Virus record (IMG/VR): IMGVR_UViG_3300028800_000005
Location: 1-64,000 of that record
Direction: 5' to 3' (one strand)
DNA: 64,000 nt
DNA from: a virus
Shown here: positions 1 through 64,000 of the stretch, in pieces
Layout: the number at the start of each line of letters is the position of its first letter
How positions within the stretch are numbered: position 1 is the stretch's first letter
Position numbers and translations under genes: made by a program
The notes under the pieces: generated by a model
Databases searched by the model: none
What the model was told of the DNA's origin: nothing
Seen by the model: only the letters and a program-made list of their open reading frames with translations

Positions 1-2
1 GC

Positions 3-155
3 GGCTGGGAGCATGAGGGCCAGGTCTACCTGGACGCTTCCCAGAAGGTTTCCCGGGCCAAGCAGGCGACGCGGCTAGGCAAGAACCGTAACCAGATCTC
101 CGTCTGGGACAACAAGAACATGAAGGAAATCCCCACGGGTGGTACCGGTGAGTGA
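3..155 (+). CDS. 3' end of hypothetical phage protein (partial, runs off window start)
   Basis: Open frame GWEHEGQVYLDASQK...NQISVWDNKNMKEIPTGGTGE*, with TGA at 153-155 overlapping the next gene. Confidence 0.7.
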   Translation, partial: GWEHEGQVYLDASQKVSRAKQATRLGKNRNQISVWDNKNMKEIPTGGTGE

Positions 156-531
156 GCGGTACAATCAGTGGCTGTCTGACCGTGGCGCGCAGGAGAACCT
201 TTCAAAGCCGCAGTTCTACCACGGCAGCGCGGACCACTTCGAGACCGGGGACACAATAGACCCGGGCAAGCCGTATGAGCGTGTCGGCCCCGAGTCCATG
301 CCAGGGCAGGCGTACTTCACCACGGACAAGGTCAGGGCTAGCTTCTACGCTGACCGGGCCTCAAAAAAGCGAGGGACCCCGCCCCGCGTCTACCAGGTCG
401 AACCGCAGGGTGATTACCGGCAGGACCGGATGACCAGGCGGTCCCCGGAGAACAAGGTGACGTCCTCGCCCCTGAAGGTAGTTGGCGAGGAGCCGCGCGT
501 AGACTGGCAGAAAACGCACCACGTGGTCTAG
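148..531 (+). CDS. Arr (rifampin ADP-ribosyltransferase)-like NAD+-dependent ADP-ribosyltransferase
   Basis: Motifs FYHGS..F..GD.I.PG, AYFTT, RVYQVEP.G..D and PLKVVGE match the Arr-type ART fold. GTG start at 148 overlaps the upstream stop. Confidence 0.7.
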   Translation: MSERYNQWLSDRGAQENLSKPQFYHGSADHFETGDTIDPGKPYERVGPESMPGQAYFTTDKVRASFYADRASKKRGTPPRVYQVEPQGDYRQDRMTRRSPENKVTSSPLKVVGEEPRVDWQKTHHVV

Positions 532-597
532 TCCGATTCGACAAGCCGGGCTGACTGGCATAACCTGAGTAAGTCACTACAGGGGAGGACAAGGCAC

Positions 598-2115
598 ATG
601 GCTACTGAGGCCGAGCGGAACAAGCAACTTCGCGAGTCACTGGTGAAGGCGCGGGAAATCATCCAGGAGCAGCAGAAGGCGCTGGATAACCTGATGCAGC
701 CACCGAACACCCTTGCGGTGTTCACCCGCTGGTTCAGTGAGACCGACCGGCTGGCTGTCGTGAATACCGGTGGCCGGGACATGCGCGTCCCGGTGGCTGA
801 GGAGCTGCTGCCGTTCGTCGGCCAGCGCGTCCTTATGTCACCCGAGGGTAATGCGGTTATCGGCCTTGACGAGTACCCGGTCCACGGAACCGTCGCCACG
901 TTCGACCATGTCCTGGAAGACGGCCGACTATACGTCACCACGAACATGGACACCGGGCTTGTCGTCACCAGGTCTAAGTCCTTGCAGGGCCAGGAGATAA
1001 AGTCGGGCTCCGTCCTTATGCTGGACGAGAAGTCCGGCATTGCCATTGACGTCATCGCCGGGCCGGACGAGACCCAAGACCTCATGCTGGAGGACGTCCC
1101 AGACGTATCGTATGAGGACATCGGCGGGCTGGACGAGCAGCTACAGCAGATCCACGACTCAATCGAATTGCCGTACCTGCACGCCGACCTCTTCAAGAAG
1201 TACCACCGCCGGGCCCCGAAGGGCATCCTCCTCTACGGTCCCCCCGGGTGCGGGAAAACCCTCGTCGCTAAGGCAGTGGCTAATAACCTCGCCAGGAAGT
1301 CCGGCCGGGACAAGGTGCACTTCCTGAACGTCAAGGGCCCCGAGCTTCTGAACAAGTGGGTCGGTGAGACCGAGCGGTCAATCCGGGATGTGTTCGCTAA
1401 GGCCCGGGAGCTTGGCTCCGAGGGTGACCCCGTGGTTATCTTCTTTGACGAGATGGAGTCAATGTTCCGCCAGCGCGGAGCGGGTATATCCAGTGACGTC
1501 GAATCGACTATCGTTCCTTCTCTCCTCGCGGAGATGGACGGAGTCGAGGGACTGCACAACGTTATCGTCATCGGAGCGTCGAACAGGCAGGATCTTATTG
1601 ACCCCGCTATCCTCCGACCTGGTCGCCTGGACGTTAAGATCATGGTCGGTCGGCCGGACAACAAGGCGGCCTACGCCATCCTGGAGAAGTACCTCACCGA
1701 CGACCTGCCGTACGCGGAGCCTATTTCTCTTGGCACGATCATCGACGAGATGTACGCCGAGACCAAGGCGACGGAGTTCCTGGAGGTCACCTACCAGAAT
1801 GGCCAGAAGGAAATACTCCACTTCAAGGACTTCTCCTCCGGCGCGATGATCGCATCGATTGTCGACCGCGCGAAGACCTCGGCTATCAAGGACGAGCTTG
1901 AGGGCAAGGCTGAGGGTATCACCCTGGCCCACCTTATCTCGGCAGTGGCCGACGAATTCAAGGAGAACGAAGACCTTCCGAACACGTCGAACCCCGACGA
2001 CTGGGCGAAGATCTCCGGCAGGAAGGGCGAGCGTATCGCGCACGTACGTCCCCTCCTGCGCGAGGAGGATGACAAGAAGGGCACCACTACTATCGACACG
2101 GGACAGTACCTATGA
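598..2115 (+). CDS. arc: Proteasome-associated AAA+ ATPase (ARC/Mpa family)
   Basis: N-terminal coiled coil ending QPP, OB-type interdomain, EDVPDVSYEDIGGL, Walker A GPPGCGKT, Walker B IFFDEME, SRH SNRQDLIDPAILRPGRLD, NEDLPNTSNPDDWAKISG, C-terminal GQYL. Confidence 0.95.
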   Translation: MATEAERNKQLRESLVKAREIIQEQQKALDNLMQPPNTLAVFTRWFSETDRLAVVNTGGRDMRVPVAEELLPFVGQRVLMSPEGNAVIGLDEYPVHGTVATFDHVLEDGRLYVTTNMDTGLVVTRSKSLQGQEIKSGSVLMLDEKSGIAIDVIAGPDETQDLMLEDVPDVSYEDIGGLDEQLQQIHDSIELPYLHADLFKKYHRRAPKGILLYGPPGCGKTLVAKAVANNLARKSGRDKVHFLNVKGPELLNKWVGETERSIRDVFAKARELGSEGDPVVIFFDEMESMFRQRGAGISSDVESTIVPSLLAEMDGVEGLHNVIVIGASNRQDLIDPAILRPGRLDVKIMVGRPDNKAAYAILEKYLTDDLPYAEPISLGTIIDEMYAETKATEFLEVTYQNGQKEILHFKDFSSGAMIASIVDRAKTSAIKDELEGKAEGITLAHLISAVADEFKENEDLPNTSNPDDWAKISGRKGERIAHVRPLLREEDDKKGTTTIDTGQYL

Positions 2116-2717
2116 TCTCCACGCCACCACCGCCACCGCCGCCAGCGTCTGTCACCACCAGTAACTGGGCCGGGTACGAATGGAAAGGTAACGACGTCGC
2201 TGCCGCCGAGTTCACCATCCCGAACTTCCCTTACAGCAGCATGAATTCCGCCGAGAAGGAAAACCACTCGGCCATGTCAATATGGACCGGACTTCGTGCG
2301 TACCCTTACATCGAGCAGATAGGTATCTACGACTACGTTTCAAATGGCAAGGTCGGATGGGCTGGCTTCTGTGCCTTCTGGCCGACGTCGAACGTTAGCT
2401 GCGGACACGGGATCTCTACCGGGGACAAGATGGCGGTTTCCGTCCACAGGTCCGGGCTGACTTACACGATGTCCATGCGCGACTACGGCCCGCACAACAC
2501 CTGGTCGGTCAGCATCAAGAAGACGCTAACCCACGCCGACAGCACGGCGGTTGTCATCGCGGAGGATTCAACCTACCCGCAGTACTCACCCGTGAACCTG
2601 ACACACTTCGATTCGTTCGTGGCCACCACGTCCGGTGACCCGGTGCTTGAGTATGAAAGCCCCTGGGGATACGCGGTGAAGACCTCAAGCAGGTCAGTTA
2701 CGATCGCGCACAAGTAA
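2112..2717 (+). CDS. G1 family glutamic peptidase (eqolisin/Peptidase_A4-like)
   Basis: TSNWAGY N-terminal motif, candidate catalytic Gln in IWTG...IEQIG, candidate catalytic Glu in TAVVIAED, preceded by a poly-Pro tract. Confidence 0.7.
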   Translation: MISTPPPPPPPASVTTSNWAGYEWKGNDVAAAEFTIPNFPYSSMNSAEKENHSAMSIWTGLRAYPYIEQIGIYDYVSNGKVGWAGFCAFWPTSNVSCGHGISTGDKMAVSVHRSGLTYTMSMRDYGPHNTWSVSIKKTLTHADSTAVVIAEDSTYPQYSPVNLTHFDSFVATTSGDPVLEYESPWGYAVKTSSRSVTIAHK

Positions 2718-2744
2718 CAATCCAGGCCCCGCAAAATATATCCT
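2717..2744 (+). promoter_or_regulatory. Putative late promoter ACAAT-N17-TATCCT upstream of terminase
   Basis: Same architecture recurs at 4410, 11013 and 17602. Confidence 0.55.
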
Positions 2745-2779
2745 GATTACGGACCCCCCTCCGGAATCGGGATATATTT
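2734..2779 (+). promoter_or_regulatory. 20-bp hairpin ending at -1 of terminase ATG
   Basis: AAATATATCCTGATTACGGA-cccccc-TCCGGAATCGGGATATATTT, with one mismatch and one G-U pair. Confidence 0.75.
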
Positions 2780-4399
2780 ATGGGCGCACTTGACGAAGAC
2801 TTTGAGCTAGATCAAAGCGGTGAGACCAAAGAGGAAAAGCAGCTCCGCGAGGAGACGCAGGTCATTGTCACCGCCGCCCAGCAGGCGCGGGTAAACCTTC
2901 TGGTCGACAAGCTCATGCTACTCACGGACGAGCTGTCCGGTAACCCCCTGCGTGAGTACCAGGTCCCTTTCGGCCGGAGGATATTCGAGTCCCTTATCAT
3001 CGGGGACGGTGCCCGTATCACGGCCCTGTTCTCTCGGCAGTCAGGCAAGACGGAGACGGTCGCTAACGTCATCGCTGTCGCCATGATCTTCCTTCCCCGG
3101 CTGGCCCAGGTCTACCCTGATTTCATGGCCCTCGGGAAGTTCAAGAAGGGGCTCTGGGTCGGTGCGTTCGCCCCGGTGGAGGACCAGGCGGACACGCTGT
3201 TCGGCCGTATCGTCGCGCGCCTCTCAAGCTCTGAAGCCGAAGAGTTCTACATGGACCCGGAGATTGACGACCGGATCGACGGGCACGGTAAGATCGCCAC
3301 CCTGAAGAAGTGCGGTTCGTTCGTTCGCCGGATGACCTGCCACCCGAAGGCGAAGATCGAGTCTAAGACCTACCACCTGATCCTTATCGACGAGGCGCAG
3401 GACTCGCACTCGAAGACGGTCAAGAAGTCGGTTAACCCGATGGGCGCGTCGACCCGCGCGACCCACGTCTGGACTGGCACGCCGACGTACACCAAGAACG
3501 TGTTCTACGACCAGATCCAGAAGAACAAGCGTAAGGCACTTCAGCGCGGTCGGAATAAGCAGAACCACTTCGAGGCTAACTGGCGTGAGGTCGCCCGTTG
3601 CTTCCCGACTTATAAGGCCTCGGTCGCTGACGACATGGAGACCATGGGCCGGGAGTCTGAGGAGTTCCTGCTCAGTTACGAGCTGAAGTGGCTGCTTGAC
3701 AAGGGCCAGTTCACTACCTCCGAGAAGTTCGAGGAGCTGGGAGATAACCGCGTCCAGGCCCTGGAGCACACCTGGTTCCGGACCCCGGTGGTCGCGGGAA
3801 TTGACTGCGGCCGGAAGCAGGACAAGACGATCGTCACGATCGTCTGGGTCGACTGGGACCACCCGGATGAATTCGGGTTCTTCGAGCACCGGGTCATTAA
3901 CTGGCTTGACCTTGAGGGAGTCGAATGGGAGGAGCAGTACTTCCAGATATACGACTTCCTGCAGGGATATAAAATCGAGGCTGTCGGAGTCGACATCGGC
4001 GGTATCGGTGACGTGGTAATAGGCCGGTTGAAGACGCTCATGCCGAACGTGAACTTCGTCGAGTGCGGGGACGCACCTGGTGAGCAGTCGGCCCGGTATA
4101 AGTGGCTCCAGCAACTGATGCAGCGCCGTCGTATTATCTGGCCAATGGGTGCTAAGGTTAAGAGACTGCGCGCATTCCGGAGGTTCCGTCAGGAGATGGA
4201 AGACGCCGAGATGGAGTACAAGGGCCATAACATGAAGGTCGCGGCCCCGGACGATAACGACGCGCACGACGACTACGTCGACTCCCTGTGCAACGCGGTG
4301 GCCATGACTATCCCGAAGCAGGATCAGAAGCAGGACGAGACGGTACGCGTCTATGACAATTTCATTTTTCGGCCCTCTCGCCGTGGTTGGCAACGGTAG
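2780..4399 (+). CDS. terL: Terminase large subunit
   Basis: Walker A SRQSGKT, Walker B ILIDEAQ, coupling motif TGTP, RNase H-like nuclease GIDCG...D and HDDYVDS. Confidence 0.93.
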   Translation: MGALDEDFELDQSGETKEEKQLREETQVIVTAAQQARVNLLVDKLMLLTDELSGNPLREYQVPFGRRIFESLIIGDGARITALFSRQSGKTETVANVIAVAMIFLPRLAQVYPDFMALGKFKKGLWVGAFAPVEDQADTLFGRIVARLSSSEAEEFYMDPEIDDRIDGHGKIATLKKCGSFVRRMTCHPKAKIESKTYHLILIDEAQDSHSKTVKKSVNPMGASTRATHVWTGTPTYTKNVFYDQIQKNKRKALQRGRNKQNHFEANWREVARCFPTYKASVADDMETMGRESEEFLLSYELKWLLDKGQFTTSEKFEELGDNRVQALEHTWFRTPVVAGIDCGRKQDKTIVTIVWVDWDHPDEFGFFEHRVINWLDLEGVEWEEQYFQIYDFLQGYKIEAVGVDIGGIGDVVIGRLKTLMPNVNFVECGDAPGEQSARYKWLQQLMQRRRIIWPMGAKVKRLRAFRRFRQEMEDAEMEYKGHNMKVAAPDDNDAHDDYVDSLCNAVAMTIPKQDQKQDETVRVYDNFIFRPSRRGWQR

Positions 4400-4409
4400 T
4401 AGATCACTA

Positions 4410-4437
4410 ACAGTTGTCGTACACCAAAAGGTAGGCT
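4410..4437 (+). promoter_or_regulatory. Putative promoter ACAGT-N17-TAGGCT; leaderless start of the EndoVII gene
   Basis: -10 hexamer ends 6 nt before ATG 4444, no SD present. Confidence 0.55.
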
Positions 4438-4443
4438 ACGGGT

Positions 4444-4983
4444 ATGGAAGAAAAACTCTGCCCAAAGTGCAAGCGCAAGCTACCCGTAGACAGGTTCTCG
4501 AAGGACAGCCGACGTAAGGATGGACATCAGCCGTACTGCAAAGACTGTAACAAGGTGTACTACGACGAGCACCACGATACTATACTTGCAGGTAGAGCGA
4601 AATACTACCGGGATACCCTATACGACAGGCTAACCTGGCAAGCCGAGTACCGGGCCGAACATCGACCATCCGCTATCGCCGCCGCGAGATTTTGCAATAA
4701 AGGAATTACAGCGGAGCGGTACCAGGAAATGTGGGATGAACAAGGCGGCTTGTGTGCCATCTGCAAGAAGCCGGAAACGGCAATGGTGCACGGGACCCTA
4801 AAGCAGCTAGCAGCAGACCATGATCACTCCTGCTGCCCTGGCAGAAAATCCTGCGGTAAGTGCTTTCGCAAGCTGCTATGCTCCCACTGCAACGTTGCCC
4901 TGGGAATGGTTCACGACGACATAGAGGTTCTGGAGAATATGATCGAATACTTGAAGACCTCAAAGCGAGCATGGTCGAGGTAA
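4444..4983 (+). CDS. Endonuclease VII-family (His-Me) free-standing endonuclease
   Basis: N-terminal CxxC...KDG...CxxC module; QGGLCAIC...DHDH...C.RKLLCSHCNVALG. Confidence 0.88.
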   Translation: MEEKLCPKCKRKLPVDRFSKDSRRKDGHQPYCKDCNKVYYDEHHDTILAGRAKYYRDTLYDRLTWQAEYRAEHRPSAIAAARFCNKGITAERYQEMWDEQGGLCAICKKPETAMVHGTLKQLAADHDHSCCPGRKSCGKCFRKLLCSHCNVALGMVHDDIEVLENMIEYLKTSKRAWSR

Positions 4984-4986
4984 TTC

Positions 4987-5589
4987 ATGAGTGGTGAGAC
5001 GGAGAACGCCGTAAGCGGCTGGACTACTGATACCCTTAAGTCGTACATGGAGGCACAGATAACCTCCCTGCGCTCTGCCCTGGACGAGCGTTACGCGACG
5101 CAGACTAAGGCGACGGACGCCGCGTTCGTTGCTCAGCAGACCGCTATGCGTACTGCGTTCGACGCGGCGGACAAAGCAGTCCAGGCCGCGCTTGCTGCGG
5201 CCGAGAAAGCAGCCAAGAAGGCAGAGGACGCAGCCGACAAGCGATTCGACGCGGTTAACGAATTCCGTGGTCAGCTCGCTGACCAGGCGGCGACACTCCT
5301 TTCCCGCGTGGAGTACCAGGCACAGCACACGTCGACCCTGGAGAAGATCGAGCTTATCAATTCCCGGCTAGCCGAGCTGGACAAGATGGTAGCTACGGGG
5401 GCCAGCAAGTCGGCCGGGGCGCAGTCCGTCACCGGTACGGGCTACGAGGCGTCAGTGTACAATCAGAACAACAGGCTCGCGACGGCTGCCCGTGCCAAGG
5501 TCACCATAAGCCAGCTCATCGCCGCCATGGCAATTGTCGCTGCTATCATCGGACCCGTCCTTATCGAGATCCTTAGCCACAGCCACTAA
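4987..5589 (+). CDS. Coiled-coil protein with C-terminal transmembrane helix
   Basis: Ala/Lys/Glu heptad-rich body, hydrophobic C-terminus LIAAMAIVAAIIGPVLI. Confidence 0.7.
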   Translation: MSGETENAVSGWTTDTLKSYMEAQITSLRSALDERYATQTKATDAAFVAQQTAMRTAFDAADKAVQAALAAAEKAAKKAEDAADKRFDAVNEFRGQLADQAATLLSRVEYQAQHTSTLEKIELINSRLAELDKMVATGASKSAGAQSVTGTGYEASVYNQNNRLATAARAKVTISQLIAAMAIVAAIIGPVLIEILSHSH

Positions 5590-5640
5590 CCGGCGGCCTG
5601 TTTCGCGGTAAACTGAATTGAGCGAGCGCGAGGAGTCCTA

Positions 5641-6537
5641 ATGACGATGCCAGGCCAGCCCTACCAGAATTCGTGGGACGACGGCGAGGGTGACGTCTAC
5701 GACCCGCAGCATAACCGGACGGATAACTTCCTTGCCGCGTGGTACACGCGCGGGTACACCGCCCACCTCGGCGCTAACGGGGAGATGGTCTACACCCCGC
5801 TTATCGCGTCGACCCCGGCGAACACGGACTACGCCTCCCTGCCTTCCGCGATCGGCACCTACACCGAGATCCACCAGCAGTACTTTAACCCGGACCATGA
5901 CCCGCTCGGCGGGTTCCTGACCTTCATGCCGAGCGACAGCTTCACGTACACGGCGGACGGGGTTTCCTACCGGGTCCCCCGGCGGCTGAGCGGGACGGAG
6001 ACGTGGCCTAGCCTGGACTCCGGTGTCTCCCCCTGGGCATTCTCCATGGAGGGCTCAGGCTGCATCTACATCTGGCTGGGCTTCCTTGTCGTTAAGCTGT
6101 TCCCGACAGACATCGATTCGATCGTCACTGACTCCGGGAACCCCCTGACGTACCACGTCATCGAGCATTTCCAGGAGGGGCGGGAATTCGACATTACCGT
6201 TCCGTCCTCGGACACGGCCCTGGACCTGACTGCTGACTGCATGATTGACGGCAGCATGAGGCCTTACCAGTTCGACCCCGTGAACCCGCTTGGGATGCTG
6301 GACGCCCTGGAGCTTCAGTCCGTCACGACTTCTTCCCCGCCCGCGACGGTGCGGACGTACCTGTTCCCGGCGGCTACGAACCTCTGGGTTGCCACGCATA
6401 ACTTCCCGTACCTTCCTTCCGTCACCTGTGTCGATGATACCGGGCACCTTATCGAGGGCACGGTCTCCTATCCGACTTCGACGACCGTCCATGTTGAATG
6501 GGCCTCGTCTGTCTCCGGGAAGATGGAGCTTCGTTAA
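5641..6537 (+). CDS. Putative virion structural/fibre-adaptor protein
   Basis: SD GAGGAG; C-terminal W..THN....PSV...D..G..I.G.V.Y domain typical of phage fibre-associated proteins. Confidence 0.6.
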
Positions 6538-9176
6538 TGGCTGAATTCCTGGACACCGTTAACTTCAACCATATTCCGGTAGAGGGGCTTGCCCCGTACG
6601 CGGGAGAGGACCCGCCTGACAGTCCCGCTGGCGGGGAAACGTGGTACCGCCCGTCGACCGGCGACCGGCTTTTCTGGGACGACCACATTAATACCTGGGT
6701 CGTAGGTAACCAGGGCCCGGCCGGAGCTACCGGCCCTACTGGGCCCCAGGGTCCGACTGGCCCGCAAGGTGTCCAGGGGTCCCAGGGGTCGACTGGTCCT
6801 CAGGGTCCTACCGGTGCAACCGGAGCTACCGGCGCTACGGGTCCCCAGGGACCGCAAGGTGACGCTGGCGCTACCGGGCCTGCTGGCCTAGAATGGCGCG
6901 GGGTATGGTCCAGTGCAACCAGCTACGTTCCTGATGACGTGGTGTTCTACAGCGGCTCCGCGTACTTCTGCCTGCTGGCGAATACGAACGTCAACCCGGT
7001 GGGCCACCCGACGACATGGGGGACCCTTGTAGCTGAGGGTGCTACCGGCCCGCAGGGGCCAACTGGCGCGACCGGGGACACTGGTCCTCAGGGTCCTACC
7101 GGGCCTACCGGTGCTACCGGCCCTACCGGGGCACAAGGCATCCAGGGGACCACGGGGGCAACCGGCAGCACTGGCGCTACTGGAGCGACGGGACCCCAGG
7201 GACCGACCGGGGCGACCGGCTCTACCGGCGCTGCGGGTAACACGCTCCTGTACGGCTCTGGAGCGCCCAGTAACGGCACTGGGGTTGACGGGAACTTCTA
7301 CCTGGATGATGTGACCTGGAAGATCTACGGGCCGCGTGCGTCCGGTGTGTGGCCGTCTGGGACGTCTATCATCGGGCCAACGGGAGCCACGGGTGCAACC
7401 GGGGCCACGGGCAGCCAGGGTATCCAGGGAATCCAGGGAGCTACCGGTGCGACCGGGGCACAAGGCATCCAGGGAATTCAGGGTGCGACCGGGGCGACTG
7501 GTGCTACTGGCCCGTCTGGGAATACTGTCGGGTCTGGCTCCGGGTCTCCGTCTAGTGGCACCGGAGTGCAGGGTGACTTCTACATCGACACCACGGCCTG
7601 GAACGTGTACGGCCCGAAGGGCAGCAGCACGTGGCCGTCCGGTGTGTCACTTATCGGGCCTCAGGGATCGACCGGCGCGACCGGTGCAAGCCCGGTCGTA
7701 GCCCCTGTCCTCGGTCGCCCGACTACGATCGGGTTCCTGAACGTGAACGGTACCACCGGAAACTTTGCCGTTACTGAGGCGACGCGCGCAGGCGAAGCCA
7801 TTATCGTTGAAATTCTGACGACCAGCTCCGCGACCATCGGCGTGTCAGATGACTCGGCTAGCGGTGGGAACACCTACACGCAGGTAGCTGCTGTAGCTGC
7901 CGGGACTTCTTACCTGTACGTATTCGTATCGAATACCGTTAACGCCCTGACGACCTCCAACCATATAACAGTTACGTCCTCGGGTAGCCAGGTGTACACC
8001 TTCGTCGCTTACTGGACTCCCGGTTACTGTGGTACAACGGATGCTACGGTGGCTACCGCCTCCGGAACTTCTAACGCCCCGTCCGTTTCCAGCGGGGCAA
8101 TGTCCGTAGCTAACGACCTTGAGTTCCTGTGTTACTTTAACAATGCCGGGACTAACCTGAATGCGGCTCCCTCAGGGTGGACCGCCCTGGGGACGAACTT
8201 TGACGGGACCTTGGTAGCGGCACCCTACTATAAGCAGGCGACTTCGCTTTCCTCCGACACGGCGACGGCGGGCTACGGCAGCTCAATAACCTGGTCGGCC
8301 GCGCTTGTCACACTGAAGCCGTATGTCCCCCGGGTACAGGTTTCGGCAATTAGCCAGGTGGCTGCCGACATACAGCCTTCCCCTGGGACACGGACGTCCG
8401 GAGCGTCCGGATACCTGGCTGATGCCTCACATATTCACGGGCAGCCGTCCGTGTTCGCCCCAACAGGACTTACCGGGGCGACAACCGCTACCCGCTACGT
8501 CGGGGGCACCGCGTCGGGGTCACCGGCATCGGGAACCTTCGTAACGGGTGACTGGATTGTCGACCAGACTGGAGTCAAGTGGGTCTGCACCGCAGGCGGG
8601 ACACCAGGAACATGGCGTTGTGATGCAGGGGTTAACGTAATGACGCACCCGATTACTGGAACCTTCCTGGAGAACGTGCCCTGGGCTCTCCTGTCGAACT
8701 CGATAACATGCGGGTCCGGGAACCTCTACCTATTTCCAGTTCCGCTACTACCAGGAATGGTTGTCACTAACCTGACCATGATTGCTAGCGGTGGCGGGGC
8801 AACATACACGAACCGCTGGGGCGGTATCTTTAAGTGGAATAGCGGGACACCGATGCAGGTCGCGCACACGGCCGACCAGTTGACAACTGCGGTGTCCTCT
8901 GGCACAGTTTACACGATTCCCCTTACCTCCGCTTATACCGTTCCCACTACCGCTGAATCGTACTTCGTCGGCTTCTGCCAGGTAGGGTCGGCCCTTTCTA
9001 CCTGGTTCGGAAGTTCTAGCTGGGGTGGTAACGGGACGAGTCTGGGGGGCGTAACTGCCCTGCAGAAATTCCTTCCAGGGTACAAGAGCAGTGTCACCGG
9101 CCCGGGTACAGACGGATCAACGACAGACGCTATAGGCGCGTACATTACGGGGCAGCCGTACATAGCGCTCAGTTAG
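6537..9176 (+). CDS. Collagen-like fibre protein with CBM5/12-like module
   Basis: Several Gly-X-Y tracts (GPTGATG); [20 protein letters not shown] module; ATG 6537 overlaps upstream TAA, so preferred over 6498. Confidence 0.85.
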
Positions 9177-9183
9177 GAACATA

Positions 9184-11007
9184 ATGACTAACCAAGTGTT
9201 CCCAGACGCGGCGAGCACACCAGTAGGGCAGCGCGGCTGGACAGTGCAGGACCCCGGCACCGGAGCGGACCAGGGCCTGACCGGGGTTGCTGGGTTTACC
9301 ACGTCGGGTACCCTGCCACTGGGCGGCGCGACCACTGCGACATTTGACGTTCGGAGATTCGGCGCTGTTTGTGACGGTGCTACGGATGACACGGCTGCGG
9401 TCATCGCGGCTTACTCTGCCGCGAACGGAACAGGCATCGTAACCTTTCCCCCGGGTACCACGACCTGTGTCCAGGGGAACATTAACCCGGCGGGTGCCCC
9501 GACGTGGGGACTCGGTGCGACCGTTAAGTTCCTGAATGGTATTACCCCGACGCACGCGATGTTCACCCCGGCTGGTGCCTGCTCATTCTACGGGCTTACC
9601 TTCGACCTGAACTCAGCGAACACCACTAACCCCGCGAACCTAAACCAGGGCGCGGCTATCTACGCGGTGAACTCAGCCGGTTGGTCCGGGACAATACGCA
9701 TCAGCCGGTGCACGGTGATGAACGGGTGGCAGTGCGGTATCGCCTTTTACACCACCGGGCAGACGAATGCCCTGAACGTTTCCGCTAGCGCATTCGCGGT
9801 AACGGACTGTGAGATCTTCGGGAACGGAAAGATCGGCGTCTACCTGAACGAGGTCTCCGACGGGGTTGTCTCGAACAACTTCATACACAACAATGGCACG
9901 TCAGGCATCTACGAGAACGTCAGCCTGCGTAACAGGTTCACCAGCAACAGTTGTGTCGCGAATACAAGCGACGGGATCGTTTCCGTCTACTCCTACGGCA
10001 CCCTGGTCACAGGTAATAACTGCACCGATAACGGGAACTCAGGGATCGTGATCGGCGGGGGCTCGACCACCGTGGCGGCCGGTACGCACTTCACGATCAC
10101 CGGGAATACCTGCCGTAACAACGGGCACACCGTTCCGGGGCACGGCATCGACATCGACACCACGCTGACCGGCGGGCCGACAACCCCCGTCCCGGCCTAC
10201 GGGTCAATTTCCGGGAACACCTGCGACTCGAACGTCGACCACGGTATCTACGTGAACAACAGCCAGTACGTCTCGGTCACCGGGAACGTCTGTAACTCGA
10301 ACGGCCTGGACGGTATTATCCTCACCGCCCAGAACGCGTCGGTCAGCGGGAACATTCTTACCGGGAACACTAACGGACTGGGCATCAATAACGGCGGCGG
10401 GCACCAGCTCGGCAGTAACTACATTGCCGGTAACTCCAGTCACCAGATCTATGACATCGGATCGATAGCAAGTGTGTATACCCCGGCCGGAGTGGTATCC
10501 CCTGGCGGGACTTCAAGTTACCTTCGGGCAGACGGGAACTGGGGTACCCCGGCCACGTCGACAGCGGGGGCAGTACTGGGGACATGCCAGTACGCACCTG
10601 CGACCTTGGCGCATTTCCAGACTAGCAGCGTAACGATAGCGCCAATGGACACCGCCCACCTGACAGTGTCGTTCACCGCTCCGGCCTCCGGCAACATCAT
10701 GGTCATCCTGTCCGCCTGCGCCGCCGCGCCTAGCACAGCGGTAGAAGTTGTCTGGGCCCTGACGGACCATACTTCCGGGGCCATTTACGGTAACCAGCAG
10801 TCCGTCTGCCAGACAACCGCTCCGAACCATTACACCGTGCAAGTCATGGTTTCCGGATTGACCCCGGGGACTGTTTACCAGATGGACTGGGCCCAGGGAT
10901 CGAGCACGGCCAGCAGCCAGGTAACGACTTATGCAATGGGCGTATCCAGTCTTACCGCATCGCCTTCCAATCACTCACCGGCTACCATGACGGTGTTCTC
11001 CCTGTAG
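9184..11007 (+). CDS. Right-handed beta-helix (pectate lyase 3-like) spike/depolymerase
   Basis: DVRRFGAVCDGATDDTAAV motif followed by many (I/V)TGN.C..N...GI repeats. Confidence 0.85.
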   Translation: MTNQVFPDAASTPVGQRGWTVQDPGTGADQGLTGVAGFTTSGTLPLGGATTATFDVRRFGAVCDGATDDTAAVIAAYSAANGTGIVTFPPGTTTCVQGNINPAGAPTWGLGATVKFLNGITPTHAMFTPAGACSFYGLTFDLNSANTTNPANLNQGAAIYAVNSAGWSGTIRISRCTVMNGWQCGIAFYTTGQTNALNVSASAFAVTDCEIFGNGKIGVYLNEVSDGVVSNNFIHNNGTSGIYENVSLRNRFTSNSCVANTSDGIVSVYSYGTLVTGNNCTDNGNSGIVIGGGSTTVAAGTHFTITGNTCRNNGHTVPGHGIDIDTTLTGGPTTPVPAYGSISGNTCDSNVDHGIYVNNSQYVSVTGNVCNSNGLDGIILTAQNASVSGNILTGNTNGLGINNGGGHQLGSNYIAGNSSHQIYDIGSIASVYTPAGVVSPGGTSSYLRADGNWGTPATSTAGAVLGTCQYAPATLAHFQTSSVTIAPMDTAHLTVSFTAPASGNIMVILSACAAAPSTAVEVVWALTDHTSGAIYGNQQSVCQTTAPNHYTVQVMVSGLTPGTVYQMDWAQGSSTASSQVTTYAMGVSSLTASPSNHSPATMTVFSL

Positions 11008-11012
11008 GGATC

Positions 11013-11040
11013 ACAATTCCAAGGGCCCGCATAGTACTCT
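11013..11040 (+). promoter_or_regulatory. Putative late promoter ACAAT-N17-TACTCT
   Basis: Intergenic; matches the motif at 2717, 4410 and 17602. Confidence 0.55.
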
Positions 11041-11082
11041 GGTAAGCGGACCTCCTCTTCGCAAGAAGGAAGAATATAGACA

Positions 11083-11487
11083 ATGGGCAATAACGTTTTC
11101 GATGACAAGGCGTACAACACGCCCATGGACGCCTATGGCTGGAACGTGCAGAACTCAGCCACGGGTACCGACCAGAACCTTACGGGGGTCGCTGGCGTTA
11201 CCGGCGCGTCCCTGGCTACCAAGGTCGTGCTACAGCCTACCACCGGTCAGGGCTCGTTCACGTCCCCCGCTGGTGTCTCTGCCTCTGGTCAGGGCTCGTT
11301 CGCTGGTACGTCTGGTGACGCTACCGCTGCGAAGCTCTCGGACCTCAAGGCCGTCGCCGCTCTTGTCGACTCACTGAGCACGCAGATCAAGACGCTAGCG
11401 AAGCTCGCGGACCTCCAGACGGTCGCGGCTGACCACGACACGCTGAACGCCGCGATGCGTACGGCTGGCCTGGAAGCCACTAGCTGA
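11083..11487 (+). CDS. Putative head fibre/decoration protein
   Basis: N-terminus similar to that of 9184 CDS; C-terminal coiled coil ending LNAAMRTAGL. Confidence 0.6.
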   Translation: MGNNVFDDKAYNTPMDAYGWNVQNSATGTDQNLTGVAGVTGASLATKVVLQPTTGQGSFTSPAGVSASGQGSFAGTSGDATAAKLSDLKAVAALVDSLSTQIKTLAKLADLQTVAADHDTLNAAMRTAGLEATS

Positions 11488-11849
11488 TGGCCACAGTTAA
11501 CCCGGGTAATAGCGGCGGTGTCCGTACGGATACCGGCGCTACCTCGGGGTCCACGGGACTAGCTACGATAACGTTCGCGACTAAGTACGCGGCTGTCGAG
11601 GTGAAGAACCTAGACGGGACGAATCCCCTGTACATCACCACGGGCTCAGTTGCCGCCGCTGTCGGCGGGGGTAATGACGAGTACGTCGCTGGCCCGGGGG
11701 AGCGCGTCCTGGTTCCGAACAATGTCGAGCTGTGGTGGCAGGGCTACGGCGGCATCGACGGTACCCTCGTTAATCCCGGAACGACCGTGAATATCGCCGC
11801 CATCGACAACCACACCGCTAGCAAGTTCGAAGTCAACGCAACCTGCTGA
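11487..11849 (+). CDS. Hypothetical beta-rich virion protein
   Basis: Translationally coupled ORF with phage-like codon usage. Confidence 0.65.
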   Translation: MATVNPGNSGGVRTDTGATSGSTGLATITFATKYAAVEVKNLDGTNPLYITTGSVAAAVGGGNDEYVAGPGERVLVPNNVELWWQGYGGIDGTLVNPGTTVNIAAIDNHTASKFEVNATC

Positions 11850-11863
11850 TAGGAAGAAACAAA

Positions 11864-12283
11864 ATGGCTTTTGACCAGGACAAGGTCTCCCCTCTCGGCC
11901 CGGTTATCCTGCCGCCCGAGCGCCAGGGCACCACGTACGAGGCTAAGGGTGCTCCGAATGCCCCCGGCGGGCGCGGTCCCCTGCGCTTCGAGTCCGGCAC
12001 CGCGACTGACACGGACGTTCCGAGTGAGTTCGTGAACGGCATCCGGCAGGGCTATGAGACGGCCCCCGGCCGCCCGAACAACAACAAGAACGTTTTCGAG
12101 AAGTGGCCCGAGGAGACTGTCCGCGAGCGTGCCCACATGGGTTCCTCGGCCTGGACCTCCGCGCCCACGATGCTTGGTGACTTCGCTGAAGGCGCGGGCA
12201 CCGAGGCTGAGCAGAAGTACGTGGAGATCGACAGGACCGGTTCCTCGTACATGCGGGTCAACCCGGCGCGCGTCACCGATTGA
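11864..12283 (+). CDS. Conserved virion-associated protein of actinobacterial myoviruses
   Basis: RGPLRFE.G.ATDTDVP..F and ERAH.GS..W..AP motifs recalled from the pre-portal region of related phages. Confidence 0.6.
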   Translation: MAFDQDKVSPLGPVILPPERQGTTYEAKGAPNAPGGRGPLRFESGTATDTDVPSEFVNGIRQGYETAPGRPNNNKNVFEKWPEETVRERAHMGSSAWTSAPTMLGDFAEGAGTEAEQKYVEIDRTGSSYMRVNPARVTD

Positions 12284-12292
12284 TCCAGGACG

Positions 12293-12556
12293 ATGGTCGA
12301 CTTCAACGACCGCCGCCCGAATGCCGACCCTGATCCTGACGACTACGAGCGGCCACTGACACGCCAGACCCTGACGGAAGCTAACCGACGTTTCCGCCAG
12401 ACTGGCGTTCAGGCAGTTATTCACACTGACCCGAAGACCGCCGATAGGATAGTGCGCAGGAGCATAAAGGAGAGATTCAACTCTCGCCGCAAGGGGCTCG
12501 AAGATTTCGATTCAGTCGGGGCATACTTGGACTACCTAAAGGGGCAGGTGACGTGA
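12293..12556 (+). CDS. Hypothetical protein
   Basis: SD AGGA, coupled to next gene. Confidence 0.6.
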   Translation: MVDFNDRRPNADPDPDDYERPLTRQTLTEANRRFRQTGVQAVIHTDPKTADRIVRRSIKERFNSRRKGLEDFDSVGAYLDYLKGQVT

Positions 12557-12849
12557 TGCTGGCAAGCGCAGTCACCGCGTTGCTTAGCTGGCCCTACGGT
12601 CTTGGCCTGATCACTAACATCGCAGCCAGTATCGTTTGCGCCGTTGTCGGATGGTTCTGGCTGCTGAGGAAGATTCACTGCTCGGAGCCACATTGTTTCC
12701 GCCCGGGACGGCACCCGGTTGAGGGGACAACGTTCCGCACTTGCCAGAAGCACACCACGCAGGAAGTTCATGAGCGCCTGCACAAGGTGCACGCCGAGAA
12801 GTTCCCGGAGCAGCACGCGCACCTGAATTCCGGGGCAGCTAATGGCTGA
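12553..12849 (+). CDS. Small membrane protein with Cys/His-rich tail
   Basis: Hydrophobic N-terminal half, then HC....C.R.GRHP......C.KH. Confidence 0.65.
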   Translation: MMLASAVTALLSWPYGLGLITNIAASIVCAVVGWFWLLRKIHCSEPHCFRPGRHPVEGTTFRTCQKHTTQEVHERLHKVHAEKFPEQHAHLNSGAANG

Positions 12850-13024
12850 GTGCACGCACCACTGGCAGGACTGCCCGGAACATAACCCGGACCATGGGTT
12901 GCCCTCACTGATAACAGTAACGGACTGCCTTTACGGTGGTCTGCAGACAGTCGACGGAGACCCGTGGGACACGCATGACTCAGAAGAGGTCTGGGACCGT
13001 GTGTTCAAAAGGATTCTGCCATGA
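12842..13024 (+). CDS. Hypothetical protein
   Basis: Overlap-coupled small ORF. Confidence 0.5.
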   Translation: MAECTHHWQDCPEHNPDHGLPSLITVTDCLYGGLQTVDGDPWDTHDSEEVWDRVFKRILP

Positions 13025-13173
13025 AGGCGGGTCCGGACTCAGTGTTCATGAACTGTCCTTTCTGCGGGAAGATAATGTTCTTCAAGACGTTCCACATGCG
13101 CCAGCACGTCCGGCGCATCGTCCTGATGGCCCGCTGGTACACCACGAACAAGATGCCAGGCACCAATGGCTGA
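13021..13173 (+). CDS. Small C2H2-like zinc-finger protein (50 aa, not in ORF track)
   Basis: MKAGPDSVFMNCPFCGKIMFFKTFHMRQHVRR...; ATGA overlap with upstream gene. Confidence 0.5.
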   Translation: MKAGPDSVFMNCPFCGKIMFFKTFHMRQHVRRIVLMARWYTTNKMPGTNG

Positions 13174-13798
13174 GGTTACAAAGAGCTGCTACACCTGCAA
13201 GCAGGATAAGCCCTTGTCGGACTACCAGAAAAACAAGGCTAAGAAAGACGGCCTGGAGCATCGCTGCCGCGCATGCAATAATGCTCGCATCCGAGCTGCG
13301 TATGCCAAGGACCCAGCTAAGAAGATTGCCGCCACACGCCAGTATCATTTGGATCACCCAGAGTGGTCCAAGACAGTACTACGTGAGTGGCACGAGCAGA
13401 ACGCTGAACGACGTTACCAGGAATATCTGGAGCGGGGCAAAGACCCCGAAGTTGCTGCTAAGCGCCGGGACGCCTCACGCCGGAGTGAATCCAGGCGGCG
13501 TGCCTTGATGGCTGGCGGCACCCTAGTAGATCACATTTCATCAGACGACCTTGATAGGGTTCTAGTAGAATACCAAGGGCGTTGCTGGATTTGTCACGTC
13601 GACCTGGCAACTGTTGACCTTCATTGGGACCACTATAAGCCTCTGGCGAAGGGCGGTGAGCACACGTTGGCTAACCTACGGCCTTCGTGTTCCGACTGCA
13701 ACGTCAGAAAGAATAGTATCTGGCCATTGACCGAGGAGCGTCTAGACGCAATTCGGCGCGCGGTGGGAATACTGCGCGAACCTAAGGAGGTGATGTAA
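13166..13798 (+). CDS. HNH endonuclease (free-standing, homing type)
   Basis: N-terminal CxxC...KDG...CxxC; CWIC...HWDHYKPLAKGGEHTLANLRPSCSDCNVRK. Confidence 0.92.
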   Translation: MAEVTKSCYTCKQDKPLSDYQKNKAKKDGLEHRCRACNNARIRAAYAKDPAKKIAATRQYHLDHPEWSKTVLREWHEQNAERRYQEYLERGKDPEVAAKRRDASRRSESRRRALMAGGTLVDHISSDDLDRVLVEYQGRCWICHVDLATVDLHWDHYKPLAKGGEHTLANLRPSCSDCNVRKNSIWPLTEERLDAIRRAVGILREPKEVM

Positions 13799-13802
13799 GA
13801 CA

Positions 13803-15550
13803 ATGTCTATCGACTTCCCCAGTGCCAGCATGCGTGCGGCCGGTGGTGATCTGGCGATTCAGGTGTCTCCTCTCGGACTTATTGATATCTCCGAAGAGGA
13901 GTTCTTACCTTCGAAGTTCACGGTCCCCGGGTCATTAGGTACGCTAACAATTGGGCGTTCTATTTGGGCCATCACTGGATGTACAGGAAAAATGCGGGTG
14001 AACCGCAACTAACGTTTAACCACGTTAGGGCATTGTCCTTAGCGTCCGACTTCATGACGAACTTCACGTTCTCAAAGGGCGTGACGTTCAAAGTCAACAA
14101 GATGTTCCAGCACATCACCCCGGCCCTGCTCGGCCGGATCTTTGACAAGGACAATAACCGGCAGCAGTTCCTGTGGTCGATCGGGCAGCAGGGCGGGGTA
14201 TCCGGCGACTGCTTCGTCAAGGTAGCGTACGCTGAGCCAGGTACTGAGGCCGCTGACCCGATGACCGGCGCTGGCCGTGTCATGCTGATGGTCCTGCAGC
14301 CGTCACACTGCTTCCCCGAGTGGCACCCTCACCTCCCCGGCAAGATGACCAAGTTCACCATGAAGTACAAGTTCTGGGGAACGCAGCCGGACGGTACACG
14401 CGTGGTTAACACGTACGTCGAGGAAATCACTGACGACACAATCAAGGAATACATTAACGACGAGCTGTTCCGGGACGACCAGAACCCGCTCGGGCGTATT
14501 CCCGTTGTCCATATCGCGAACGTCCCGGTCTCCGGTTCCCCGTGGGGACTCTCGGACATCGACCAGATCATTCCGATCAACCGGGAGTACAACGAGAAGG
14601 CCACCGAGATATCGGACATCATTAACTACCACGTGTCTCCTATCACGGTAGTCACTGGCGGCCACCCGCCGAACCTTGAGCGCGGGCCCGCTAAGATCTG
14701 GGGCATCGGGAACGAGAAGGCTAGCGTCTTCAACCTAGAAGGCGGGACCGCTGGCCTTGCTCCCGCGATGGAGTACCTTGAAGTTCTCCGGATGCGGATG
14801 CATGAGTACGGCCACGTCCCGGCAAACGCCCTGGGTGAGCCGCAGCCGATCTCTAATACCTCCGGTGTCGCGCTGGCAATTCAGTACATGCCAACGATGC
14901 AGCACTACAATCTCAAGAAGGTCCAGTACAGCACCGGCCTGAAGGAGATCGCCCAGCTATCGCTGATGACCCTGTTCCTCAAGGAGCCTGAAACCGTCCA
15001 GTACGACGAGTACACGGACGGCATCCTTGACGAGACACTAGGCCAGCAGCCAACCCTCAGTCCTAAGGACCCGGCCGTTTACGACCTGGAAGTCGAATGG
15101 CCCGCGCCGCTGCCAGTAGACATCCTGATCAAGCTGAACGAGATCCAGCAGAAGATGGAACTCGGACTGGAGTCACGCAAGGGCGCGATGCGGGACCTCA
15201 ATGAGGAGTACCCGGACGAGAAGCTCCAGGAGCTTCGCGAGGAAATGATGCAGGACGCCAAGTGGGACGCTGAGCTGCGTATTTTCAATTCGCAAGTAGC
15301 GGCTGCTATCATGGCGTTTACTGGGGTAATTCCCCCGGACCAGGGAGAGCCAGTACCACCGGAGTCACCTGAGCCAGGGAGTAACAGCCAGAGCGCTAAC
15401 GCACCACAGCAGGTTACGGCACAACAGCCCACGCTGCCAGCCGGTCTGCAAAAGGTGCAGGACGCGATGATAAATGAGCTAGTGACGAACGCCTTCTCAC
15501 CGAGGGTCCCGCTCCGGCGGAACTTCGATACGAACGACACGAACTCATGA
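13803..15550 (+). CDS. Portal protein, split across two frames (join 13803-13904 with 13913-15550), probably by programmed ribosomal bypass
   Basis: Strong SD GGAGGTGA before ATG 13803. Joined sequence reads MSIDF...SPLGLIDISEEEF/EVHGPRVIRYANNWAFYLGHHW. Downstream SPP1-type portal motifs NPLGRIPVVHIAN...WGLSDI and SNTSGVAL. Located before scaffold and capsid. Confidence 0.88.
13902..13912 (+). other. Candidate bypass site 1: take-off TTC, hungry TTA, landing TTC (8-nt gap)
   Basis: GAG GAG TTC|TTA CC TTC|GAA GTT CAC. Confidence 0.75.
14036..14047 (+). other. Candidate bypass site 2: take-off TCC, hungry TTA, landing TCC (9-nt in-frame gap)
   Basis: GCA TTG TCC|TTA GCG TCC|GAC TTC. Confidence 0.65.
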
Positions 15551-15608
15551 CAGAACAACACAGGTAAACATCGGGGCTTACTCGGAGAACCAGACCGCAA
15601 AGGAAATC

Positions 15609-16490
15609 GTGAAAATGAACAAGAGCAGCACCCCCGGGACCATCATTGGTTACCGAAAGAACGGGTCACCGATCCGCCTGATTGCCGGTGGGTCCGACAC
15701 GGGGCAAGAGCCGCTAGCTCCGGTTCAGGAGCCGACCGTCCCCGTCACCGGGTTCTCCCAGGACCAGCTTTACGCGGCGATGGAAAAGGCTCGCAGCGAG
15801 GAGAGGGCGAAGCTCCATACCCGCCTGGAAAGCATGCAAAGCAATTTCAGTTCGCAGGAGGAGCTTCTCAAGGAACTGAAGGCCAAGGAAGACGAGCGCG
15901 CTGCTGCCGCTGCCGCCGAGGCTGAGCGCCTGGCTGCGGAGCAGAAGGCGGCCGAGGAAGAGAAGCTTTCCCTCCGGCAGATCATGGACAAGCGCGAGCA
16001 GGAGAACACGGCTAAGTTCCTGGAGCTGCAGCATGAGCTTCAGCGCCGTGACGCGATTATCCAGAAGGAGCGCGAGCGCGCCGAGCTAGACCTATACCGG
16101 GAGCGTGCCGTCGCCGCTGCCCGGGAGCCCCGTCCCGACCAGAACCACTTTGGTATCGCGGACGAATTCATTGACCTGGTGCAAGGGAGTACTCCCGAGG
16201 AGATCGATAACAGCGTCGCTAATATGGTGGCGCGAACTCGGAGTATCCTGGAAGGAGTGCAGCAGGCGCAGTTGAATGCGCAGGCTCGCATGCCGGGCGT
16301 TTCTCCTAACGCTGGGAACTTCGGGCCAGTGGAAACCGCTGGATCAACCCGGCAGTACTCAGGGGAAGAGATCGCTGCGATGGACCCGAACTCCCCGGAG
16401 TTCCAGGCCCTTCGCACACAATATGGCATGGGCCGTTCAACAAGCAACCGAGGCATGTTCGGAAACTCGAACCAAGGTTACTTCGGCTAA
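15609..16490 (+). CDS. Capsid scaffolding protein
   Basis: Highly charged coiled coil between portal and capsid genes. Confidence 0.8.
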   Translation: MKMNKSSTPGTIIGYRKNGSPIRLIAGGSDTGQEPLAPVQEPTVPVTGFSQDQLYAAMEKARSEERAKLHTRLESMQSNFSSQEELLKELKAKEDERAAAAAAEAERLAAEQKAAEEEKLSLRQIMDKREQENTAKFLELQHELQRRDAIIQKERERAELDLYRERAVAAAREPRPDQNHFGIADEFIDLVQGSTPEEIDNSVANMVARTRSILEGVQQAQLNAQARMPGVSPNAGNFGPVETAGSTRQYSGEEIAAMDPNSPEFQALRTQYGMGRSTSNRGMFGNSNQGYFG

Positions 16491-16543
16491 AAAGAGAATG
16501 GTCGGCAAATGTTCCGGCCCAACAACACTCAAGGGAGTGACAC

Positions 16544-17545
16544 ATGGCAGGAAGTGCCATCGTCGGGACTAACTTTCTAGCTGCGGCTCCGACCGCCTAT
16601 CAGGGCGCGAACACCCAGCTTACCCCGGCCATTCAGACTTTGTGGTCCAAGGAAATCCTTTTCCAGGCCATGCCCATTCTGCGCTTCGAGCAGTTTGCGA
16701 TCAAGAAGACGGAGCTTAACCAGGCTCCCGGGACCACGATTAACTTCATGCGCTACAATAACCTGCCTGCGGCTTCGCAGCTCGTTGAAGGCGTCCGCAT
16801 GGAGACGACCCCGCTTACCGCGTCGCAGTTCTCGATCACCGTTGCTGAGCACGGCATGGCCGTCGCCACGACCGAGTTCCTCCTGAATGCCTCGTTCGAC
16901 GACGTCATGGCGTCGGCGGCCCGGCTTCTCGGCCGGAACATGGCCCTGTACCTGGACGCGTCCGCGCGGGACACCCTGCTGCAGGCCAGCTCGATCCTGT
17001 ACGGCTACAACAAGCCCGCTCTTGCCGGTAACATCCGGTCGGACCTGGCCCCCTACTCGCACGGCGTGCCCGCTGCGAACCGCGCGGCTCTCTCGGCCGG
17101 TAACTTCGCTCTTACGACCGCCATGGTCAAGGACGCGGTCCTGACCCTGGAGTCGAAGAACACGCCTCACCTTGGCGACGTTTACCCGACCTTCATCCAC
17201 CCGGCGCAGTCGCGGCAGCTTCGTGACGACCCCGAGTTCATCGAGGTCTCGAAGTACTCCCAGCCGGGTAGCTTCATGCTCGGTGAAATTGGCAGGTACA
17301 ACGACGCGGTCTTTATCACCACGACCCAGGTCGCTCCGAACTACGTCTCCGGCAGCTCCGGCGCGCAGTACCACGACGGCATCATGATCGGTGACAACGC
17401 CTTCGGACATGCCATCTCATTGCCGGTCGAACTTCGCGATTCGGGCATCTTGGACTATGGCCGTGAGCACGGCCTGGCCTGGTACGGGATCTGGGGCTTC
17501 GGCCTCATTACCGACCAGAGCGTCGTCATTCTGGAAACCAACTGA
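16544..17545 (+). CDS. Major capsid protein (N4 gp56-like/HK97 fold)
   Basis: WSKEILFQAMPILRFEQFA, PG.TINFMRY.NL, GEIGR, LAWYGIWG; SD GGAG; strong terminator follows. Confidence 0.92.
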   Translation: MAGSAIVGTNFLAAAPTAYQGANTQLTPAIQTLWSKEILFQAMPILRFEQFAIKKTELNQAPGTTINFMRYNNLPAASQLVEGVRMETTPLTASQFSITVAEHGMAVATTEFLLNASFDDVMASAARLLGRNMALYLDASARDTLLQASSILYGYNKPALAGNIRSDLAPYSHGVPAANRAALSAGNFALTTAMVKDAVLTLESKNTPHLGDVYPTFIHPAQSRQLRDDPEFIEVSKYSQPGSFMLGEIGRYNDAVFITTTQVAPNYVSGSSGAQYHDGIMIGDNAFGHAISLPVELRDSGILDYGREHGLAWYGIWGFGLITDQSVVILETN

Positions 17546-17568
17546 CCTAGTTCTGCTTGGTGGCAATT

Positions 17569-17594
17569 GGCCTCGGCTTCGGCCGGGGCCTTTT
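17569..17594 (+). terminator. Intrinsic terminator after major capsid gene
   Basis: GGCCTCGGC-TTCG-GCCGGGGCC-TTTT. Confidence 0.85.
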
Positions 17595-17601
17595 GCTGGT
17601 A

Positions 17602-17629
17602 ACAGTTCGGCGGGTCACTGGCCTAGAAT
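17602..17629 (+). promoter_or_regulatory. Putative late promoter ACAGT-N17-TAGAAT
   Basis: Immediately after the capsid terminator; matches the shared motif. Confidence 0.6.
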
Positions 17630-17671
17630 AGCTAACGTAGAACCAATCGAAGAACGTATAAGGGGCACGAC

Positions 17672-18130
17672 ATGCCAGCAGGAAACACCCGGGTTAACCG
17701 GACATCGGGCAAGGCCGCCCCCCAGCCGGGGGACGTTACCGCGCTCCGAACGCAGGCTCTTGAGGAGCAGCGTGACGAGGACCAGCGCGAGGCTAGCAAG
17801 CGCCTTTCGATGGCGTCCGAGGTCCAGGAGTACGAGAAGCAGAATGTCGTCATCGATTACACCGACGTCGACAACCCGCTCCCAGAGGTTCAGCCGGAAG
17901 ACGGCGACGATGACCGGCCTTACCGGGAAGTCACTATCAAGTACGACATCGACAATATGGTTTACGGTGTGAAGATCCTTAGGGAGGCTGAGTACGACGA
18001 GCGCGGTAATGTCACCCGCCCGGCAGACGTCGGCGGCCCGAGGTTCTTCTCCTTCAAGGAGGGACGCCGTTACCGCCTGCCTAAGCCTCTGGCGGACCAT
18101 TTGGACGAACGTGGTTACGTCTTCCACTGA
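17672..18130 (+). CDS. Conserved post-capsid protein
   Basis: C-terminal FKEGRRYRLPKPLADHLDERGYVFH, typical for this position. Confidence 0.7.
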   Translation: MPAGNTRVNRTSGKAAPQPGDVTALRTQALEEQRDEDQREASKRLSMASEVQEYEKQNVVIDYTDVDNPLPEVQPEDGDDDRPYREVTIKYDIDNMVYGVKILREAEYDERGNVTRPADVGGPRFFSFKEGRRYRLPKPLADHLDERGYVFH

Positions 18131-18146
18131 TCGGCAGGACTGACAA

Positions 18147-18686
18147 ATGTCCGGACAGATAGCGCCCCTTACGGCGGACGCCACGCTGAATCTTCTAGCG
18201 GGGACGTTCACCCTGGTGGCACAGTCGACCGCGCCGACGTGGTCCCCCGGAAAGTACTGGTTTAACACAACGACCAGTGCCCTTAACTTCTGGACCGGCA
18301 GCACGTGGGCAGATGTCTCACTCCGGTACCTCGCCCTGCTAACCGCCGACCCGGCAACCTCGGGTCCCGGAGGGGCCCAGGCCGCCGCTATCTCGGACCT
18401 TACCGAGTGCGCCGACTCCGGGTACGCGAGAATTCCCGTGTCACTAACGACAGCCGCCGGGACGGCGACTCCGGTAAGTGTCAGTAACTCGGCGCTGCTA
18501 ACATGGGGTCCCTTTAACGTCGACATGGCCGCACCAGTCGGCTGGGTCGCATTGGTCACGGTTCAGTCCGGCAATGCCGGATTGCTGGTCTACACCTGGC
18601 AAGTGCCCGGGAACATGGTCCAGCAGGTCCAGGCCAGCCAGTATATCCAGTGCCCCGCCGGGGGCCTGGTAATGAGTCAGTCATAA
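18147..18686 (+). CDS. Virion structural protein (fibre/collar type)
   Basis: YLALLTADP...GYAR...SN...L.WGP motif family. Confidence 0.65.
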   Translation: MSGQIAPLTADATLNLLAGTFTLVAQSTAPTWSPGKYWFNTTTSALNFWTGSTWADVSLRYLALLTADPATSGPGGAQAAAISDLTECADSGYARIPVSLTTAAGTATPVSVSNSALLTWGPFNVDMAAPVGWVALVTVQSGNAGLLVYTWQVPGNMVQQVQASQYIQCPAGGLVMSQS

Positions 18687-18702
18687 GAAAGGATCTGATT
18701 CC

Positions 18703-19257
18703 TTGACCGCCATCGTCTCCACCGACATCCAGTACTTCCTGTCGGCCCCCGGTGCCTCCGCAGGAAACGCCACCGCCGGGTCTGCCGGTAACTCCTGGGG
18801 TAAGTACCTGTCGACCACCCAGCTTTCCTCAACCCCCCTGGATAACCTCTTCCTGGACCTGACCGGCGCGCAGAACGCCGCGAGCCAGGTCGACTACGCG
18901 TGCGTGTTCATCCTGAACAACACCGCGTCCGGGAACTCGATGCTTAACACCGTCGTCTGGATTCCGAACTCCGGTAACGTTACCGGTGCGACGACTCACG
19001 CGGTCGGCGTCGACCCCGCTGCCGCGAGTGCCAAGGCGTCCTCGTCCGCGCAGGCTGCCGTTATCGCGTCGGCCACTGCCGCCCCGTCCGGCGTCACCTT
19101 CGTCGGCCCGTCCGCGACGAACTCCGGTGGCGTCAACCTCGGAACGATCGCCCCCGGATACGTTCGCGCCGTCTGGATTCGCCGCACCGCGACGAACTCC
19201 GCGCCGCTGAACAACGACGGCTTCACCCTTGAGTGTGACTTCGACACGCAAGGCTAG
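18703..19257 (+). CDS. Virion structural protein
   Basis: NLF.D.TG..N.....DY.C.F..N and G...AVWIRR motifs; TTG start with SD AAAGGA; terminator follows. Confidence 0.65.
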   Translation: MTAIVSTDIQYFLSAPGASAGNATAGSAGNSWGKYLSTTQLSSTPLDNLFLDLTGAQNAASQVDYACVFILNNTASGNSMLNTVVWIPNSGNVTGATTHAVGVDPAAASAKASSSAQAAVIASATAAPSGVTFVGPSATNSGGVNLGTIAPGYVRAVWIRRTATNSAPLNNDGFTLECDFDTQG

Positions 19258-19278
19258 GATGTCCTGATTTAGGTAACC

Positions 19279-19319
19279 GATTCCCCGGGCCTCGGTAACT
19301 CCGGGTCCGGGGAATCTTT
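19279..19319 (+). terminator. Hairpin terminator
   Basis: GATTCCCCGGGC...GTCCGGGGAATC followed by TTT. Confidence 0.6.
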
Positions 19320-19334
19320 AGTCAGGAGAGAACC

Positions 19335-22300
19335 GTGTCGACCACTGTCACCTGGAGTACCCCCGGGACATACACCTGGACCTGCCCTGCGCACGTCAAC
19401 GCCGGGTCAATCACTGTCTGGGGTTCCGGCGCAGGCTCAGAGCCAGGGAGCGGTACCTACCCTGGTTACAGCGGTGGCGGTGGTCAGTGCACCGGGTACA
19501 GTTCCTATCCTTTGGTACCTGGTCAGAATTACACGATTATCGTCGGAGTTGGCGGTTCTGCCGGTACCCTTACAGCAGAACCCACTAACGGTAACAGCAG
19601 CGTATTTGACTCCGGGGGAGCACCTGGCGGCGTGCACGCCTCCGGTGGTGGTTCAGGAGGATCATTCTTTGTCGGGGGCAGTGGTACCCCTGCCGGACTG
19701 CACACGTTCTTCTATTCCGGTGGTAACGGAAGCGGTGGCGGGTCCTCCGGGTACGGTGGTGCTTCGGGGGGTAACTCCGGGTGCCCGACCGCCGCCGGGA
19801 ACGCCGGTAGCAGTGCGAGTAGCTCTACTGGCGCATCTGCCCCGGCCGCACAAACTGGTGCAGGTACAGGTGGTGCGGGCGGTTACGGTAACGGATTCAC
19901 CGGGGGGGCCCCGGGCGGCGGTGCCGGTTCTGGTGGCGGGCACGGTGGAACGGGCGCTGTGGGTGGTGCCGGGCAGGTCCAGGTAACGTACACGCTGCTT
20001 ACCGGTGTAACCGTAAGCCAGTCCACAACCTGGAATGTCATAGGCCGTGTTACGTCCAGCGAGGCGGTCGCCTGGGACACGGACGCGACTAACTCGTCCA
20101 GCAATGTTGCTACCGCATGGGAATCCTTCCAGGGTGTAGCGGTAAGTAGTGCGGTCGCCTGGAACACGGACGTATCTACCTCGTCCAGTAATGTTTCGGC
20201 AGGGTGGAATACCCGGGTCGCAGCCAGTCGTAGTGTATCGTCCTCCTGGCAGTCAGAGTACGCCACGCCGGTATCCGGCAGCACGTCCTGGAATACCTGC
20301 AAGCTGGTACCAAAGCAAGCGTCGACCGCATGGGAAACCACAACCACAGTTACCACCAGCAAGTCGAGCACCTGGAACACACCCACAACTGAGGCGAGCC
20401 AGAAGCCTGTAGCATGGGCGTCTCTAGTTTTCGTATCGGCGTCTAAGGCCACAGCCTGGAACTCGTACACACCCGTTTCGGTAACGAAGAATAGTACCTG
20501 GTACTCCCGGAGTTCCGTCGCGGTAATCCCGCAAACCACATGGAACGCGGAAACAACTAAGGTAAGTGCCAAGTCCACGACATGGAACGATGCGGCATAC
20601 GCCTCAAGCTCGAAGGTTCTGAACTGGAACGCACGGGCGTCCGTATCCTCCACTAAGGCAGTTAACTGGAACGCGTACCTTCCCGTGTCCAAGTCGGCCG
20701 CTACGTCCTGGGTTACGGCCAAGCAAATCCGCCCGGGAGTTCAGCTTACCTGGAACGCGCTGTTCCCGGGAGGTGTCTCCGCGCAGGCCAGCACATCCTG
20801 GATTGCACGGACGCTTATCAGCCCGACCGCAGGCATTACGTGGAACACGGGCAGCAACCTGACAACCATAAATAAAACGCAGGGCCTGTCCTGGAAGTCG
20901 ACCACAACCATCCCCTCAACGGCTACGACCCTATGGCAGACGGAGATCGCCGGAGGGGTCGTCGTTTCACAGGGCCTGTCCTGGGAGACGATGCTGTCCG
21001 GGTCATCCACGACCAGCTCGTCCTGGAACCAGTTCCAGGGCGGGAACCCGTCTGTTGCCACAAGCTGGAATTCCATCCAGTCCGTAAGTACTACACGGCG
21101 CTCCACCTGGAATTCCATGAGCGCTGTGTCCTGGGGGCATAGCTCGTGCTGGTGGAATGACCTGTCCCCTGTGCCGTCCACGAAGGCAACCTCCTGGAGA
21201 ACCCCCGGGTATGTTACGCGCCGTGCAGGGATCGCATGGACGGACGCTGGAAAGAACTCGGCCACAACTGGTATCCGGTGGAACACTACGGCACCAGTGC
21301 GCGCGTCGAACCCGAACACTATCTGGTGGAGGTCCGACCAGAGCCGGTCAAGCACGAAGCAGGTCTTGTGGTTCAGCAATGGTGAGCTTATTATCCTGGT
21401 ACAGGACGTGAAATGGCTGACCAAGGCAAGCCGGAGCGCGGCACACGCCGTAACCTGGCACGTTCGGACGCCCGTCACCTCCAGCGAGGATTCCGGGTGG
21501 CATGTCTGGATTCCCGGAACTATCTCCAAGCGTTCCCGCTGGCGCAGCCTGGTGCGTGTGTCTCCCACCGCGCGTATCCTCTGGCAGTCCCGGAGAGCCA
21601 CGGTAACGGACGATACCGTTTCCTGGAATGCCCGGCACTCCCAGCAGCGATCGGCGTCCCTGCGTTGGGCTGTGCGCCGCGCAGTGCAGGTTCAGAAGGC
21701 TGCCGCATGGAAGCTGTACACGACCTACTACGTCGTTAGCACTTCCAAGCGGTCGACCTGGAATGATTTCCGCTACGCGCATTCCACTGCCCGCGTAAAG
21801 TGGAACGTCCAGATCACCCCGGTTGCCGTAACCCATTCGGTCAAGTGGAACACGCACCTGGCCGTACATAAGACCGTCCCGGCCGAGTGGCACGTCCAGA
21901 TCATTCCGGTTACGGTCTCTCGTGCGGTAAAGTGGAACACGCGTATTCCGGTAACTATTTCGAAGCCGGTCAAGTGGAACGTCAAGATCATCCCGGTAAC
22001 CGTATCCAAGGGTGTAAAGTGGAATTCACTTGTACCGGTAGCGGTTACTCACGCAACCCAGTGGAACGTTCCCCGGGCTCCAGTTACCACGACCGTACGG
22101 TGGAAGTCCAGGGCACGATTGGCATCCTCTCCGGCCCTGTCCTGGAGGTCCCGGAAGACAATCCATGTCCCGGCACAGATCCGGTGGGACAACCCGGTCA
22201 CCCCGGTGACGGTAACGCGCGCAGTGGCATGGAAGTCACTGGCCAAGCGGTCCTCCTCACGTTCCGAGCGGTGGGGTTCCCTGCGTACTCGGCAGTCTCG

Positions 22301-22577
22301 TAAGTATCTTGCCTGGACGGTACTGGTCTACGGCGCGGGATCGTCTAGCGAATTCGCCTGGGAAACAATGAAGCGCGCGTCGCACTCAGGGAGTTTCCGG
22401 TGGAATGTGCCGACCGGGTCGTCCCATGGTGATCCCGCGTGGCGCGTTATACGCTGGAATGACTTCATGTCCAGTACCCCGGTTACTTCCTCGGCTACAA
22501 TGGAATGGACGACCAAGCGAACTATCCCTGGCGGGATAATGATCTCAGGCTCAGACCGCTGGCAAAGCGCGCAGTAG
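19335..22577 (+). CDS. Glycine-rich domain plus long Trp-periodic repeat fibre protein
   Basis: N-terminal PGTYTWTCP...GGGG glycine-rich domain, then ~14-aa S/T-rich repeats each containing one Trp. Confidence 0.75.
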   Translation: MSTTVTWSTPGTYTWTCPAHVNAGSITVWGSGAGSEPGSGTYPGYSGGGGQCTGYSSYPLVPGQNYTIIVGVGGSAGTLTAEPTNGNSSVFDSGGAPGGVHASGGGSGGSFFVGGSGTPAGLHTFFYSGGNGSGGGSSGYGGASGGNSGCPTAAGNAGSSASSSTGASAPAAQTGAGTGGAGGYGNGFTGGAPGGGAGSGGGHGGTGAVGGAGQVQVTYTLLTGVTVSQSTTWNVIGRVTSSEAVAWDTDATNSSSNVATAWESFQGVAVSSAVAWNTDVSTSSSNVSAGWNTRVAASRSVSSSWQSEYATPVSGSTSWNTCKLVPKQASTAWETTTTVTTSKSSTWNTPTTEASQKPVAWASLVFVSASKATAWNSYTPVSVTKNSTWYSRSSVAVIPQTTWNAETTKVSAKSTTWNDAAYASSSKVLNWNARASVSSTKAVNWNAYLPVSKSAATSWVTAKQIRPGVQLTWNALFPGGVSAQASTSWIARTLISPTAGITWNTGSNLTTINKTQGLSWKSTTTIPSTATTLWQTEIAGGVVVSQGLSWETMLSGSSTTSSSWNQFQGGNPSVATSWNSIQSVSTTRRSTWNSMSAVSWGHSSCWWNDLSPVPSTKATSWRTPGYVTRRAGIAWTDAGKNSATTGIRWNTTAPVRASNPNTIWWRSDQSRSSTKQVLWFSNGELIILVQDVKWLTKASRSAAHAVTWHVRTPVTSSEDSGWHVWIPGTISKRSRWRSLVRVSPTARILWQSRRATVTDDTVSWNARHSQQRSASLRWAVRRAVQVQKAAAWKLYTTYYVVSTSKRSTWNDFRYAHSTARVKWNVQITPVAVTHSVKWNTHLAVHKTVPAEWHVQIIPVTVSRAVKWNTRIPVTISKPVKWNVKIIPVTVSKGVKWNSLVPVAVTHATQWNVPRAPVTTTVRWKSRARLASSPALSWRSRKTIHVPAQIRWDNPVTPVTVTRAVAWKSLAKRSSSRSERWGSLRTRQSRKYLAWTVLVYGAGSSSEFAWETMKRASHSGSFRWNVPTGSSHGDPAWRVIRWNDFMSSTPVTSSATMEWTTKRTIPGGIMISGSDRWQSAQ

Positions 22578-22586
22578 GGTGACCAC

Positions 22587-23402
22587 ATGCAATTGACAGA
22601 CATGCTTTCCCGTATACGGATGGAGATCGGGGACCTTCCTAAGCCTTTCCGTTCCCTGTTCCAGGGCGACGGGCAGACGGTCCTGACTGACCTTATCCAG
22701 CCGAACGTAAACGCTATCGGGTTCTCCATTGACGTCGCGGACTCAATTGGTAACCTGACTACCCTGACTCCAGTTACCGATTACACGGTCGACGAGGACA
22801 ACGGGATCATCACCTTTGCCACTCCCGTTGCCGCCGGGTCGACGGCGATCATCTCCGGAACGAGCAACGGGATGTTCACGGATAATTCGCTGCTGGTCCC
22901 GATCCGGGACGCGGTCATATGGCACTGCCATAACCGGAAGCTCAATGAACGGTACCGTGACCGGCACGGGTTCATCACCTACCGCGAGACTCCTATCGGG
23001 CTGCGCAACCTTCCGCCGGAAGAGGAGCTTCCCCTAGTCGTCCTGGCGACGTATAACACCTACTGGATGCTCGCTGACGACATGGCCCTGGACGTCAATG
23101 TCCAGACCGCCGAGTCAACTAGCATTGACCGGTCCACCAGGTACCGCCAGGTCATGGAGCACATCTCTGAGCTTGACGCCAGGTACAAGTCCCTGACCAG
23201 CCTGCTTAACATCGGGCCTAACCGGATTTACTGCACGGACCTCCGGCGTACCTCGTACACCACCGGCCGCCTGGTCCCGCTGTTCCAGGCCCGGGAATAT
23301 GATGACCACCGCTATCCTGTCCGGTTGATTCCCCCGATCGACAGCTCATACGCGGATAACTCCGGGGTCCCGTCACAGCTTTTTTACGGCGCGGGCCTTT
23401 AA
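22587..23402 (+). CDS. Head-to-tail adaptor/neck protein
   Basis: L..RIRMEIGD, SIDRS.RYRQ and LRR.S..TGRLVP motifs; synteny. Confidence 0.65.
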   Translation: MQLTDMLSRIRMEIGDLPKPFRSLFQGDGQTVLTDLIQPNVNAIGFSIDVADSIGNLTTLTPVTDYTVDEDNGIITFATPVAAGSTAIISGTSNGMFTDNSLLVPIRDAVIWHCHNRKLNERYRDRHGFITYRETPIGLRNLPPEEELPLVVLATYNTYWMLADDMALDVNVQTAESTSIDRSTRYRQVMEHISELDARYKSLTSLLNIGPNRIYCTDLRRTSYTTGRLVPLFQAREYDDHRYPVRLIPPIDSSYADNSGVPSQLFYGAGL

Positions 23403-23429
23403 TCAGAACACAACACGGAACAGGTAACA

Positions 23430-24176
23430 ATGAAAAAGGTCAGGGCTTACTGGTGGCGCGGGAACCCATCCCATCCGGTTAAGAACTTCGGGGACGCGCT
23501 ATCGCCGTACCTGCTCAAGAGGTTCGCGGACATCCGGACAGCATGGTCACCAGTATCCCATTCGAATGTCGTCTCCATCGGGTCACTGCTAGAGCATGTG
23601 CCGCCCTTGTGGGACGGGCATATTCTCGGCACCGGGAAGCTCTACGAGGACTCGCGGCTGCACCTCCACACGAACACGGCCAAGATATGGGCCCTGCGCG
23701 GCCCGCTGACGGCCCGCTGCGTCCCGGGGGACTATGCCCTGGGTGATCCTGGCCTGCTTGCCGATGAACTCGTCACCGTCGATCACAGGGACGTCGGCCT
23801 GGGTATCGTCGCGCACTGGACAGACAGCACCCTGGCTAAGCGGCCAGAGTTCTACAGCCGCGACTTCGAGACCATGGTGATCGACGTCGCCGGGGACCCT
23901 CTCGATGTCGTGCGCTCTATCGGTCGCTGCCAGAAGATCGTCACCAGTTCACTGCACGGCCTGGTCGTAGCGGACGCCTTTGGCATCCCCCGCCGGTACG
24001 AGATGATCCCGAACGCAAGCCGGTACGAGGGGGGCCTGTTCAAGATCAGGGATTACAGCGCCTCAATACAGGCTCCGTTCGAGCCGGGTAAACTGATAGA
24101 AGCATCGCGGTTCTACGTCGAGGACCGCAAGTTTGAGATCTGGGATGCCTACAGGGCAATGGGGGCCGCACTATGA
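23430..24176 (+). CDS. Polysaccharide pyruvyltransferase-like (ExoV-like) protein
   Basis: NFGDALSP, IGS, LRGPLT, LGDPGLL, TSSLHGLVVADAFGIP, FK..DY. Confidence 0.82.
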   Translation: MKKVRAYWWRGNPSHPVKNFGDALSPYLLKRFADIRTAWSPVSHSNVVSIGSLLEHVPPLWDGHILGTGKLYEDSRLHLHTNTAKIWALRGPLTARCVPGDYALGDPGLLADELVTVDHRDVGLGIVAHWTDSTLAKRPEFYSRDFETMVIDVAGDPLDVVRSIGRCQKIVTSSLHGLVVADAFGIPRRYEMIPNASRYEGGLFKIRDYSASIQAPFEPGKLIEASRFYVEDRKFEIWDAYRAMGAAL

Positions 24177-24970
24177 ACATCCTTCTGAAGCACGGTAAGC
24201 GTGCCAGGCACGGTCGGGGCATCTCACTGCTCATTCCTTTCCGGGCGGAAGAGGACAGCCCGAGGTTCAGGGCGTTCGAATGGACGATACGATACTATGC
24301 CTCCCACCTACCGGGCGCGGAGATCATCGTCGGCACCGATGACAGCCTTCCGTTCAGTAAGACCAAGGCCTTTAACCATGCCAGGGAAAGGGCTACCGGT
24401 GACGTCCTCGTCCTTATCGACGCCGACTGCTATATCGATACCGACGTTCTCCTGCACTGCGCTAAGGAAATCCGGCGCGAGCGGAAGAGGGGCTACCGGC
24501 TATGGTACATTCCCTACCGCAGGTTCTACCGGCTCACCGAAGAGGCAACGCGCCGCGTCCTGAAGTCTAACCCCAGGGACCCGCTGCGGTTCCCGACGCC
24601 TCCGTCCGAGAAGGACACGGAAGCACACTCCTCGGCGTCGCGCGGCCACTGGTGGGGCGCGCTTATCCAGGTAATGCCGAGTGAGGCTTACGACATGGTC
24701 GGCGGCTGTGACCCGAGGTTCCGTGGATGGGGTGGCGAGGACGTCGCCTTCATGCGCGCGGTCGACACCCTGTACTGCAAGCACAAGACGACACGGAACC
24801 AGGTGCTCCACCTGTGGCACCCGATGATCAAGACCGAGTGGAACCTCAGGATGTGGGACGGCCAGCTAAGTGCCAAGGACAATGACCGGCTGGCGAACAG
24901 GTACTACGCGGCATTCGGTGACCCGAAGCGAATGCGGAATCTCGTCGGAGAATACCGGGAGGTTGAATGA
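24173..24970 (+). CDS. Glycosyltransferase (GT-A fold, GT2/GT7-like)
   Basis: SLLIPFR, FSK.KAFN, DxD motif DAD, GG.DPRFRGWGGED, HLWHP. Confidence 0.88.
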   Translation: MNILLKHGKRARHGRGISLLIPFRAEEDSPRFRAFEWTIRYYASHLPGAEIIVGTDDSLPFSKTKAFNHARERATGDVLVLIDADCYIDTDVLLHCAKEIRRERKRGYRLWYIPYRRFYRLTEEATRRVLKSNPRDPLRFPTPPSEKDTEAHSSASRGHWWGALIQVMPSEAYDMVGGCDPRFRGWGGEDVAFMRAVDTLYCKHKTTRNQVLHLWHPMIKTEWNLRMWDGQLSAKDNDRLANRYYAAFGDPKRMRNLVGEYREVE

Positions 24971-25491
24971 GTCGAATAGATTACCACCGGGGCAGGGCGA
25001 ACTCCGACTTCGAGACGGTCCAGCTCTCTAATGCCATGCGCGGGTGGAAGTCGAACTATGGTGACTTCATCGACTACTACCGGCTTGACCCGGACAGCAC
25101 GCAGTATGATGACGTCTACGAAGAGGTTCTCGCCGGGGGAAGAAAGTACCTCCCGGTAATACGACTCGGCTGCCTGCACGTCACACTGATCCAGGGTGCG
25201 AATGACTGGGACGACAAGGGCTTCTACTACAACGACAACGTGCGCGCCATCGTGCCTTATGACGTCTACACCGGATCGGGAATGGCCCTGGCCGACATGG
25301 ACACCGGTAAGTACGAGCTAGACCGGATCGTCTACAAGCAGAAGGTATTCAAGGTCGTTCAGATTGACGTCCGGGGGCAGATCGTCGAGCGCCCGAATGT
25401 TGTCGCGATCGACGCGACACAGCTTAAGCCGGACGAGCTTCACGAGGACCCGCTTATGGCGGTTTACGGTGAAGGTAACCTCGCCCCGTAG
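24967..25491 (+). CDS. Head closure/neck protein
   Basis: YDDVYEE, FY..D and DRIVY..KVF.V...VRGQI; synteny. Confidence 0.6.
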   Translation: MSRIDYHRGRANSDFETVQLSNAMRGWKSNYGDFIDYYRLDPDSTQYDDVYEEVLAGGRKYLPVIRLGCLHVTLIQGANDWDDKGFYYNDNVRAIVPYDVYTGSGMALADMDTGKYELDRIVYKQKVFKVVQIDVRGQIVERPNVVAIDATQLKPDELHEDPLMAVYGEGNLAP

Positions 25492-25590
25492 TTCCTTACC
25501 AGCCAAAAGAATCGCGGAGATAGAATGATACAGGGGCTATCCCACGCGAGGACGCCCTGACCGCCGCTTAACGCCTGTAAGGACGAAGAC

Positions 25591-25779
25591 ATGTCTAGGT
25601 CTTCCACGTACGTGAACGCTAGTCCCGGTGCTGCCGGGGACCGCGCGCGTACCGCAGAGTTCTTCCAGGGTCTAAAGGATTCCCAGCACGATGCGGTCAA
25701 GAGGACGGCCGAGACGATCGCGATCCTCGCAGCGGTGAATCTTTACGGGCGGTACCGCAATGGCAAGCGGGTAAAGTAA
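25591..25779 (+). CDS. Small hypothetical protein
   Basis: SD AAGGA; TAATG coupling to next gene. Confidence 0.55.
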   Translation: MSRSSTYVNASPGAAGDRARTAEFFQGLKDSQHDAVKRTAETIAILAAVNLYGRYRNGKRVK

Positions 25780-26537
25780 TGCCCTTTCTCATGAATACTG
25801 ACGCCGCTTTGAAGTACCAGCTTCAGGGTCTGGTAGTGCACGACCAGAACTCCGGTGCTGAAGGGCGACCGGTTAAGGTCCGGTACCGCTCCCCCGAAGA
25901 CGAGGTCGCTAAGTTCACTCCCCCGCTGATCCTCATTGAGATGCCCATGGTCTCCATTGCCTGGGACCGGGCGCACATGGGAGAGATCAACCTTCCCTAT
26001 GTCCCTGAGGGCGGGGACCTTTCCATTCTGCCGAAGTCCTGGGCTAAGGCCTTCGCGAACCCAGACGGAGCGTACGACCCGTCACTCTCGCCGTACGAGA
26101 CCTGGTGCCCGGTGCCGTATAACCTGGACTACCAGATCACGGTCTACACGCGCATGGCGCGCGAGCACCTGATGCCTATCATGGCGGCACTGGAGGCAGA
26201 CGAGTACCTGGGCCGGTTCGCCAAGCTCGTCATCCCGCAGACGAACACGTTCGAGCGCGTTACCCGTATGGCGGGCCCGGAGCGCAGCTACCAGAAGGAC
26301 GAGAACGGCAAGCGGCTGTTCCGTGCCACCTACTCAATTCGTGTGGCGACCGAGCTAGTCGGGCCTATTATCCCGCCACCTGTACCCTGTACCGCTGTCG
26401 AGCTGTCGATCGCGTACGGATTTTCCAATCCAGATCTGACTGATTACTACAATGAGAATGATCTGAAGTTGGAAGATGTAACTGAATCAGTCGGCATCAT
26501 CGGGTCAAGGACACCCCTCGGCTGGAAAACCGATTAA
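25779..26537 (+). CDS. Tail terminator/completion protein
   Basis: MPF..N.DAALK..LQG, PVPYNLDYQIT.Y.R, GKRLFR..Y; directly before sheath. Confidence 0.7.
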   Translation: MPFLMNTDAALKYQLQGLVVHDQNSGAEGRPVKVRYRSPEDEVAKFTPPLILIEMPMVSIAWDRAHMGEINLPYVPEGGDLSILPKSWAKAFANPDGAYDPSLSPYETWCPVPYNLDYQITVYTRMAREHLMPIMAALEADEYLGRFAKLVIPQTNTFERVTRMAGPERSYQKDENGKRLFRATYSIRVATELVGPIIPPPVPCTAVELSIAYGFSNPDLTDYYNENDLKLEDVTESVGIIGSRTPLGWKTD

Positions 26538-26552
26538 GGTCAAGGAGAAAGA

Positions 26553-28100
26553 ATGACCATTTACGGACGTCCCGGTGCATACGTAACCGAGATCCTCCCC
26601 CCGCTGACGCCGCTGAACGCCCTGGCTGGCGCGTCACTTCCGGCCCTGGTTGCTAAGCACCCGCGCGGGCCCGTCACTCCTGCCCTCGTCGACTCCTGGG
26701 CGGCGTTCACGCGCCTGTACGGGTCGTACGCGGACAACCCTGGGAGTATCCTCCCGTTCGCCGTTTCCCAGTTCTTCAGTAACACCGGGTCGGCTCTGTA
26801 CGTCCTTCGCGTTGCGAATGATGACGCCGTGGCCGCGACCCTGGACCTCCAGGACATCGCGGACGACAGCCCTGGGGCGCTAGTCGTCACGGCTGCGAAC
26901 CCCGGTGACTGGGGAAACAACCTGTCCATCCAGATCACTACTGGCGGGACTACCGGGGCCTTCACGCTAACGGTGTTCCTGAAGAACACTACCGGCGTTA
27001 ACATCCTCGTCGAGAACTTCCCGGCGCTTAGCATGGACCCGTCGAACCCGCGCTACTGCGTTCCCATCCTGAACGCTCCGAATGCCGGGTCGAAGTACAT
27101 CACGGTCAAGAACCTGATCACCACCTACGTCTCCGGGGAATCCGACCTGGTCGCCACGTCGGGCTCCGTTCCTCTTTCGGGCGGGAACGACGGGACGGAC
27201 ACGGACACGATCGACACGGACGTGGTCACGACGGAGCTGGACACGCTCCCGGACCAGATCCTTGCGGTGAACCTTCCCGGTGTCTCGGACGTGGCCACGC
27301 TGACGAGTATGATCAACTGGGCTGAGCTTCGCGGTGACAAGGTCATCGTCTGTGACGGCCCGGCTCCCGACCCGAACGCGGTCCCCCAGACGGGCTACGC
27401 GGACACGGTCGTGGGAACCTACCTGGAAATGGTGTCTTCGGGGAACCCGGCGCTGCCGGACAGTTCCTACGGCGCGCTGTACGCCCCGTGGCTTCTCGTT
27501 CATGACCCGTCGTCGTCTATCTCCGGCGCTACCCGCTACCTGCCCCCGGGCCCGGCGGTCCTGGCGCAGTACCAGGTCACGGACCTTCAGGTCGGTCCCT
27601 GGCAGACCCCGGCCGGTCAGCGCGCCGTCCTGAACGGCGTCATCGCCCTGGAAGCGAAGTTCTCCGGGGACCAGCTCGCGACTCTTAACCTGGCGAACGT
27701 TAACGCCCTTAAGAGCCTGGCTAACGTGGGCTTCGTCATCTACGGCGGGCGCACTCTGGCGTCCGGGTACCCGGACATGTACCTTTCCGTCCGGCGGCAG
27801 CTAATGTCCATCGAGCATGACCTGCGCGACCTGTTCGGTTTCGCTATCTTCGAGCCGAACGGCCCGCAGCTCTGGCAGCAGATCACCAGCATCGGGGCGA
27901 ACTACCTTAACCAGCAGTTCCAGATGCACGCTCTCGGCGGGAACACCCCGACGCAGGCCTTCAGCATCGTGTGCGATTCTACAAATAACCCGCCCGCCCG
28001 AGCGCAGTCCGGGTTGTGCACGGTCGATGTCGGCGTGGCTCTCATGAGCCCGGCGGAATTCCTCCAGCTTAACATCACGCTGACCACAGGCAGTGCCTGA
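26553..28100 (+). CDS. Contractile tail sheath protein
   Basis: RPGAYV.E, RGP, PGDWGN, YAPW, PAG, GGRTL, YLSVRR, FEPN, A...PAEF. Confidence 0.95.
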   Translation: MTIYGRPGAYVTEILPPLTPLNALAGASLPALVAKHPRGPVTPALVDSWAAFTRLYGSYADNPGSILPFAVSQFFSNTGSALYVLRVANDDAVAATLDLQDIADDSPGALVVTAANPGDWGNNLSIQITTGGTTGAFTLTVFLKNTTGVNILVENFPALSMDPSNPRYCVPILNAPNAGSKYITVKNLITTYVSGESDLVATSGSVPLSGGNDGTDTDTIDTDVVTTELDTLPDQILAVNLPGVSDVATLTSMINWAELRGDKVIVCDGPAPDPNAVPQTGYADTVVGTYLEMVSSGNPALPDSSYGALYAPWLLVHDPSSSISGATRYLPPGPAVLAQYQVTDLQVGPWQTPAGQRAVLNGVIALEAKFSGDQLATLNLANVNALKSLANVGFVIYGGRTLASGYPDMYLSVRRQLMSIEHDLRDLFGFAIFEPNGPQLWQQITSIGANYLNQQFQMHALGGNTPTQAFSIVCDSTNNPPARAQSGLCTVDVGVALMSPAEFLQLNITLTTGSA

Positions 28101-28118
28101 TAAGGGAGAGCATCTCAA

Positions 28119-28673
28119 ATGACCATCACGCAGAAGTCTTCACTTTCGAGCCCTGCCACCGACCCTCTTCGGAACTTCAAGTGGCAGCTCATTTTCCGAC
28201 CGGCCTCCGGGACGGCAACGACCATGATGGCGATGACCCTCGGCGGTCTTTCGGGAACCATCGACACCATCCCGTACCGTGAGGGCGGGTATAACACGGT
28301 CACCCAGAAGATGCCGGGGCAGGCGGACTTCGGTCCCCTGACCATTACCAAGGGCGTCATGGTTGGCCCGCAATTCCAGATCGACTGGTTCAAGAAGATG
28401 TTCACCGTCCTTCAGGGAACGGGTACGCAGGCGGCCGGTGACGACTTCCGGTACACGGTTGACGTCCTGGTTATCGACCACCCGGTTACCACGGACCAGG
28501 CCCCGGTCAAGGCGGCGTTCACCATTTACCGCGCGTGGCCGACTGCCCTGGCGTTCGGGGACCTGGACGCTGGTGCGAACCAGCTCCTGATTTCCCAGAT
28601 GACCCTGGCTCACGAGGGCTTTACTCCCGACGTCGCGGCGGATATCGGGAACTCCGAGGCCACCTACTCCTGA
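28119..28673 (+). CDS. Tail tube protein (T4 gp19-like)
   Basis: DPLRNFK, IPYREGGYN...KMPG, AWPT...GDLDAG, TLAHEGF. Confidence 0.93.
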   Translation: MTITQKSSLSSPATDPLRNFKWQLIFRPASGTATTMMAMTLGGLSGTIDTIPYREGGYNTVTQKMPGQADFGPLTITKGVMVGPQFQIDWFKKMFTVLQGTGTQAAGDDFRYTVDVLVIDHPVTTDQAPVKAAFTIYRAWPTALAFGDLDAGANQLLISQMTLAHEGFTPDVAADIGNSEATYS

Positions 28674-28689
28674 TACCGGAACTAGTAGA

Positions 28690-28724
28690 ATGGGAGCCGA
28701 GAAGGAACACCTGACCGGCTCCCA
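28690..28724 (+). promoter_or_regulatory. Stem-loop between tube and chaperone genes
   Basis: ATGGGAGCCG...CGGCTCCCAT; loop contains AAGGAACAC, which also occurs at the downstream RBS; TAGAAT overlaps the 5' arm. Confidence 0.5.
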
Positions 28725-28753
28725 TATTCGTAGCACGAAAAGGAACACAGACA

Positions 28754-29608
28754 ATGACTGAAGCCCCGCTCTCCTCCACCGACCCGATGCTGGCCGCTGC
28801 TGCGGTATCCGCTAAGTTCGAAGAAGCGGAGACCAAGTTCCCGGACGCTCCGACGCTGGAGTCAGACCTAGTTAAACTTCCCGGCGGACTCGTCAGGGGA
28901 GAGAACGTTTACCGAACCGCGCAGGTCCGGGAGCTTACCGGTGAGCATGAGGAAAAGATCTACCGGGCCCTGCTCTCACAGAACCCCGCGCACATCCGGT
29001 CAGTCATCCTGGAGTGCGGGCTCGTCCGCATCGGGGACCTGAACGAGTCCGAGTCACGTAAGCTCTTGCCGTCACTACTTATCGGGGACCGGGACGCCAT
29101 CGTCCTAGGCATCCGGAACATGACCTACGACGATTCGGTCGACGTATCCGAGTGGAAGTGCCCGGAGTGCATGGAGCCCATGGACCTCCACCTTGACCTC
29201 TATGAGGACATCGAGGTCAAGAAGCTAACCGACCCGGCGAAGGAAGTTACCTTCGACGTCGCCCTCCGAAAGGGCGGAAAGGCTGTCGTTAAGCTGCCGA
29301 CCGGCGCGGACCAGCTTGTCGTCGGAGAGTCAACCGACCGTACCGGCGCGGAGAGGAACTCCATTCTTCTCCAGCAGTGCGTCATTGAGGTCGACAAGCC
29401 TGACGGAAAGGGCGGCGAGGCGAAGATTATGATCGCCGCGATGCCAGGGTACGTCAAGAGCCTGGGCATGAAGGACCGACGGACCATTCTCGAAGAGATC
29501 GTCAAGCGCCAGCCGGGCCCGCAGTACCAGGACATCAAGATCACGCACGACAGTTGCGGGAAGGAGGTTTCACTAGCGCTCGACCTAGTGGACCTATTTC
29601 TCATCTAA
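28754..29608 (+). CDS. Tail assembly chaperone/baseplate hub assembly protein
   Basis: VRELTG..EE, LLIGDRD, CPEC, LPTGADQ, QPGPQ; between tube and tape measure. Confidence 0.75.
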   Translation: MTEAPLSSTDPMLAAAAVSAKFEEAETKFPDAPTLESDLVKLPGGLVRGENVYRTAQVRELTGEHEEKIYRALLSQNPAHIRSVILECGLVRIGDLNESESRKLLPSLLIGDRDAIVLGIRNMTYDDSVDVSEWKCPECMEPMDLHLDLYEDIEVKKLTDPAKEVTFDVALRKGGKAVVKLPTGADQLVVGESTDRTGAERNSILLQQCVIEVDKPDGKGGEAKIMIAAMPGYVKSLGMKDRRTILEEIVKRQPGPQYQDIKITHDSCGKEVSLALDLVDLFLI

Positions 29609-29768
29609 GATTACGACTCCGCACGATACGTACCAAGACTTCGGGGCAATACACTTGATATTCCCCGGATGGAATCCACGGGAACTCGGGGCACTAACTG
29701 TAAAGAAGCGGAGGTACTACGCCCAGTGGTCCATCGCCCGATACGAACGGATGACCCGAAATGCCTGA
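29598..29768 (+). CDS. Second chaperone segment in +1 frame, no clear start (not in ORF track)
   Basis: FSSKITTPHDTYQDFGAIHLIFPGWNPRELGALTVKKRRYYAQWSIARYERMTRNA*; GW....L.L...RR pattern typical of the small pre-tape-measure ORF. Confidence 0.6.
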   Translation, partial: FSSKITTPHDTYQDFGAIHLIFPGWNPRELGALTVKKRRYYAQWSIARYERMTRNA

Positions 29769-32700
29769 GCCAGATGCCAGTGGACTAGGGAGTCCGTCAT
29801 TCTCTTCTAACGCGGACGACTCTTTCAGCAACCCTGGAAGTCACTCCATCCTTGGCACGAACCAGCTCCAGGCTGCCATCGACAAGTTCGACGCTGCGGT
29901 AACGAAGCTCAGCCAGCTCTATGACAAGGCCGCCAGCTCTATGCCCGTGGGCGGCTCACAGAGCAACGCTGCGGGGATTAGCAGTAACGCGGGTGGGGCA
30001 AGTATAACTAACGCCTCGCAGGGCGCTGGCGGCAAGCGTGCGGGCTTCCTGGGCCTGCCTTCTATGCAGTCCGGGACAACGGACGCTGCCGCCCCTGGTG
30101 CAGCCGCTCCGGGCAGCGGTTTCATGGGTCAGTACTCTATTAACGGACAGCCGTCAGGTGGCAGCCAGGGCAGCGGTAGTCAACTTGCTAACGGCGTGTC
30201 CGGATTCATGGGCCAGCACTCTATTAACGGGCAGCCGTCTGGGAGCAGTGGCCAGGGGAACGGACAGGGCAGTAACCAGCGCAGCGGAGTGGCGAGCGGC
30301 TTCATAGCAACTGCTGCGGCAATTGGTAGCTTCGGGGCCGCGCGTCTGCCGGACAGCACGTCCATGACGAACATGACCTGGCGCGGAAACCTTATCGGTG
30401 GTGCGCCAGGTACCGGCGGGTGGAACCAGGCGGCGTCCCAGCGGGCCGGTGCCTTTGGTGCCGGTGGTGTCGGGGTAGATTCGAATGCCCTGAATGCTTC
30501 GGATGCGGCTGCTGGTTACTCGGCAGCGCAGCAGTGGTCTGGTTCCGCCATGCCGTACAAGTGGACTAATAACAACCGGGTCACATTCAGTAACCCAACT
30601 GCCAGCGCGATGTACGGGGCCTCCTCTTCCTTCGGCGCTGCTAACCCCGCGCTGGGTTCCGCCGGTTCCATGCAGATGGCCGGGGCACTGTATAACCCGC
30701 AGATGTCAATGCGGATGATGCAGCTCGGGTACGGTAAGACCCCGCTGAACATGAACGGGAAGCACCCCAGTCAAATGGGTGGCGTCGTCCAGTCCATGAT
30801 GGGCCGAATGTTTCCCGGGCAGCAGGACAAGAAGGGCGCGGTTAACCCGAAGAACCTAGCCGGGTCAATGGCACCCGGTCAGGTAGGTTACGAGAACCTG
30901 GCACAGCTTGGCATGTCACCGGAGCAGATCTCCGAGATGACGTCGACCATGGAGATGTACAACACCTCCTCGAAGCAGACCGGAAAGAGTTTCGGCCAGC
31001 TTCAAAGCATGTTCGAGAAGTACCGGGTCGGTGACAAGTCGACCAAGTCCCAGATCAGCAAGGAACTTGGCCCGAACATCATGAAGTCCATGAAGGAAGC
31101 GGAGGCAACGAAGACCGGTCAGACCTCGGACGTGAACACCCAGTTCGCACAGGGTGTCGACAAGGCAGCCCAGGGCCTTGCTAAGTTCAATAACGCGATG
31201 GACAAGGTTCTTCAAAACCCACTAATGAAGCTTATCGTCGGAGGAGGCGGCGGTGCAGCCGGGGCATTTAGCGCCCTGGGCAGCGGTGCGACAATTGGCG
31301 CGGGTGCTTTCGGTGCGAGCAAGCTGCTGGGCCTGCTACTTGGTAAGGGCAGTGGTGAGGCCGGTGTAGTCGGCAAGGCCCTAGGCATGGGTTCGAAGGG
31401 CGCTGGTGCTGCCGAAGGCGCAGGCGGGGCTGGTGCTGCCGAAGGCGCAGGGGGAGCGGGTGCGGCTGGCGGCGCGGGTGGTGCGTCAGGGCTGGCCGGT
31501 ACCTTTGCGGCTGCACTGGGAAGCTCGGCCGTCATGGTCGCCGTGAACAAGATGGCTGACGTATTCGGTAAGTCCCTGGGTCAGAAGATCACAAACCTGC
31601 TGCACCTGCCGAGTCTAAATAAGCTGCCAGGCCCGGTAAAGCAGACTGCCGCTAACACGGCCAAGAGCATTGGTGACATGGTCCCCCAGCTCGGTGCCGT
31701 GACTAACCTAGTCAAGGGTGCCCTTGGCTTTGCTGAAGGCGGCCGGGTACGGGGAGGTACCCCCGGTAAGGACACCGTCCACATCATGGCGCAGGACGGC
31801 GAGACGGTACTTAACCCGAAGGCCTCGCAGAAGCTCGGGTACGACGTAATCGACAAGCTGAACCGGGAGAATCCGAACCCGGCTGGTAAAACCGAGATGA
31901 AGGACGGGATTCTTCACGCGGCCGGTGGCGCAGCTATTCTCCAGGACGCGAAGAAGTACGCCGGGCACAAGTACGTCTGGGGTGGTCCTTCGAACCCGAA
32001 GGGCGGGTGGGACTGCTCCTCATTCGCTAGCTATGTCCTTGGCCACGACGAGGGATACAAGCTTCCCGGAGGGAAGACCTGGGACCAGGCCACCAGTAGC
32101 GGGAAGACGCACGGGCCCACGTCGGGCTCGTTCGCTGGAATGCCTGGTGCTCACAAGGTAAGCAATAGCGCGAAGGACATCCAGGCGGGTGACCTGCTAG
32201 TCTGGCCGACGCACGTTGGATTCGGTGTCGGTCCCGGGACAATGTTCTCGGCATATGACACGGCGAAGGGTACGCTCCAGACGCCGAAGGACATGCAGAA
32301 CGCAAGTGGGCCTAGCGGGGAGAAGCTGACGGTTCTTCGCCTGGGCGCTGGCGGTGGTAACGCGAACAGCTCGGGTGGTGGAAGCGGGTCCTCTTCAAGT
32401 TCATCTAATTCCGGGTCATCGCAAACGAATACCGGAGGGGGCAGCCCAAGCTCGACTTCTGAGACCGATAACGTACTGGGTGCCCTTGGGGCGGGGGCGT
32501 ATGCTTCAAGCGCGAGCGCCCCACAGCAAAGCAAAACTACTAGTAACGGTGGTGGAGGGGCCCCGGCCGGGGGTGTTACCGGATCTGCCGCCGCAAACGG
32601 CAAGGAGCTTTACCAGTACCTGCTGACTAACCTATTCGGTGGTAAGAAGATAGCGGCAGCCGGGGCTATCGCCTCAATCTGGGGTGAGTCAGGCTGGAAC

Positions 32701-33327
32701 CCGATGTCCCAGGGTACCGGAGGCCGTGGACTTATCGGATGGACTCCACCAAGTTCAATCAGTGATGCCGCATTCAAGGGCGGCATGAAGACGCAGCTCC
32801 CGGAGATCATTAACTTCGTCCACAAGAACGGGGACATGGGTGCTGTCCACCAGATGGAGGGTGCCAGCACCATCCTGGACGCGGCAAACATCTGGGGTAA
32901 GAAGGTCGAACGTTACGGAATTAACGACGTTCACTCCGCTGGAATCGCGGCGGCCAAGAAGATAGCCGGGCTGGCGACGGGTGGTGTCACCCAGAAACCA
33001 GGGCCATACCTGGTTGGCGAGCGCGGGCCGGAGGTCGTGGACCTTCCCAGCGGGGCGTCAGTAACGGACGCCAAGCGGACGAGCGTCTCCGGGGCCCAGG
33101 GCGTGGCCCAAACCCCGTGGAAGGTGTCCGTACCCCAGCCTGCCGCATCTAGCAAGGGTGCGCAGGTTAACCTGACCTTCGGGGATGTCGTCATTCAAAC
33201 CCAGAATGGTAATATCAACAAGCAAGACGTTGCTAACTCGGTACGGGAGATTTACGCGGGCGTCACGAAGATGATCGAGAACGACAAGGTGATACAGGCG
33301 ATCGCCAACGGAGAGAAGCGCGGGTAA
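29761..33327 (+). CDS. Tape measure protein with NlpC/P60 and tail-lysozyme domains
   Basis: Long Ala/Gly-rich helical protein; YVWGG...WDCSSF...HVG; AAGAIASIWGESGWNP...GLIGWT; LVGERGPE. Confidence 0.88.
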   Translation: MPEPDASGLGSPSFSSNADDSFSNPGSHSILGTNQLQAAIDKFDAAVTKLSQLYDKAASSMPVGGSQSNAAGISSNAGGASITNASQGAGGKRAGFLGLPSMQSGTTDAAAPGAAAPGSGFMGQYSINGQPSGGSQGSGSQLANGVSGFMGQHSINGQPSGSSGQGNGQGSNQRSGVASGFIATAAAIGSFGAARLPDSTSMTNMTWRGNLIGGAPGTGGWNQAASQRAGAFGAGGVGVDSNALNASDAAAGYSAAQQWSGSAMPYKWTNNNRVTFSNPTASAMYGASSSFGAANPALGSAGSMQMAGALYNPQMSMRMMQLGYGKTPLNMNGKHPSQMGGVVQSMMGRMFPGQQDKKGAVNPKNLAGSMAPGQVGYENLAQLGMSPEQISEMTSTMEMYNTSSKQTGKSFGQLQSMFEKYRVGDKSTKSQISKELGPNIMKSMKEAEATKTGQTSDVNTQFAQGVDKAAQGLAKFNNAMDKVLQNPLMKLIVGGGGGAAGAFSALGSGATIGAGAFGASKLLGLLLGKGSGEAGVVGKALGMGSKGAGAAEGAGGAGAAEGAGGAGAAGGAGGASGLAGTFAAALGSSAVMVAVNKMADVFGKSLGQKITNLLHLPSLNKLPGPVKQTAANTAKSIGDMVPQLGAVTNLVKGALGFAEGGRVRGGTPGKDTVHIMAQDGETVLNPKASQKLGYDVIDKLNRENPNPAGKTEMKDGILHAAGGAAILQDAKKYAGHKYVWGGPSNPKGGWDCSSFASYVLGHDEGYKLPGGKTWDQATSSGKTHGPTSGSFAGMPGAHKVSNSAKDIQAGDLLVWPTHVGFGVGPGTMFSAYDTAKGTLQTPKDMQNASGPSGEKLTVLRLGAGGGNANSSGGGSGSSSSSSNSGSSQTNTGGGSPSSTSETDNVLGALGAGAYASSASAPQQSKTTSNGGGGAPAGGVTGSAAANGKELYQYLLTNLFGGKKIAAAGAIASIWGESGWNPMSQGTGGRGLIGWTPPSSISDAAFKGGMKTQLPEIINFVHKNGDMGAVHQMEGASTILDAANIWGKKVERYGINDVHSAGIAAAKKIAGLATGGVTQKPGPYLVGERGPEVVDLPSGASVTDAKRTSVSGAQGVAQTPWKVSVPQPAASSKGAQVNLTFGDVVIQTQNGNINKQDVANSVREIYAGVTKMIENDKVIQAIANGEKRG

Positions 33328-33328
33328 C

Positions 33329-34357
33329 ATGCCAATCATAACCACGTCACCGTCTACCGGCGCAAAGTCAGCCACGGTCAGCCCGAAGACCGGCGCGGTG
33401 TCAAATCCATCTCCAGGAACGACCTCCGCTGGGAGTAAGGGGGACGTACCGTACTACGCGCAGTCTCTGTTCGATTCCCGGATCTACTCTCTCGTGTTCC
33501 CGATGGAACGGAATGACACGGAAGCCCCGACAAATGGCGGTGGTTACAACGGCGGGCTGACGCGCGGGATGATGATATGGGACAAGGCTTACCCGCCGTA
33601 CACGCACCAAGCCGAAATGCATTTCCTGTTCAACCCGACGACCGTCACGGCGACCTACTCTGTCGACTCCGGTGACGCTTCGACATCATTGATGTACCGC
33701 AGCCCTACGGACACGGCGCAGGCCGCCTTTGCGATGAACCAGACGGTCAGCTTCAGCCTTTACTATGACCGGACGTTCGAGCTATGGGGGTCCTATGGCG
33801 CGTCGGGCGTGCCAAACCCCCAGACAGTCGGCCCGAACGGAAAGATGCAGGACACCTCGTCAGCTAACCCCAATATTAACGGCATGAACCCGATGGACCC
33901 GACCGTGTACGGCGTGAACGTCGACATCATGGCCATGAAGCAGATCACCGGAATGTTCCTGAACCAGCTATCTGCTCCCTCCGGTGCGGCGACTGGTGCT
34001 CCGACTAGTAATGCTTCCCCCGGGCTGTCCCAGCAGGGTGTAATGTGCATGCTCCCGACCTGGGTTTACTTCGGGGCGAAGACGGGCCTCGTATACTACG
34101 GGTACATATCCTCGTTCACGGTCACCGTGACTCACTGGACCCAGTTTATGATTCCTATGCGAGCGGTGATCGACGTCGGCTTTAACCTGCTTGTCCCCTC
34201 GGCGGACCAGAAGGACGGGCCAACCTTCACTGACTGGAACACCCTGGCACAGCTCGCCATCGGAACCTCGGCTGCTGATAGTGCAAATGGACAGCAGACA
34301 ATCAGCAAGGCAACAGGTAACAACAGTAACCTGTCCACGGGGAAGGCGGGGCGATGA
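33329..34357 (+). CDS. Tail tube initiator/baseplate protein
   Basis: FLFNPTTV...Y, YGYI.S..V...HWT..MIP.R. Confidence 0.7.
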   Translation: MPIITTSPSTGAKSATVSPKTGAVSNPSPGTTSAGSKGDVPYYAQSLFDSRIYSLVFPMERNDTEAPTNGGGYNGGLTRGMMIWDKAYPPYTHQAEMHFLFNPTTVTATYSVDSGDASTSLMYRSPTDTAQAAFAMNQTVSFSLYYDRTFELWGSYGASGVPNPQTVGPNGKMQDTSSANPNINGMNPMDPTVYGVNVDIMAMKQITGMFLNQLSAPSGAATGAPTSNASPGLSQQGVMCMLPTWVYFGAKTGLVYYGYISSFTVTVTHWTQFMIPMRAVIDVGFNLLVPSADQKDGPTFTDWNTLAQLAIGTSAADSANGQQTISKATGNNSNLSTGKAGR

Positions 34358-34629
34358 TAGGTCAGTTCAGCCGGTACATCGACTCTTCAATAGTGAACGT
34401 CGATGTAAACAAAAGGACCCGGCAAGTTATAGTTCCCAGCCCTCCGCAGCCGTACACGATCGTGTTCCGGTCCTACATGGTCACGGACTCTGACACACTT
34501 GACGGCCTGGCTGACCAGTTCTTCGGCGCGGCTACATGGTGGTGGAAGATCGCGGACGCTAACCCGGAGATCCTTGACTGGACCACCATCCCCCCGGGCA
34601 CCGTCATTCGTATTCCGGTGGCATCGTGA
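34354..34629 (+). CDS. LysM-like baseplate protein (gpX/gp53-like)
   Basis: DTLD.LA..FFG....WWKIADANPEI......PG.VIRIP. Confidence 0.85.
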   Translation: MIGQFSRYIDSSIVNVDVNKRTRQVIVPSPPQPYTIVFRSYMVTDSDTLDGLADQFFGAATWWWKIADANPEILDWTTIPPGTVIRIPVAS

Positions 34630-35798
34630 CTTCCACACCCGTCGGCCCAGTCATATTCTCGGCTACAGTTAACGGCGTGAAGTCCCAGACGGCTCCGCTG
34701 GACTTTGAGGTGCAGCAGGAGTGGGGAAAGCACGACCTTTTCTTCGCGCGCGTCGTGGTAAAGAAGGGGCTGACGTACACTAAGCTGCTGAAGTCCTGGC
34801 CAGAGGGTGCCGCCGTTGACATCACCTGGGGACGTTACCCGACATCAGTACAGCACTGGTACGGGTACATAAACCACCATCAGATCAACACCGAAGATGA
34901 CGCGAACGGGCAGAACATCCAGATCACGTACGTCTTTATCGGAACCAGTGCGAAGATGAACGGGGACAAGAACCGGACCTGGAAAAGCTACACGCCAACG
35001 GCCATGGCGAGTACCATTGCCCGGGAGAACTCGCTGCGGTGTGTCGTCACGTCGACCGACTGGACACTGCCGTACGAGGTTCAGGCCCACGAGTCAGACT
35101 TTCAGTTCCTTAACCGGATGGCCGACAAGGTCGGAATGCGTTTCTGGGTTTCCGGAGGGACGCTGTACTTTATTGACCCTATCGTCCTCCTGTCCGGTGC
35201 GAGCAACTACTTCATCCCGCAGTACACGATTAACCGTGCGGCGTACCTCCAGGACACCGCACGGAACTTCGAGCTGATGCAGGGTTCTTCTATTCCCGGG
35301 GCCTTCAAGATGTCCCGCACGGTCTACGGCCTGGACCCGGACACCGGTCAGGTGATCCAGGCGACCGCTGACGGGGACACGTATGACGACGAGATCGTGA
35401 ACATTCACCGGAACGTGACTTCAACGCAGGAAGCGAAGCAGATCCAGAACGCGGCCCAGGCCCTAAGCCAGTTCTGGCGCACCGGCACGGTAGAGGTATT
35501 CGGGTACAGCCTGCTGTATCCCGGGAAGATGATCAAAATAGATGGTGCGGTCATGCCCGATGACACGGCCGGTAACTGGATCGTCATGAAGGTAAACCAC
35601 ATCCTGAAGATGTCCGGCAGCCCGGACCCGGTGAATGACAAGTACGTCAGCCGCCTTACTATCTCGTCAAACGTGAGCGCGACGATTCCCTTTGTCAAGG
35701 GGGTCCACAAGGTCACGCCAGAGATCATTCCGTGCAACCTGAGTGGCGGGAAGTGGCAGGCACAGCAGCTTAACACGGTCATCGAGGGGGTTGTGTAA
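34626..35798 (+). CDS. Baseplate hub protein (Mu gp44/gpD/VgrG N-domain-like)
   Basis: [23 protein letters not shown]; synteny. Confidence 0.8.
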
Positions 35799-35799
35799 G

Positions 35800-38442
35800 A
35801 TGGCACCACCGGCCAGGCAGTGGTTCGGTACGTACACCGCGAGTGTTGCTAACGCGCGCAAGGATAATTACCTTGAGCTGAACATCCCCCAGGTTCTTGG
35901 GAAGTCCATTTCGAACTGGGCGGCCCCGGTTGTGTCCTGGCCTGGGCCGCCGCTTACCCCGGGCACGGTTGTCTTCGCGGCGTTCCTTGGCGGGGACATT
36001 AACCAGCCAGTGTGGGCACCTAAGGCCCGCATACTGCAGGGTATTTACCCAGGGGACCCGACGCTAGTCCTCCACGGGGACGGCACCTGGGGAGCCGTGG
36101 TCTCTTCAAGTGGGCAGGTTCTCCCGACTAGTGCCATGGACATGAACGGGCAGATCATTACTAACGCCGCCGATGGCGTTGCTAATACTGACGTGGCTAC
36201 GGTGGAGCAGGTAAACCAGGTCGAATCCGACGTGATGACCTACCTGCAAAGCATCTCGTCTGAACTAGGCGGGGGATCAACCGGCCCCGTAGGGCCAGCC
36301 GGACCAACCGGACCCGCCGGACCTCAGGGGCCCGTGGGAGCCACAGGGTCTACCGGCCCGGCCGGGCCCACTGGTCCGACAGGGGCAACCGGAGCTACGG
36401 GACCGGCGGGCCCTACGGGGCCGACCGGGGCGACCGGACCTACCGGGCCGCAACCCCCGCTGAACACCACGGCCGTTAATATACAGGCCCTTGGAACCCA
36501 GGCGGCCGGAACGTTTACCACGGCAGCGGCGGCCGACCACGTGCACCCCACGACAGGCCTGGCTACTGCCGCGTCTATTTCCGCAGCGGCCGGTGCGGGA
36601 GATTCCACGCTAGCCCTCACGCCTGCCGGGTACTGGCGTCTCGGGGACGTTACGGCTGGCTCCTGCCCGGACTCCTCTGGGAATAACAACCCGGCCGTAG
36701 TGACAGGGACGATCGCGCCGACGCAGGGTTTTCCGGGGACTAAGGCCGCGTATTTCGTTAACTCTACCGCGTACGCCACAACCGCAGCCTTCACGTTCGC
36801 CGTTCCTTCCGCATGGTCCCTGGAAGTCTGGTTCAATACCTCAGCGCTGGGTAACAATGTCGCACTGATGTCGGGCGGGTCGTTCGCCCAGAACAGTCAC
36901 CAGGGATTCAACCTGATCCTGTTCTCGGACAACAACATTTACTTTGACTGGGGTAACGGGACCGTACGGAACAGGGTGAACACGACCACGGCTCCGGTTA
37001 CCGCTAACACCTGGCACCATGTGGTCGGCACGTACGACGGAACGACATCGAAACTTTACCTGGACGGAAGCCTGGTCGCGAGCGGATCAGCCACCGGCCC
37101 GATGAGCTGGCCAACGCCGCAGGTTGCCTTCGCGCAGGTCTACACGGGCATCGGCGGAACGCCGCACCCGCTATCGATTGAGCGCGGGGCAATTTTCTCC
37201 TCCGTGCTGACGTCTGTGACCGTGGCGAACAGGTACAACACGGCCCTGTTCAGCTCGGCCACCGCTGGCCCGACAGTTATCAATGCGGCTGACTACAACA
37301 GCATTCAGGCCGCACTTGATGCGGCGGCAAATGGTTCTAATACCTCACCGACCGTGTACATACCGTCAGACCGGCTCTGGCAGGCTAGCGCGGCGTTTAC
37401 TTACACGTCTGGTAAGCCGCTGCACATCACGGGTGACATCAGTGGTGCTGCCACGAATCACGGGACGACAATTCAGTGCGCCGCAGGCGGGAACTATACC
37501 CTGTTCTCTGCCCCGAACTCACCGAACACGTGCATCGAGCACCTGACCCTTGCGACTCTGGGTACCATGGGATCGTCCTCGACAGCCATTAACCTGGGCG
37601 CGTACTCGACTGTAAACGACATAACCATTACCGGTCCAAGCTCCAGCCAGTGTTTCTACACCGGCATTGAGATTACCGGTAACGTATACATGACCAACTG
37701 CTGGATTAACGCCGTCCAGACAGCGGTGTACCTTTACGAGGGTGGCGGGGGAGTCATCATGGGCACCTCGACCTTCACGGTTCCCGGAGGAGGGTCGGCT
37801 GGTATCTGGGCGAACGGCGCTACTGTCCGCATGACAAACTGCTTCACCACCGGAGGTGACCGGGGCATCTACGCCACGGCCGGTGAATTCATGTTCATCA
37901 ACAACGTGGAGATAAACAACTGCTGGGTCGCTGGCCTGGAAGTCGCGCAGCTAGACGGGCACCCCCCGGGCTTCATCGGGCAGGTCTGGGCGAACCAGCT
38001 ATGGATGACGGGCGGGGAGTCCCCGCTGGCGCACGGGGTTATCTTCAACACGGGCGGCGGGACCCTGCAGTTGACGCAGGCGAACATCGGCGGGTTCTCG
38101 GGTAACGGGGTGTGGCTGCGGAAGGGATTCGGCTTCGGAATCTACGAGTCGGTCTTCGGGGAAAACGGATTCTATGCCGCGAACTCCTATGACGACATCC
38201 ACATCGAGACCATTGCCGACCAGATACAGATCAACAACAACCGGTTTAACTGTGACCCGTACAACCAGCTCATGAGCCCGGCAGTACGCTCAAGTGTGTA
38301 CGTCCCGTCCGGAGCTATGCCGAACCTTATCTGCACCGGGAACATCTGGCCAGCAGCAGGATACGGGACGGCACCGGTTGTAAACCCAGACAGTTTGGGT
38401 ATCTTTGCGAACAACCTAGCCACTACGACACCAACGCACTGA
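35800..38442 (+). CDS. Baseplate spike (gp5/gpV OB-fold) fused to collagen, LamG and beta-helix domains
   Basis: N-terminal G.Y...V....IPQV.G...NWA.P...PG..V..AF.GGD..QPVW, GPT repeats, [19 protein letters not shown] then beta-helix; ATG 35800 preferred over 35743. Confidence 0.8.
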
Positions 38443-38470
38443 CATCGAATCCTGGTAGAATGAAGACGGC

Positions 38471-38857
38471 ATGCGACAAGAAATTCTGATCCCTTTTACA
38501 CTGGACCCGGATACCGGAAAGATCATGCAGACTTCGGACCCGGACATCCAGGCGATGCAGCATGTCTCCAGCCTGGTCTGTACAGAGCCGGGGGAACGCG
38601 TGATGCACCCGGACTACGGCATTCCTTTGTCGTCCTACGTGTTCGACCCCGGAGCCTCCATAGTCGCGCAGGCAATTGACAAAGACGTAACCCAGCAGAT
38701 GGCCCAGTGGGAACCTTCCCTGACGGTGGTGCGCATTACCCCTTCAGCGGACGAAGACTTCGGGGTAGCCCGCGTTGACGTCGACTTCGAGACGTCCCCG
38801 GAGGCCACCAGATACACGCAGACGGCTACCGTTTACGTAGGGGGAGTAGTTGCATGA
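38471..38857 (+). CDS. Baseplate wedge/sheath initiator (gp25/GPW family)
   Basis: T.PGERVMHPDYG, WEP. Confidence 0.9.
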   Translation: MRQEILIPFTLDPDTGKIMQTSDPDIQAMQHVSSLVCTEPGERVMHPDYGIPLSSYVFDPGASIVAQAIDKDVTQQMAQWEPSLTVVRITPSADEDFGVARVDVDFETSPEATRYTQTATVYVGGVVA

Positions 38858-40374
38858 GTTCTAGCCAGCGCTCGATACCGGCGCAGTACCCGACAATTGC
38901 AATCCCGACGAGCATCGACTACACGAGTAAGGACTTCGTGTCCTTCGTGCAGTCCATGCTGACGTACGCCGCGCAGGCAATGCCCGACTGGAATCCCGGC
39001 AGCGAGGGTGACTTCGGGATGGTCATGGTAGAGCTGATGGCCTACATGGGAGACATTATCTCCTACTACGGGGACCGGCTTTCCCAGGAGGCGTACCTTC
39101 CCACCGCGACGCAGCGGCTGTCCGTAATGAACATCGCCCAGCTTCTTAATTACGTCCCGGCCGGTGCCCTGCCCTCTTCCGGGACCATTAACCTGGTCAC
39201 CCCCCTTGGTGGCACGGCAGTGACGGTCCCAGCCGGTACCCAGGTTTCCGCTACTAACATCCCGAACGGAATGAGCGAGCCACCGATCTTTGAGACCACG
39301 ACAGACGTTACCGTACCAGGGAATGGCGGGACGGCCTCGGTAGTGGTTGAACAGGGGATCACCTACAAGATGATCCGGATCGGTACCAGCACCGGTACTC
39401 CGGGGCAGTCGTTCTCCCTTCCTCAGCTCCAGGTGCAAGACGGGAGCGTCCAGGTCCGGGTCGACGGGACGCTCCCGATTCCAGACGCCTGGAACCAGGT
39501 TAACTTCATGATCGACGCGAACGCCGAGGACGAGTCTTACAGTGTCTCGGTTGACCAGTCGGGAGTTACCTGGGTTACCTTCGGTGACGGAACTAACGGG
39601 ATGATCCCGGGAATGGGCCTTGGCATCTGGGCCACTTACCGGGTGGTCGACGGAGCGGCGGGCAACATCCCCTCCGGATCGGTAAACGCTATCAGCAGCC
39701 CGGTCGCCGGAGTTGACATCGCTTTGCTGCCGGACGGTGTCACTCCTAACACGACAGCCATGACGGGTGGCGCGGACGTAGAGGCGACCGAGTCTATCCG
39801 GGCAAATGCCGGTGCGGCCTGGCGTGCACAGTACCGCGCGGTGTCGATCCAGGACTACAATGACCTGGCCCTGAATGTCCCTGGTGTCACCATGTGCAAT
39901 GCGGTCGCCCAGCATTCGACCAGCGTGGTCCTGTACGTCGCCGGATCGAATTACCAGGGGCCCGGTCCTGTCCTGGTTGACGCTATCCTCGATTACTTCG
40001 AGGGCAAGACGGTGAACGGGACAACGCTAAGCATCGTGCCGCCTGCAATTATCCCGATTGACATCGGCACCTCGGATAACCCCGTGCAGGTAGTGGTCAA
40101 GGACGGGTACGCGCAGGGGACCGTCACCGCGAATGTTAACACCGCCCTGCAGGCCCTGCTGTCCCCGCCGAACATATCATTCGGGCAGCTACTTACCATC
40201 TCGTCTGTCTACGAGGCTATCCTGGCCGTTGACGGGGTCGACTACTGCATCGTCCCAGCGTTCACCCGGGAGGACGTGACGCAGGATAACACGAACTCGA
40301 TTCAGCTACGGCCTAGTGAATTCGCTAAGTCGGGGAACATTACCATGGTCGTATCTGGAGGCTTCACGTCGTGA
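38854..40374 (+). CDS. Baseplate J/gp6-like wedge protein
   Basis: IDYTSKDF, DFG...VEL.AYMGD..SYY.DR, FGDG.NG.IP, GGAD.E..ESIR, RAVS..DY. Confidence 0.92.
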   Translation: MSSSQRSIPAQYPTIAIPTSIDYTSKDFVSFVQSMLTYAAQAMPDWNPGSEGDFGMVMVELMAYMGDIISYYGDRLSQEAYLPTATQRLSVMNIAQLLNYVPAGALPSSGTINLVTPLGGTAVTVPAGTQVSATNIPNGMSEPPIFETTTDVTVPGNGGTASVVVEQGITYKMIRIGTSTGTPGQSFSLPQLQVQDGSVQVRVDGTLPIPDAWNQVNFMIDANAEDESYSVSVDQSGVTWVTFGDGTNGMIPGMGLGIWATYRVVDGAAGNIPSGSVNAISSPVAGVDIALLPDGVTPNTTAMTGGADVEATESIRANAGAAWRAQYRAVSIQDYNDLALNVPGVTMCNAVAQHSTSVVLYVAGSNYQGPGPVLVDAILDYFEGKTVNGTTLSIVPPAIIPIDIGTSDNPVQVVVKDGYAQGTVTANVNTALQALLSPPNISFGQLLTISSVYEAILAVDGVDYCIVPAFTREDVTQDNTNSIQLRPSEFAKSGNITMVVSGGFTS

Positions 40375-41432
40375 CAACCAATCCGGTTTACCCGAAGTCC
40401 CTGCTGCCGTGGTCTGACCGCGTAGACGAAGTTGATATCGTCTGGGCGCAGGACCCGAACAGCATTGCCGCTGACCTGGTATCGGTTGAGAGCACTCTCG
40501 GCGTGATGCCGCAGCAGATGAAAAACCCCATCCTGGGGAATGCGATTAACTTCGTCAACGTCGACCAGCGCCTTGACTACCTTACCGCCGGGCAGAACAT
40601 CCCGGTCACGCAGCTTTACAACACCAGCGGGTTCCAGGTTAGCCCGTGGTGCGGTCCAGGCACGCACTACGGCGCGTTTAACAGCTACAAGGTCGCTTAC
40701 GACTCGTTCGCCAGCACTGGCCAGCCAATGTACAACGGGTCCGACCTGACCATGCCGGTGACCGGATGGTGCGTCATTGATTCGAGCCAGTTCTGGGAGT
40801 GGCACGGAACCGGGTACTCCGGCATGGGCCTGTACGTCGGTAACCGTCTGGTCGACTATGACAAGTGGGACTGGGGATTCCCGGGGAACTACCCTGGCGG
40901 ACTGTGGCGGCCTGAGGTGTTCCGCCCGGCGTGCACCCACGTCCACTACGAGGGCATCGTTAACCAGGGTGACAGAATCCGTGTCGTGTCCGAGAACGGC
41001 ATGTCTTCGCAACTTCCGAAGTTCGCATATCAAATGAGCCTGTCCGCCACCGTCCTGCGGACCACCCCCCGGAACAACGCGCAGCCCCCGTTTAACCCGT
41101 CGCCACCACCGCCTGGACCGATTATGTGCACACGGTTCCCCCCGCCTCCTGGCATGCTATGCAGGCACCTTGGGGGTGGCATCCTGCACATCGAATGGGA
41201 CATGTTCCAGGAGCCGTCGTGGCCGTTCCCAGACAGCTATAACGTAGCGGTTTACCGTCCGGGACTAGTCTCACCATTGGCATACTTCACGGTAGTGCCT
41301 GCCCCGGCAGTATTCGGCCGGATGGAATGGGACACCGAGGCCCTGCCCCTCGGGGCAACCTACCAGGTAGTCGTGAGTGCGAACGGCGCACTTATCCCGA
41401 GCGACTCGGCGCAGATCATCCTTAACATCTGA
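40371..41432 (+). CDS. Baseplate/tail-fibre-associated protein
   Basis: YP......D.VD.V.A.D.N.......VE.TLG N-terminus; Pro-rich linker; FN3-like C-terminus. Confidence 0.6.
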   Translation: MTTNPVYPKSLLPWSDRVDEVDIVWAQDPNSIAADLVSVESTLGVMPQQMKNPILGNAINFVNVDQRLDYLTAGQNIPVTQLYNTSGFQVSPWCGPGTHYGAFNSYKVAYDSFASTGQPMYNGSDLTMPVTGWCVIDSSQFWEWHGTGYSGMGLYVGNRLVDYDKWDWGFPGNYPGGLWRPEVFRPACTHVHYEGIVNQGDRIRVVSENGMSSQLPKFAYQMSLSATVLRTTPRNNAQPPFNPSPPPPGPIMCTRFPPPPGMLCRHLGGGILHIEWDMFQEPSWPFPDSYNVAVYRPGLVSPLAYFTVVPAPAVFGRMEWDTEALPLGATYQVVVSANGALIPSDSAQIILNI

Positions 41433-41469
41433 TGCAAAGTTATCCACGTGGTAAGGCGGTGAGGTAACA

Positions 41470-44352
41470 GTGTCCGTGTACGGCATTACGCCCTACGGAA
41501 CCTCTGTGTACGGGCTCGACCTTTACCCTGCCTATTCCGTTGAGCCATTTACCGCGCAGTCGGTCACCTATGGCACGGTCCAGGTCTCCTGGACAAAGCC
41601 CACGGGGACTATCTTGCGTTACCGGCTGCTCGCTAACCGGTACGGGTACCCGGTTAACGAGAATGACGGCACTGTCCTATTTGACTCCGCGACCTACCCC
41701 GGATCGAACTACGCGGACACCTCGATAATCCCCGGGACCTACCACTACTACGGGTTCTACGTCCTGGCCGACCTGGCAGACAACATCTGGATACGAAGTG
41801 GTGTCGCCGGTTGCCTGGCTATCAAGGATTACGGGTCAAGCGAAGAGATGTGGCGTCGTCTCCCGAATCACTTCCGGACGATTCCAGAGACTGACGGGTA
41901 CCTTACCGGGGACGCTCCGGGGGACTCCTACCTGCAACAGTTCGTGAATGTCATTGGGTTCGGTGTGGACTACCTGCGCACGCAGTACGGGATGATGCTC
42001 GACCACTGCAACGACCCGATGGCAATTCCAATTGACGACCTGTGGAACCTCGCTGCTGAGGTCGGCCTTAAATTCTCACCGGAGATGCCCGCCTACACGA
42101 TCCGGAAGGCCGTCGCTAACCAGGCCCATGTCTGCCGTGAGGGCGGGACTACCCCTGGTATCGAGAATGAGATCATCCTGCGCACCGGGTGGTCGGCGGA
42201 CATAACCACGGGCGCGAACCTGATGCTTGAGGACGACCAGTCCACGTTCCTCCACCCGGTGTTCTACGAGTACACCCGGCACCGATGCTACAACATTGGT
42301 GAGTGCGTCTGGTTCGGTCCTCCCTTCTCTTTCCGGCAGTGGCCGGGACTCGGGTACTGGTACAAGTGCATCTCACCAACACAGGGGATAGACCCGCCAG
42401 CCTCAGGGGGAAGTAATGCGAACTGGCAGGTAATACGGGACTCCGATGACACCCTGCTGACCCTGGTCCAGCCGTCCACTGGGATGCCCAGTACCTGGGA
42501 AGCTGTCGACCTCGGGAATACTAACGGCGTTCCGACGAGCGGCTCCGTTCTGCAGGGCCTTGGTGTCCAGAACATCGCGAACACCGGGTTTGCATGGAAC
42601 TGCCTGCGCCTGAAGAACAAGGCGTCAAGCTCGCGGAACCTTATGCTCCGGTCAGTGTGCCGGAAGACCAGCCAGGTTAACCTGACGCCCTGGGCCGTCG
42701 ACCCCCAGAGTGCGGTCCAGGACGCTGTGCCTGTCCCGTACGTCCGGGACTCACAGCAGTGGGACCCCACCATACGATACGGTACCGGCGACCTTGTTCT
42801 CTACCAGGGGCAGCCGTTCAAGGCCCTGCGGGCGTCGACAGGTATAACCCCTCCGACTAACGACATCGCTAACGCGGAATGGACGCCCCTGTCTGAATCG
42901 CGACGGATCAGGATAGCCACCAGCGGGTACGTCAGCGACAACATGACCGGCACCGCGCACGCGGTCAAGGTAGTTCCGTGCATGGAATGGTATGACTGCG
43001 CGGGTAACTTCATCACCCGGATTACCGCCCGGAACACCTCGTCGACAGGCGTGCCCAGCAAGCCGGACAGCCTGGCATTTGACTCGTTCACCAGCCAGAG
43101 CCGTGTTTACAATGTGCAGGCGGCGACGTCGGTATCCCTCGGCCCGTGGCTGGCCACGTTCTGGCCGAACGGCACGATGTCCGGACGGCCTGCCGGTACC
43201 CTGTCCGTTCCTAGCCCGAACTTCAGCCTGGACGGGTACCATTCCCTGCTTCCTGACCTCGCCGGTACCGGATGGTCCGGGCGCTGGGTGACTCAGTTCG
43301 TCCCGCAGTCCGCCGGTAACTACACCTTCTCCCTGAAGGGCCTGGGCGGCGGTGTCCGCATGCTCGTAAACGGGGTTCCTATCATCAGCGACTGGTACGG
43401 CACGCCGACCAGCCTGACCTCTTCGACCGTGACGCTCAAGGGCGGTACCCCAGTTTCCGTCGAGGTTGATTACCGTGCTCCGGACTACACACCTGGTACC
43501 TGGACCGCGAACTTGATTCCGCAGGAGTCACTCCCGCTTACACTTGCTTCGTCGAACCAGGATATAAAGGTACCCCCGTTCTATGTCGTGGCCGGGGCTG
43601 AATTCATATTCTCCCTAACCTCGTCAGGAGGGCACGCAGGAGGTGCCATCACCTGGTACGGGAGCAATGGGCAACCGGTAGGGTGCTTCGCCTTCCCGTA
43701 CAGCAGTACCGCTGGTGTGGACGAGTCCGTAAGCGGGTTCATACCGGGTAATGCCACCTCGGCTTCCATCGAAGTAATGTGTTTCTCCTCATTTGAGGGT
43801 ATGGAATCCAATTTCCAGATGCGGACAGCCGTCCCCCAGCCGTCTGCCCTGACGGTTACCAGCCCGATCTCCCTGGTGCCTACCGGGAGCGTGGTAAACA
43901 CCGGGACCCTTACCGGCCGTCTCACGGACGACGAGACGAATACCTGGCTGACCCCGGCGGGGAACTTCCTTATCGGTTACGGTAACTGCTGGCCCCTGAA
44001 CCCCGGGCAGCGGTCCATCGGCCTGGTCACCGGCCCGGCGAACACGAACGTCGGGGTCACCTTCCGGACCAGTCCGCAGTCAGGACAGACCCAGGGCATC
44101 GTCTTCCGGTACACCGACGACAATAACTACTGGCGGTGCGGACGGGTAAGCATTCGCAAGAAGGTCGCCGGGGTATGGACCACGGTGGCGACTCACTCTA
44201 CTACATTCCTGAACAATGACCGGATGATCCTGACACTTAGCGGGTCGTCGATTAAGGTGTTCCGAAATGCTGCGAGCACTCCGGTAACCTCGGTGACGGA
44301 CACCTTCAATTCCAGTGCCACTAAGCACGGGATCATCGTGGAGAACAGTTGA
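41470..44352 (+). CDS. Baseplate wedge/tail protein with carbohydrate-binding and PA14-like domains
   Basis: FN3-like start, wedge-like L..LAAEVGL...GT..GI segment, WDPTIRYGTGDLVLYQG module, WSGRW....P..AGNYTF...GGVRMLVNG..IISDW. Confidence 0.65.
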   Translation: MSVYGITPYGTSVYGLDLYPAYSVEPFTAQSVTYGTVQVSWTKPTGTILRYRLLANRYGYPVNENDGTVLFDSATYPGSNYADTSIIPGTYHYYGFYVLADLADNIWIRSGVAGCLAIKDYGSSEEMWRRLPNHFRTIPETDGYLTGDAPGDSYLQQFVNVIGFGVDYLRTQYGMMLDHCNDPMAIPIDDLWNLAAEVGLKFSPEMPAYTIRKAVANQAHVCREGGTTPGIENEIILRTGWSADITTGANLMLEDDQSTFLHPVFYEYTRHRCYNIGECVWFGPPFSFRQWPGLGYWYKCISPTQGIDPPASGGSNANWQVIRDSDDTLLTLVQPSTGMPSTWEAVDLGNTNGVPTSGSVLQGLGVQNIANTGFAWNCLRLKNKASSSRNLMLRSVCRKTSQVNLTPWAVDPQSAVQDAVPVPYVRDSQQWDPTIRYGTGDLVLYQGQPFKALRASTGITPPTNDIANAEWTPLSESRRIRIATSGYVSDNMTGTAHAVKVVPCMEWYDCAGNFITRITARNTSSTGVPSKPDSLAFDSFTSQSRVYNVQAATSVSLGPWLATFWPNGTMSGRPAGTLSVPSPNFSLDGYHSLLPDLAGTGWSGRWVTQFVPQSAGNYTFSLKGLGGGVRMLVNGVPIISDWYGTPTSLTSSTVTLKGGTPVSVEVDYRAPDYTPGTWTANLIPQESLPLTLASSNQDIKVPPFYVVAGAEFIFSLTSSGGHAGGAITWYGSNGQPVGCFAFPYSSTAGVDESVSGFIPGNATSASIEVMCFSSFEGMESNFQMRTAVPQPSALTVTSPISLVPTGSVVNTGTLTGRLTDDETNTWLTPAGNFLIGYGNCWPLNPGQRSIGLVTGPANTNVGVTFRTSPQSGQTQGIVFRYTDDNNYWRCGRVSIRKKVAGVWTTVATHSTTFLNNDRMILTLSGSSIKVFRNAASTPVTSVTDTFNSSATKHGIIVENS

Positions 44353-46919
44353 GCTACTACTTCGATACCTTTGTCACCCCGTTTAGCCCGATCGGGTACT
44401 GGGCCGTTGGTGATGTTGCCAGCGGGTCTCTGCCTGACACGTCTGGAAACGGCCGATCGGCCACGGTATCCGGGTCGGTTACCACGGCTGGCACTGCTCC
44501 CCGGTGGCTGACTGCCGGGACATTCACACCCGGGAACACAGCTAGTACCGCATCGTTCACTTACAGTACCCCATCTCAATTCAGCGCGGAATGCTGGTTC
44601 AGTACTTCAGCCACGGGCAACGAGGCCCTCCTGATAGACGGCGGGTCATACACAGGCCACTCCAACCAGAACTGGTCTGTTGCGATTTACACCGACAACA
44701 AAGTCTACTTTGACTGGAATAGTACAGGGGCTTATCACCGTATATCTGCAGCCGTACCCGGTGGCCTCACCGCTAACACATGGCACCATGTCGTTGCGTT
44801 GTACGACGGCTCCCATCAGATTCTTTACATAGACGGAACTGCAGTAGCAACCTCTGCTACTATCACAGACACCTGGACATGGGTAACACCAAAGGTTCGC
44901 TTTGCGGCGTCGAACCTGGAATTCGTCATAGGTAATATTTCCTACGCCGTGTCCCTGGCCGGTGCCGGATTCTACCCGTCTGCATTTACACCGACCCAGG
45001 TTGCCGATAGGTACCAGGGATATGAACTTGTCACCACTACTGACAATGCCACATGGAACGTTTGTGATACGATTCCGGTTACCGCACCGTCGTCCTGGAA
45101 GTCACTGACGCTAGTGCCCAAGTCTTCATCAGCGTCCTGGAATTCCGATGCCACAGTCACCAAAACTGCACAGTCATCCTGGAAAACCCGGACAGCAGTC
45201 AGCACCTCAGTCCGGACCACCTGGGTATCACATAACGTCACCCCGTATACCCAGAACCTGTGCCCGAACCCGTCCTTTGAGAGCACGGTCACCGTTACCG
45301 ACTCAGACGGTGGCACCAGTACTGAGCCGCAGGGGAACCTTACCGGGTACACCGCGCTGCCGGGCACGACCCTTGCCTACACGTCCCAGGACGCCATGGC
45401 TGGCCAGTATTCTATGCTGGTCACGACGGACGGACACGCAGCCGGTGAGGGATTCGTCGGCCCGATGGTGGAATTCGACCCGGTCGACGAGTACTGCTCT
45501 ATGCAGGTGTCGATGACCGGCGAGACGGGCAGCCTGATGGTGTCCGCGCTGACCCCCGCTGTCGGCGGGAACCCGATGGCTGTCCTCGGGCAGGTCACCG
45601 TCACGCTGTCGCCCGGGTGGCAGACCGTCGCGCTGGACGGGCTGGGCCTAGCTCAGGGGGAGCAGGCTTACCTCGTCGTCTGGACTAACTCCGCGCAGGC
45701 GCTGACCTTCATGGTTGACTGCGTCCAGTACGAACCGGAGTCCCCGCACCACGATTACGTAGAGTCCACTAGGTTCTTTCAGAATTACTTCACCGCGTCC
45801 GGCGGTACCGTAGTTGAAGGAACCGCCGAGCTGATCACGCCCGGACTGATCCGGGTAATGACCCCGAACCCGGGGGGCATTACCTCTGGCGGTTCTGTCT
45901 CCCTGGTGATGGCAACCCCGGTCGCGGCCTTTGATGACTTCGGCATGTGGGAGCTGACCGACCCGGACCCGGCCATGACGTACGTCGGATGGAACACGGC
46001 GAACCAGTCGACGGGCCACAGTAATTACGCGCGGAACTGGGGGATCTTCTACCCGCCGCTGGACTATCCGGTATCAGACGGGACCCTGCTGTGGAAGCGC
46101 GCGGCGTTCATGGTCCCCGGGTTCCAGTATCTGACCGTGCCTGCCGGTGTCTCTCAGAACCTCACTGCCGTTCAGGCCGAGATGCTCCCCCTTTTCGACA
46201 TCATCGACAGCGCCCCGGCCCCCAGTGCGTGGGATACGCCCCGGGCACTGCACGTCCGGGTCCGGCCAACCCGGCTGAACCACTCACCGAACCCGTCGTT
46301 CGACAACGGGACCACCGGATGGACGGCCCTGGGGGCGGCTACCCTTTCCCAGGATGCCACGGTCCAGTACGGAATTCTCGGCAGCTCCGGAAAGGTTACC
46401 TGCACCGGCCCGGGTGACGCGGTCCAGCTTGCCGTCCCGCAGCTTATCGCCGGGGACATTTACACCTGCTCGGTGTACGTCCTCCCGGAGTCGGGTCACA
46501 TCGTCGACCTTCAGATTCAGGCAGGCGGGACGTCCGGAGGTATCAGCGGGGTGCCTGGCAGCGTGCTGCCCCAGACTAACAAGGACGGGACCGAGGCGTG
46601 GGTCCGGTCGAGCGTGACCTTCACCGCGACCGCGTCGACTATGTCCCTGGTGTTCGCACCCGTTACGGACGGGACCTACCCGGTAACGTTCGCCCTGGAC
46701 GATAACCTGATCGAGGCCGGTGACCTTATCGGTAATTACTTCGACGGTAACGGAGGGAACCCCGACTATTACTGGGAAGGCGGGACCGGGGTAAGCCGGA
46801 GCTACTACTATGAGGGGTACAACGCCGGGCAGCAGGTGATCAGTGACGTCCTGGACAGGCACGTTCCGATCGAGATCACTGCGGCCGACCCGGTATATAT
46901 GCAACCTCCGACCCAGTAA
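44349..46919 (+). CDS. Tail protein with LamG domain, Trp repeats and CBM4/9-like domains
   Basis: PIGYW...DTSGNGR, WHHVV..YDG; two N..PNPSF(E/D) modules; YFDG..G..DY.WEG. Confidence 0.7.
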   Translation: MSYYFDTFVTPFSPIGYWAVGDVASGSLPDTSGNGRSATVSGSVTTAGTAPRWLTAGTFTPGNTASTASFTYSTPSQFSAECWFSTSATGNEALLIDGGSYTGHSNQNWSVAIYTDNKVYFDWNSTGAYHRISAAVPGGLTANTWHHVVALYDGSHQILYIDGTAVATSATITDTWTWVTPKVRFAASNLEFVIGNISYAVSLAGAGFYPSAFTPTQVADRYQGYELVTTTDNATWNVCDTIPVTAPSSWKSLTLVPKSSSASWNSDATVTKTAQSSWKTRTAVSTSVRTTWVSHNVTPYTQNLCPNPSFESTVTVTDSDGGTSTEPQGNLTGYTALPGTTLAYTSQDAMAGQYSMLVTTDGHAAGEGFVGPMVEFDPVDEYCSMQVSMTGETGSLMVSALTPAVGGNPMAVLGQVTVTLSPGWQTVALDGLGLAQGEQAYLVVWTNSAQALTFMVDCVQYEPESPHHDYVESTRFFQNYFTASGGTVVEGTAELITPGLIRVMTPNPGGITSGGSVSLVMATPVAAFDDFGMWELTDPDPAMTYVGWNTANQSTGHSNYARNWGIFYPPLDYPVSDGTLLWKRAAFMVPGFQYLTVPAGVSQNLTAVQAEMLPLFDIIDSAPAPSAWDTPRALHVRVRPTRLNHSPNPSFDNGTTGWTALGAATLSQDATVQYGILGSSGKVTCTGPGDAVQLAVPQLIAGDIYTCSVYVLPESGHIVDLQIQAGGTSGGISGVPGSVLPQTNKDGTEAWVRSSVTFTATASTMSLVFAPVTDGTYPVTFALDDNLIEAGDLIGNYFDGNGGNPDYYWEGGTGVSRSYYYEGYNAGQQVISDVLDRHVPIEITAADPVYMQPPTQ

Positions 46920-46959
46920 CAGTGATAGGATGACACCGTAACCAATAATCGGAGCTTAA

Positions 46960-47292
46960 ATGGAATTGATTACCGGCGCACTGGCAGCCTTTTACGTCTG
47001 GAACACGCTGAGGTTCCTTCTGCCGTTCTCTGTACCTGACCGTCTGGCCCTGCCCCTGTACGGCGGGATAGCCTACGGCCTGCTCCAGGTCCCTGTTCAC
47101 TCTGTCGTGCTGGCGCTCGCGATCGCCGGGGGACTCACCCTGCTGATGCTCGGCGTCTCCCTGCTCGGCGTCCGGCCGGAGCGCTGGAGCCTGCCGACGT
47201 TCCACCGGCCGGGGCACTTCAAGCTCACCGGGCTAGGGCACACGCCAGGGGCGAAGGCCAGCCGGGTAGGCCGCAGGATTCCGAAGCTCTAG
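46960..47292 (+). CDS. Small multi-pass membrane protein (holin-like candidate)
   Basis: About three hydrophobic segments and a basic C-terminus; last gene of the structural arm. Confidence 0.55.
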   Translation: MELITGALAAFYVWNTLRFLLPFSVPDRLALPLYGGIAYGLLQVPVHSVVLALAIAGGLTLLMLGVSLLGVRPERWSLPTFHRPGHFKLTGLGHTPGAKASRVGRRIPKL

Positions 47293-47365
47293 TTTCGACG
47301 GGGCAAGACCCCAGGGGGTAGCCTTCTATACGGAAGGTTCACAACTATGTCCAAGGAGGAACCGC

Positions 47366-48361
47366 ATGTCTGATGCGGAACTGCTAATCGCGTTCGCCGG
47401 GTCCGGTACCGTGACGCCCGCGAACGTCAAGGCCCTGATCGATGACCAGCTTATCGGGGAGAGGGACGTCGCTGAGTTCTACGTCCCGGACAAGATCGCA
47501 GAGAAGAAGCAACCGGGGCTAGCAAACGTCGTCGGCTACCTGACTAAGTACTGGGGGGACGACGACTCCAGTGAGGACCCGTTCAAGACCGCCCCGGTGT
47601 CGAACCTGGACGCCGTCCTGCGCACGGGCGCTCGCGACGGCCTGGACCCGGTCCTGGTTATCCTCGCCGGGGACGACGGCGCGGACGACGAGACCGCTGA
47701 CCTGGTCGAGGCTGCCCTTCAGTCTGACATCCGGGTACTGGACCTCGCGGCCGGTCTCGATGAAGTCACCGCGACCGAGGACGAGGCAGAAGAGGTCCCA
47801 GCCGAGCCGGAGCCGGAGCCTGAGGCCCCTAAGCGGCGTCGGCGTACAACGGCAGCCCCCGAAGCGGAGAAGCCCGCTCCGGCCCGTACAAGGGGTAAGC
47901 CACGGTCAAAGGCAGAGGTCGCGGAAGTCGGGGAGAAGGCCCTGGACGACCTTAAGGCCAAGCGCGCTGCGGCGGACGACACCCCGCCGTTCGACGGCCC
48001 CTACAAGGGTGAGGGTATCAACCTCTCGAAGTTTAGCAAGAGCGTGGATAAGATCGACTTCTCGAAGCTCAGCAAGAGCGTAGAGGGAGTCTCCGTGTCC
48101 AGCGGGGAATCAGTCCGGGACCTGCTGATCGTGGCTCTTCGTGGCGCTCTGAGCGCCCTGGAGGCTGCTGACGCCCCGCTCGGTGCCGTGCTGGACGCTG
48201 CGGACGCGGGCCAGCCTGGTCCGACCACGGCCTACATCCGGGACGACGAGACCGGGAAGCTCCGCAAGCGGGGGCGCGGGAAGCCGCGTGCCGGTGAGAC
48301 CGCCGTCTACCTCACCCCGTCCCAGGAGAAGGCAGCCAGGGCTAAGGGAGAGCTGGAGTAG
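47366..48361 (+). CDS. Acidic Rossmann-like domain protein with AT-hook-like motifs
   Basis: SD AAGGAGG; IAFAGSG start; RTRGKPRS and RKRGRGKPR motifs; internal 13-aa tandem duplication. Confidence 0.65.
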   Translation: MSDAELLIAFAGSGTVTPANVKALIDDQLIGERDVAEFYVPDKIAEKKQPGLANVVGYLTKYWGDDDSSEDPFKTAPVSNLDAVLRTGARDGLDPVLVILAGDDGADDETADLVEAALQSDIRVLDLAAGLDEVTATEDEAEEVPAEPEPEPEAPKRRRRTTAAPEAEKPAPARTRGKPRSKAEVAEVGEKALDDLKAKRAAADDTPPFDGPYKGEGINLSKFSKSVDKIDFSKLSKSVEGVSVSSGESVRDLLIVALRGALSALEAADAPLGAVLDAADAGQPGPTTAYIRDDETGKLRKRGRGKPRAGETAVYLTPSQEKAARAKGELE

Positions 48362-48362
48362 C

Positions 48363-48436
48363 AAATGAAAAGGGCCCCTCTGCGAACCAGTGGCTCAAGC
48401 GGAGGGGCCCCTCTCTCGGTGAGGAGGAGGCACCGT
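48363..48436 (-). ncRNA. Candidate sRNA with anti-SD loop CCUCCUCCU and intrinsic terminator
   Basis: Minus strand reads ACGGUG-CCUCCUCCU-CACCG, then GGGCCCCUCCGC...GCAGAGGGGCCC-UUUUCAUUU; promoter directly upstream. Confidence 0.6.
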
Positions 48437-48442
48437 GATCCC

Positions 48443-48472
48443 AGTATAACCAAAGTGCAGAATCAAAAGCAA
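48443..48472 (-). promoter_or_regulatory. SigA-type promoter TTGCTT-N18-TATACT driving the candidate sRNA
   Basis: AAGCAA at 48467-72 and AGTATA at 48443-48 on + strand; AT-rich island. Confidence 0.6.
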
Positions 48473-48493
48473 AACAGGGAGGAGGAAAGCAAC

Positions 48494-48622
48494 GTGACCA
48501 TCTTTGACATGAGGCCGCGCGAGCCGGAGATAAAGTTCCCGAAGTGCTGGGAACATATCCCTGCTCTGTTCGAGCTATGCCTCGCGGATCACTTCGGCAG
48601 GCAAGACGACGATGAAGAATAA
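48494..48622 (+). CDS. Small hypothetical protein (42 aa)
   Basis: Strong SD GGGAGGAGGA before GTG 48494; the 48365 start in the ORF track runs through the hairpins. Confidence 0.5.
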   Translation: MTIFDMRPREPEIKFPKCWEHIPALFELCLADHFGRQDDDEE

Positions 48623-49055
48623 CGATCTCTCAGCGGACCCTGTGCCCAGGCTGGCACTGGTTTTCGAGGGTGCCCTGGCCTGGCTTCCTGACGAGAAGGT
48701 ACAGCGTCAGTTCACCCGGCACATGGACCGGGGCGAATTCAGTAAGGCCGTCGACCTGTTCGAGTTTAACCAGAAGCTTGAGACGGTGATCTGGGACAGG
48801 TCGTTCCGTGTGTCGATGCAGATCGACGTCATAACTTTCCTTGGCCCGGACAAGTTCGCGGAGGAGGTAGCCCGTAGGATAGGCGACGAGGAGCTGCCGA
48901 TCCACAAGGTCTGGGCTACGACGCCGAAGATACTCGGCCGGAGGCTGGCCTACATGCCAGACCTTGTGCGGGTCTACCACGCGTACCCGCAGTACCAGCT
49001 TTACTTCGGGCAGAAAGGCAGGCTTCTAGATGACGCTAACCAGTTCGGGTACTAG
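48612..49055 (+). CDS. Hypothetical protein (degenerate HAD-like)
   Basis: LVFEG.LA N-terminal motif; good codon usage. Confidence 0.6.
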   Translation: MKNNDLSADPVPRLALVFEGALAWLPDEKVQRQFTRHMDRGEFSKAVDLFEFNQKLETVIWDRSFRVSMQIDVITFLGPDKFAEEVARRIGDEELPIHKVWATTPKILGRRLAYMPDLVRVYHAYPQYQLYFGQKGRLLDDANQFGY

Positions 49056-49063
49056 GAGGAGAC

Positions 49064-49450
49064 ATGAAGGAACCAGCATTTAAGAGCTATTTCGAGGCCC
49101 GGGACTTCCTAGACATCACATCCATGAACATGCCAGTCGAGTTCAACATGGCACAGATGGCGATCTTCAGGTTCCTGCTGTCACACACGATGTTCACGCA
49201 GGACGACGACTACGGGCGCGTGGATGACCGGTGGACCCGGCAGGAGACGATCGCGGACGCGGTAAGGTGCTCACGTGAGTATGTAAACAGGGCACTGAAG
49301 ATTCTGGAGAACAAGGTCGGAGCCATCAAGCGCAAGAAGTGGCGGGACGGGGCACCGGGAAGCGTGCCGGACGAGATTCGGATCACCTGGCGGGCCATGT
49401 ACAAGATTGCCGAGGGTGAACCTGGATCACACTCTATAGGAAGTGACTGA
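49064..49450 (+). CDS. Winged-HTH replication-initiator-like protein
   Basis: RQETIADAVRCSREYVNRALKILE..G.I; followed by iteron-like repeats. Confidence 0.7.
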   Translation: MKEPAFKSYFEARDFLDITSMNMPVEFNMAQMAIFRFLLSHTMFTQDDDYGRVDDRWTRQETIADAVRCSREYVNRALKILENKVGAIKRKKWRDGAPGSVPDEIRITWRAMYKIAEGEPGSHSIGSD

Positions 49451-49510
49451 TGATCACAGCGAGTGTGACCTACGATCACACTCTATTCCTTTGTAAAGAA
49501 AGAAAAGAAC
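49416..49510. repeat. Three GTGA-N7-TCACA palindromes plus purine/AT-rich tract; putative replication origin
   Basis: Copies at 49416, 49443 and 49465, all ending GATCACA; then TTTGTAAAGAAAGAAAAGAAC. Confidence 0.6.
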
Positions 49511-49539
49511 TACGTCGGTAGTGTTAGGAGGAAGAAGAC

Positions 49540-50091
49540 ATGAGTAACAGGTCATGGCTGAACAGCAAGGACCCGAACTACACTCGCCGTCAGTTCGACC
49601 CGAATTACAAGCCAGCACGACAGGACCCCAGGCACCAGGAGAAGAAAGGTCCCCGCGAGTTCGACAGGAACTCCTGCCCCGCAGGATGGGACGCCTCAGT
49701 CTGGGAGCTGACCCTCCAGTTCGAGCAGGCAGCCGCCAGGGAGGGGATTCAACTGGCGACCGGCAGGCCCGTGATCTACTCCCTCCTGCGCGACAGGTGC
49801 GACTCGTTCCGCGACGGGCTGTACACCAGGCACAAGCGCTGGTCAGTCGACGGGGTGAACGTCCACGCTACCTGGCAGGAGATAGTCTCCGCTGCGATCT
49901 CCCGGCACTTCAGGGACTACCAGGAGGACGAGTACGCGGCGGACTACTTTTGCGGGCCGGTGGTGTTCAACGATATGATCAGAGAGGTCCGGGAGCACGG
50001 GGCGAACCTCTACGGGGTCCGCAAGCTTGAGGAGCGGTACGGCTCCCTGGACTACAATCACAGCTACGCTGAGGAGGACGGCAATGAATGA
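49540..50091 (+). CDS. Hypothetical protein
   Basis: SD AGGAGGA; 183-aa ORF. Confidence 0.65.
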   Translation: MSNRSWLNSKDPNYTRRQFDPNYKPARQDPRHQEKKGPREFDRNSCPAGWDASVWELTLQFEQAAAREGIQLATGRPVIYSLLRDRCDSFRDGLYTRHKRWSVDGVNVHATWQEIVSAAISRHFRDYQEDEYAADYFCGPVVFNDMIREVREHGANLYGVRKLEERYGSLDYNHSYAEEDGNE

Positions 50092-50377
50092 CAGCTACAA
50101 CTGGGACGAGTACTTCAAGAGCCACAACGTCCTGGATCTTCGGGAAGACCTCGGCCACTGGAAGGACGCCCGTCACTACTACACCCCGTCTTCCAGTCAG
50201 CGGCACACGCTTGACGCCCGGATCGCGCGGCTCGAAGAGTACCTGGCCGCCCGGAAGTTCACCGAGGCTGACGCCCGCGAGCTTCTGGCATCGATGGGGA
50301 TCGATGACCCGCTTACGTGGCAGGTTCAGGTACTGGTTAACGTCCTGAACGCGGAGGGCCCGATCCGTGCCTTCTGA
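50084..50377 (+). CDS. Hypothetical protein
   Basis: SD GAGGAGG before ATG 50084. Confidence 0.6.
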   Translation: MNDSYNWDEYFKSHNVLDLREDLGHWKDARHYYTPSSSQRHTLDARIARLEEYLAARKFTEADARELLASMGIDDPLTWQVQVLVNVLNAEGPIRAF

Positions 50378-50612
50378 GCGCCAGACATTCCACTGCGGTG
50401 CGGAGGTTCTCCCTATCCTGCGTGAAGCGTGGAAGCCCCATGACGTCGACCACACATCCAATGGCTTTATCGAGTGGGCGGCCCCGTCCCCGCTGCCATA
50501 CGGCATCGACATCTACGAGGAGCCGGACTTCCCGGACCATTACTTCGAGGTGCGAGCAGGTTCCGAAGTTCTTCTCGCCGGATTCATAGAGGCAGGCAAT
50601 GGATCTAGGTAG
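50367..50612 (+). CDS. Hypothetical protein
   Basis: SD GGAGG; overlap-coupled. Confidence 0.55.
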   Translation: MPSERQTFHCGAEVLPILREAWKPHDVDHTSNGFIEWAAPSPLPYGIDIYEEPDFPDHYFEVRAGSEVLLAGFIEAGNGSR

Positions 50613-51873
50613 AGAAATGATCCGGGCGGTCCTGACAGAGAAGGGCGCGCTCAAGAAGTTCATCGACGCTGGATTCGGGCACGACTGGGTAAACGACAAG
50701 CAGGATCTTTCCCGCGCCGCTATCTTCGGGGACACGGACCTGGATGCCTACCGGTTCATCCTCCGGCACTGGGAGGACTACCGCGAGCCGCCTAGCCTGA
50801 GTTTCTTCCAGCACAGTTACCCGCCTGAGTCCCTCCGGCTGCCGAAGTCAGACCTTAAGGTCGAAGAACTCCTGGCGATGGTCCGCTCCGACGTGACCCG
50901 CGTCCAACTGGAGGAGGGCGGGTCGGAATTCATCGACGCGTTCGAGTCCGGGGACCTTGAGGGTGCCGTCGCGAAGATGGAGGAGACGGCACGGAAGATC
51001 CGCGCGGAGCGGACCTCCCGGAGCGTGCAGATTCCCTGGGACAGCGCGGACTACGACCTTGAGTCTAAGCTGAACCGAAAGGAGGTCGCCGGAATACACA
51101 CGGGCATCGCAAAGCTTGACGAGAAGTTCTCCGGCTGGCAGCCCGGGGAGATGGTGACCTTCCTCGGCCGGGCGAAGGCGTGCAAGACCTCGCACCTCCT
51201 GAAGGCCGCGCTGGCTGCCCACGACGACGGCTGGAATTCCCTGGTGGTCACCGTGGAAATCAAGGGGTCGTCTATTGCCGAGCGGCTGGACTGCTTCGCG
51301 GCCGGGGTAGAGTACGACCGGTACGTCCGGGGAAGGCTGGACGAGTCTGAGAAGAAGCGCGTCCGGATGGCGAAGTCTAATCGCGGACGAGAGGAGTACC
51401 TTCACGTAATCCAGCCGACCGGGAAGTACACTATCGCGGACCTTGAGATGGACATCGAGAGGTACCGGCCGCACGTCGTCTTCCTTGACGGGTTCTACTT
51501 CCTGATCGACAGCCGGACAGGGAAGCCCGGGTCGAACTGGGAGGGGCACGATAACCTCGCCCAGGATCTGCATAACCTCTGCCTGCGTCATGACATAGTG
51601 ATCGTCGTGACGATGCAGGTCCGGGAGAAGCAGGCCCGGGGCGGTAAGAAAGGTGACCTGGACGACAACACGATGATGGGCGGGACCGGGCTTATCATGT
51701 TCTCGGACATGGTACTTACCCTGGACATGGACAAGGAGACCTGGCTGAACACTATCCAGTGCTCCCGCAGCAGGACCCGGTACCTTCCCACGGTCAAGGG
51801 GACATGGTACTGGCCGAAGTCAGAGTTCCGGGTGATGGAGGATTACCTGGACGAGGACGAGGAGGACGAGTAA
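50599..51873 (+). CDS. DnaB-like replicative helicase
   Basis: TGI.KLDE..SGWQPGE, Walker A variant GRAKACKT, VFLDGFY, V.TMQ, SD.VL.L. Confidence 0.85.
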   Translation: MDLGREMIRAVLTEKGALKKFIDAGFGHDWVNDKQDLSRAAIFGDTDLDAYRFILRHWEDYREPPSLSFFQHSYPPESLRLPKSDLKVEELLAMVRSDVTRVQLEEGGSEFIDAFESGDLEGAVAKMEETARKIRAERTSRSVQIPWDSADYDLESKLNRKEVAGIHTGIAKLDEKFSGWQPGEMVTFLGRAKACKTSHLLKAALAAHDDGWNSLVVTVEIKGSSIAERLDCFAAGVEYDRYVRGRLDESEKKRVRMAKSNRGREEYLHVIQPTGKYTIADLEMDIERYRPHVVFLDGFYFLIDSRTGKPGSNWEGHDNLAQDLHNLCLRHDIVIVVTMQVREKQARGGKKGDLDDNTMMGGTGLIMFSDMVLTLDMDKETWLNTIQCSRSRTRYLPTVKGTWYWPKSEFRVMEDYLDEDEEDE

Positions 51874-52076
51874 TGGACGACACTCTTGACGGAGTTTACA
51901 AGTGGCTAGTGGAGGTCGTGCACTTCCCGTTCGACTTCTTCTTCGGGGACAAGCCGGAGTGGATGGACGTCGAGCGGCTAGCGACGGCCTGGTGGCTGTA
52001 CGAGGGGAAGCAGGAGTCAATCGAGGACTACGTGGGAACTATCTACTACGAGACTTCATGGCCAAGGGATAACTGA
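51873..52076 (+). CDS. Hypothetical protein
   Basis: TAATG coupling, SD GAGGAGG. Confidence 0.55.
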   Translation: MDDTLDGVYKWLVEVVHFPFDFFFGDKPEWMDVERLATAWWLYEGKQESIEDYVGTIYYETSWPRDN

Positions 52077-52270
52077 TGGAAGCGATCGACGGCCGGGGAA
52101 ATGTCTGGACGAAATTCGATGACGCGGAGTTCCCGTGGCACATCACGAAGCTTACGACTGATCCCGACTGGAGCACGACAGCGGGCTGGCACTCCGGACG
52201 GGCCAGGAACCTTCAGACTATCGAGATGATGTTCGGGGCCGTGGTGGTCCTGGATTCCGAGGAGGAATGA
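52076..52270 (+). CDS. Hypothetical protein
   Basis: TGATG coupling. Confidence 0.55.
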   Translation: MEAIDGRGNVWTKFDDAEFPWHITKLTTDPDWSTTAGWHSGRARNLQTIEMMFGAVVVLDSEEE

Positions 52271-52458
52271 TGGCAGAGGCACCTAAGCTCGTAGGTATTC
52301 CGGCGTACGAGATATTCGAATGGCGCGGCGATTACTGGATGACCCTGGGCATCGGTGATGATAACGAGGAGTTCGCCAAGGCCGCCGCCCGGCGTGAGCA
52401 GGAGAGTTACAAGCACGTCCGTCTGTTCAAGGTCACCCGCATCGAGATCGAGTTCTGA
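52267..52458 (+). CDS. Hypothetical protein
   Basis: SD GAGGAGG, coupled on both sides. Confidence 0.55.
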   Translation: MMAEAPKLVGIPAYEIFEWRGDYWMTLGIGDDNEEFAKAAARREQESYKHVRLFKVTRIEIEF

Positions 52459-53414
52459 TGCCTAAGACGGAATTCATCCGGCGGCCGGTGCCGAGTGACG
52501 TTCCGGCTGCCCTGGATGAACTCGGGCTGGACTACTCAGTCTCCGGGGACAACGCGAAGATACTCTGCCTGTTCCACACTGACCATAGCCCCTCCTGCTA
52601 CGTCCATGTCGACAGTGGCGTCTTCCACTGCTTCGTCTGCGACTCGGCCGGTCAGTTCGTGCAGCTCGTACAGCGCGTCAAGGGCCTGTCTGAGGAGAAG
52701 GCGGCACTCTGGTGCCAGACGAGGGCGTTCGGCCGCCTGCGTGGCGCTGCGGAGCGCATGGAGCTATCCTCGCACCGTAACGACACGACCCTGGTGATAA
52801 ACGAGGCGAGCCTTGCCCTGTTCACGGCCCCGCCTGAGCGCGAGCTGCGTAAGCGCGGTATTGATTTGGACGCGGCCGATGAACTTGGGATACTATGGGA
52901 CCCGAAGGAGCGTGCCTGGATTCTCCCCATGCGGGATCAAGACGGGAAGCTCGAAGGATGGCAGGTAAAGAAGGGCCATGATGTCTGGAACTACCCCGGG
53001 GACGACCGGAAGCGGGGAGTCAAGGGCGTTCGGAAGTCCGACTACCTCTTCGGACTCCATGCCATCTCTCACACTGCTCCAGTACGAGGCCTGCTGGTTG
53101 AAAGTCCACTCGATGTTGCTGTCTTCCGGACTGCCGGATTCCGAAGCGCGGTCGCAAGCTACGGCGTACGTGTCTCTTCTAGCCAGCTTGACCTTCTGAC
53201 TGCGCACTGCGACGAGCTTATCTACGCCGGGGACAATGACGAGGCCGGATGGCTGATGGCTGATATCCTGCGGAAGGAGTTCAAGCGGCTGCCACTTAGT
53301 TTCTATAACTACGGGAAGACTAAGTGCAAGGACCCGGGAGAGATGTGGACGAAGGGGGAGGACATACTGTGGGGCATAACGAACGCGACGCGCGCACTGA
53401 CGACGAGGTTCTAG
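52458..53414 (+). CDS. DNA primase (CHC2 zinc finger plus TOPRIM)
   Basis: CLFH.DHSPS...FHCFVC; VESPLD; GDNDEAG; KDPGE. Confidence 0.9.
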   Translation: MPKTEFIRRPVPSDVPAALDELGLDYSVSGDNAKILCLFHTDHSPSCYVHVDSGVFHCFVCDSAGQFVQLVQRVKGLSEEKAALWCQTRAFGRLRGAAERMELSSHRNDTTLVINEASLALFTAPPERELRKRGIDLDAADELGILWDPKERAWILPMRDQDGKLEGWQVKKGHDVWNYPGDDRKRGVKGVRKSDYLFGLHAISHTAPVRGLLVESPLDVAVFRTAGFRSAVASYGVRVSSSQLDLLTAHCDELIYAGDNDEAGWLMADILRKEFKRLPLSFYNYGKTKCKDPGEMWTKGEDILWGITNATRALTTRF

Positions 53415-53434
53415 ATCAACACCTGTGGGCCCAA

Positions 53435-53638
53435 ATGGACCTGCGGGACGACAGTGATAACGTGGTGTGGCACGGGCGAATCTGCATCACGGGACCCGAC
53501 GACATCGACCGCATCAATGAGATCGCCCAGCCTTACCTGAACGTTCCGTTGACAAAGGATGCGGTGTATAAGCTAATCGCGGTGCTGCACGACGCTGGAT
53601 TCCCGTCACGACATGCGAAGGACTGGATCTTCCAATGA
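53435..53638 (+). CDS. Hypothetical protein
   Basis: ORF filling the gap; start uncertain. Confidence 0.45.
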   Translation: MDLRDDSDNVVWHGRICITGPDDIDRINEIAQPYLNVPLTKDAVYKLIAVLHDAGFPSRHAKDWIFQ

Positions 53639-53811
53639 CGCGCAACTTTTCGGTAGAGCTTTACAAGTACCTGTCCGAGGACCCGGACCGTGCGGAGCGG
53701 TACCTGCTTGAGCCGGAGTACCGTACGGTAGTACGGCGTCTGATAGAGCAGCGGGTTATCAGCCGAAAGATAGAAGACAAGGTAATTCAGAAGATGGAGG
53801 AGGAGTTTTAA
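53635..53811 (+). CDS. Hypothetical protein (58 aa, not in ORF track)
   Basis: MTRNFSVELYKYLSEDPDRAERYLL...; ATGA and TAATG coupling. Confidence 0.55.
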   Translation: MTRNFSVELYKYLSEDPDRAERYLLEPEYRTVVRRLIEQRVISRKIEDKVIQKMEEEF

Positions 53812-54233
53812 TGATTCGATGGATGCTATGGGGACGGCAGTGGGGCAAGAGTTACCAGACACTGGAGTGGTTCAAGGGGGACCCGGTCCACCGTGTTATC
53901 ATCACCCCGAACCTGGTTCAGGCTGAGCAGCTCCGTCGTGAGCTTGCAAACTACTACCCGCACGGCCCGGACGATGCTGCCGCTGAATGGCATGAGCTAC
54001 TGGAGACGAACGTCGTCAGCCTGACGCAGTGGTCACAGGAGGGAGACCATCACGCCAGGTACACCAGGGACTGGGAACGATTCTATCCGGAGGTCGCGAT
54101 AGATAACCTGGACATGATGCTCAAGGGCCTGGTTGGAGCGGACGTCTCCCTGGTTACCGCGAGCGGCGGGAACGACACGCCCGTGGGTCTCGTCATCGAC
54201 CCGCGCACGCTAAAGTACCCGACCATCGACTGA
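53811..54233 (+). CDS. Small P-loop protein
   Basis: GRQWGKS Walker A-like, VAIDNLD Walker B-like. Confidence 0.6.
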   Translation: MIRWMLWGRQWGKSYQTLEWFKGDPVHRVIITPNLVQAEQLRRELANYYPHGPDDAAAEWHELLETNVVSLTQWSQEGDHHARYTRDWERFYPEVAIDNLDMMLKGLVGADVSLVTASGGNDTPVGLVIDPRTLKYPTID

Positions 54234-54236
54234 CCC

Positions 54237-55889
54237 GTGCTGACCGGAAAGCTTCACCCGTACCAGGACCCCTGTGTTGACGCCGCGCTGGCACGGGGGC
54301 GGTACCTTATCGCCGCAGACATGGGTACCGGCAAGACGGTCATGTCCATAGCAGTGGCCGAGGAGCTGCTCGGGTGCGGGGACGTCTCCCGGGTCCTGAT
54401 TGTCGTCCCGTCTTCCCTGAAGTACCAGTGGGCCCAGGCCCTGGCGAAGTTCACCGACCTGCCGACTAAGGTGGTCAAGGTAGGCAAGCACAAGATCACC
54501 GTCCCGGCAGATCCAAGGTGCGTTGTAATCAACGGGCGTGCATTCCAGAAGAACAAGGTCCAGTACTCTGCGGCCGATGACCGTAAGCGCCAGTACAATT
54601 CGGTGACCGACGCGACTGAGTACGTCATCCTGAGCTACGAGTCGATCCTTGATGACTCCCGGCAGGTACGCAAGCTCAAGCCCGGCCTGGTCATCCTTGA
54701 CGAGTGCACCCAGATAAAGTCCTTCCGAGCGCAGCGGTCAAAGAAGATCAAGAGGATGCTTGACTCCGAGTACCGACTCGGACTGACCGGTACCCCCATT
54801 GAGAACGGCAGGCCCGAGGAGCTGTTCTCTATCATGCAGTGGGTCGACGAGGACGTGCTCGGCCGGTGGGATTTCTTCGACCAGACGTACATCCGCCGCG
54901 ATTCAAATGGCATATCCAAGGGGTACAAGAACCTGCCGGTACTGCGCGAGCGGCTGGCCCCGGCGATGTCCCGGCTATCCAGGCACGACCCGACCGTCCG
55001 GTCGTACATGCCAGACGTGACCGAGGACCGCTGGTCAGTAGAGATCACCGGCCCTATCCGGGACGCGTACATGTCGATGGCCCGGGACCTTTACGCGGAG
55101 CTGAAGAACATTGGATTCGCCGGGAGGTCGTTCTCCGTGGCGGATTACTACGGGGGAGCGGCGGACGAGAGCACTAAAATCGGCAAGATCATGGCAATTC
55201 ACACGGCCATGGAGATGCTGCTCGACCACCCTGACCTGGTAGTGAAGTCCGCCATGGAATACGAGGCCACGAAGAACCTGCCTTTCGAGAAGAGAAAGGG
55301 ATCGAAGTACGCGTACCAGGTATGGCAGGACGACCTGCTTGATGACGTTTGGGACAGCCCGAAGCTGACCGAGCTGACCGAAAGGCTAACCCGCGCGCTG
55401 TCCTTTGACGCCAAGGTTCTGGTGTACACCAAGTACCGGTCGATGCTCCCGGTACTGTCGGAAGCGATCGGTGTCCCGTCCGTCCTGTACCACGGTGAGC
55501 TGACGTCCAGCCAGAAAGCGGCTGCTGTGGCTAAGTTCTCCGCACCGGCCGGGCCCCGCGTCTTCCTGTCATCCCATGCCGGTGCCTACGGCTGTGACAT
55601 GAACATGGCTGACCACCTGGTCGACTACGATAACGCCTGGCAGGCGGGCAAGGCTGACCAGATCGACGCGCGCCACGTCCGAGCCAGCAGCGAGTTCAAG
55701 AACGTCTACGTCCACAAGATGGTCTGCGAGGGGACGGTGGAGGAACGCATCCTCCAGATGCAGCACCACAAGCGACGTGTGTCCGGCGCGGTCATGGACG
55801 GCAAGGGCGCGGACAAGTTCGGCCGCGTGGAGAACGACGTCACCGGGCTGACGGCGTTCCTTGAGGGCACGGTCGACGGCTTGATTTGA
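54237..55889 (+). CDS. SNF2-family helicase/translocase
   Basis: LHPYQ, DMGTGKT, VVPSSLKYQW, ILDEC, LTGTPIEN, HelicaseC motifs, TVEERI. Confidence 0.9.
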   Translation: MLTGKLHPYQDPCVDAALARGRYLIAADMGTGKTVMSIAVAEELLGCGDVSRVLIVVPSSLKYQWAQALAKFTDLPTKVVKVGKHKITVPADPRCVVINGRAFQKNKVQYSAADDRKRQYNSVTDATEYVILSYESILDDSRQVRKLKPGLVILDECTQIKSFRAQRSKKIKRMLDSEYRLGLTGTPIENGRPEELFSIMQWVDEDVLGRWDFFDQTYIRRDSNGISKGYKNLPVLRERLAPAMSRLSRHDPTVRSYMPDVTEDRWSVEITGPIRDAYMSMARDLYAELKNIGFAGRSFSVADYYGGAADESTKIGKIMAIHTAMEMLLDHPDLVVKSAMEYEATKNLPFEKRKGSKYAYQVWQDDLLDDVWDSPKLTELTERLTRALSFDAKVLVYTKYRSMLPVLSEAIGVPSVLYHGELTSSQKAAAVAKFSAPAGPRVFLSSHAGAYGCDMNMADHLVDYDNAWQAGKADQIDARHVRASSEFKNVYVHKMVCEGTVEERILQMQHHKRRVSGAVMDGKGADKFGRVENDVTGLTAFLEGTVDGLI

Positions 55890-55938
55890 TTTGGGGAGTA
55901 ACTCTGGGCTACCCTGAAGGGGAGCTTAGGAGGCTGAC

Positions 55939-56061
55939 ATGACAGACAAGCCACGGTACACCTACCAACTGCAGTACCTGCCATGGCTAGGGGAACCTCG
56001 CTACGTCCTGGTCGACCCTGAGGCGCTTGACGGGGACACGATCATCCGGGGGGAGAACTAG
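55939..56061 (+). CDS. Small hypothetical protein (40 aa)
   Basis: SD AGGAGG; possible TTGATT-N18-TACCCT promoter upstream. Confidence 0.5.
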   Translation: MTDKPRYTYQLQYLPWLGEPRYVLVDPEALDGDTIIRGEN

Positions 56062-56345
56062 TGAAGGCAAAGAAACTGCTCGCCCATTTCCTGGAGTACT
56101 TTAACCTTACTCGGGAAGAGGCCGAGCACGTCTTCCACTGTTTTTCATGTGAACTCTCCGGACTGGAGGGTGCCCAGGAATTCTGCCGGGAGTTCATGGT
56201 TGAGTTCCGTGGATGGACACCCCCGGTCCTGACGGAGGACGATAAGCTGTTCTCCCGGGCCCTGCAGAACTTGTGGGCTCCGTATATCCTAGATCAGATG
56301 CCCGTACTGAAGTTCGAGAAGTTCCAGGCCAAGGAGAACCAATGA
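56061..56345 (+). CDS. Hypothetical protein
   Basis: Coupled ORF. Confidence 0.55.
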   Translation: MKAKKLLAHFLEYFNLTREEAEHVFHCFSCELSGLEGAQEFCREFMVEFRGWTPPVLTEDDKLFSRALQNLWAPYILDQMPVLKFEKFQAKENQ

Positions 56346-56905
56346 CGACACGTAAGCGCCGCCGCCCGGCTCCGTCAATCGACATCGCGCACACGTTCCA
56401 GACGTACCTGTTCCAGCGGGAAGTCGCCGCGACCGCGACGAAGGAGAAGGAAAAGGCCGCCAAGGAGCTGCGGAAGGCTACCATTGAGCGTGGCGTGGTA
56501 GCCCTTGACGAGTACGGTAACGAGATCCACGGCGGGAACATCGAGTACGCCCTGGACGACCCTATCCAGGTCGGTAACAAGGTGTACGCCGGGATGGAGA
56601 TGCGGAAGTCCCCGCAGATATCATTCGATGAAGACACTGCCATGGACCTGGCCAGGGCCAAGAAGATCCCGTTGGCTGATGTCGTCGGCACGGTCACACT
56701 CACTATGTCCTACTCGGACTACGAGCAGCTCCAGCGGGAAAGCACGCTGGACTCTTGGGACATTACCGTGTACCAAGAGGTCAACCAGGACGCATTCTAT
56801 GTACTGAACCAGCAGGGCAAGATCACCGACGACGAGCTGGACTCACTGCTTATCGAGGGCGAGCCCAAGTACAGTCTCTGGCCGATCGAAAGGACAGGGG
56901 AATGA
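56342..56905 (+). CDS. Hypothetical protein (Gam-like coiled-coil candidate)
   Basis: SD AAGGAG before ATG 56342; QGKITDDELD C-terminal motif. Confidence 0.6.
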   Translation: MTTRKRRRPAPSIDIAHTFQTYLFQREVAATATKEKEKAAKELRKATIERGVVALDEYGNEIHGGNIEYALDDPIQVGNKVYAGMEMRKSPQISFDEDTAMDLARAKKIPLADVVGTVTLTMSYSDYEQLQRESTLDSWDITVYQEVNQDAFYVLNQQGKITDDELDSLLIEGEPKYSLWPIERTGE

Positions 56906-57210
56906 TCGATAGCATCACGCAAGAAGAACTAGCTGAGGCGTTCATACGCCTGGGGTACACAAGTCGGCATCACGCGCCGAACATCTTCGCGGACATCGAA
57001 GCCCACCGCGAGTACTTCGAGGTCGGGGAAATCTACGAGGACAACAAGGGACGCCGCCTGCTGCGCCGGGAGAATGACCTGTGGCCGTGGCAGGTCATTA
57101 CGTATGTCAAGGGTGATCCGATGACCCAGCACGATGGGAGTCACTACGGGACGCTGCAGCTTGAGACGTTTCCGGAGCGCCCGCTCAGGAAGCTAGTCCC
57201 GGAGGGGTAG
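56902..57210 (+). CDS. Hypothetical protein
   Basis: ATGA overlap start at 56902. Confidence 0.55.
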   Translation: MIDSITQEELAEAFIRLGYTSRHHAPNIFADIEAHREYFEVGEIYEDNKGRRLLRRENDLWPWQVITYVKGDPMTQHDGSHYGTLQLETFPERPLRKLVPEG

Positions 57211-57212
57211 CC

Positions 57213-57548
57213 ATGGAGATCCTGATACTGAGCCTGGTCGCCCCTCCCCTGGGGCTGGCTTCCTTCTGGTTCTCGCTGCGCCACCCGTGGGGATGGATCT
57301 TCGGGATCGCGCAGTCGGTTGTCTACGCCACGCTCGGTGTCGCCAGCGGTGCCATCGGGCTGCTGATCTTCTCCCCCCTGTACATCCTTGTGTTCTCCAG
57401 GAACTTCTACCTAGCGGAGAAGGACCACAAGAAGAAGCTAGCCAAGAAGGCTAAGAAGACAGCCAAGAAGCAGGCAAAGATAGCCAGGCGCGTGGCCGAG
57501 GAAAACGCTACGCTCTGCATAATAGGAGGCAGTAATGCCAAAGGGTAA
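57213..57548 (+). CDS. Small three-helix membrane protein (short PnuC-like)
   Basis: WGWIFGIAQ...GLL...Y..V..RN pattern; Lys-rich tail. Confidence 0.55.
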   Translation: MEILILSLVAPPLGLASFWFSLRHPWGWIFGIAQSVVYATLGVASGAIGLLIFSPLYILVFSRNFYLAEKDHKKKLAKKAKKTAKKQAKIARRVAEENATLCIIGGSNAKG

Positions 57549-57765
57549 GGGAAAGGCACCCCGGCCTGAGATCATCCCGCCGCCGCCCCTGACCGCTCCC
57601 GTCCCGGAGCTGTTCACGGATGCCGACCGGCAGCTACCCGGCGCGGTCCAGTGGGTCCGTCGCGGTATCAAGGAACTGATCCAGAAGGCGTACTACATCG
57701 GGTACAACGATGGGTACGCGCACGGGTACCAGGACGGCACCGATCACGGGCACGTCAATGCGTGA
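57535..57765 (+). CDS. Hypothetical protein
   Basis: SD AGGAGG; GYxxG repeats. Confidence 0.55.
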   Translation: MPKGKGKAPRPEIIPPPPLTAPVPELFTDADRQLPGAVQWVRRGIKELIQKAYYIGYNDGYAHGYQDGTDHGHVNA

Positions 57766-58159
57766 CGAGTACTTCATCCCGGGACTCAAGGGCCCGCAGA
57801 AGTTCGCGGCCCCCGAGCAGCATGAGGATGCCCTTGACGCCCTGCTGGGCCATCCGATCCTGATGCGGTACCAGGGAGAGGTCACCGAGTTCTACAAGAT
57901 CGGCGCGCTAGCGAGGTCCCTGAACAGGTCCGTTGTCACCATCAGGAAGTGGCAGGACAAGGGGATAATCCCGAAGCCAAACTTCGCTATCCCTACGAAG
58001 GCACTGGGTGGTAAGATCCGTCTGTACTCCCGGCCGCAGGTGCTGGGACTCCGGGAGATCGCGGAGGAAGAGGGCATCCTGATCGACACGACCAAGGCCA
58101 TAACCCACACGCGCTTCGAGGAGCGCGCGTTTAACCTGTTCAGGGAGCTTAGGCAATGA
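57758..58159 (+). CDS. MerR-like HTH DNA-binding protein
   Basis: YKIGALARSLNRSVVTIRKWQDKGIIP...RLYS. Confidence 0.8.
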   Translation: MRDEYFIPGLKGPQKFAAPEQHEDALDALLGHPILMRYQGEVTEFYKIGALARSLNRSVVTIRKWQDKGIIPKPNFAIPTKALGGKIRLYSRPQVLGLREIAEEEGILIDTTKAITHTRFEERAFNLFRELRQ

Positions 58160-58341
58160 GGATCGAGATACGGGACACTGAGGAACTGGTCCAGTACCTG
58201 CATCCGGCCACGATACATGAGGTACGGTTCGTGCATGACACTGGAGGTTCGTCAACGTCTACCTCGGTGGAGCGAATGACCACGGCCGAGCTTAGGGAGC
58301 TGTGGGAGCGGGTTACTGACAGATTGGGGAGCATACGGTGA
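58156..58341 (+). CDS. Hypothetical protein
   Basis: ATGA overlap. Confidence 0.5.
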   Translation: MRIEIRDTEELVQYLHPATIHEVRFVHDTGGSSTSTSVERMTTAELRELWERVTDRLGSIR

Positions 58342-58517
58342 AGGCAACCCTGCGCATGATAGTTCCGGGCAAGCATGCATGGAGCGAGAAGATAGATCTA
58401 ACCATGACCATGACGGACGAGCGCGCCGCCCGGCGCACGTACGAGTACCTTACCGAGCGCGAGATCGGTGCCGAACTAACCACCACTAAGCAGGTCGTAG
58501 AGAAGAACGGGCTATGA
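58338..58517 (+). CDS. Hypothetical protein (59 aa, not in ORF track)
   Basis: GTGA overlap start with SD GGGGAG; ATGA overlap end. Confidence 0.5.
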   Translation: MKATLRMIVPGKHAWSEKIDLTMTMTDERAARRTYEYLTEREIGAELTTTKQVVEKNGL

Positions 58518-58759
58518 TAATCGAACGCAGCCGCGAGCACGTGGTGAACCTGGGGAACTACGAGTCCGTCCGGGTCGGTGCTAGGATCACCCTGGACCGG
58601 GCGGATATCGAGGAGCTACTGCAGGATGGCCTGAAGATCGAGGACGTTGTCACCCAGGCTGACGAGTGCCTTGATGCCCTGCTAGCCGCCGACCTCGCTG
58701 AGGCCGAGCAGAATGTCCCACCGGACAAAGAAACGCACCTCACGACCTGGAAGAAATGA
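58514..58759 (+). CDS. Conserved phage hypothetical protein
   Basis: VNLGNYESVRV motif. Confidence 0.65.
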   Translation: MIIERSREHVVNLGNYESVRVGARITLDRADIEELLQDGLKIEDVVTQADECLDALLAADLAEAEQNVPPDKETHLTTWKK

Positions 58760-58781
58760 GAACTACCCCCCAGCGGTAGTT

Positions 58782-58811
58782 TTGACCGGGGACAGTGGGC
58801 CCCAGTACCCT
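58782..58811 (+). promoter_or_regulatory. SigA-type promoter TTGACC-N18-TACCCT
   Basis: Intergenic, upstream of SSB-like gene. Confidence 0.6.
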
Positions 58812-58840
58812 TAGTACGGACATCACATGGAGGAAATTCA

Positions 58841-59662
58841 ATGGCCCGAGCACTGCGCCGTAGCGTTAACCCAGAGCCCGAGGACGAGGAGGAGGTCGAG
58901 GAGCGCGCCGAAAGCCGTCGCCTCTCGAAGTCCGCTGGCCGTCGCACCCGTAACGTCGAGCCCGAGGACGACGACGAGGACGAGGAGGACGAGCCGCGCG
59001 GTGGATTCCGTAGCCGGTCTTCCAAGCGTCGTTCTTCCCGGGACGACGAGCCCCTTAGTTCTTCTCTCGGCAGCGGCTGGGACGCCTACAAGAAGAACAA
59101 GGCTAAGTCCAGCAAGTTCAACAGTGAGGACCAGTTCAAGGTCCCGATGCTTCCCAAGGAAGACGAGGCTCTTATCCTTTTCCTTGAGGAGAAGCCTTTC
59201 GCTACCTACAATGAGCACGGCGTTGGCCAGGGCAAGGGGTACCGAGCGTACGTCTGCCTAGGGGATGACTGCCCGTTCTGTGAGTTTGGGGACTCTCCCG
59301 GGTACCGTGCCGTCTTTAACATCGCCGTCTTCGACGACGACGGGAACGCGTCCGTCAAGTACTGGACGGCCACCCCGGCTCCACTGGACGAGATCGAGGA
59401 GCATGCCTTCAACGATCGTTACGGCCCGCTTAACAAGCCAGGGAACTACTACGTGGTCTCCAAGAAGGAGCAGAAGAACCACTTCAACAAGTTCAAGGTC
59501 GAGCGGGTCACTGAGGACCAGGTTCGCGCCGAGTTCGAGATCGAGCCGATGTCAAAGGACGAGATCAATGAGCTGCGGGACGAGATGTTCGCGGCGAAGG
59601 ACGTCGTCCGGGTCAAGACCCGGCGTGAGCTGCGCGAGGCCGCGAAGGACGCTGAGGACTGA
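58841..59662 (+). CDS. Single-stranded DNA-binding protein (gp32-like, Zn-binding)
   Basis: Charged disordered N-terminus, FLE..PF..Y.EH, C....CPFC, FNI; located before polymerase. Confidence 0.65.
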   Translation: MARALRRSVNPEPEDEEEVEERAESRRLSKSAGRRTRNVEPEDDDEDEEDEPRGGFRSRSSKRRSSRDDEPLSSSLGSGWDAYKKNKAKSSKFNSEDQFKVPMLPKEDEALILFLEEKPFATYNEHGVGQGKGYRAYVCLGDDCPFCEFGDSPGYRAVFNIAVFDDDGNASVKYWTATPAPLDEIEEHAFNDRYGPLNKPGNYYVVSKKEQKNHFNKFKVERVTEDQVRAEFEIEPMSKDEINELRDEMFAAKDVVRVKTRRELREAAKDAED

Positions 59663-59829
59663 TGCCGGGAAAGCAGATCAACGACTGGCAATTGCAGTCC
59701 CTTGTTGGTGCGCTGGAAGCGGCTGCCTCGAATGACATCCGGGATTTCGAATGGGGAAGTGAGGGCACGAGCTACCAGGTGCACTGGGATGACTCCGCAG
59801 AGGAGCACTACATCATCCTGGCTGACTAA
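59662..59829 (+). CDS. Hypothetical protein (55 aa)
   Basis: TGATG and TAATG coupling. Confidence 0.5.
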   Translation: MPGKQINDWQLQSLVGALEAAASNDIRDFEWGSEGTSYQVHWDDSAEEHYIILAD

Positions 59830-59969
59830 TGCCTGAGTTCCGATACCCGTACTACGAGCGGGGACCAGACGGCAAGGCGGTGCCCAGGGAGATCATAGTC
59901 GTCGCTGCCACCGAGGAAGACGCGCTTGCTCTGGCAGTAGCGGAATTCCAGCTCCGGATAAACGGATGA
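59829..59969 (+). CDS. Hypothetical protein (46 aa)
   Basis: Coupled both sides; V.AATEEDA motif. Confidence 0.5.
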   Translation: MPEFRYPYYERGPDGKAVPREIIVVAATEEDALALAVAEFQLRING

Positions 59970-61930
59970 CCGGGAACATTGTCTTCACGGCCGAGCACCT
60001 TCGCTCGGTCGTGGAGCATTTCCTGAAGCAACCTGCGTTCGCATGGGACGTAGAGACAGTCGGGGACCACCGGGGGACGCCCGCGCTGAACACGGTCACC
60101 TGGATCTCCATGGCGACGCACGGCATGACCGTGGTCATCCCCTGTGGTCACCCTCTCGGGACGAAGATCATCGGGACGACTAAGGAACCACGCAAGGACA
60201 AGACCGGGAAGACTAAGTTCTTCACCGTCCCGATCTACGAGGACCCCCCCGAGCAGTTGTCCATCGGGACAGTGGCTGAAATACTGCGCCCGCTGTTCTT
60301 CACCGAGGGCATCACAAAGATCGCGCATGAGGCGACGTTCGACACCGGGTCGATCACTAAGTACTTTGACGGGGAGATATTCCCGGGCCCGTACGACGAC
60401 ACCAAGGTCATCATGCGCCTGCTGGACGAGAACACGGCGCAGAAGGACAACGGGCTTAAGGCTTGGACCAAGAGGATATTCGGGGCCGAGTACGATCACG
60501 AGAACGTCGGCAAGCGGGTAGAGATCCACCCGTTCGACAAGGTCGCCCACTACAGTTACATGGACGCGCTGTACACCTGGCTGCTCTGGTTGCAGAAGTT
60601 CCCCCGGATTGAGCGGGAGGGACTGACGGAGGCGTGGAAGGTCGACGTCGACCTTATCCCTGTTCTCACGGACATGCGGCTTAACGGGGCACACATGGAC
60701 GTCCCCAGCCTGGAGAGTACCCAGGAGGAAATGGGTTCGCGGATGGTACTCCAGGAGGCGGACTGTTACCGTGCTGCCGGGAAGGAATTCAACCTGAATT
60801 CCCCGCCGCAGAAGCAGAAGATCCTGTTCGGCCCGAAGGCAGAAGGGGGACAGGGCCTCAAGCCCTGGAAGCAGACGGACAAGGGCGGCTGGTCGACGGA
60901 CGCTGACGTCCTGGCGAGCTACCCGACGAACCCAGTCTGCAAGGCACTGCTGGCCTATGCCGACACGCACAAGCTCTTGAGCACGTACATCAATTCCTGG
61001 CTAGGGGAACCAGGGAACCCCAAGAAGCCCTGCCTTATCACGGACGGGTTCCTTTACACGGAATTCCAGCAGCACGGTACCGTGACCGGGAGGTTCAGCG
61101 GGCGGACCCCGAACCTCCAGAATATCCCCCGGCCTGACAAGCCGTACGGAAAGCTAATCCGTGGCGCGTTCGACGCCCTGCCCGGTCATAAGCTAGTCGT
61201 CGCTGACTACGGTCAGATTGAACTGGTCATCCTGGCGCACATGCTAGGCAAGGGCAAGCTCTACGATGGTTTCATGCACGGCGTCGACCCCCACACCGCG
61301 CACGCCGCTGGTGTGCTGCACAAGAAGCCGTTCATCACTAAGGACGGGGGCAAGGACGGGGGCATTACCCCGGCCGAGCGCCAGAAGTACGGTAAGACCC
61401 TGGGATTCACGATCGTTAACGGCGCGGGCTGGAAGACGATCGCGGAGACGGCCGGGGTATCGGGCAAGGAAGCCAAGAAGATCCAGGAGGACTACGACAC
61501 CGAGTTCCCAGAGACCGACCGGCTCAAGATAAAGCTGATCAAGCAGGCCATGTCCGTCTCCGGGGTGCCGTACATCCGGACTCCTATTCTCGGGCGGAAG
61601 CGCAGGCTGCGCGGGCTGTTCTCTGACGACTACGGCACGCGCGGGTACAATGAGCGCCAGTTGTTCAACACCATGATCCAGGGTGGAGCGGCCGAGCTTA
61701 TGAAGCTCGCACTGATACGGGTCTACTGGGCATTGAAGGAGCAGGTCCCCGAGGCCAGGCTTAGCCTCACCGTGCACGACGAGATGGTAGTCATGTGCCC
61801 GGAGGACAAGGCCGAGGCAGTGCGGAAGATCGTTATTTGGGCCATGACCGGCGGGGGAATTCAGGACCGCGTCAAGGTACCCTTGAATGTCGACTGCAAG
61901 ATAGTTGACCGTTGGGCAGATGCTAAGTGA
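59966..61930 (+). CDS. polA: Family A DNA polymerase with 3'-5' exonuclease
   Basis: DVET, FNLNSP.Q, TVTGRFS...PNLQNIP, DYGQIEL, NTMIQG.AA, VHDE. Confidence 0.93.
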   Translation: MTGNIVFTAEHLRSVVEHFLKQPAFAWDVETVGDHRGTPALNTVTWISMATHGMTVVIPCGHPLGTKIIGTTKEPRKDKTGKTKFFTVPIYEDPPEQLSIGTVAEILRPLFFTEGITKIAHEATFDTGSITKYFDGEIFPGPYDDTKVIMRLLDENTAQKDNGLKAWTKRIFGAEYDHENVGKRVEIHPFDKVAHYSYMDALYTWLLWLQKFPRIEREGLTEAWKVDVDLIPVLTDMRLNGAHMDVPSLESTQEEMGSRMVLQEADCYRAAGKEFNLNSPPQKQKILFGPKAEGGQGLKPWKQTDKGGWSTDADVLASYPTNPVCKALLAYADTHKLLSTYINSWLGEPGNPKKPCLITDGFLYTEFQQHGTVTGRFSGRTPNLQNIPRPDKPYGKLIRGAFDALPGHKLVVADYGQIELVILAHMLGKGKLYDGFMHGVDPHTAHAAGVLHKKPFITKDGGKDGGITPAERQKYGKTLGFTIVNGAGWKTIAETAGVSGKEAKKIQEDYDTEFPETDRLKIKLIKQAMSVSGVPYIRTPILGRKRRLRGLFSDDYGTRGYNERQLFNTMIQGGAAELMKLALIRVYWALKEQVPEARLSLTVHDEMVVMCPEDKAEAVRKIVIWAMTGGGIQDRVKVPLNVDCKIVDRWADAK

Positions 61931-61954
61931 TATGCTTGCGGCGATAGGAGACTA

Positions 61955-62389
61955 ATGGCGAACGACATGGAACAACCGATTGACCTGACTCCGCTGCTGA
62001 AGACGCGGCTAGCCTGGGACCTGCTGCCTCATGAGGAAATGCACGCGTGGATGGAGAAGCTCGGACTGACTCCGGCGAACAAGGATGTCTCGGACATGGA
62101 GCACAAGGAGGCCCACGGAAGGGCCCAGCTCGCGGCTCCTATTTCCCGCCTTGTCGACGCGTACGTCGCAGTTATCTCAGAGATCCAGGCCGCGTACCTC
62201 GGAGAGCACGCTGAGGCTAACCAGGATCAGCTTGAGGCGTTCACGGAGGACGCGTTCATGCTCGGCCGCGCCGCTGCCCTGGCCGTCCTGGTGGAGTTCC
62301 TGGCGGACGGGGTTCTGGTTTACGGCCCGGAGCTAGTCCAGGGTCTATTGGAACTTGCTGAAGAACGAGAAGACGAGGACGAGAAATGA
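61955..62389 (+). CDS. Hypothetical protein
   Basis: SD AGGAG; acidic helical protein. Confidence 0.65.
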   Translation: MANDMEQPIDLTPLLKTRLAWDLLPHEEMHAWMEKLGLTPANKDVSDMEHKEAHGRAQLAAPISRLVDAYVAVISEIQAAYLGEHAEANQDQLEAFTEDAFMLGRAAALAVLVEFLADGVLVYGPELVQGLLELAEEREDEDEK

Positions 62390-62964
62390 GCTTTTGGGAC
62401 CGCGCGCTCGGGACCCCGGCCCGCCCGAACGTAGCCCCGGCCCCCCAGCCGGGATGGGTTGCCCCTCAGCGGCCCCAGATGCCCCCTCAGGGCTACCCGC
62501 CGCAGCAACAGGGGTACCAGCAAGGCTACCAGCAGCCATACCCCCAGCAGGCCCCTCAGGGACCGGGCAGTGGCCTCCCCCCGCAGTTCCAGGGCCTGGC
62601 CATTCAGCCAACGAAGAACGCCGAGGACCAGCAGGCCGGGTACACTGCCGCGACACAGGGGTACATCAGGAAGCCACCTGACTGGGTGCGTAATCAGGCT
62701 TCGGAGCGCTGCCCCGAGTGCAACGGGGTTAACTTCGCGCGGCACGGGCAGGGTGAGGGAACCTACGGGAAGCTGCGCCGGACGACTGCGGGCGCTGTTG
62801 AATTCGGGCACTGTTTCGATTGCGGGTACACGATGAACGGCGGGAACCCCATGAGCGATGCCCAGATCGGGAACTCGCACTCACATGGCCTGTCAAATTC
62901 CAGCGGGACGGTTAAGGCTACCCGCCAGCCGCACGGGCTCAAGAATTTCTACGTGATATCGTGA
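62386..62964 (+). CDS. Pro/Gln-rich protein with C4 zinc ribbon
   Basis: SFW..ALG start, PQQG low-complexity tract, CPEC...CFDCGY. Confidence 0.7.
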   Translation: MSFWDRALGTPARPNVAPAPQPGWVAPQRPQMPPQGYPPQQQGYQQGYQQPYPQQAPQGPGSGLPPQFQGLAIQPTKNAEDQQAGYTAATQGYIRKPPDWVRNQASERCPECNGVNFARHGQGEGTYGKLRRTTAGAVEFGHCFDCGYTMNGGNPMSDAQIGNSHSHGLSNSSGTVKATRQPHGLKNFYVIS

Positions 62965-63122
62965 CCTCCGACCAGCTCAGGGAGCTGGCGGGCATCACGG
63001 GAGTACGAAAGCTAAGCGACCACACTACTACTGTCGTCTTCCCAAATGGTGCCGCCCGCCCTGCCACGTCCCTTGAAGTCCGACTCTGGCATATTTTGAC
63101 TAGCATGGCCCAGGAGGAATAA
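62961..63122 (+). CDS. Hypothetical protein (53 aa)
   Basis: GTGA overlap; RPAT..E..LW motif. Confidence 0.45.
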   Translation: MTSDQLRELAGITGVRKLSDHTTTVVFPNGAARPATSLEVRLWHILTSMAQEE

Positions 63123-63125
63123 ACT
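63096..63125 (+). promoter_or_regulatory. SigA-type promoter TTGACT-N18-TAAACT
   Basis: Upstream of recA-like gene. Confidence 0.55.
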
Positions 63126-63151
63126 AAGGCCAGACCTAGGAGGAATTATTT

Positions 63152-64000
63152 ATGGCCCTCAGTACTGAGGTTCTCACCTGGATGGCCCGCCTGAACAAGG
63201 ATATCGGGCCGGACACCATTGTCCGGGCATCGGACATCGTGGTAGCCCACCGATTCACTTCCGGTAGCCTAGCCCTTGATGTAGCACTCGGCGGTGGCTG
63301 GCCAGGTAACCAGGCCGTTGAAGTCATCGGTAACGAGTCCAGCGGGAAGACGTACACCGTACTTAAGACCATCGCCGCTAACCAGAAGATCGATAAGGAA
63401 TTCACGACCTTCTGGGTCGCGGCCGAGCACTACTCTCCGGAGCAGGCCGCTGCCCTTGGCGTCGACAACGACAGGGTAGTCGTCGCCCCGGCCGCACAGC
63501 AGGCCGAGGTCGGCCTTGACCTCATGCTGGACGCCCTGGAATCCAAGCTCTATGACTGCGTCGTCCTAGACTCATTCCCCGCCCTCATTCCCAGGGAAGA
63601 GGACGAGAAGGCGATGAACGAGGCCGTCGTGGCTACCGGGGCGAAGCTGTTCAACAAGTTCTGGCGCAAGTACGGGACCTCGTCACACAGGAACAGCGAC
63701 GGAACCGAGCGCCCCTACCTCCTTATCGTCATCAATCAGTTCCGTGACAAGGTCGGCGGGTTCCAGAAGTTCGGTGTCCCTCAGACTACTCCGGGGGGAC
63801 ACGGCAAGGACTACGCGTTCTACACCCGGGTAAAGGTCGCCCGCGACGAGTGGATAACGGAGAAGCGCCCCGGCCTGCCGGACCCGGTGATTGTCGGTCA
63901 GGTCATGGCCTACAAGACGACCAAGAACAAGTCCGCCTCGCCGCAGCAGACCGCTAAGGTGCGCGCCTTTACCCGGAACGCTCCCCTTCTCGGGTTCCAC
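63152..64000 (+). CDS. recA: RecA/UvsX-like recombinase (partial, runs off window end; absent from ORF track)
   Basis: SD AGGAGG; SGSLALDVALGGGWP, GNESSGKT, VVLDS, INQFRDKVG, TTPGG. Confidence 0.92.
   Translation, partial: MALSTEVLTWMARLNKDIGPDTIVRASDIVVAHRFTSGSLALDVALGGGWPGNQAVEVIGNESSGKTYTVLKTIAANQKIDKEFTTFWVAAEHYSPEQAAALGVDNDRVVVAPAAQQAEVGLDLMLDALESKLYDCVVLDSFPALIPREEDEKAMNEAVVATGAKLFNKFWRKYGTSSHRNSDGTERPYLLIVINQFRDKVGGFQKFGVPQTTPGGHGKDYAFYTRVKVARDEWITEKRPGLPDPVIVGQVMAYKTTKNKSASPQQTAKVRAFTRNAPLLGFH

Follow-up and report, generated by a model that had tools for sequence, protein, structure and literature searches.

A complete soil phage genome carries a gene for a full-length ARC/Mpa-family proteasome ATPase with a C-terminal GQYL tail

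The Pup-proteasome system of Actinobacteria is regarded as belonging to cells alone, with roles in stress and virulence. A gene for its ATPase next to the terminase of a phage raises the question of whether a virus also makes use of this system, and if so, by which contacts. The gene, arc, lies near the start of the window (the stretch of DNA analysed here, positions 1 to 64,000 of IMG/VR record IMGVR_UViG_3300028800_000005). A full-text literature search found no report of a phage encoding a Pup-proteasome ATPase, nor of the phage type that bears a docking tail. The genes and signals of the locus are the following:

139..531, + strand: upstream neighbour, an Arr-like ADP-ribosyltransferase-domain protein (PF12120, 33.9 bits)
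582..589, + strand: Shine-Dalgarno sequence GGGGAGGA, 8 nt before the ATG at 598 (direct sequence reading)
598..2115, + strand: arc, encoding a 505-aa ARC/Mpa-family proteasome ATPase (P0001; TIGR03689, match to Mpa 7px9, dN/dS)
2112..2717, + strand: downstream neighbour, a Peptidase_A4 (G1 glutamic peptidase)-like protein (PF01828, 46.6 bits)
2780..4399, + strand: large terminase subunit (PF17289, phrog_2)

The start of arc is the first ATG after an in-frame stop, and a longer ARC N-terminus is impossible because the upstream gene ends at 531. The large terminase begins 665 nt after the ARC stop, in agreement with the spacing of 0.7 kb among phage genes first described for the locus, and, as a conserved gene of this phage lineage, it anchors the arc locus on the right. 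The flanking genes are less constant. The Arr-like gene keeps its place upstream of arc in the 85% relatives alone, and it belongs to a group of several paralogs within the genome. The start of the Peptidase_A4-like gene overlaps the arc stop (ATGA), and its product matched nothing in PDB or PHROG. We rejected it as a partner that ARC requires, since unrelated genes fill this slot in relatives.

We considered whether the gene might stem from host DNA wrongly assembled into a phage contig, or have been captured recently without being functional, given that arc lies only 598 nt from the contig start and that, in metagenomes, cellular ARC reads stack on the conserved AAA part. Against this, the record of the soil phage, 112,017 bp long, has terminal repeats, is rated complete and is uniform in composition, and exact contigs span both junctions, g001/arc and arc/g003/terminase, with even coverage. 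Seven related viral contigs from different metagenomes (IMG/VR loci) show the same order, ARC-(variable gene)-terminase; their ARCs have 52-85% identity, and ARC diverges in step with the terminase. The GC and GC3 of arc (0.601 and 0.796) fall inside the distribution of the genome's genes (0.609 ± 0.030 and 0.758 ± 0.064), and its GC3 is far from that of cellular arc genes (0.92-0.94). In a quick tree against sampled cellular ARCs, a comparison proposed in the initial annotation, the phage proteins formed their own clade outside all of the cellular ones (SH-aLRT 89, moderate support). Chimerism with host DNA, the hazard that the same annotation had raised, was thus rejected on bridging contigs, synteny, GC and the tree; arc is a true phage gene, and an assembly artefact or recent dead capture is extremely improbable. 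Within the phage lineage the gene has been inherited vertically. All cellular ARCs are 48-53% identical to the phage protein, no donor lineage can be named, and 13 clade-specific fixed differences separate the phage ARCs from the cellular ones.

DNA of this phage is present in rhizosphere metagenomes. A megablast search with positions 1-6000 against deposited phages gave no match, and no tRNAs were found in the window. By terminase, the nearest cultured relatives are Streptomyces phages of 112-116 kb, with 49% terminase identity (BRock, GiJojo). The BRock-like Streptomyces phages (BRock, GiJojo, LuckySocke, Alone3 and pSt2308) thus resemble the arc phage in genome size and have the closest cultured terminases, but the genes upstream of the GiJojo terminase are unrelated to those of the arc phage, and the complete GiJojo genome had no ARC match. 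Since such cultured relatives manage without any ARC, the function of arc is accessory. The host is probably an actinobacterium, Streptomyces-like, and the Streptomyces genome that we checked (G005) encodes both ARC and the proteasome. That the actual host contains a 20S core is deduced only from the hosts of these relatives and from the arc tail itself.

The next question is whether the protein is a complete member of the family. Against TIGR03689 (pup_AAA) it scored 625.9 bits (627.1 bits in a six-frame search), above the curated equivalog cut-off of 504.75 bits, and its best PDB match was M. tuberculosis Mpa 7px9 (E 7.5e-145), aligned from Mpa residue 67 on. Both tandem OB domains, named Prot_ATP_ID_OB_N and Prot_ATP_ID_OB_C in Pfam, exceeded their Pfam cut-offs. 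The central domains are arranged as follows:

709..888, + strand: OB domain 1, residues 38-97 (PF17758, of the above Pfam pair, 32.8 bits)
892..1056, + strand: OB domain 2, residues 99-153 (PF16450, 44.6 bits)
1225..1650, + strand: AAA module, residues 210-351 (PF00004, 131.8 bits)

The AAA module contains Walker A at G214-T221, the pore loop K253-W-V-G256, Walker B at D284/E285, sensor-1 N329 and the Arg fingers R340/R343. All of the corresponding motifs, namely GPPGCGKT, KWVG (the Ar-Hb-Gly pore loop), FFDEME, GASN and RPGR, are invariant across the phage clade. Measured against the 85% relative, the dN/dS of arc is 0.15 for the whole gene and lies in the range 0.09-0.19 for each domain, coil and tail among them, with the lowest value in the AAA domain (0.09), compared with 0.08 for the terminase. 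As judged from these sequence comparisons, the motor motifs are under purifying selection. The AF2 monomer model (pLDDT 68.6, from a 13-row alignment), being modest in quality, was used for secondary structure only. The description of the product as a full-length ARC with coiled coil, both Walker motifs, Arg finger and GQYL holds for all of these elements, and by sequence the phage protein is a full member of the ARC/Mpa family.

Partner genes of the Pup-proteasome system are absent from this genome. Searches for Pup (PF05639), Pup ligase/deamidase (PF03136) and the proteasome (PF00227) gave no match at E<=10, neither in the window, where the lack of pup, pafA, dop and prcAB had been noted at the outset, nor in the complete 112,017-bp genome, to which the search for Pup and ligase genes was extended as that annotation had advised. 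A candidate for a Pup-like protein at 90992-91384, the only true gene ending in GGQ, was rejected as it has no Pup-like acidic helix. No Cys-tailed acidic (Pup-like) mini-protein was found in the whole genome, and the combination of a Pup-like mini-protein with a small membrane protein was not found directly downstream of the window's arc or elsewhere in the genome. For a phage that has none of pup, pafA, dop and prcAB but retains intact contacts and an intact motor, the use of the host proteasome would be the most economical reading.

The contacts in question are two elements of the C-terminal part:

1774..1821, + strand: beta-hairpin, modelled strands 393-399 and 404-408 (alignment, AF2 model, role of Mpa N502/K505, PMC9599533)
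2059..2112, + strand: flexible C-terminal tail, residues 488-505 (translation; pLDDT <50)
2101-2112, + strand: GQYL 20S-docking motif, residues 502-505 (translation)

The loop of the beta-grasp hairpin reads QNGQK at 400-404 in the phage ARC and 501-ANGDK-505 in Mpa, so that both follow N-G-x-K, and N401 and K404, the phage equivalents of Mpa N502 and K505, are conserved. Mutation of N502/K505 impairs degradation in vivo, and in vitro the cognate Mpa binds its own 20S very weakly (PMC9599533). Counted from the last strand, the phage tail has 18 residues and so ranks among the shortest lengths seen in cells. Within the phage clade the rest of the tail varies and the end is always x[Q/M]YL (GQYL, GMYL, KQYL or RQYL); the dN/dS of the tail is 0.12. 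Among the sampled Actinomycetota, GQYL is the C-terminus of 36 out of 36 ARCs retrieved from genomes that encode a proteasome, compared with 0 of 3 from same-order genomes without a proteasome match, although these three genomes probably represent one evolutionary event. The ARC of MT835496, a proteasome-less arc-dop-pafA locus, also has no GQYL, so the link between tail and 20S is based on about two independent losses. The presence of GQYL thus tracks the proteasome in sampled cells, which suggests that without a 20S as docking partner the tail decays. Taken together, the conserved hairpin and tail make it likely that the phage ARC docks on the host 20S.

Two other readings of the motor were weighed against this evidence. 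The phage ARC might be a proteasome-independent unfoldase or remodeller, as proposed for the ARC of Corynebacterium, which would take pupylated ferritin apart but not have it degraded; the phage protein would then unfold or disassemble host or phage proteins without feeding a protease. ARCs do function without a 20S in proteasome-less actinobacteria (review PMC8223512), other phage lineages have ARC-like motors without a docking tail, and no protease partner is encoded at a conserved position in the phage locus. However, the sampled cellular ARCs without a proteasome lose precisely the GQYL end, whereas in the phage clade x[Q/M]YL and the hairpin N-G-x-K have persisted while the sequences diverged by about 45%, with the tail under the constraint given above. 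We therefore regard action without the proteasome as quite unlikely.

Alternatively, the protein might act as a decoy or inhibitor that occupies the pockets of the 20S alpha-ring, sequesters pupylated proteins or poisons the rings of the host ARC, so that phage proteins would be shielded from Pup-proteasome degradation. According to a hypothesis in a review on lysine deserts (PMC13696103), actinophage proteins are under pressure from pupylation, and 52% identity to cellular ARCs leaves room for mixed rings. A plug, however, would have no use for a motor. Since Walker B, the pore loops and the Arg fingers do not vary in the clade, and since the lowest dN/dS is that of the AAA domain, such a role is highly unlikely.

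How an active, docked phage ARC would select its substrates depends on the N-terminal part of the protein:

607..693, + strand: coiled-coil helix, residues 4-32, equivalent to Mpa about 66-94 (AF2 secondary structure, alignments)

The segment RNKQLRESLVKAR corresponds to residues 7-19 of the phage ARC. The coil was described at the outset as shortened and diverged, and it is both: it consists of one helix of about 30 residues (4-32), compared with about 50-70 helical residues in cellular ARCs, about 60 N-terminal residues of which are missing from the phage ARCs, and at core position 25 it has Gln in place of Leu (Mpa L87), a substitution fixed in the whole phage clade. The helix is followed by the conserved Pro-Pro hinge, Q34-P35-P36. 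The dN of the coil (0.35) is the highest of all ARC domains. The heptad pattern is kept, and N8, L11, L15, A18-R19, I22, L32 and QPP match cellular ARCs. A PDB sequence search with the N-terminal 100 aa alone gave no match.

With about 60 N-terminal residues missing and the core Leu replaced by Gln, Pup binding could be weakened or changed. The Pup helix has 30 residues, with Pup residue 22 at the pore entrance, and the remaining phage coil equals this helix in length. The suggestion that the diverged coil changes substrate selection is accordingly possible in view of the clade-wide Leu to Gln change, while a loss of Pup recognition is not indicated, the coil matching the Pup helix in length. 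A predicted complex of two copies of ARC 1-100 with the Streptomyces Pup PUP_STRCO weakly supported binding: the score was 0.39 compared with 0.01 for the best of three controls, although the predictor may owe this pass to the Mpa-Pup complex, which is already solved; contact agreement between the runs was at least 73% and partner pLDDT at least 54. The mark for this prediction is reached by 58 of 80 solved complexes and by 2 of 110 mismatched pairs, and scores of 0.60 or below among the passes comprise only seven of the 80 solved complexes and both passing mismatches. We consider recognition of host Pup by the phage ARC an even call.

The same features can be read differently. The protein might dock on the host 20S with a truncated, Gln-containing coil that no longer reads Pup, and instead read a phage-encoded adaptor or degron, or host proteins directly, so that the proteasome would be redirected to targets chosen by the phage. 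The missing N-terminal residues, the invariant L25Q core change, the high dN of the coil and the 13 fixed differences are all consistent with it, as is the use by tail-less phage ARC-like proteins of their own Pup-like mini-proteins, which indicates that receptor and tag can co-evolve in phages. On the other hand, the genome contains no Pup-like or Cys-tailed mini-protein, the gene slot beside arc varies among relatives and so reveals no constant partner, cellular ARCs share the heptad pattern and several residues of the coil, and the predicted Pup complex, with the reservation made above, scored above its controls. This alternative seems to us unlikely.

The reading that we favor, on balance and only just probable, is that the phage ARC works as an active unfoldase, docked on the host 20S and probably still able to read host Pup. 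While infecting its actinobacterial host, the phage would make an active hexameric unfoldase of the ARC/Mpa type, which would dock on the host 20S through its C-terminal GQYL and the beta-hairpin loop and thread proteins into the core by means of its own ATP-driven pore loops. Substrates would be captured by the residual 30-residue coiled coil, most probably through host Pup, since neither a tag nor a ligase or protease is encoded by the phage itself. The phage ARC would thereby add to or replace the host proteasomal ATPase during infection. Any benefit to the phage might lie in a greater capacity for degradation, a supply of amino acids or the removal of particular host proteins. Of the original proposal that the phage supplies an unfoldase to redirect the host proteasome, the use of that proteasome stands as the most economical reading, given the intact GQYL, hairpin and motor and the lack of partner genes; the purposes offered (destroying defence proteins, recycling amino acids) and mixed hexamers with the host ARC are pure speculation.

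A bolder version, which we find rather doubtful, is that phages of proteasome-bearing actinobacteria take over the host 20S with their own activating ATPase and that the remodelled receptor, with its short coil and core Gln, retargets degradation to host proteins, for example defence or regulatory factors. If true, this takeover would make these phages the first bacterial viruses found to commandeer a proteasome, and phage ARC-like motors would have two mechanistically distinct branches, this one and the tail-less one that depends on a mini-Pup. A conserved, selected, tail-bearing phage ARC suggests that the host 20S is a resource or a target during infection, and the hypothesis that actinophages are shaped by the Pup-proteasome system of their hosts becomes directly testable. 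With its 30-residue coil and short loops, the phage protein is a natural, minimal version of ARC for the study of Pup recognition and 20S docking.

We finally compared the phage ARC with known systems. Among 50,697 deposited phage genomes, the only full-length ARC match was MT835496 ('Bacteriophage sp.'). We did not accept it as a phage ARC, since its label is wrong: the locus is bacterial, of the arc-dop-pafA type, its arc is frameshifted and GQYL is missing. The 'proteasome-associated ATPase' annotated in Brevundimonas phages is not an ARC, as it matches the AAA module only, at 34% identity, and no PHROG family covers the ARC architecture. To cellular ARC/Mpa (TIGR03689; M. tuberculosis Mpa, PDB 7px9, 5kwa and 5kzf) the phage protein is about 50% identical over its full length, and it shares the coiled coil, double OB, AAA, beta-grasp with the N-G-x-K hairpin, flexible tail and GQYL. 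It differs in lacking the disordered region and the distal half of the coil (the missing N-terminal residues), and in having the core-coil Gln, Trp as the pore-loop aromatic and shorter loops. The cellular locus is arc-dop-pup-prcBA-pafA, whereas the phage arc adjoins the terminase region and has no genomic association with dop, pup, prcBA or pafA in its 112-kb genome.

Archaeal PAN and eukaryotic Rpt1-6 have in common with the phage ARC a coiled coil, an OB ring, an AAA motor and a C-terminal docking motif with a penultimate Tyr, but have a single OB domain and no beta-grasp, and PAN models scored only 219 bits on the phage ARC against a cut-off of 500. The distant, tail-less phage ARC-like proteins L014 and L015 resemble the phage ARC in their coiled coil/OB/AAA architecture, Trp pore loop and coil Gln. 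In contrast to the window's ARC, they stay below the TIGR03689 cut-off (312 and 267 bits, respectively), have neither GQYL nor the hairpin motif, and are followed directly downstream by their own Pup-like Cys-tailed mini-protein and a small membrane protein. The tailed and tail-less phage ARC-like motors thus provide a built-in comparison for the purpose of the docking tail.

The arc gene and its nearest neighbours are arranged as follows.

139-531, + strand: Arr-like small protein (rifampin ADP-ribosyltransferase domain), directly upstream of arc
582-589, + strand: GGGGAGGA, preceding the arc ATG (read directly from the sequence)
598-2115, + strand: arc, an open reading frame of 505 residues starting at the first ATG past an in-frame stop
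2112-2717, + strand: Peptidase_A4 (G1 glutamic peptidase)-like ORF of 201 residues, its start overlapping the arc stop (ATGA)
6498-9176, + strand: 892-residue protein containing collagen triple-helix repeats, with a weak match to CBM_5_12

Because the upstream gene terminates at 531, the short N-terminus of the encoded ARC is real rather than a mis-called start. The protein scored 625.9 bits against the NCBIfam equivalog model of the proteasome ATPase (TIGR03689, cut-off 504.75), followed by the PAN, Cdc48, and FtsH models, all far under their own cut-offs. Pfam assigned two proteasomal-ATPase OB domains and an AAA domain, and the closest solved structure was M. tuberculosis Mpa (7px9, E = 7.5e-145), aligned from Mpa residue 67. 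All the motifs named in the initial annotation were found, i.e. RNKQLRESLVKAR (residues 7-19), Walker A, Walker B, the Arg fingers, and the terminal GQYL, together with a pore loop KWVG and a sensor-1 Asn that it had not listed. An AlphaFold model (mean pLDDT 68.6, used for secondary structure only) contained the following elements.

Residues 4-32: single N-terminal helix
Two beta-rich domains and an AAA fold
Strands 393-399 and 404-408: beta-hairpin
Residues 488-505: disordered C-terminal tail

The phage ARC belongs to a known family, of which it is a trimmed form occurring in a new setting; a search of the literature found no publication on a phage-encoded ARC.

Composition, junction contigs, shared synteny, and dN/dS established arc as a phage gene, and a chimera with host DNA was rejected. 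The complete genome (G000) is an IMG/VR virus record of 112,017 bp, with a completeness rating of 100% and exact terminal repeats of 108 bp; its first 64 kb make up the window, and genes for terminase, endonuclease VII, portal, and major head protein lie within 17 kb 3' of arc. The GC (0.601) and GC3 (0.796) of arc fall inside the distribution of G000 genes, whereas the GC3 of cellular arc genes is far off at 0.92-0.94. Exact Logan contigs from rhizosphere metagenomes spanned the junctions of arc with the Arr-like gene and, through the Peptidase_A4-like gene, with terminase at even depth; surplus depth on the AAA part was contributed by other organisms' cellular arc genes. Seven further viral contigs, from other metagenomes, shared the order arc-(variable gene)-terminase, with ARC identities of 85, 85, 85, 85, 66, 58, and 52% and terminase identities of 88-90, 61, 59, and 55%. 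The parallel divergence of the two genes speaks for vertical inheritance within a phage lineage. Against an 85% relative, dN/dS was 0.15 for ARC (0.09-0.19 for each domain, coil and tail included) and 0.08 for terminase.

In protein databases, the relatives of the phage ARC were short metagenomic proteins (503-523 residues, 55-85% identity), two of them on contigs of 112,412 and 109,841 bp, followed by cellular ARCs of ~588 residues at 48-53% identity with no outstanding taxon. In a maximum likelihood tree (LG+C20, quick search), the window ARC and eight short proteins formed one clade (SH-aLRT 97), which joined L010 and one representative in a larger, weakly supported clade (74); both clades lay outside the group of all sampled cellular ARCs (89). 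Thus, either the acquisition is old or the gene has evolved rapidly, and a donor cannot be named. Judged by terminase, the nearest relatives in culture were Streptomyces phages BRock, GiJojo, LuckySocke, Alone3, and pSt2308 (49% identity, 112-116 kb); no ARC was found in GiJojo. PHROGs families matched only the AAA module. The only full-length ARC match among 50,697 deposited phage genomes, MT835496 (L152, MT835496.1, 'UNVERIFIED Bacteriophage sp.' from human faeces), was rejected as a phage ARC: it carries a bacterial-type arc-dop-pafA locus at 40.4-45.0 kb with a frameshifted arc, no proteasome genes were found in its 159 kb, and it is probably a bacterial contig of a proteasome-less actinobacterium. 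Two phage-like IMG/VR contigs carry true ARCs, L011 (7917-9512, 616.6 bits, ending in GQYL, with SbcCD-like and Asp/Arg-hydroxylase genes) and L012 (3752-4978, cut by the contig end, with a T4-type RNase H). Both are unrelated to the window's phage lineage, so phage capture of ARC may have occurred more than once.

The reported absence of pup, pafA, dop, and prcAB from the window held, and six-frame HMM searches (E<=10) extended it to the whole of G000. A scan of G000 for small ORFs ending in GGQ, GGE, or Cys clusters found none Pup-like; a 130-residue phage protein at 90992-91384 (+), outside the window, ends in GGQ like unprocessed Pup, probably by chance, as it has no further Pup likeness. 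In the Peptidase_A4-like product, a Pro7 tract at the N-terminus is accompanied by an SNWAGY motif and by candidate catalytic Gln (IEQIG) and Glu (VIAED); the product has no PHROG or PDB sequence match. It was rejected as a conserved partner of arc: in every relative examined the slot holds unrelated genes (two small ORFs, an HNH-like protein, a 252-residue protein, or glycosyltransferase-like genes). The Arr-like gene is kept upstream of arc in the 85% relatives, there with an additional tandem copy. It is one of a multi-copy family in G000, whose paralogs lie beyond the window at 85729-86719 and 105848-106866. The product of 6498-9176 is probably a tail fibre, with a counterpart in L013 at 39% identity.

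GQYL engages the 20S core by inserting into pockets of its alpha ring, and the Mpa hairpin loop 501-ANGDK-505 contacts the H0 helices, with N502A and K505A impairing degradation in vivo (PMC8755798, PMC9599533). The phage ARC has QNGQK at this position, retaining the N and K; its entire clade retains a hairpin [N/D]-G-x-[K/R], and the clade tails, otherwise not conserved, invariably end in x[Q/M]YL. In a control sample, ARC was found in 54 and proteasome genes in 52 of 101 Actinomycetota genomes, and in 30 and 28, respectively, of 31 genomes from one order; these tallies, but not the tail results, take in unpublished genomes (G008, G025, G055, G075, G095, G108, G111, G117, and G119), which contributed no sequence. 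Among 39 ARC C-termini compared, GQYL was present in 36/36 from proteasome-encoding genomes, and ends unrelated to it were found in 3/3 from genomes without a proteasome match. The latter (G029, G088, and G127; loci L154, L155, and L191) are 1.7-Mb actinobacterial genomes of one order, probably one lineage, with ARCs above the family cut-off; their order-mates retain proteasome and GQYL. GQYL is also absent at the proteasome-less MT835496 locus. Since the tail is lost where no 20S core is used, its retention is the main argument for docking of the phage ARC on the host 20S, and a proteasome-independent motor is improbable.

The coiled coil is shortened and diverged, as initially described: about 30 proximal helical residues precede the Pro-Pro hinge in the phage clade (equivalent to Mpa 66-94) versus 50-70 in cellular ARCs. 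Its heptad pattern and several residues agree with cellular ARCs, but all clade members carry Gln at core position 25 (Mpa L87). This is among 13 fixed differences specific to the clade. Retargeted substrate choice is unlikely, though the least so of the alternatives. Pup binds antiparallel as a helix of 30 residues, which places its residue 22 at the entrance to the pore; on geometric grounds, the remaining coil would be just long enough for it. A predicted complex of two copies of ARC residues 1-100 with Streptomyces coelicolor Pup scored 0.39 (best of 3 controls, 0.01), with run agreement of at least 73% of contacts and partner pLDDT of at least 54. This weakly supports the pairing. The mark it passed was reached by 58/80 solved complexes and 2/110 mismatched pairs, and scores <=0.60 came from only 7/80 solved complexes and both mismatches. 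The structure of the Mpa-Pup complex is solved, so the prediction may have passed by recalling that complex and not by virtue of binding.

The core of the initial interpretation, a phage-made unfoldase working with the host proteasome, stands as the best-supported reading; the protein would dock on the host 20S and may recognise Pup. A decoy role is very unlikely. Two complete phage genomes, L014 (182 kb) and L015 (58 kb), encode distant ARC-like proteins (312 and 267 bits), each followed by genes for acidic Pup-like mini-proteins whose ends bear Cys clusters (WCTPCE, PPCCCC), with a small membrane protein next in L014.

L014, 9311-9517 and 9496-9915: genes 3' of the ARC-like gene
L015, 9650-9895 and 9892-10119: genes 3' of the ARC-like gene

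Both ARC-like proteins lack the tail and the hairpin motif, whereas the window ARC has both.

Follow-up and report, generated by a model that had tools for sequence, protein, structure and literature searches.

Two short coding gaps that open with TTA interrupt a phage portal gene beside a homing endonuclease gene and are probably crossed by translational hopping

The portal gene of the virus IMGVR_UViG_3300028800_000005 is interrupted by two short coding gaps, each opening with TTA and closed by the same codon that precedes it. We analyzed positions 1 to 64,000 of this record, referred to here as the window. Translational hopping over both gaps is the most likely source of full-length portal, and the explanation we consider probable is a UUA hop of the phiHau3 type within a homing-endonuclease cassette, resembling T4 mobA/gene 60 with minimal gaps. 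To our knowledge, few natural cases of programmed bypassing have been described: T4 gene 60 with its relatives, the byps of yeast mitochondria, and three proposed Streptomyces phage terminases. The portal locus would be an additional natural case, located in a head gene. What is new here is a whole set of such gaps in related portals, 25 in 21 genes, usually beside a homing endonuclease gene.

At positions 13902-13912 the portal reads TTC (TTA CC TTC) GAA, with the gap in parentheses and with matching take-off and landing codons; the context of gap 2 is TCC (TTA GCG TCC) GAC (Table 1). Ungapped homologous portals are contiguous at the first site, reading SDEEF-EMHGPR or SEEEF-EVHGPR, and at the second read RALS-DFMTNF without the 9 nt. 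Nucleotide alignment to an ungapped relative gave exactly 8 extra nucleotides in the window at gap 1. Neither the 8-nt nor the 9-nt insert is present in L003/L083, L005, L006, L025, GiJojo and LuckySocke, in which the flanks are adjacent. An initial annotation, made from the letters of the window, had predicted a contiguous EEFEVHGPR in homologs, and the alignments show this junction without the 8 nt. Its positions for gap 1, the dead-end ORF, the TGA at 13883, the TTG at 13964 and GAGGAG all agree with the sequence. An AAGGAGG is indeed present ahead of the portal ATG, but it is doubtful that this Shine-Dalgarno sequence is strong, as had been claimed, since its spacing is rather long. The 69-aa ORF that results from decoding the first TTA has no Pfam match, and after F34 it is out of frame relative to homologs. 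The portal scores 56.4 bits against PF05133 (cut-off 25.5), which places it among SPP1 Gp6-like portals. L083 is a syntenic relative with an 89% identical protein: 33/34 residues of segment 1 are identical (31/34 in the comparison with L007), as are 41/42 of segment 2 and about 90% of segment 3. The nearest isolates are Streptomyces phages with 48-52% portal identity, and megablast against GenBank phages returned no near relative. A tail-sheath gene at 26553-28097 fits the label of myovirus given in the initial annotation.

Table 1. Features at the portal locus and further endonuclease-VII genes of the genome
Feature	Position	Strand	Remarks
HNH-type homing endonuclease gene, 210 aa	13166..13798	+	directly 5' of portal
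AAGGAGG, Shine-Dalgarno-like, for portal ATG 13803	13784..13790	+	read from sequence; spacing 12 nt
Portal segment 1, codons 1-34, MSID...SEEEF	13803..13904	+	take-off codon TTC 13902-04
69-aa dead-end ORF if TTA 13905 is decoded	13803..14012	+	from ORF list; stop TAA 14010-12
GAGGAG, internal Shine-Dalgarno-like	13896..13901	+	0 nt to take-off codon, 8 nt to landing codon
Coding gap 1, TTA CC TTC, 8 nt	13905..13912	+	TTA, 2-nt spacer, landing TTC 13910-12
Portal segment 2, E35...S76	13913..14038	+	take-off codon TCC 14036-38
7-bp hairpin CUAACGU/ACGUUAG	14009..14028	+	ends 7 nt before take-off codon 2
Coding gap 2, TTA GCG TCC, 9 nt, in frame	14039..14047	+	3-nt spacer, landing TCC 14045-47
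Portal segment 3, SPP1 Gp6-like portal body	14048..15550	+	Pfam PF05133, E 3e-15
Other endonuclease-VII genes of the genome	4444-4983, 71231-71638, 77301-77861

That a matched-codon gap opens with TTA and that the gene holds a further cassette after it, as first proposed from the window, is strongly supported by comparison. The same codon grammar recurs in 20 contigs besides that of the window, and 15 of the 21 gapped portals (14 contigs besides the window) carry a gap at site 1. The opening codon of the 25 gaps is TTA in 8, TAG in 7 and TGA in 7, with AAA, AGA and ATA once each. The landing codon repeats the take-off codon in 11 gaps and is a synonym of it in 6, so that the two share a tRNA in 17/25, with a chance of roughly 1 in 30 for each match. 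The synonymous pairs, TCT/TCC, GAA/GAG, TTT/TTC, AAT/AAC and CGA/CGC, would fit matching at the level of the tRNA and not a duplication of DNA. In L007 both window sites are gapped, opening with TAG and TGA, and its gaps are 7 and 7 nt long compared to 8 and 9 nt in the window; the second reads TCT (TGA A TCC), where the stop precludes read-through. Given these lengths, only hopping restores both proteins. In-frame stops also preclude read-through of the 6- and 9-nt gaps of L095, L177, L178 and L182, that of L095 being CTT (TGA CTT). Three 4-nt gaps of relatives lack a matched landing codon, AAT (TAGC), CGA (TAGC) and CAT (TTAC), and at least at these the mechanism may be a different one, for example a +1 shift adding one residue. 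The pattern matches in L180 and L183 are due to chance and are not portals, and the in-frame TAG of L085 takes the place of a sense codon. All TTA-opened gaps that we checked lie in portal genes otherwise free of TTA, the count for L173 being unreliable; in portal genes that use sense TTA, the gaps open with stops or AGA.

In the proposed hop, UUC (gap 1) or UCC (gap 2) would occupy the P site while UUA, a very rare codon, stalls decoding in the A site. The peptidyl-tRNA would then unpair, the mRNA would slide by 8 nt at gap 1 or 9 nt at gap 2, and the tRNA would re-pair with the identical codon closing the gap, with translation restarting at GAA or GAC, respectively. A hop over gap 1 would give a continuous portal with the junction peptide ...ISEEEFEVHGPR (also written ...DISEEEFEVHGPR), and a hop over gap 2 the junction peptide ...ALSDFMTNFTFSK. 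Normal decoding of UUA at gap 1 would lead into the dead-end ORF; at gap 2, which is in frame, it causes no early termination. GAGGAG stands at an initiation-like distance from the landing codon and could stimulate the first hop. This motif is present in 13/15 portals gapped at site 1 compared to 34/104 ungapped ones (Fisher p = 9e-5, with gapped cases that are perhaps not independent), and the enrichment may stem from shared descent of the cassettes. RNA folding at site 1 is no better than in shuffles (z = +0.7). At gap 2, the 5' hairpin could help to push the mRNA forward. Its fold z-score is -2.5 in both the window and L007, with one compensatory change in L007 from A-U to G-C, and in the alignment its stem has two mismatches in ungapped L083. 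The conservation is weak evidence, however, because ungapped L005 retains 5 bp. Two serial hops would nonetheless have to supply enough portal.

The gene directly 5' of the portal, which the initial annotation overlooked and whose insertion accompanied that of the gapped 5' portal segment, codes for a product matching Pfam HNH PF01844 (E 1e-8) and PHROG phrog_1035, "endonuclease VII" (E 1e-29). In L083 this gene is absent, with 54 nt replacing window positions 13122-13803, and both gaps are missing as well; judging from this alignment, the endonuclease gene represents an insertion when compared with gap-free L083. HNH homologs, 45-56% identical, are found directly 5' of site-1-gapped portals in L170, L176, L172, L171 and L168, and likewise 5' of the portal in L182, there identified by eye only. 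In the sample collected by homology, a nuclease gene lies directly upstream of 5/7 gapped and 0/119 ungapped portals (p = 9e-8). Among portals gapped at site 1 the count is 10/15, with L181 and L182 assigned by eye only. Nine of the 21 gapped portals have no nuclease gene upstream, and its loss from these is possible by analogy with MobA. Although the gap positions are the same in the window and in L007, their HNH families differ. We detected a recombination breakpoint at 14068-14072, just 3' of gap 2 (p = 1e-8), and the 5' 240 nt of the portal differ in ancestry from the remainder of the gene. In L171, L103 and L081 the endonuclease ORF begins with duplicated portal codons 1-32, and therefore the insertion point adjoins site 1. 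The gene upstream of the endonuclease-VII gene at 77301 is not gapped.

In the proposed cassette, a take-off codon would be followed by a slow or stop codon, 0-3 nt and the landing codon, and such cassettes would travel with HNH/endonuclease-VII genes inserted 5' of the portal or into its 5' end. The gaps probably disrupt the endonuclease target in the conserved portal 5' sequence, thereby sparing the carrier genome, while the hop would restore the protein. The immunity to the endonuclease is suggested by analogy.

The genome is 112 kb long and complete, with terminal repeats. TTA gives 8 raw counts in its 33,137 codons, compared to about 104 expected, an avoidance of about 13-fold or more. 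Seven of the eight raw counts fall outside the portal. Five of these were read, and the frame is not coding there; in three of the five, and in one further case, the TTA overlaps the preceding ORF. One candidate is left, at 88555, and we found no convincing in-frame TTA outside the two portal gaps; in the initial annotation, a manual scan of called CDSs had likewise given in-frame TTA at these two sites only. Suspected further cases at 72980, at 105887, at 62169 and within the 76357 ORF were rejected, because these TTAs are out of frame or belong to 5' extensions of ORFs. A genome scan for a codon, a stop or TTA, 0-9 nucleotides and the same codon again gave 11 matches. Of the two that were inspected, 105871 proved to be a normal junction between genes and 62169 to be out of frame. 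Several others have a start codon within the spacer. No tRNA-Leu, including tRNA-Leu(UAA), was found in the 112-kb genome. The virus is known from metagenomes alone (rhizosphere), and because of this the host can only be deduced; it would be Streptomyces-like, with limiting tRNA-Leu(UAA).

These properties could mean that the gaps are a dedicated sensor of host state, with portal and hence virions made only while bldA-type tRNA-Leu(UAA) is scarce and with the endonuclease gene incidental. Such an inverted rare-codon sensor was the original interpretation of the window. The confinement of TTA to the two gap sites and the lack of phage tRNA-Leu agree with it, a like regulation has been proposed for the phiHau3 terminase (PMC10732093), and a tRNA-level dependence would be a direct consequence of the hop mechanism. 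We nevertheless regard it as unlikely. Relatives have TAG, TGA or AGA where the window has TTA, and these cannot report the state of bldA; what the gaps have in common is thus a need for slow decoding in the A site and not a sensing of bldA. The gaps track endonuclease genes, and bldA biology presumes a type of host that is itself a deduction. Moreover, gap-free L083, whose portal is also TTA-free, reaches a higher depth in the same sample, and such a lifestyle therefore does not require the sensor. Dependence on the tRNA may be a by-product of hopping.

Still less probable is a frameshift near TTA (-1 or +2) at gap 1 combined with read-through of gap 2, leaving 2-3 extra residues per site. 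Gap 2, being in frame, can be read as Leu-Ala-Ser, and the 4-nt gaps of relatives, a stop followed by C, resemble prfB-like +1 sites. Gap 1, however, needs +8 (or -1/+2) and has no slippery sequence, and tRNA-Phe is unable to re-pair at -1/+2 on GAG UUC UUA, which does not agree with a prfB-type +1 frameshift. This explanation leaves the matched landing codons unaccounted for, conflicts with the in-frame stops within gaps of four relatives, and does not fit the invariant length of the junction among homologs.

Alternatively, the portal could start at TTG 13964 or ATG 13979, with the N-terminal ~55 residues dispensable or a separate peptide and the gaps tolerated damage. Gene callers do place the start of several close relatives internally: the protein records of database homologs P0004, P0009, P0012 and P0013 begin at internal Met codons. 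These starts fit truncation by the gene caller. Further database homologs, P0018-P0021, are truncated records as well. In the window, the portal frame is closed 5' by TGA 13883-85, and positions 13886-13963 hold no ATG, GTG or TTG in this frame, the first being TTG 13964; neither 13964 nor 13979 is preceded by a Shine-Dalgarno sequence. Segment 1 differs between the window and L007 by 14 synonymous and 4 non-synonymous changes and segment 2 by 18 and 4, giving 32 and 8 over both segments of these two gapped genes (omega 0.03). These substitutions show strong purifying selection on the two interrupted segments. Codons 35-53, which contain no start codon, have an omega of about 0.02 with saturated synonymous change, and no part of the portal family is better conserved than the N-terminus, all of which makes a downstream start very improbable.

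Contigs of runs X1, X2 and X3 show 0 differences and 0 gaps over 13798-14079; these are contigs of rhizosphere runs at 4-9x depth, not raw reads, and X1/X2 are perhaps source samples. No RNA run was among those listed as carrying this stretch. Gap 1 is not an assembly indel. A broken gene of a defective virus, or an insert created in assembly, is scarcely credible even for a metagenome-derived genome with no isolate, given this agreement among three runs, the complete genome, the recurrence of the grammar in other contigs and the purifying selection on both interrupted segments.

Returning to hopping within an endonuclease cassette, its implications can be stated at several levels. The roughly 25 natural short-hop cassettes vary in opening codon, spacer and landing codon and form a ready mutational series for the rules of take-off and landing. 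The link to endonucleases suggests that the mobA/gene 60 principle, in which a bypassed insert confers self-immunity, is more general and workable with few nucleotides. For annotation, the consequence is that gene callers would truncate gapped portals. More tentatively, minimal hop cassettes of 4-9 nt might be a general means by which homing endonuclease elements self-immunize within essential, conserved coding sequence. The endonuclease and the gapped portal 5' segment would then be a mobile unit in soil myoviruses, with the stop swapped for UUA where hosts ration tRNA-Leu(UAA), tying head assembly to host development.

The elementary reaction is familiar from E. coli, where low-level hops over stop or hungry codons are described by Weiss et al. 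1987 and by Gallant and Lindsley, as related in PMC10732093. There, too, slow decoding in the A site lets the peptidyl-tRNA pair anew with a cognate codon close by, and the L095 gap has the textbook form. Those hops, in this account, are synthetic or accidental and inefficient, whereas the portal gaps are natural, conserved and in an essential gene. The mitochondrial byps of Magnusiomyces capitatus (Lang et al. 2014, as related in PMC10732093) are likewise many bypassed inserts in coding genes and appear mobile. Unlike the portal gaps, they are described there as 27-55 nt long, GC-rich and mitochondrial, with no link to homing endonucleases.

Closer are the UUA bypass blocks proposed for the terminases of phiHau3, StrepC.1 and an S. 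catenulae prophage (Smith et al. 2013; Antonov et al. 2023, PMC10732093). We read the phiHau3 blocks directly as GGC (TTA CTCC GGT) and TCT (TTA ACGG TCC), the same grammar as in the portal; the initial annotation had already pointed to the TTA-linked bypass proposed for this phage terminase. In both phages, short inserts absent from homologs have UUA as their first codon, one tRNA reads take-off and landing codons (TTC/TTC and TCC/TCC in the portal, GGC/GGT and TCT/TCC in phiHau3), and an essential gene for packaging or the head contains two such blocks, in an actinophage that avoids TTA. An SD-like sequence and a 5' stem-loop have been proposed as stimulators in phiHau3 (PMC10732093). The portal differs in not being a terminase, in its gaps of 8 and 9 nt (spacer 2-3 nt) compared to 10 or 7 nt, one of them in frame, in the adjoining homing endonuclease gene, and in the many relatives that use stops for UUA. 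In phiHau3 no endonuclease gene stands directly beside the gapped terminase; gp1, an HNH protein, is encoded 1.4 kb upstream of it, and gp5 has its match in a family with the annotation minor tail protein.

The arrangement as a whole resembles that of T4 gene 60 and MobA (Bonocora et al. 2011, to the extent related by Manning and Atkins 2022, bioRxiv 10.1101/2022.08.31.505936). In sequence, the portal gap cassettes are not homologous to that of gene 60. At 4-9 nt compared to 50 nt, the portal gaps are too short for a stem-loop within the gap; the target is a portal and not a topoisomerase, and we saw no nascent-peptide signal of the kind that this account gives for gene 60. The bypass cassette of the MobA element, whose first codon is a stop or hungry codon, gives protection from MobA (bioRxiv 10.1101/2022.08.31.505936), and a counterpart of this protection from cleavage in the portal cassette is proposed by analogy. 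In both systems, as far as that account extends, an HNH homing endonuclease gene adjoins an essential gene with a coding gap, a stop or hungry codon opens this gap between matched take-off and landing codons, and relatives without the endonuclease gene are also without the gap. Within the same limits, the endonuclease has been swapped for other families or, as may also hold for the portals, lost with the gap kept, and the cassette bears duplicated target sequence (compare homR).

The portal gene starts at ATG 13803, 12 nt downstream of AAGGAGG, in a frame that closes early. The long portal ORF, a Pfam SPP1_portal match, lies in the -1 (or +2) frame relative to it, is shut by TGA at 13883-85, and offers no start codon (ATG, GTG or TTG) until TTG 13964. 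Omitting the 8 nt TTACCTTC (13905-12; gap 1) fuses ...EEEF to EVHGPRVIRYANNW.... The initial annotation expected homologous portals to run contiguously through EEFEVHGPR without these 8 nt. Indeed, Streptomyces phages GiJojo and LuckySocke carry an uninterrupted ...SDEEFEMHGPR..., with the portal start 34 codons before the match, as in the window; metagenomic relatives of 65-89% identity read ...SEEEFEVHGPR... at this junction, and nucleotide alignment gives the window exactly 8 surplus bases. The proposed interruption between matched TTC codons is real, far beyond chance. Gap 2, 9 nt and in frame, is likewise missing from homologs, which read RALS-DFMTNF.

The source genome is a complete viral contig of 112,017 bp with terminal repeats of ~109 bp and a G+C content of 61%; every ORF taken as a gene lies on the same strand, and a tail sheath gene makes it a myovirus. 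Near the terminase, a large gene for an AAA-type ATPase matches only generic ATPase families in PHROGs. An assembly indel is excluded: 13798-14079 is matched with 0 differences and 0 indels in contigs of three rhizosphere runs, two of which may be the assembly's own source. In run X2, a relative of the type of L083, a gap-free locus with an 89% identical portal protein, is present from window position 14045 onward at 19x, versus 7x for the gapped virus (~2.6 times the depth). The two forms share this sample and can thus meet in nature.

Features of the window and gaps in related portals (window positions unless stated; the first slash marks the gap opening, preceded by the take-off codon; a second one marks the gap end)
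Feature	Position	Sequence	Remarks
ATPase gene	598-2112		AAA type
Large terminase gene	2780-4396
Endonuclease_7-type gene	4444-4983		directly follows terminase
Cys-rich ORF	13021-13173		50 aa, CPFCG motif
HNH endonuclease gene	13166-13798		intact, directly 5′ of portal
ORF MSID...ISEEEF	13803-14012		ATG 13803, stop 14010-12, 69 aa; runs through TTA 13905-07
GAGGAG	13896-901	GAGGAG	touches take-off codon, 8 nt 5′ of landing codon; possible stimulator
Take-off codon 1 (Phe)	13902-04	TTC	followed by TTA 13905-07
Hairpin	14009-28		7-bp stem, ends 7 nt before take-off 2; possible stimulator
Gap 2 block	14036-14050	TCC/TTA GCG TCC/GAC	134 nt beyond gap 1
Endonuclease_7-type gene	genome 71231-71638
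Endonuclease_7-type gene	genome 77301-77861
L007 gaps		TTC/TAG C TTC; TCT/TGA A TCC	exactly at the window's two sites
L014 gap		GCT/TGA AT GCT
L095 gap		CTT/TGA CTT
L081 gap		TGG/ATA TAA AGG
L103 gap		AAT/TAGC
L019 gap		CGA/TAGC
L012 gap		CAT/TTAC
Pattern scan, site 1		TTC/TTA G TTC
Pattern scan, site 1		GAA/TTA T GAA
Pattern scan, site 1		GAA/TTA CC GAA
Pattern scan, site 1		GAA/TTA GC GAG
Pattern scan, site 1		GAA/TAG CT GAA
Pattern scan, site 1		GAA/TAG C GAA
Pattern scan, site 1		TTC/TAG CGA TTC
Pattern scan, site 1		TTT/TGA TTC
Pattern scan, site 1		TTC/TGA CGA TTT
Pattern scan, site 1		TTC/TGA CTC
Pattern scan, site 1		TTC/TAG C TAC
Pattern scan, site 1		TTC/TGA ATC
Pattern scan, site 1		TTT/AGA TC
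L178 additional gap		AAT/A AAC
L173 additional gap	L173 (oriented) 4863-4880	CGA/TTA C CGC	7 nt, TTA-opened; portal codon ~172

The interrupted segments bear the marks of translation. L007, a related locus gapped at both window sites, has gaps of 7 and 7 nt against 8 and 9 nt in the window, and since the lengths differ, only gap removal restores the conserved protein in both. Its gaps open with stops, and elsewhere its portal gene uses TTA freely for Leu. Over codons 1-76 the two genes differ by 32 synonymous and 8 non-synonymous changes (pS 0.65, pN 0.045, omega ~0.03). Decay, a split gene and downstream initiation are at odds with this omega and with a second segment whose first 17 codons include no start codon.

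Short gaps occur within the first 76 codons in 7 of the 126 distinct portal loci that made up our homology sample from IMG/VR and JGI metagenomes. Pattern scans at site 1 added 13 gapped portals, for a total of 25 gaps in 21 genes, several of which have two or three gaps, like the window. In L181 and L178 the second gap lies ~12-17 codons past site 1, in the ...NW / YLGHHW region. The additional L173 gap sits deep in the portal body, so gaps are not strictly limited to the 5′ end; a close relative, L175, lacks it. Another relative, L085, has an in-frame TAG at ~2131-2133 (portal codon 244), where a Ser/Gly codon is conserved (SPWGL*DI). The rest of this portal is intact, and the TAG may reflect nonsense mutation, an error in sequencing or recoding of the stop.

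The 25 gaps open with TTA (8), TAG (7), TGA (7) or the rare codons AAA, AGA and ATA (1 each). Landing and take-off codons are the same in 11 gaps, synonymous in 6, a single base apart in 5 (L081, L168, L170, L171 and L181) and unmatched in 3; these unmatched 4-nt gaps may work by another route. The repeated codon never departs from the reading frame, and is often a synonym instead of an exact copy; this agrees with matching by tRNA and not with duplication of DNA. From this codon grammar and from precedent, we infer that ribosomes hop the gaps.

TTA is strongly avoided: it occurs 8 times among the 33,137 codons of an approximate gene set, against ~104 expected from position-specific base composition, while CTA, ATA, GTA and TCA are common. 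Seven of the eight lie outside the portal. The initial annotation had confined in-frame TTA to the two portal sites. This holds for the five others inspected (6534, 72980, the 76357 region, 105887 and the embedded 62169 ORF), all in a non-coding frame; the TTA in a small ORF at 88555 may be an exception. Three of these five, and one further TTA, fall within an overlap with the preceding ORF. The sole tRNA gene is tRNA-Asn, so decoding of UUA would fall to a host tRNA alone, which the phage seems to treat as limiting. The nearest isolates are Streptomyces phages (48-52% portal identity), and this kinship, together with TTA avoidance, hints at an actinomycete host. In a bldA-type host, production of portal only when tRNA-Leu(UAA) is scarce, as first proposed, would follow from the hop. 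Because relatives do likewise with stop codons, such regulation is a possible by-product or secondary use.

The gaps are tightly linked to endonucleases. L083 (a 112,412-bp contig), syntenic on both sides, lacks the HNH gene and both gaps; it conserves the Cys-rich ORF just 5′ of the HNH insertion point. Within the homology sample, 5/7 gapped portals have a nuclease gene immediately 5′, versus 0/119 ungapped ones (Fisher p = 9e-8; the zero count comes from scanning 125 upstream ORFs with Pfam and from tblastn with four nuclease queries). These nucleases are phrog_374-type HNH in L007 and L095 and Endonuclease_7 in L014, L081 and L103. Among site-1-gapped portals, 10/15 are preceded by a nuclease gene. 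Seven encode homologs of the window HNH (L170, L176, L172, L171 and L168 are 45-56% identical by BLAST; L182 was assigned by eye only), and three belong with phrog_374 (a PHROG match in L007 and L178, a judgement by eye in L181). L007 is gapped at the window's two sites, yet its HNH gene is of another family. An upstream nuclease gene is absent in 9 of the 21 gapped genes, where it may have been lost. The genome also carries three more Endonuclease_7-type genes.

In three loci the nuclease ORF opens with a duplicate of portal codons 1-32 (L103:851-1366, L171:3058-3804 and L081:905-1396), and the element therefore inserted into the portal gene immediately beside site 1, bringing along a portal 5′ end of its own. 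These elements have taken over the portal start and carry a second portal 5′ end downstream. The window portal is itself a mosaic, nearer L007 up to 14044 (32 versus 19 informative sites) and nearer L083 beyond (290 versus 83; Fisher p = 1e-8), with the best breakpoint at 14068-72, just past gap 2. Such a pattern would be expected of a co-conversion tract left by homing.

Two elements may stimulate the hop. GAGGAG occurs in 13/15 site-1-gapped genes versus 34/104 ungapped ones (p = 9e-5), an enrichment that shared descent could explain. In both the window and L007 the hairpin folds stably (z = -2.5), and one of its pairs shows a compensatory change; this evidence is weak because an ungapped relative retains 5/7 pairs.

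Full-text literature searches returned no account of a bypassed portal gene, and the wider family of minimal hop cassettes linked with homing endonucleases is apparently undescribed. The window gaps belong to the UUA bypass class of phage phiHau3, in a new gene, the portal, with the hop itself deduced. The phiHau3 terminase blocks read GGC/TTA CTCC GGT and TCT/TTA ACGG TCC; mass spectrometry has demonstrated bypassing of the first in E. coli when UAA replaced UUA (PMC10732093). In T4-like phages, the MobA element joins an HNH endonuclease with a bypassed gap. This gap opens on a stop or hungry codon, guarding against MobA, and in some clades the element's endonuclease has been swapped for other families or is gone (bioRxiv 10.1101/2022.08.31.505936). 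By analogy, the portal gaps may confer immunity to the adjoining endonuclease, and the duplicated 5′ ends in L103, L171 and L081 resemble the 'homR' region of MobA.

Follow-up and report, generated by a model that had tools for sequence, protein, structure and literature searches.

A probable in-frame TTA-led coding gap in the portal gene of an uncultured soil phage

Organization of the portal locus

The window analyzed here is a stretch of 64,000 nt that belongs to a complete virus record of 112,017 bp with direct terminal repeats and a G+C content of about 60%. It contains a gene for an SPP1 Gp6-like portal protein (Pfam PF05133, E 3.3e-15) that is spread over two reading frames. The ATG opens a 69-codon ORF (13803–14012), whereas the long portal frame is open from 13886 to 15550. 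Two short inserts, denoted site 1 and site 2, interrupt the coding sequence; they read TTC TTA CC TTC (13902–13912) and, in the frame of the long ORF, TCC TTA GCG TCC (14036–14047), and their take-off codons are 134 nt apart. Read-through at site 2 gives RALS-LAS-DF, whereas skipping of TTA GCG TCC gives RALS-DF. The observation made in the sequence-only reading, including its coordinates, its spacing and its translations, is confirmed.

Features of the portal locus in the window (all on the + strand).
Position	Feature	Basis
12828–13165	Left part of the window-specific segment that the nearest gap-less relative (L005) lacks; no content assigned	blastn: window 11508–12827 and 13809–17543 align with L005; the stretch between them is 981 nt in the window and 173 nt in L005
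13166–13798	Free-standing HNH (His-Me finger) endonuclease gene, 210 aa; ends 5 nt before the portal ATG; its 3' end holds the portal Shine-Dalgarno sequence	PF01844 HNH, E 1.2e-8; phrog_1035, E 1.4e-29, plus many HNH phrogs; GC3 0.60 against about 0.78 for neighbouring genes
13803–13904	Portal segment A, codons 1–34, ending with take-off codon TTC (13902–13904)	Translation matches homologue N-termini
13905–13912	Site 1 coding gap: TTA CC plus landing codon TTC; 8 nt, changes the frame	Absent from L005, BRock and GiJojo DNA; L009 has TAG C TTC at the same place
14010–14012	TAA stop; ends a 69-aa dead-end product if the site 1 TTA is decoded	ORF 13803–14012
13913–14038	Portal segment B, 42 codons, ending with take-off codon TCC (14036–14038)	No start codon in this frame before 13964; can only be entered from upstream
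14022–14045	Predicted 9-bp hairpin pairing ACGUUAGGG with CCUUAGCGU (14022–14030 with 14037–14045), that is, the gap itself	Absent in gap-less L010; z-score not significant (-0.7), only suggestive
14039–14047	Site 2 coding gap: TTA GCG plus landing codon TCC; 9 nt, in frame	Homologous to L009 TGA A TCC; identity break
14048–15550	Portal segment C, 500 codons plus the stop	PF05133; 89% aa identity to P0005

Sequence context of the two inserts

To determine whether the inserts exceed chance expectation, we first counted the bare motif XYZ-TTA-N(0-12)-XYZ. About 21% of all TTA trinucleotides in the window are followed within 12 nt by a repeat of the preceding triplet (86 of 406 on the + strand and 137 of 539 on the - strand show the motif), and the motif alone is therefore not significant. 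What exceeds chance is its context. TTA is the rarest codon of the genome, with 13 occurrences among 31,309 codons in a crude gene set; from the number of TTG codons (92) and the CTA/CTG ratio, about 16 would be expected. Each of the 12 cases outside the portal cassettes lies upstream of a better start with a Shine-Dalgarno sequence, or in a frame overlapped by the true gene. Although the crude gene model does not allow one or two real TTA codons to be excluded, the two portal TTAs are probably the only ones read in frame in the 112-kb genome. The only tRNA gene encoded is for Asn. A scan of the whole genome for further gaps (a codon, then a stop or TTA, then the same codon) gave 16 hits; the three TTA-led hits were out of the coding frame upon translation, and the 13 stop-led hits were judged from their context to be ordinary gene junctions or off-frame.

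Next we compared the portal gene with its homologues. Megablast of the portal region against cultured phages found nothing; at the protein level, the nearest cultured relatives are the Streptomyces phages BRock, GiJojo and pSt2308, at about 50% aa identity, and metagenomic relatives reach 89% (homologue P0005). All have the sequences EEF-EVHGPR and RA(L/F)S-D(F/Y) without interruption. Alignment with the DNA of L005, the nearest gap-less relative (82% identity), revealed 8 additional nt at 13905 and 9 additional nt at site 2, with no comparable insert in the other roughly 9 kb aligned. A three-residue insertion at exactly this point of a portal alignment had been predicted in advance, and this is what was observed: of the first 120 database homologues, 114 cover site 2, all 114 lack the three residues, and none has any indel within 12 residues on either side. 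The converse outcome, which had been named as one that would speak against the idea, namely homologues carrying three residues here, was not found. Of the top 20 database homologues, 9 start at an internal Met, indicating that gene callers truncate or split these portal genes; an in-frame gap such as site 2 is missed entirely. The DNA of the N-terminally truncated homologues P0006, P0011, P0014, P0015 and P0020–P0022 was not examined for gaps.

Because the record is a metagenome assembly, we considered the possibility of a sequencing or assembly artefact. Logan contigs of four rhizosphere runs carry the window sequence with no differences; those of runs X1, X2 and X3 cover both sites and those of X4 cover site 2. 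Since only contigs were compared, rare gap-less variants of this lineage cannot be excluded. Artefacts would not begin with the rarest codon twice or recur at homologous sites in other samples, and we regard this explanation as extremely improbable. A gap-less relative of the L010/L005 type coexists in the same four runs at 3–5 times the depth.

Probable coding gaps in related portal genes

A relative from another metagenome with 71% aa identity (denoted L009) has TTC[TAGC]TTC-GAG and TCT[TGAA]TCC-GAA at exactly the same two sites, so that its portal gene runs through three frames. Further contigs carry gaps at four other sites: after N47, L047 has AAC[TAGC]TGG and L184 has AAT[TTAC]TGG; after A49, L092, which is identical to L093, has GCT[TGAATAAGCT]TTC; after L52, L032 has CTT[TGACTT]GGC; and after H55, L107 has CAT[TGAAT]TGG, L013 has CAT[TAGCTC]TGG and L019 has CAT[TAGCAC]TGG. 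In total, we found 12 gaps in 10 distinct contigs among about 190 loci, at 6 sites that all lie within portal codons 34–76. Every gap begins with TAG, TGA or TTA in the zero frame directly after the last conserved codon, and removing each gap restores the conserved protein exactly. The gaps are 4–10 nt long, and all frames are represented. Seven end with a cognate landing codon and the rest with a near-cognate one; in the seven longest gaps the last triplet is identical or synonymous to the take-off codon and is the first cognate triplet downstream. Three gaps (L013, L019 and L032) are in frame yet contain a stop, and can thus not simply be read through. The two TTA-led bearers, the window and L184, have no other TTA in their portal genes, whereas six of seven stop-led bearers use TTA as an ordinary Leu codon.

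These data also bear on two alternative mechanisms. Frameshifting by ±1 was rejected as a general mechanism, because insert lengths of 4–10 nt cover all frames, because it would add residues at indel-free junctions, and because it does not explain the repeated codon. Stop-codon reassignment in the relatives was rejected because each portal gene has a single in-frame stop, which is located inside an insert.

To assess whether the interrupted genes are functional, we compared synonymous and non-synonymous divergence between the window and L009. Segment A has a pN of 0.05 against a pS of 0.60, and segment B a pN of 0.04 against a pS of 0.68, which indicates strong purifying selection. Both gaps have therefore persisted through near-saturating synonymous divergence while each segment stayed protein-coding in its own frame. 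A defective allele, in which the inserts inactivate the gene and the phage persists only with portal supplied by the co-resident gap-less relative, is in principle suggested by the greater abundance of that relative. This explanation is, however, very unlikely: all three coding segments are under strong purifying selection between the two gap-bearing genomes, the 500-codon frame downstream is intact, the gap layout is conserved despite changes in sequence and length, and similar gaps occur in 10 distinct contigs from many samples.

We further examined whether RNA structure accompanies the gaps. Folding of 13 gap contexts gave no common structure, and the z-scores were mostly not significant (-0.7 for site 2 of the window, -4.4 for L092 and -2.0 for phiHau3 g7/8); structure was consequently dropped as evidence. 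Candidate stimulators are the hairpin listed in the table and a GAGGAG directly 5' of site 1 in both the window and L009, neither of which is statistically supported. In the AlphaFold model of P0005, site 2 falls inside a predicted helix (residues 62–75 of P0005), but the pLDDT is only 45–60 there and below 50–60 across the N-terminal 70 residues. The suggestion of the sequence-only reading that three extra residues would disrupt a portal helix thus fits the model but stays weak; the indel-free alignment is the better argument that they would be harmful.

Linkage of the gaps to nuclease genes

The ORF abutting the portal start encodes a His-Me finger nuclease in all seven gap-bearing loci that have upstream DNA. 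In L009, L013, L032 and L107 it matches phrog_374/3377 HNH (E 1e-35 to 1e-51), in L092 and L184 it matches PF02945 endonuclease VII, and in the window it is the HNH gene. None of 58 gap-less loci has such a gene at this position.

Sequence identity changes abruptly at site 2. Identity between the window and L010 is 76.8% over 13803–14047 and 86.9% over the next 245 nt, with only 3 mismatches at 14043–14102. Identity between the window and L009 changes the opposite way, from 82.2% to 74.3%. Site 2 therefore looks like the 3' edge of a mobile cassette that consists of the nuclease gene and the cassette's own portal 5' segment, a miniature of T4 mobA/gene 60, although this mosaic signal rests on about 240 nt (Fisher p 0.004) and its support is moderate. 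The HNH of the window and that of L009 are unrelated in sequence although the gap sites are shared. Nuclease and gaps are thus separable modules, the link between nuclease and target is indirect, and a protective role of the gaps is inferred; cleavage of insert-less alleles was not assayed.

Interpretation

We favour, with moderate confidence, the view that site 2 is a 9-nt coding gap marking the 3' edge of a mobile cassette of about 1.2 kb, which is made of the free-standing HNH gene and the cassette's own copy of the first 76 portal codons. The analysis itself establishes that the 9 nt are an insertion found in no homologue, that they begin with a codon that appears to be otherwise unused in this genome, that take-off and landing codons are identical, with the landing codon being the first cognate triplet downstream, that a diverged relative keeps stop-led gaps at the same two sites, that the flanking segments are under strong purifying selection, that gaps co-occur strictly with a nuclease gene at the portal start, and that identity to the gap-less relative jumps at site 2. 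The translational events, the role of the gaps at the DNA level and the minor read-through product described below are, by contrast, inferences from sequence alone.

In the proposed mechanism, the ribosome stands with peptidyl-tRNA-Ser on UCC (14036–14038) and UUA in the A site. UUA is not decoded promptly, because tRNA-Leu(UAA) is scarce or absent as in Streptomyces-type hosts; the tRNA then leaves its codon, the mRNA slips 9 nt, the tRNA re-pairs with UCC (14045–14047), and decoding resumes at GAC. The expected product is the canonical portal of 576 aa, and ribosomes that do decode UUA would make a Leu-Ala-Ser-containing portal of 579 aa as a minor product. Neither the host nor its tRNA-Leu(UAA) status was determined here, but the nearest cultured relatives infect Streptomyces and the TTA avoidance resembles theirs. 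Site 1 would work the same way (UUC to UUC, +8) and would be obligatory for any portal synthesis. Since any ribosome reaching site 2 in the portal frame has already hopped over UUA at site 1, conditions that allow portal synthesis at all would also favour the hop at site 2. At the DNA level, the gaps probably break the target of the adjacent nuclease or a related one, which would protect this allele while gap-less relatives are cut and converted, as with T4 mobA/gene 60.

The main alternative is plain read-through, in which the host decodes TTA and site 2 is a tolerated Leu-Ala-Ser insertion, either a leftover of a former stop-led gap that became in frame or a purely DNA-level mark with no recoding at this site. 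In support of this view, the gap preserves the frame and plain decoding also gives a full-length protein, the frameshifting 7-nt version of L009 could have been neutralised by TGA>TTA plus 2 nt, and the N-terminal region is modelled with low confidence, so that an insertion might be tolerated. No protein or RNA data exist that would show the hop peptide ALSDFMTNFTFSK or the read-through peptide ALSLASDFMTNFTFSK, no RNA run was listed as containing the stretch, and short hops in synthetic systems are inefficient (Weiss et al. 1987). Read-through is thus not excluded, but we consider it unlikely, because site 1 yields portal only if TTA is not decoded, TTA is otherwise avoided across about 31,000 codons, none of the 114 homologues has an indel near the site, in-frame gaps in relatives carry stops, and the perfect TCC/TCC match is retained.

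The interpretation offered in the sequence-only reading is only partly supported: its structural side holds and a hop is strongly suggested, whereas its proposed purpose, a tandem gate that sharpens a response, was not tested and is not what the comparative data point to. In a regulatory version of that idea, the two TTA sites are selected mainly as a sensor of a bldA-like tRNA-Leu(UAA) state of the host, such that portal is made only in vegetative cells and two sites in series sharpen the switch. This is compatible with hopping but gives a different reason for the gaps. The same proposal exists for the two UUA gaps of the phiHau3 terminase (PMC10732093), decoding of TTA at site 1 ends in the 69-aa product, and the nearest cultured relatives infect Streptomyces. 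However, homologous and neighbouring gaps in relatives use TAG or TGA, which cannot sense tRNA-Leu, the gaps track a nuclease gene and a recombination edge, and an in-frame site cannot gate synthesis on or off. The BRock-type relatives are lytic, so a lysis-lysogeny role is unlikely. We consider such a gate improbable as the main reason for the gaps, and less likely than an origin as part of a selfish nuclease cassette.

A more speculative and unlikely possibility that the data do not rule out is that a selfish nuclease cassette has been co-opted, with the two UUA-led gaps both protecting the allele from homing nucleases and making portal output depend on the tRNA-Leu(UAA) state of the host. 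The in-frame gap would then yield two portal forms, with and without Leu-Ala-Ser, whose ratio reports that state. More broadly, the first 80 codons of SPP1-type portal genes would be a natural test bed of dozens of short hops that sets the rules for peptidyl-tRNA re-pairing.

Comparison with known bypass systems

Short-range translational bypassing was long expected to exist in nature. In the literature that could be searched, published natural cases are limited to T4 gene 60 relatives, yeast mitochondria and three Streptomyces phage or prophage terminase genes, and no paper combining bypassing with portal proteins was found. The window and its relatives provide a natural series of 12 differently built gaps in one conserved gene region, in TTA-led and stop-led, in-frame and out-of-frame versions, which offers ready-made mutational series for take-off and landing rules. 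They further provide the first in-frame UUA gap that we could find, and a link between such gaps and homing nucleases that gives them an evolutionary reason.

The programmed bypass elements (byps) of Magnusiomyces capitatus mitochondria (Lang et al. 2014) are likewise many short, mobile, non-coding inserts that sit in essential genes and are skipped during translation, and several can occur in one gene. Byps are, however, 27–55 nt long and mitochondrial, with other signals and no adjacent nuclease gene. In the synthetic 'stop-hops' and hungry-codon hops in E. coli (Weiss et al. 1987; Kane et al. 1992; Gallant and Lindsley; reviewed in PMC5009743), matched codons flank a stop or slow-to-decode codon, 9–12 nt specify one amino acid, and re-pairing does not depend on frame; the review states that natural short-distance counterparts had long been presumed. 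L019 (CAT TAG CAC) and L032 (CTT TGA CTT) are natural copies of that design. Those hops were artificial or overexpression events of low efficiency, whereas the gaps described here are conserved in essential genes of natural phages.

The phage T4 gene 60 bypass with the mobA homing endonuclease cassette (Bonocora et al. 2011, cited in PMC5009743; Manning and Atkins, bioRxiv 10.1101/2022.08.31.505936) shares with the window a free-standing HNH nuclease gene just 5' of the interrupted essential gene, which at this locus is present only in gap-bearing genomes, and matching take-off and landing codons. A diverged copy of the 5' part of the target gene with the gap at the 3' end of the element is also seen here, with the moderate support given above. 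The window differs in that its gaps are 5–6 nt plus the landing codon instead of 50 nt, that a rare sense codon takes the place of UAG directly after the take-off codon (relatives have TAG or TGA), and that there are two gaps per gene. No take-off stem-loop is supported by the folds, and a nascent-peptide signal was not examined.

The closest known case is the large terminase gene of Streptomyces phage phiHau3 (g6/g7/g8) and of two Streptomyces prophages (Smith et al. 2013, PMC3807479; Antonov et al. 2023, PMC10732093). The phiHau3 terminase has two 10-nt UUA-led inserts, which were first proposed by Smith et al. to be bypassed when tRNA-Leu(UAA) is lacking. Bypassing there has experimental support, which the window lacks: full-length product was seen in Streptomyces, and in E. 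coli, with UAA in place of UUA, mass spectrometry found a junction peptide. The same paper notes that Streptomyces phages usually lack UUA entirely. We read the gaps directly from phiHau3 DNA as GGC[TTACTCCGGT]AAG and TCT[TTAACGGTCC]ACG. As in the window, UUA directly follows the take-off codon, a few bases and a codon for the same tRNA follow (GGC/GGT and TCT/TCC in phiHau3), the landing codon lies directly 5' of the resume codon, two gaps occur in one essential late gene, the inserts are absent from homologues with contiguous flanks, and the genome otherwise avoids TTA. The window differs from phiHau3 in that the gene is portal and not terminase, in an unrelated, BRock-like phage lineage of 112 kb, and in that the gaps are 8 and 9 nt, not 10 or 7 nt. 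Site 1 disrupts the reading frame, so that decoding of UUA leads to early termination, whereas site 2 keeps the frame, which is not described for phiHau3. In addition, relatives of the window carry stop-led versions at the same sites, and the gaps are linked to a homing-type nuclease gene.

Sequence features around and within portal genes

The HNH gene upstream of the window's portal gene ends in ...AAGGAGGTGATGTAA, and the portal ATG follows 5 nt later. The 3' end of the nuclease gene thus supplies the portal ribosome-binding site, so the two genes are probably translationally coupled. Just upstream of site 2, the window and its gap-bearing relative L009 share rare AGG and TTG codons (GTT AGG GCA TTG), where the gap-less relative L010 has CGC GCG CTT. 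In both, the AGG-G pairs with the take-off codon and the slow codon in predicted folds. Outside the portal region, the ORF at 598-2115 of the window has been called a phage-encoded Pup-proteasome ATPase (ARC/Mpa), an assignment that was not checked here and that would fit an actinobacterial host.

Coordinates of features in the window and in portal loci of relatives
Sequence	Position	Feature
Window	13783-13805	3' end of HNH gene and portal start
Window	13930-14035	Stretch upstream of site 2 with rare codons shared with L009
L016	4703-4705	TAG in place of a conserved Ser codon
L106	749-1660	In-frame insert in the portal gene
L107	3152-4096	In-frame insert in the portal gene

Next we considered the lengths and N-termini of the portal homologues. 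Nine of the top 20 database homologues, including P0006, P0011, P0014, P0015 and P0020-P0023, begin at an internal Met (MYRK..., MTNFTF..., MFQHI...). Two of these starts, those of P0017 and P0023, are explained by gaps (loci L009 and L093); the others, whose DNA was not examined, probably have gaps too. Conversely, two close homologues, P0012 and P0013, are 895-907 aa long, about 330 residues longer than usual, and may be fusions with a downstream gene or another recoding event.

In the portal locus L016, a stop codon replaces the conserved Ser in SPWGL-S-D at about portal residue 245. This change is a substitution and not an insert; it could be a nonsense mutation, an error or read-through, and it differs in kind from the N-terminal gaps. 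By contrast, the portal genes of two distant relatives, L106 and L107, are interrupted in the middle, near residue 165, by an in-frame insert of about 0.9 kb (304-315 aa). The L106 insert has a LAGLIDADG_3 domain (E 6.6e-6) and is therefore probably an intein with a homing endonuclease. Portal genes of this family appear to be frequent targets of selfish elements.

What the first reader, a model, noticed from the sequence alone, without database searches (positions are those of the whole stretch)
48363..48486. Candidate phage sRNA displaying an anti-Shine-Dalgarno loop at the head of the replication arm
Seen: this is the only convincing minus-strand transcription unit in the window. It has TTGCTT-N18-TATACT, a predicted start near 48436, the hairpin CGGUG-[CCUCCUCCU]-CACCG, then a GC-rich hairpin plus UUUUCAUUU, about 72 nt in total with no ORF. 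The loop is complementary to AGGAGGAGG. GGAGGA-type RBSs cluster in the replication arm (before 47366, 48494, 49064, 49540, 50084, 51873, 52267, 53811, 58841, 63152), whereas most structural genes use weaker SDs. Known: CCUCCUCCC-loop (cuckoo) RNAs and actinobacterial 6C RNA use C-rich loops to pair with G-rich targets. Inference: a trans-acting translational repressor of early/replication genes or of host mRNAs, possibly enforcing the early-to-late switch or a dormant state.
Basis: partly seen in the sequence, partly recalled or inferred. Interest (0 to 1): 0.8.

Follow-up and report, generated by a model that had tools for sequence, protein, structure and literature searches.

The report
Phage small RNA with anti-SD loop
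Between the tail genes and the replication genes of an uncultured 112-kb soil phage lies a conserved gene for a probable ~70-base RNA, read against all its neighbours, whose open loop mirrors a strong ribosome-binding site and so probably damps translation of such genes; the RNA itself has not yet been observed.

Summary
On the minus strand, 48363-48472 carries a promoter-like pair of hexamers, a 5-bp hairpin with the 9-nt loop CCUCCUCCU, a long GC hairpin and a U tract. The RNA would be about 70 nt.

Two further uncultured phage lineages (L005, L013) have the same two-hairpin unit in the same gene slot. The loop block is identical in all three. The stems differ but still pair: 8 of 21 pairs changed on both sides. 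The U tract is always on the minus strand.

The window's promoter candidate fits this phage's own recurrent promoter motif. A fourth lineage (L003) lacks the unit.

It is not in Rfam, and it fails membership of the cuckoo/ar14, 6C and ctRNA families. The likely host is actinobacterial.

My best reading, at about 0.5, is an early-promoter-driven small RNA with an anti-Shine-Dalgarno seed, convergent to the tail operon. However, no target is conserved between lineages and no RNA data exist.

Rivals are a purely cis-antisense role, like lambda OOP RNA, and a plus-strand mRNA element.

This scan has noted similar anti-SD-loop candidates in other phages. I class it as a new member of a known kind, of moderate interest.

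The parts
48467..48472 (-). -35-like hexamer TTGCTT
   Evidence: Part of the motif TTGnnn-N16-18-TAnACT, which recurs before genes of this genome.
48443..48448 (-). -10-like hexamer TATACT, 18 nt after the -35. The predicted start is about 48436.
   Evidence: The relatives carry TATTCT (L005) and AATACT (L013) at the matching place.
48417..48435 (-). Hairpin 1: 5-bp stem with 9-nt loop CCUCCUCCU (loop 48422-48430), the proposed anti-SD seed.
   Evidence: The loop block is identical in three lineages. One stem pair is G-C in two lineages and A-U in L013.
48367..48415 (-). Terminator hairpin. The perfect arms are 48402-48410 and 48372-48380. The apical loop carries the conserved UUGAG (CTCAA on the + strand, 48394-48398).
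   Evidence: Six of 15 pairs changed on both sides among lineages.
48363..48371 (-). U tract UUUUCAUUU, the expected 3' end of the RNA. It ends 2 nt beyond the stop codon (48359-48361) of the convergent 331-aa gene.
   Evidence: A U-rich tract lies on this same strand in L005 and L013.
48477..48486 (+). Extended SD of the 42-codon gene 48494-48622, the best predicted phage target together with the SD of 53811.
   Evidence: duplex with the loop at -18.4 kcal/mol for both. This is a prediction only, and it is not conserved in the relatives.
47366..48361 (+). Last gene of the tail/structural arm (331 aa, no known family), convergent with the RNA unit. I used it as the anchor to find relatives.

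Best explanation
A phage gene for a small non-coding RNA of about 70 nt, read from the minus strand. Host RNA polymerase would start at a SigA-like promoter of the type this phage uses for its early genes, near 48436, and stop at an intrinsic terminator at 48363-48415.

The RNA has one functional hairpin. Its 9-nt loop, CCUCCUCCU, is the complement of an extended Shine-Dalgarno sequence.

My inference is that the loop pairs with G-rich ribosome-binding sites of the GGAGGAGG type and blocks 30S binding there, without needing a chaperone. Targets could be phage mRNAs, host mRNAs or both. This is how the C-rich loops of 6C, RsaE and cuckoo RNAs work.

In this phage, strong sites belong mostly to replication and other non-structural genes. 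The effect would therefore fall on those genes and spare the weak-SD structural genes.

Shown here:
- the conserved structure;
- the invariant loop;
- the terminator polarity;
- the promoter-like site.

Inferred:
- that the RNA is transcribed;
- that it acts in trans;
- the identity of its targets.
For: Structure and conservation:
- The same two-hairpin unit sits in the same slot in L005/L011/L010 and in L013. The slot lies after the last ORF of the 331-aa gene block and before the 147-aa gene. Flanking proteins are 64-87% (L005) and 57% (L013) identical to the window's.
- Between the window and the L005 lineage, a 21-nt island around the loop is the only well-matched part of the spacer. A BLAST comparison extends it to a 42-nt match at 83%, and at 80% or more only this island of the relative's contigs lies on the spacer.
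- A 12-nt loop block is identical in all three lineages.
- 88.7% of cells are paired, and 8 of 21 pairs changed on both sides. None of 500 shuffles reached this, and slid controls gave 44-57% paired.
- A covariance model finds one copy per genome at 81-85 bits and nothing else above 18 bits.

Strand:
- The U-rich tract follows the GC stem on the minus strand in all three lineages.
- The phage's own plus-strand terminators (19279, 85067, 105257) have their U tracts downstream. 48372-48410 is the only strong intergenic hairpin with the opposite polarity.
- The motif TTGnnn-N16-18-TAnACT occurs 8 times in 224 kb of both strands, against 3.6 +/- 1.8 in shuffles. Six of the other seven sites lie just upstream of genes. 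The only instance on the minus strand of the window is this one, and it places the start at the foot of hairpin 1.
- In L005, the only match to the relaxed motif in 12.3 kb, on either strand, is at the homologous place.
- All sub-threshold Rfam matches that cover the element lie on the minus strand.

Function:
- The loop is unpaired in 85% of the ensemble.
- Predicted duplexes with the SDs of 48494 and 53811 are -18.4 kcal/mol.
- Strong SDs precede 2 of 42 structural genes against 28 of 115 others.
- C-rich loops that pair with SDs are an established mechanism (PMC4615179; PMC6486639).
Against: - No transcript evidence of any kind exists.
- Both strands fold about equally well, so the structure alone does not pick the strand.
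- The promoter hexamers match the sigma-70 consensus at only 7-8 of 12 positions, and the general scan did not call them.
- The L013 candidate promoter is off its own phage's consensus and lies 32 nt from the hairpin.
- The L003 lineage lacks the unit.
- No 8-nt complementary site is shared by orthologous genes of the window genome and G001.
- A 9-nt anti-SD seed matches very many mRNAs, so specificity is unclear.
- There are only three independent sequences.
Confidence: 0.5

Rival explanations
1. The minus-strand RNA is made but works only in cis. It is fully complementary to plus-strand transcripts that run from the tail genes into the replication genes. Pairing would start by loop-loop contact between its C-rich loop and the G-rich loop of the sense hairpin. 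It would lead to RNase III cleavage, or to collision between polymerases. Either outcome uncouples or lowers expression of the replication arm, much as lambda OOP RNA acts on cII mRNA (own knowledge).
For: - The position, size and orientation resemble OOP RNA: a short RNA read opposite to the operon, just upstream of replication genes.
- The GC hairpin has no U tract on the plus strand, so sense transcripts may read through.
- No plus-strand promoter of the phage's own type exists between 1 and 63 kb, so the replication genes may depend on read-through.
- The top sub-threshold Rfam match is a counter-transcribed RNA, ctRNA_p42d, at 28.9 bits.
Against: - A cis-antisense pair is complementary whatever its sequence. 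That does not explain why the loop stays an exact anti-SD block over three lineages while the stems drift.
- The RNA ends 2 nt beyond the upstream stop codon, so it covers no coding sequence and no start site.
Confidence: 0.2
2. The functional strand is the plus strand. The GC hairpin would be the 3' end or stabiliser, or a U-less terminator, of the tail operon. The second hairpin would display a polypurine, SD-like loop on the mRNA. That loop could act as a 30S standby or mRNA-stabilising site, like the polypurine 5' stabiliser of Bacillus phage SP82 (own knowledge). Alternatively it could be a GGA-in-loop protein site.
For: - All neighbouring genes are on the plus strand.
- The plus strand folds as well as the minus strand.
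- The related L003 lineage has, in the same slot, a hairpin whose U run lies on the plus strand.
- The element always sits right after a stop codon.
Against: - The U-rich tract is on the wrong side for the plus strand in all three lineages, although this phage's plus-strand terminators have proper U tracts.
- The distance from the G-rich loop to the next start codon is about 60, 60 and 100 nt, and the next gene differs between lineages. This argues against a cis translational role.
- There is no plus-strand promoter immediately upstream that would put the loop near a 5' end.
- The minus-strand promoter-like site would be left unexplained.
- Actinobacteria lack CsrA (own knowledge).
Confidence: 0.2
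3. A DNA-level signal rather than an RNA. It could be an operator-like inverted repeat, or a single-strand DNA hairpin used in replication. An iteron-like array was noted about 0.7 kb downstream.
Against: - Compensatory changes keep the pairing rather than the sequence in both stems. That is the signature of a folded single strand, not of a protein site on duplex DNA.
- The promoter-hairpin-terminator-U tract layout is that of a transcription unit.
- The motif is not repeated anywhere else in the genome.
Confidence: 0.05

Closest known systems
Cuckoo / alpha-r14 RNAs (Rfam RF02344; CcsR1-4 of Rhodobacter sphaeroides, NfeR1 of Sinorhizobium meliloti)
   Same: A hairpin loop carrying a near-identical anti-SD motif: CCUCCUCCU here, CCUCCUCCC there. 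The stems vary by compensatory change while the loop alone is conserved. The proposed action is occlusion of ribosome-binding sites (PMC4615179).
   Different: This unit has one motif hairpin, not 2-4. The last loop base differs. The Rfam model scores 15.8 bits against a threshold of 58.8. It is phage-borne and free-standing, with its own promoter. The likely host is actinobacterial, not alphaproteobacterial.
6C RNA of high-GC Gram-positive bacteria (Rfam RF01066; M. tuberculosis 6C/B11)
   Same: A small RNA of the likely host phylum that binds several mRNAs through C-rich loops without a chaperone (PMC6486639). It is short, with stable hairpins plus a terminator.
   Different: 6C has two C-rich loops and a conserved sequence of its own. 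No Rfam match to it appeared even at E <= 10 in the local scan. The loop here is a CCU repeat rather than a C run.
Lambda OOP RNA (77 nt; own knowledge)
   Same: A short phage RNA read against the main operon from its own promoter, lying just upstream of the replication genes and ending at an intrinsic terminator.
   Different: OOP overlaps the 3' end of cII and acts as an antisense RNA with RNase III. The RNA here stops 2 nt short of the upstream gene and carries a conserved anti-SD loop. There is no sequence similarity.
Counter-transcribed RNAs of plasmids (ctRNA_p42d, RF00489)
   Same: The best sub-threshold Rfam match, on the same strand. It is a short antisense RNA ending in a GC hairpin plus U tract.
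   Different: The score is 28.9 bits against a threshold of 50, and the match covers only the terminator hairpin. There is no rep-gene leader opposite.

Membership tests
Cuckoo / ar14 (RF02344) | 2 to 4 adjacent hairpins, each with CCUCCUCCC in the loop (PMC4615179) | tested here: not met
   There is one hairpin with CCUCCUCCU. The second hairpin is a terminator with an unrelated loop.
Cuckoo / ar14 (RF02344) | Reaches the Rfam gathering score of the family model | tested here: not met
   15.8 bits against 58.8, and the match runs past the predicted start. No hit at gathering threshold in the whole window.
Cuckoo / ar14 (RF02344) | Alphaproteobacterial chromosome or plasmid context | tested here: not met
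   It lies in a 112-kb virus record with terminal repeats. The host hints point to Actinomycetota.
6C RNA (RF01066) | Match to the family covariance model, with two C-rich loops | tested here: not met
   No match at gathering score or at E <= 10 in 48250-48600. Only one C-rich loop is present.
ctRNA_p42d (RF00489) | Reaches the Rfam gathering score | tested here: not met
   28.9 bits against 50, and only the terminator part matches.
Intrinsic (Rho-independent) terminator, minus strand | GC-rich stem directly followed by a U-rich tract on the transcribed strand | tested here: met
   A 9-bp perfect stem, extendable to 14 bp, is followed by UUUUCAUUU. The polarity is the same in L005 and L013.
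Trans-acting base-pairing sRNA with C-rich seed (functional class) | Own promoter and terminator, no conserved ORF, conserved single-stranded seed | tested here: met
   These are sequence-level predictions only. Promoter motif. Terminator. Frames broken by gaps. Invariant loop.
Trans-acting base-pairing sRNA with C-rich seed (functional class) | The RNA is made and represses targets through the seed | not testable with these tools
   No RNA run holds this DNA. The phage is uncultured.
Lambda OOP-type cis-antisense RNA | Overlaps the coding 3' end of the convergent upstream gene | tested here: not met
   The U tract ends at 48363 and the stop codon is at 48359-48361.

The most novel reading that the evidence does not exclude
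A lytic actinophage uses a single early small RNA as a global discriminator of ribosome-binding-site strength. As the RNA accumulates, its anti-SD loop progressively silences the strong-SD early and replication genes, and strong-SD host mRNAs. The weak-SD structural genes keep being translated. That would be an RNA-only early-to-late translational switch. A more remote variant is that the loop acts as a decoy of the 16S rRNA 3' end, for a host factor or toxin that attacks that sequence.
Probability: 0.15. Interest if true: 0.75.

Novelty: new member of a known kind. Interest (0 to 1): 0.5.

Why it matters
Regulatory RNAs of lytic phages are few, and to my knowledge almost none are described for phages of high-GC Gram-positive hosts.

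This is a compact, comparatively well supported candidate:
- conserved structure;
- invariant seed;
- its own promoter and terminator;
- a simple, testable mechanism.

It also comes with a genome-wide pattern that gives the mechanism a possible purpose: strong ribosome-binding sites sit on non-structural genes and weak ones on structural genes.

If it works as proposed, a phage can time or bias translation with about 70 nt of RNA. The same logic may hold for the other anti-SD-loop hairpins this scan has flagged in unrelated phages.

If it is only a convergent terminator with a passenger hairpin, it is ordinary.

Tried and rejected
RNA evidence:
- No RNA holder was listed for 45000-52000. The 15 listed holders are rhizosphere DNA runs.
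- Laying four DNA runs showed only the window phage itself and the L005-type relative. No new variants appeared.

Finding more relatives:
The contigs of 15 further homologues of the 331-aa protein could therefore not be fetched. This limits the comparison to three lineages.
- The first metagenome scan found nothing. The second gave only two loci of the L005 lineage.
- Cultured phages have no DNA or protein match to the flanking 331-aa gene.
- The covariance model finds nothing in the distantly related Streptomyces phages BRock and GiJojo.
- I scanned for the loop block followed by the UUGAG motif. Among viral contigs, 51 stretches matched. Only L005 and L013 have the fold, and most of the rest belong to an unrelated coding repeat.
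None of the 80 loci searched with the model scored above 16 bits. No host copy was found, but this scan was truncated.

Rfam:
- No family reaches threshold.

Ideas rejected:
- Small peptide: the 12-codon GUG frame is not kept in the relatives.
- Leader peptide on the plus strand: a 4-codon frame exists in the window only.
- Conserved target: 8-nt complements before genes are not at orthologous genes in the window genome and G001.
- Repeated plus-strand promoter motif in 48436-48492: none.
- Other CCUCC-loop hairpins in the genome: many short ones occur on both strands, which looks like chance.

Full report
**Context.** The window is the first 64 kb of a 112,017-bp virus record with direct terminal repeats. 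The record was assembled from rhizosphere metagenomes. It has about 60% G+C, and essentially all genes are on the plus strand.

The finding lies in the 132-nt gap between two blocks. Upstream is a 331-aa gene of no known family that closes the tail/structural arm (47366-48361). Downstream is a 42-codon ORF (48494-48622), followed by replication genes:
- a weak HTH/initiator-like protein at 49064;
- a DnaB-like helicase at 50599;
- a primase at 52458;
- an SNF2 helicase at 54237.

The phage has no close cultured relative. Its DnaB-primase-helicase order and its genome size resemble Streptomyces phages BRock and GiJojo at about 24% protein identity. Its ARC/Mpa-like ATPase is closest to Actinomycetota clusters. 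An actinobacterial host is therefore likely but not shown.

**The observation.** On the minus strand they are:
- TTGCTT (48472-48467);
- 18 nt of spacer;
- TATACT (48448-48443);
- a 5-bp hairpin with the loop CCUCCUCCU (48435-48417);
- a GC hairpin with perfect 9-bp arms (48410-48372);
- UUUUCAUUU (48371-48363).

From the expected start near 48436, the RNA would be about 70 nt. It folds at -41.6 kcal/mol into exactly these two hairpins in 85% of the ensemble, with z = -5.35.

The RBS list is correct. With my own crude gene calls, strong 6-nt SDs precede 2 of 42 genes of the structural arm. The figures are 9 of 27 in the rest of the window and 19 of 88 beyond it.

**Relatives.** I found relatives by using the flanking proteins as anchors.
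- The L005 lineage (L001/L005/L007/L011/L012 and L010, including a 112,412-bp contig) has 64% and 87% identity in the two flanking proteins.
- The L013 lineage (a 57-kb contig, G001) has 57% identity in the 147-aa protein.
- The L003/L009/L014 lineage has 47-60% identity.

In L005 and L013 the same unit sits in the same slot, right after the stop codon of the last upstream ORF. Otherwise the spacers are barely alignable. Between the window and L005, a 21-nt island around the loop is the only well-matched part, which BLAST stretches to 42 nt at 83%. Across all three lineages, a 12-nt block comprising the loop and the first bases of the 3' arm is identical.

Hairpin 1 of L013 has a longer stem, a G-C to A-U exchange and a 12-nt loop that still contains the motif. 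The terminator stems have different sequences in each lineage but keep pairing.

On a MAFFT alignment that is not tuned to the structure:
- 88.7% of cells pair;
- 8 of 21 pairs changed on both sides;
- none of 500 column shuffles reached this;
- structures slid by 1-3 columns reach only 44-57% paired.

Three sequences are too few for a formal covariation test, but the pattern is that of a selected fold.

A covariance model built from the three sequences finds one copy per genome (81-85 bits) and nothing else of note. The L003 lineage has no copy. In the same slot it carries a different 13-bp hairpin whose U run lies on the plus strand.

**Which strand?** Folding energy does not decide this. 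The plus strand folds about as well. Two other features do.

First, terminator polarity. The U-rich tract follows the GC stem on the minus strand in all three lineages. On the plus strand, the stem is followed at once by hairpin 1. This phage uses ordinary intrinsic terminators with downstream U tracts on the plus strand (19279, 85067, 105257). 48372-48410 is its only strong intergenic hairpin with the reverse polarity.

Second, the promoter. By the E. coli consensus the hexamers are weak (8 of 12), and the general scan did not report them. But the genome has its own recurrent motif, TTGnnn-N16-18-TAnACT, seen at:
- plus strand: 63096, 67415, 82032, 88751, 110165 (and the similar 99846);
- minus strand: 96014, in front of a minus-strand ORF;
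- plus strand: 80636, the one hit that falls inside a gene.

There are 8 hits on both strands against 3.6 +/- 1.8 in shuffles. Apart from 80636, the hits lie in gaps just before genes. The eighth hit is the site at 48472, which puts the start at the foot of hairpin 1.

In L005, the only match to the relaxed motif in 12.3 kb, on either strand, is at the homologous place, 9 nt before the hairpin. In L013, the candidate TTGCGC-N16-AATACT resembles that phage's own family (TTGCnn-N17-TAAACT) but is off-consensus, and it would give a 25-nt leader.

Sub-threshold Rfam matches that cover the element all lie on the minus strand. Together this makes a minus-strand transcript the better reading. I put it at about 0.7.

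**What it does.** The only part kept invariant while the stems drift is the single-stranded C-rich loop. That is the mark of a base-pairing seed. Its complement is an extended SD.

C-rich loops that pair with SDs and block initiation are established for cuckoo/NfeR1/CcsR RNAs (PMC4615179) and for 6C in high-GC Gram-positives, where no chaperone is needed (PMC6486639). Predicted duplexes with the SDs of 48494 and 53811 are -18.4 kcal/mol.

The promoter type is the one found before the genes at 63-112 kb, and it is absent from the plus strand of the tail and replication arms. If those promoters are early, the RNA is an early product. It would then act on later-expressed strong-SD genes, or on host mRNAs.

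Sites with 8-nt complementarity do not sit at orthologous genes in the window genome and G001. The gene next to the unit has a matching SD only in the window. A second conserved loop motif, UUGAG in the terminator apex, is unexplained.

**Rivals.**
- A purely cis-antisense role, like lambda OOP RNA, is attractive from position and orientation, and because sense transcripts probably read through a hairpin that lacks a plus-strand U tract. It does not explain why the loop must stay an anti-SD.
- A plus-strand role (3'-end structure of the tail operon plus an SD-like loop acting as a standby or stabilising site) has the wrong U-tract polarity. The distance to the next start is variable, and it leaves the minus-strand promoter unexplained.
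- A DNA site is unlikely, given compensatory changes in both stems.

**Comparison with known families.** It works like cuckoo and 6C RNAs but is a member of neither:
- one motif hairpin instead of 2-4;
- CCUCCUCCU rather than CCUCCUCCC;
- ar14 at 15.8 bits against a threshold of 58.8;
- no 6C match at all;
- ctRNA_p42d at 28.9 bits against 50, on the terminator only.

No copy was found in bacterial genomes by a truncated pattern scan filtered with the model, nor in other IMG/VR contigs. It is thus a small, uncatalogued RNA family. So far it is confined to one clade of uncultured soil phages.

Earlier notes of this scan report similar anti-SD-loop candidates in unrelated phages. I did not test those.

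**Limits.**
Fifteen more homologous loci known at protein level could not be examined.
- No RNA data exist for this DNA.
- Gene calls behind the SD statistics are my own rough ones.

**Verdict.**
- The most likely reading is a real, conserved phage small RNA with an anti-SD seed.
- It is a new member of a known kind, of moderate interest.

Noticed in passing
window 63096 (+); G000 67415, 82032, 88751, 99846, 110165 (+) and 96014 (-): A recurrent promoter-like motif, TTGnnn-N16-18-TAnACT (often TTGCCA-N18-TAGACT), lies in gaps just before genes. There is none on the plus strand between 1 and 63 kb. The tail and replication arms seem to lack this promoter type and may depend on another one or on read-through.
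   Followed up: partly
whole genome; window 1-48361 versus the rest: Strong 6-nt Shine-Dalgarno sequences are rare before structural genes (2 of 42) and common before non-structural genes (28 of 115), using crude gene calls.
   Followed up: partly
window 48394-48398 (CTCAA on the + strand); L005 and L013 at the same place in the fold: The apical loop of the terminator hairpin keeps UUGAG in all three lineages, although the stems differ. This could be a second seed or a protein site. It is unexplained.
   Followed up: no
L003 5255-5315: The lineage that lacks the C-rich-loop hairpin has, in the same slot, a 13-bp GC hairpin followed by a U run on the plus strand. The element was apparently replaced by a terminator of the opposite polarity.
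   Followed up: partly
G001 (phage of L013), reverse-complement coordinates 2725, 3219, 5478, 31376, 36713, 55563 (+) and 41962 (-): That phage has its own tight promoter family, TTGCnn-N17-TAAACT, followed by a conserved CTTGTAAGG box in the leader.
   Followed up: no
window 598-2115: An AAA ATPase with proteasome-ATPase OB domains (ARC/Mpa-like) is encoded near the left end of the phage. Its nearest clusters are mostly from Actinomycetota, and similar genes are annotated in Brevundimonas and Mycobacterium phages.
   Followed up: partly
window 50599-55889: The order DnaB-like helicase, primase, SNF2 helicase is the same as in Streptomyces phages BRock and GiJojo (112-115 kb), at about 24% identity. 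This is a distant kinship and a hint at the host.
   Followed up: partly
G000 90881-90914 and 91402-91441 (beyond the window): Two nested hairpins about 520 nt apart share outer arms (GGGCCCC with its complement) and an inner CCGGGT...ACCCGGA. They may be paired terminators or another structured element.
   Followed up: no
G000 100091-100164: A single tRNA gene (Asn, GTT) is the only tRNA in the genome.
   Followed up: no
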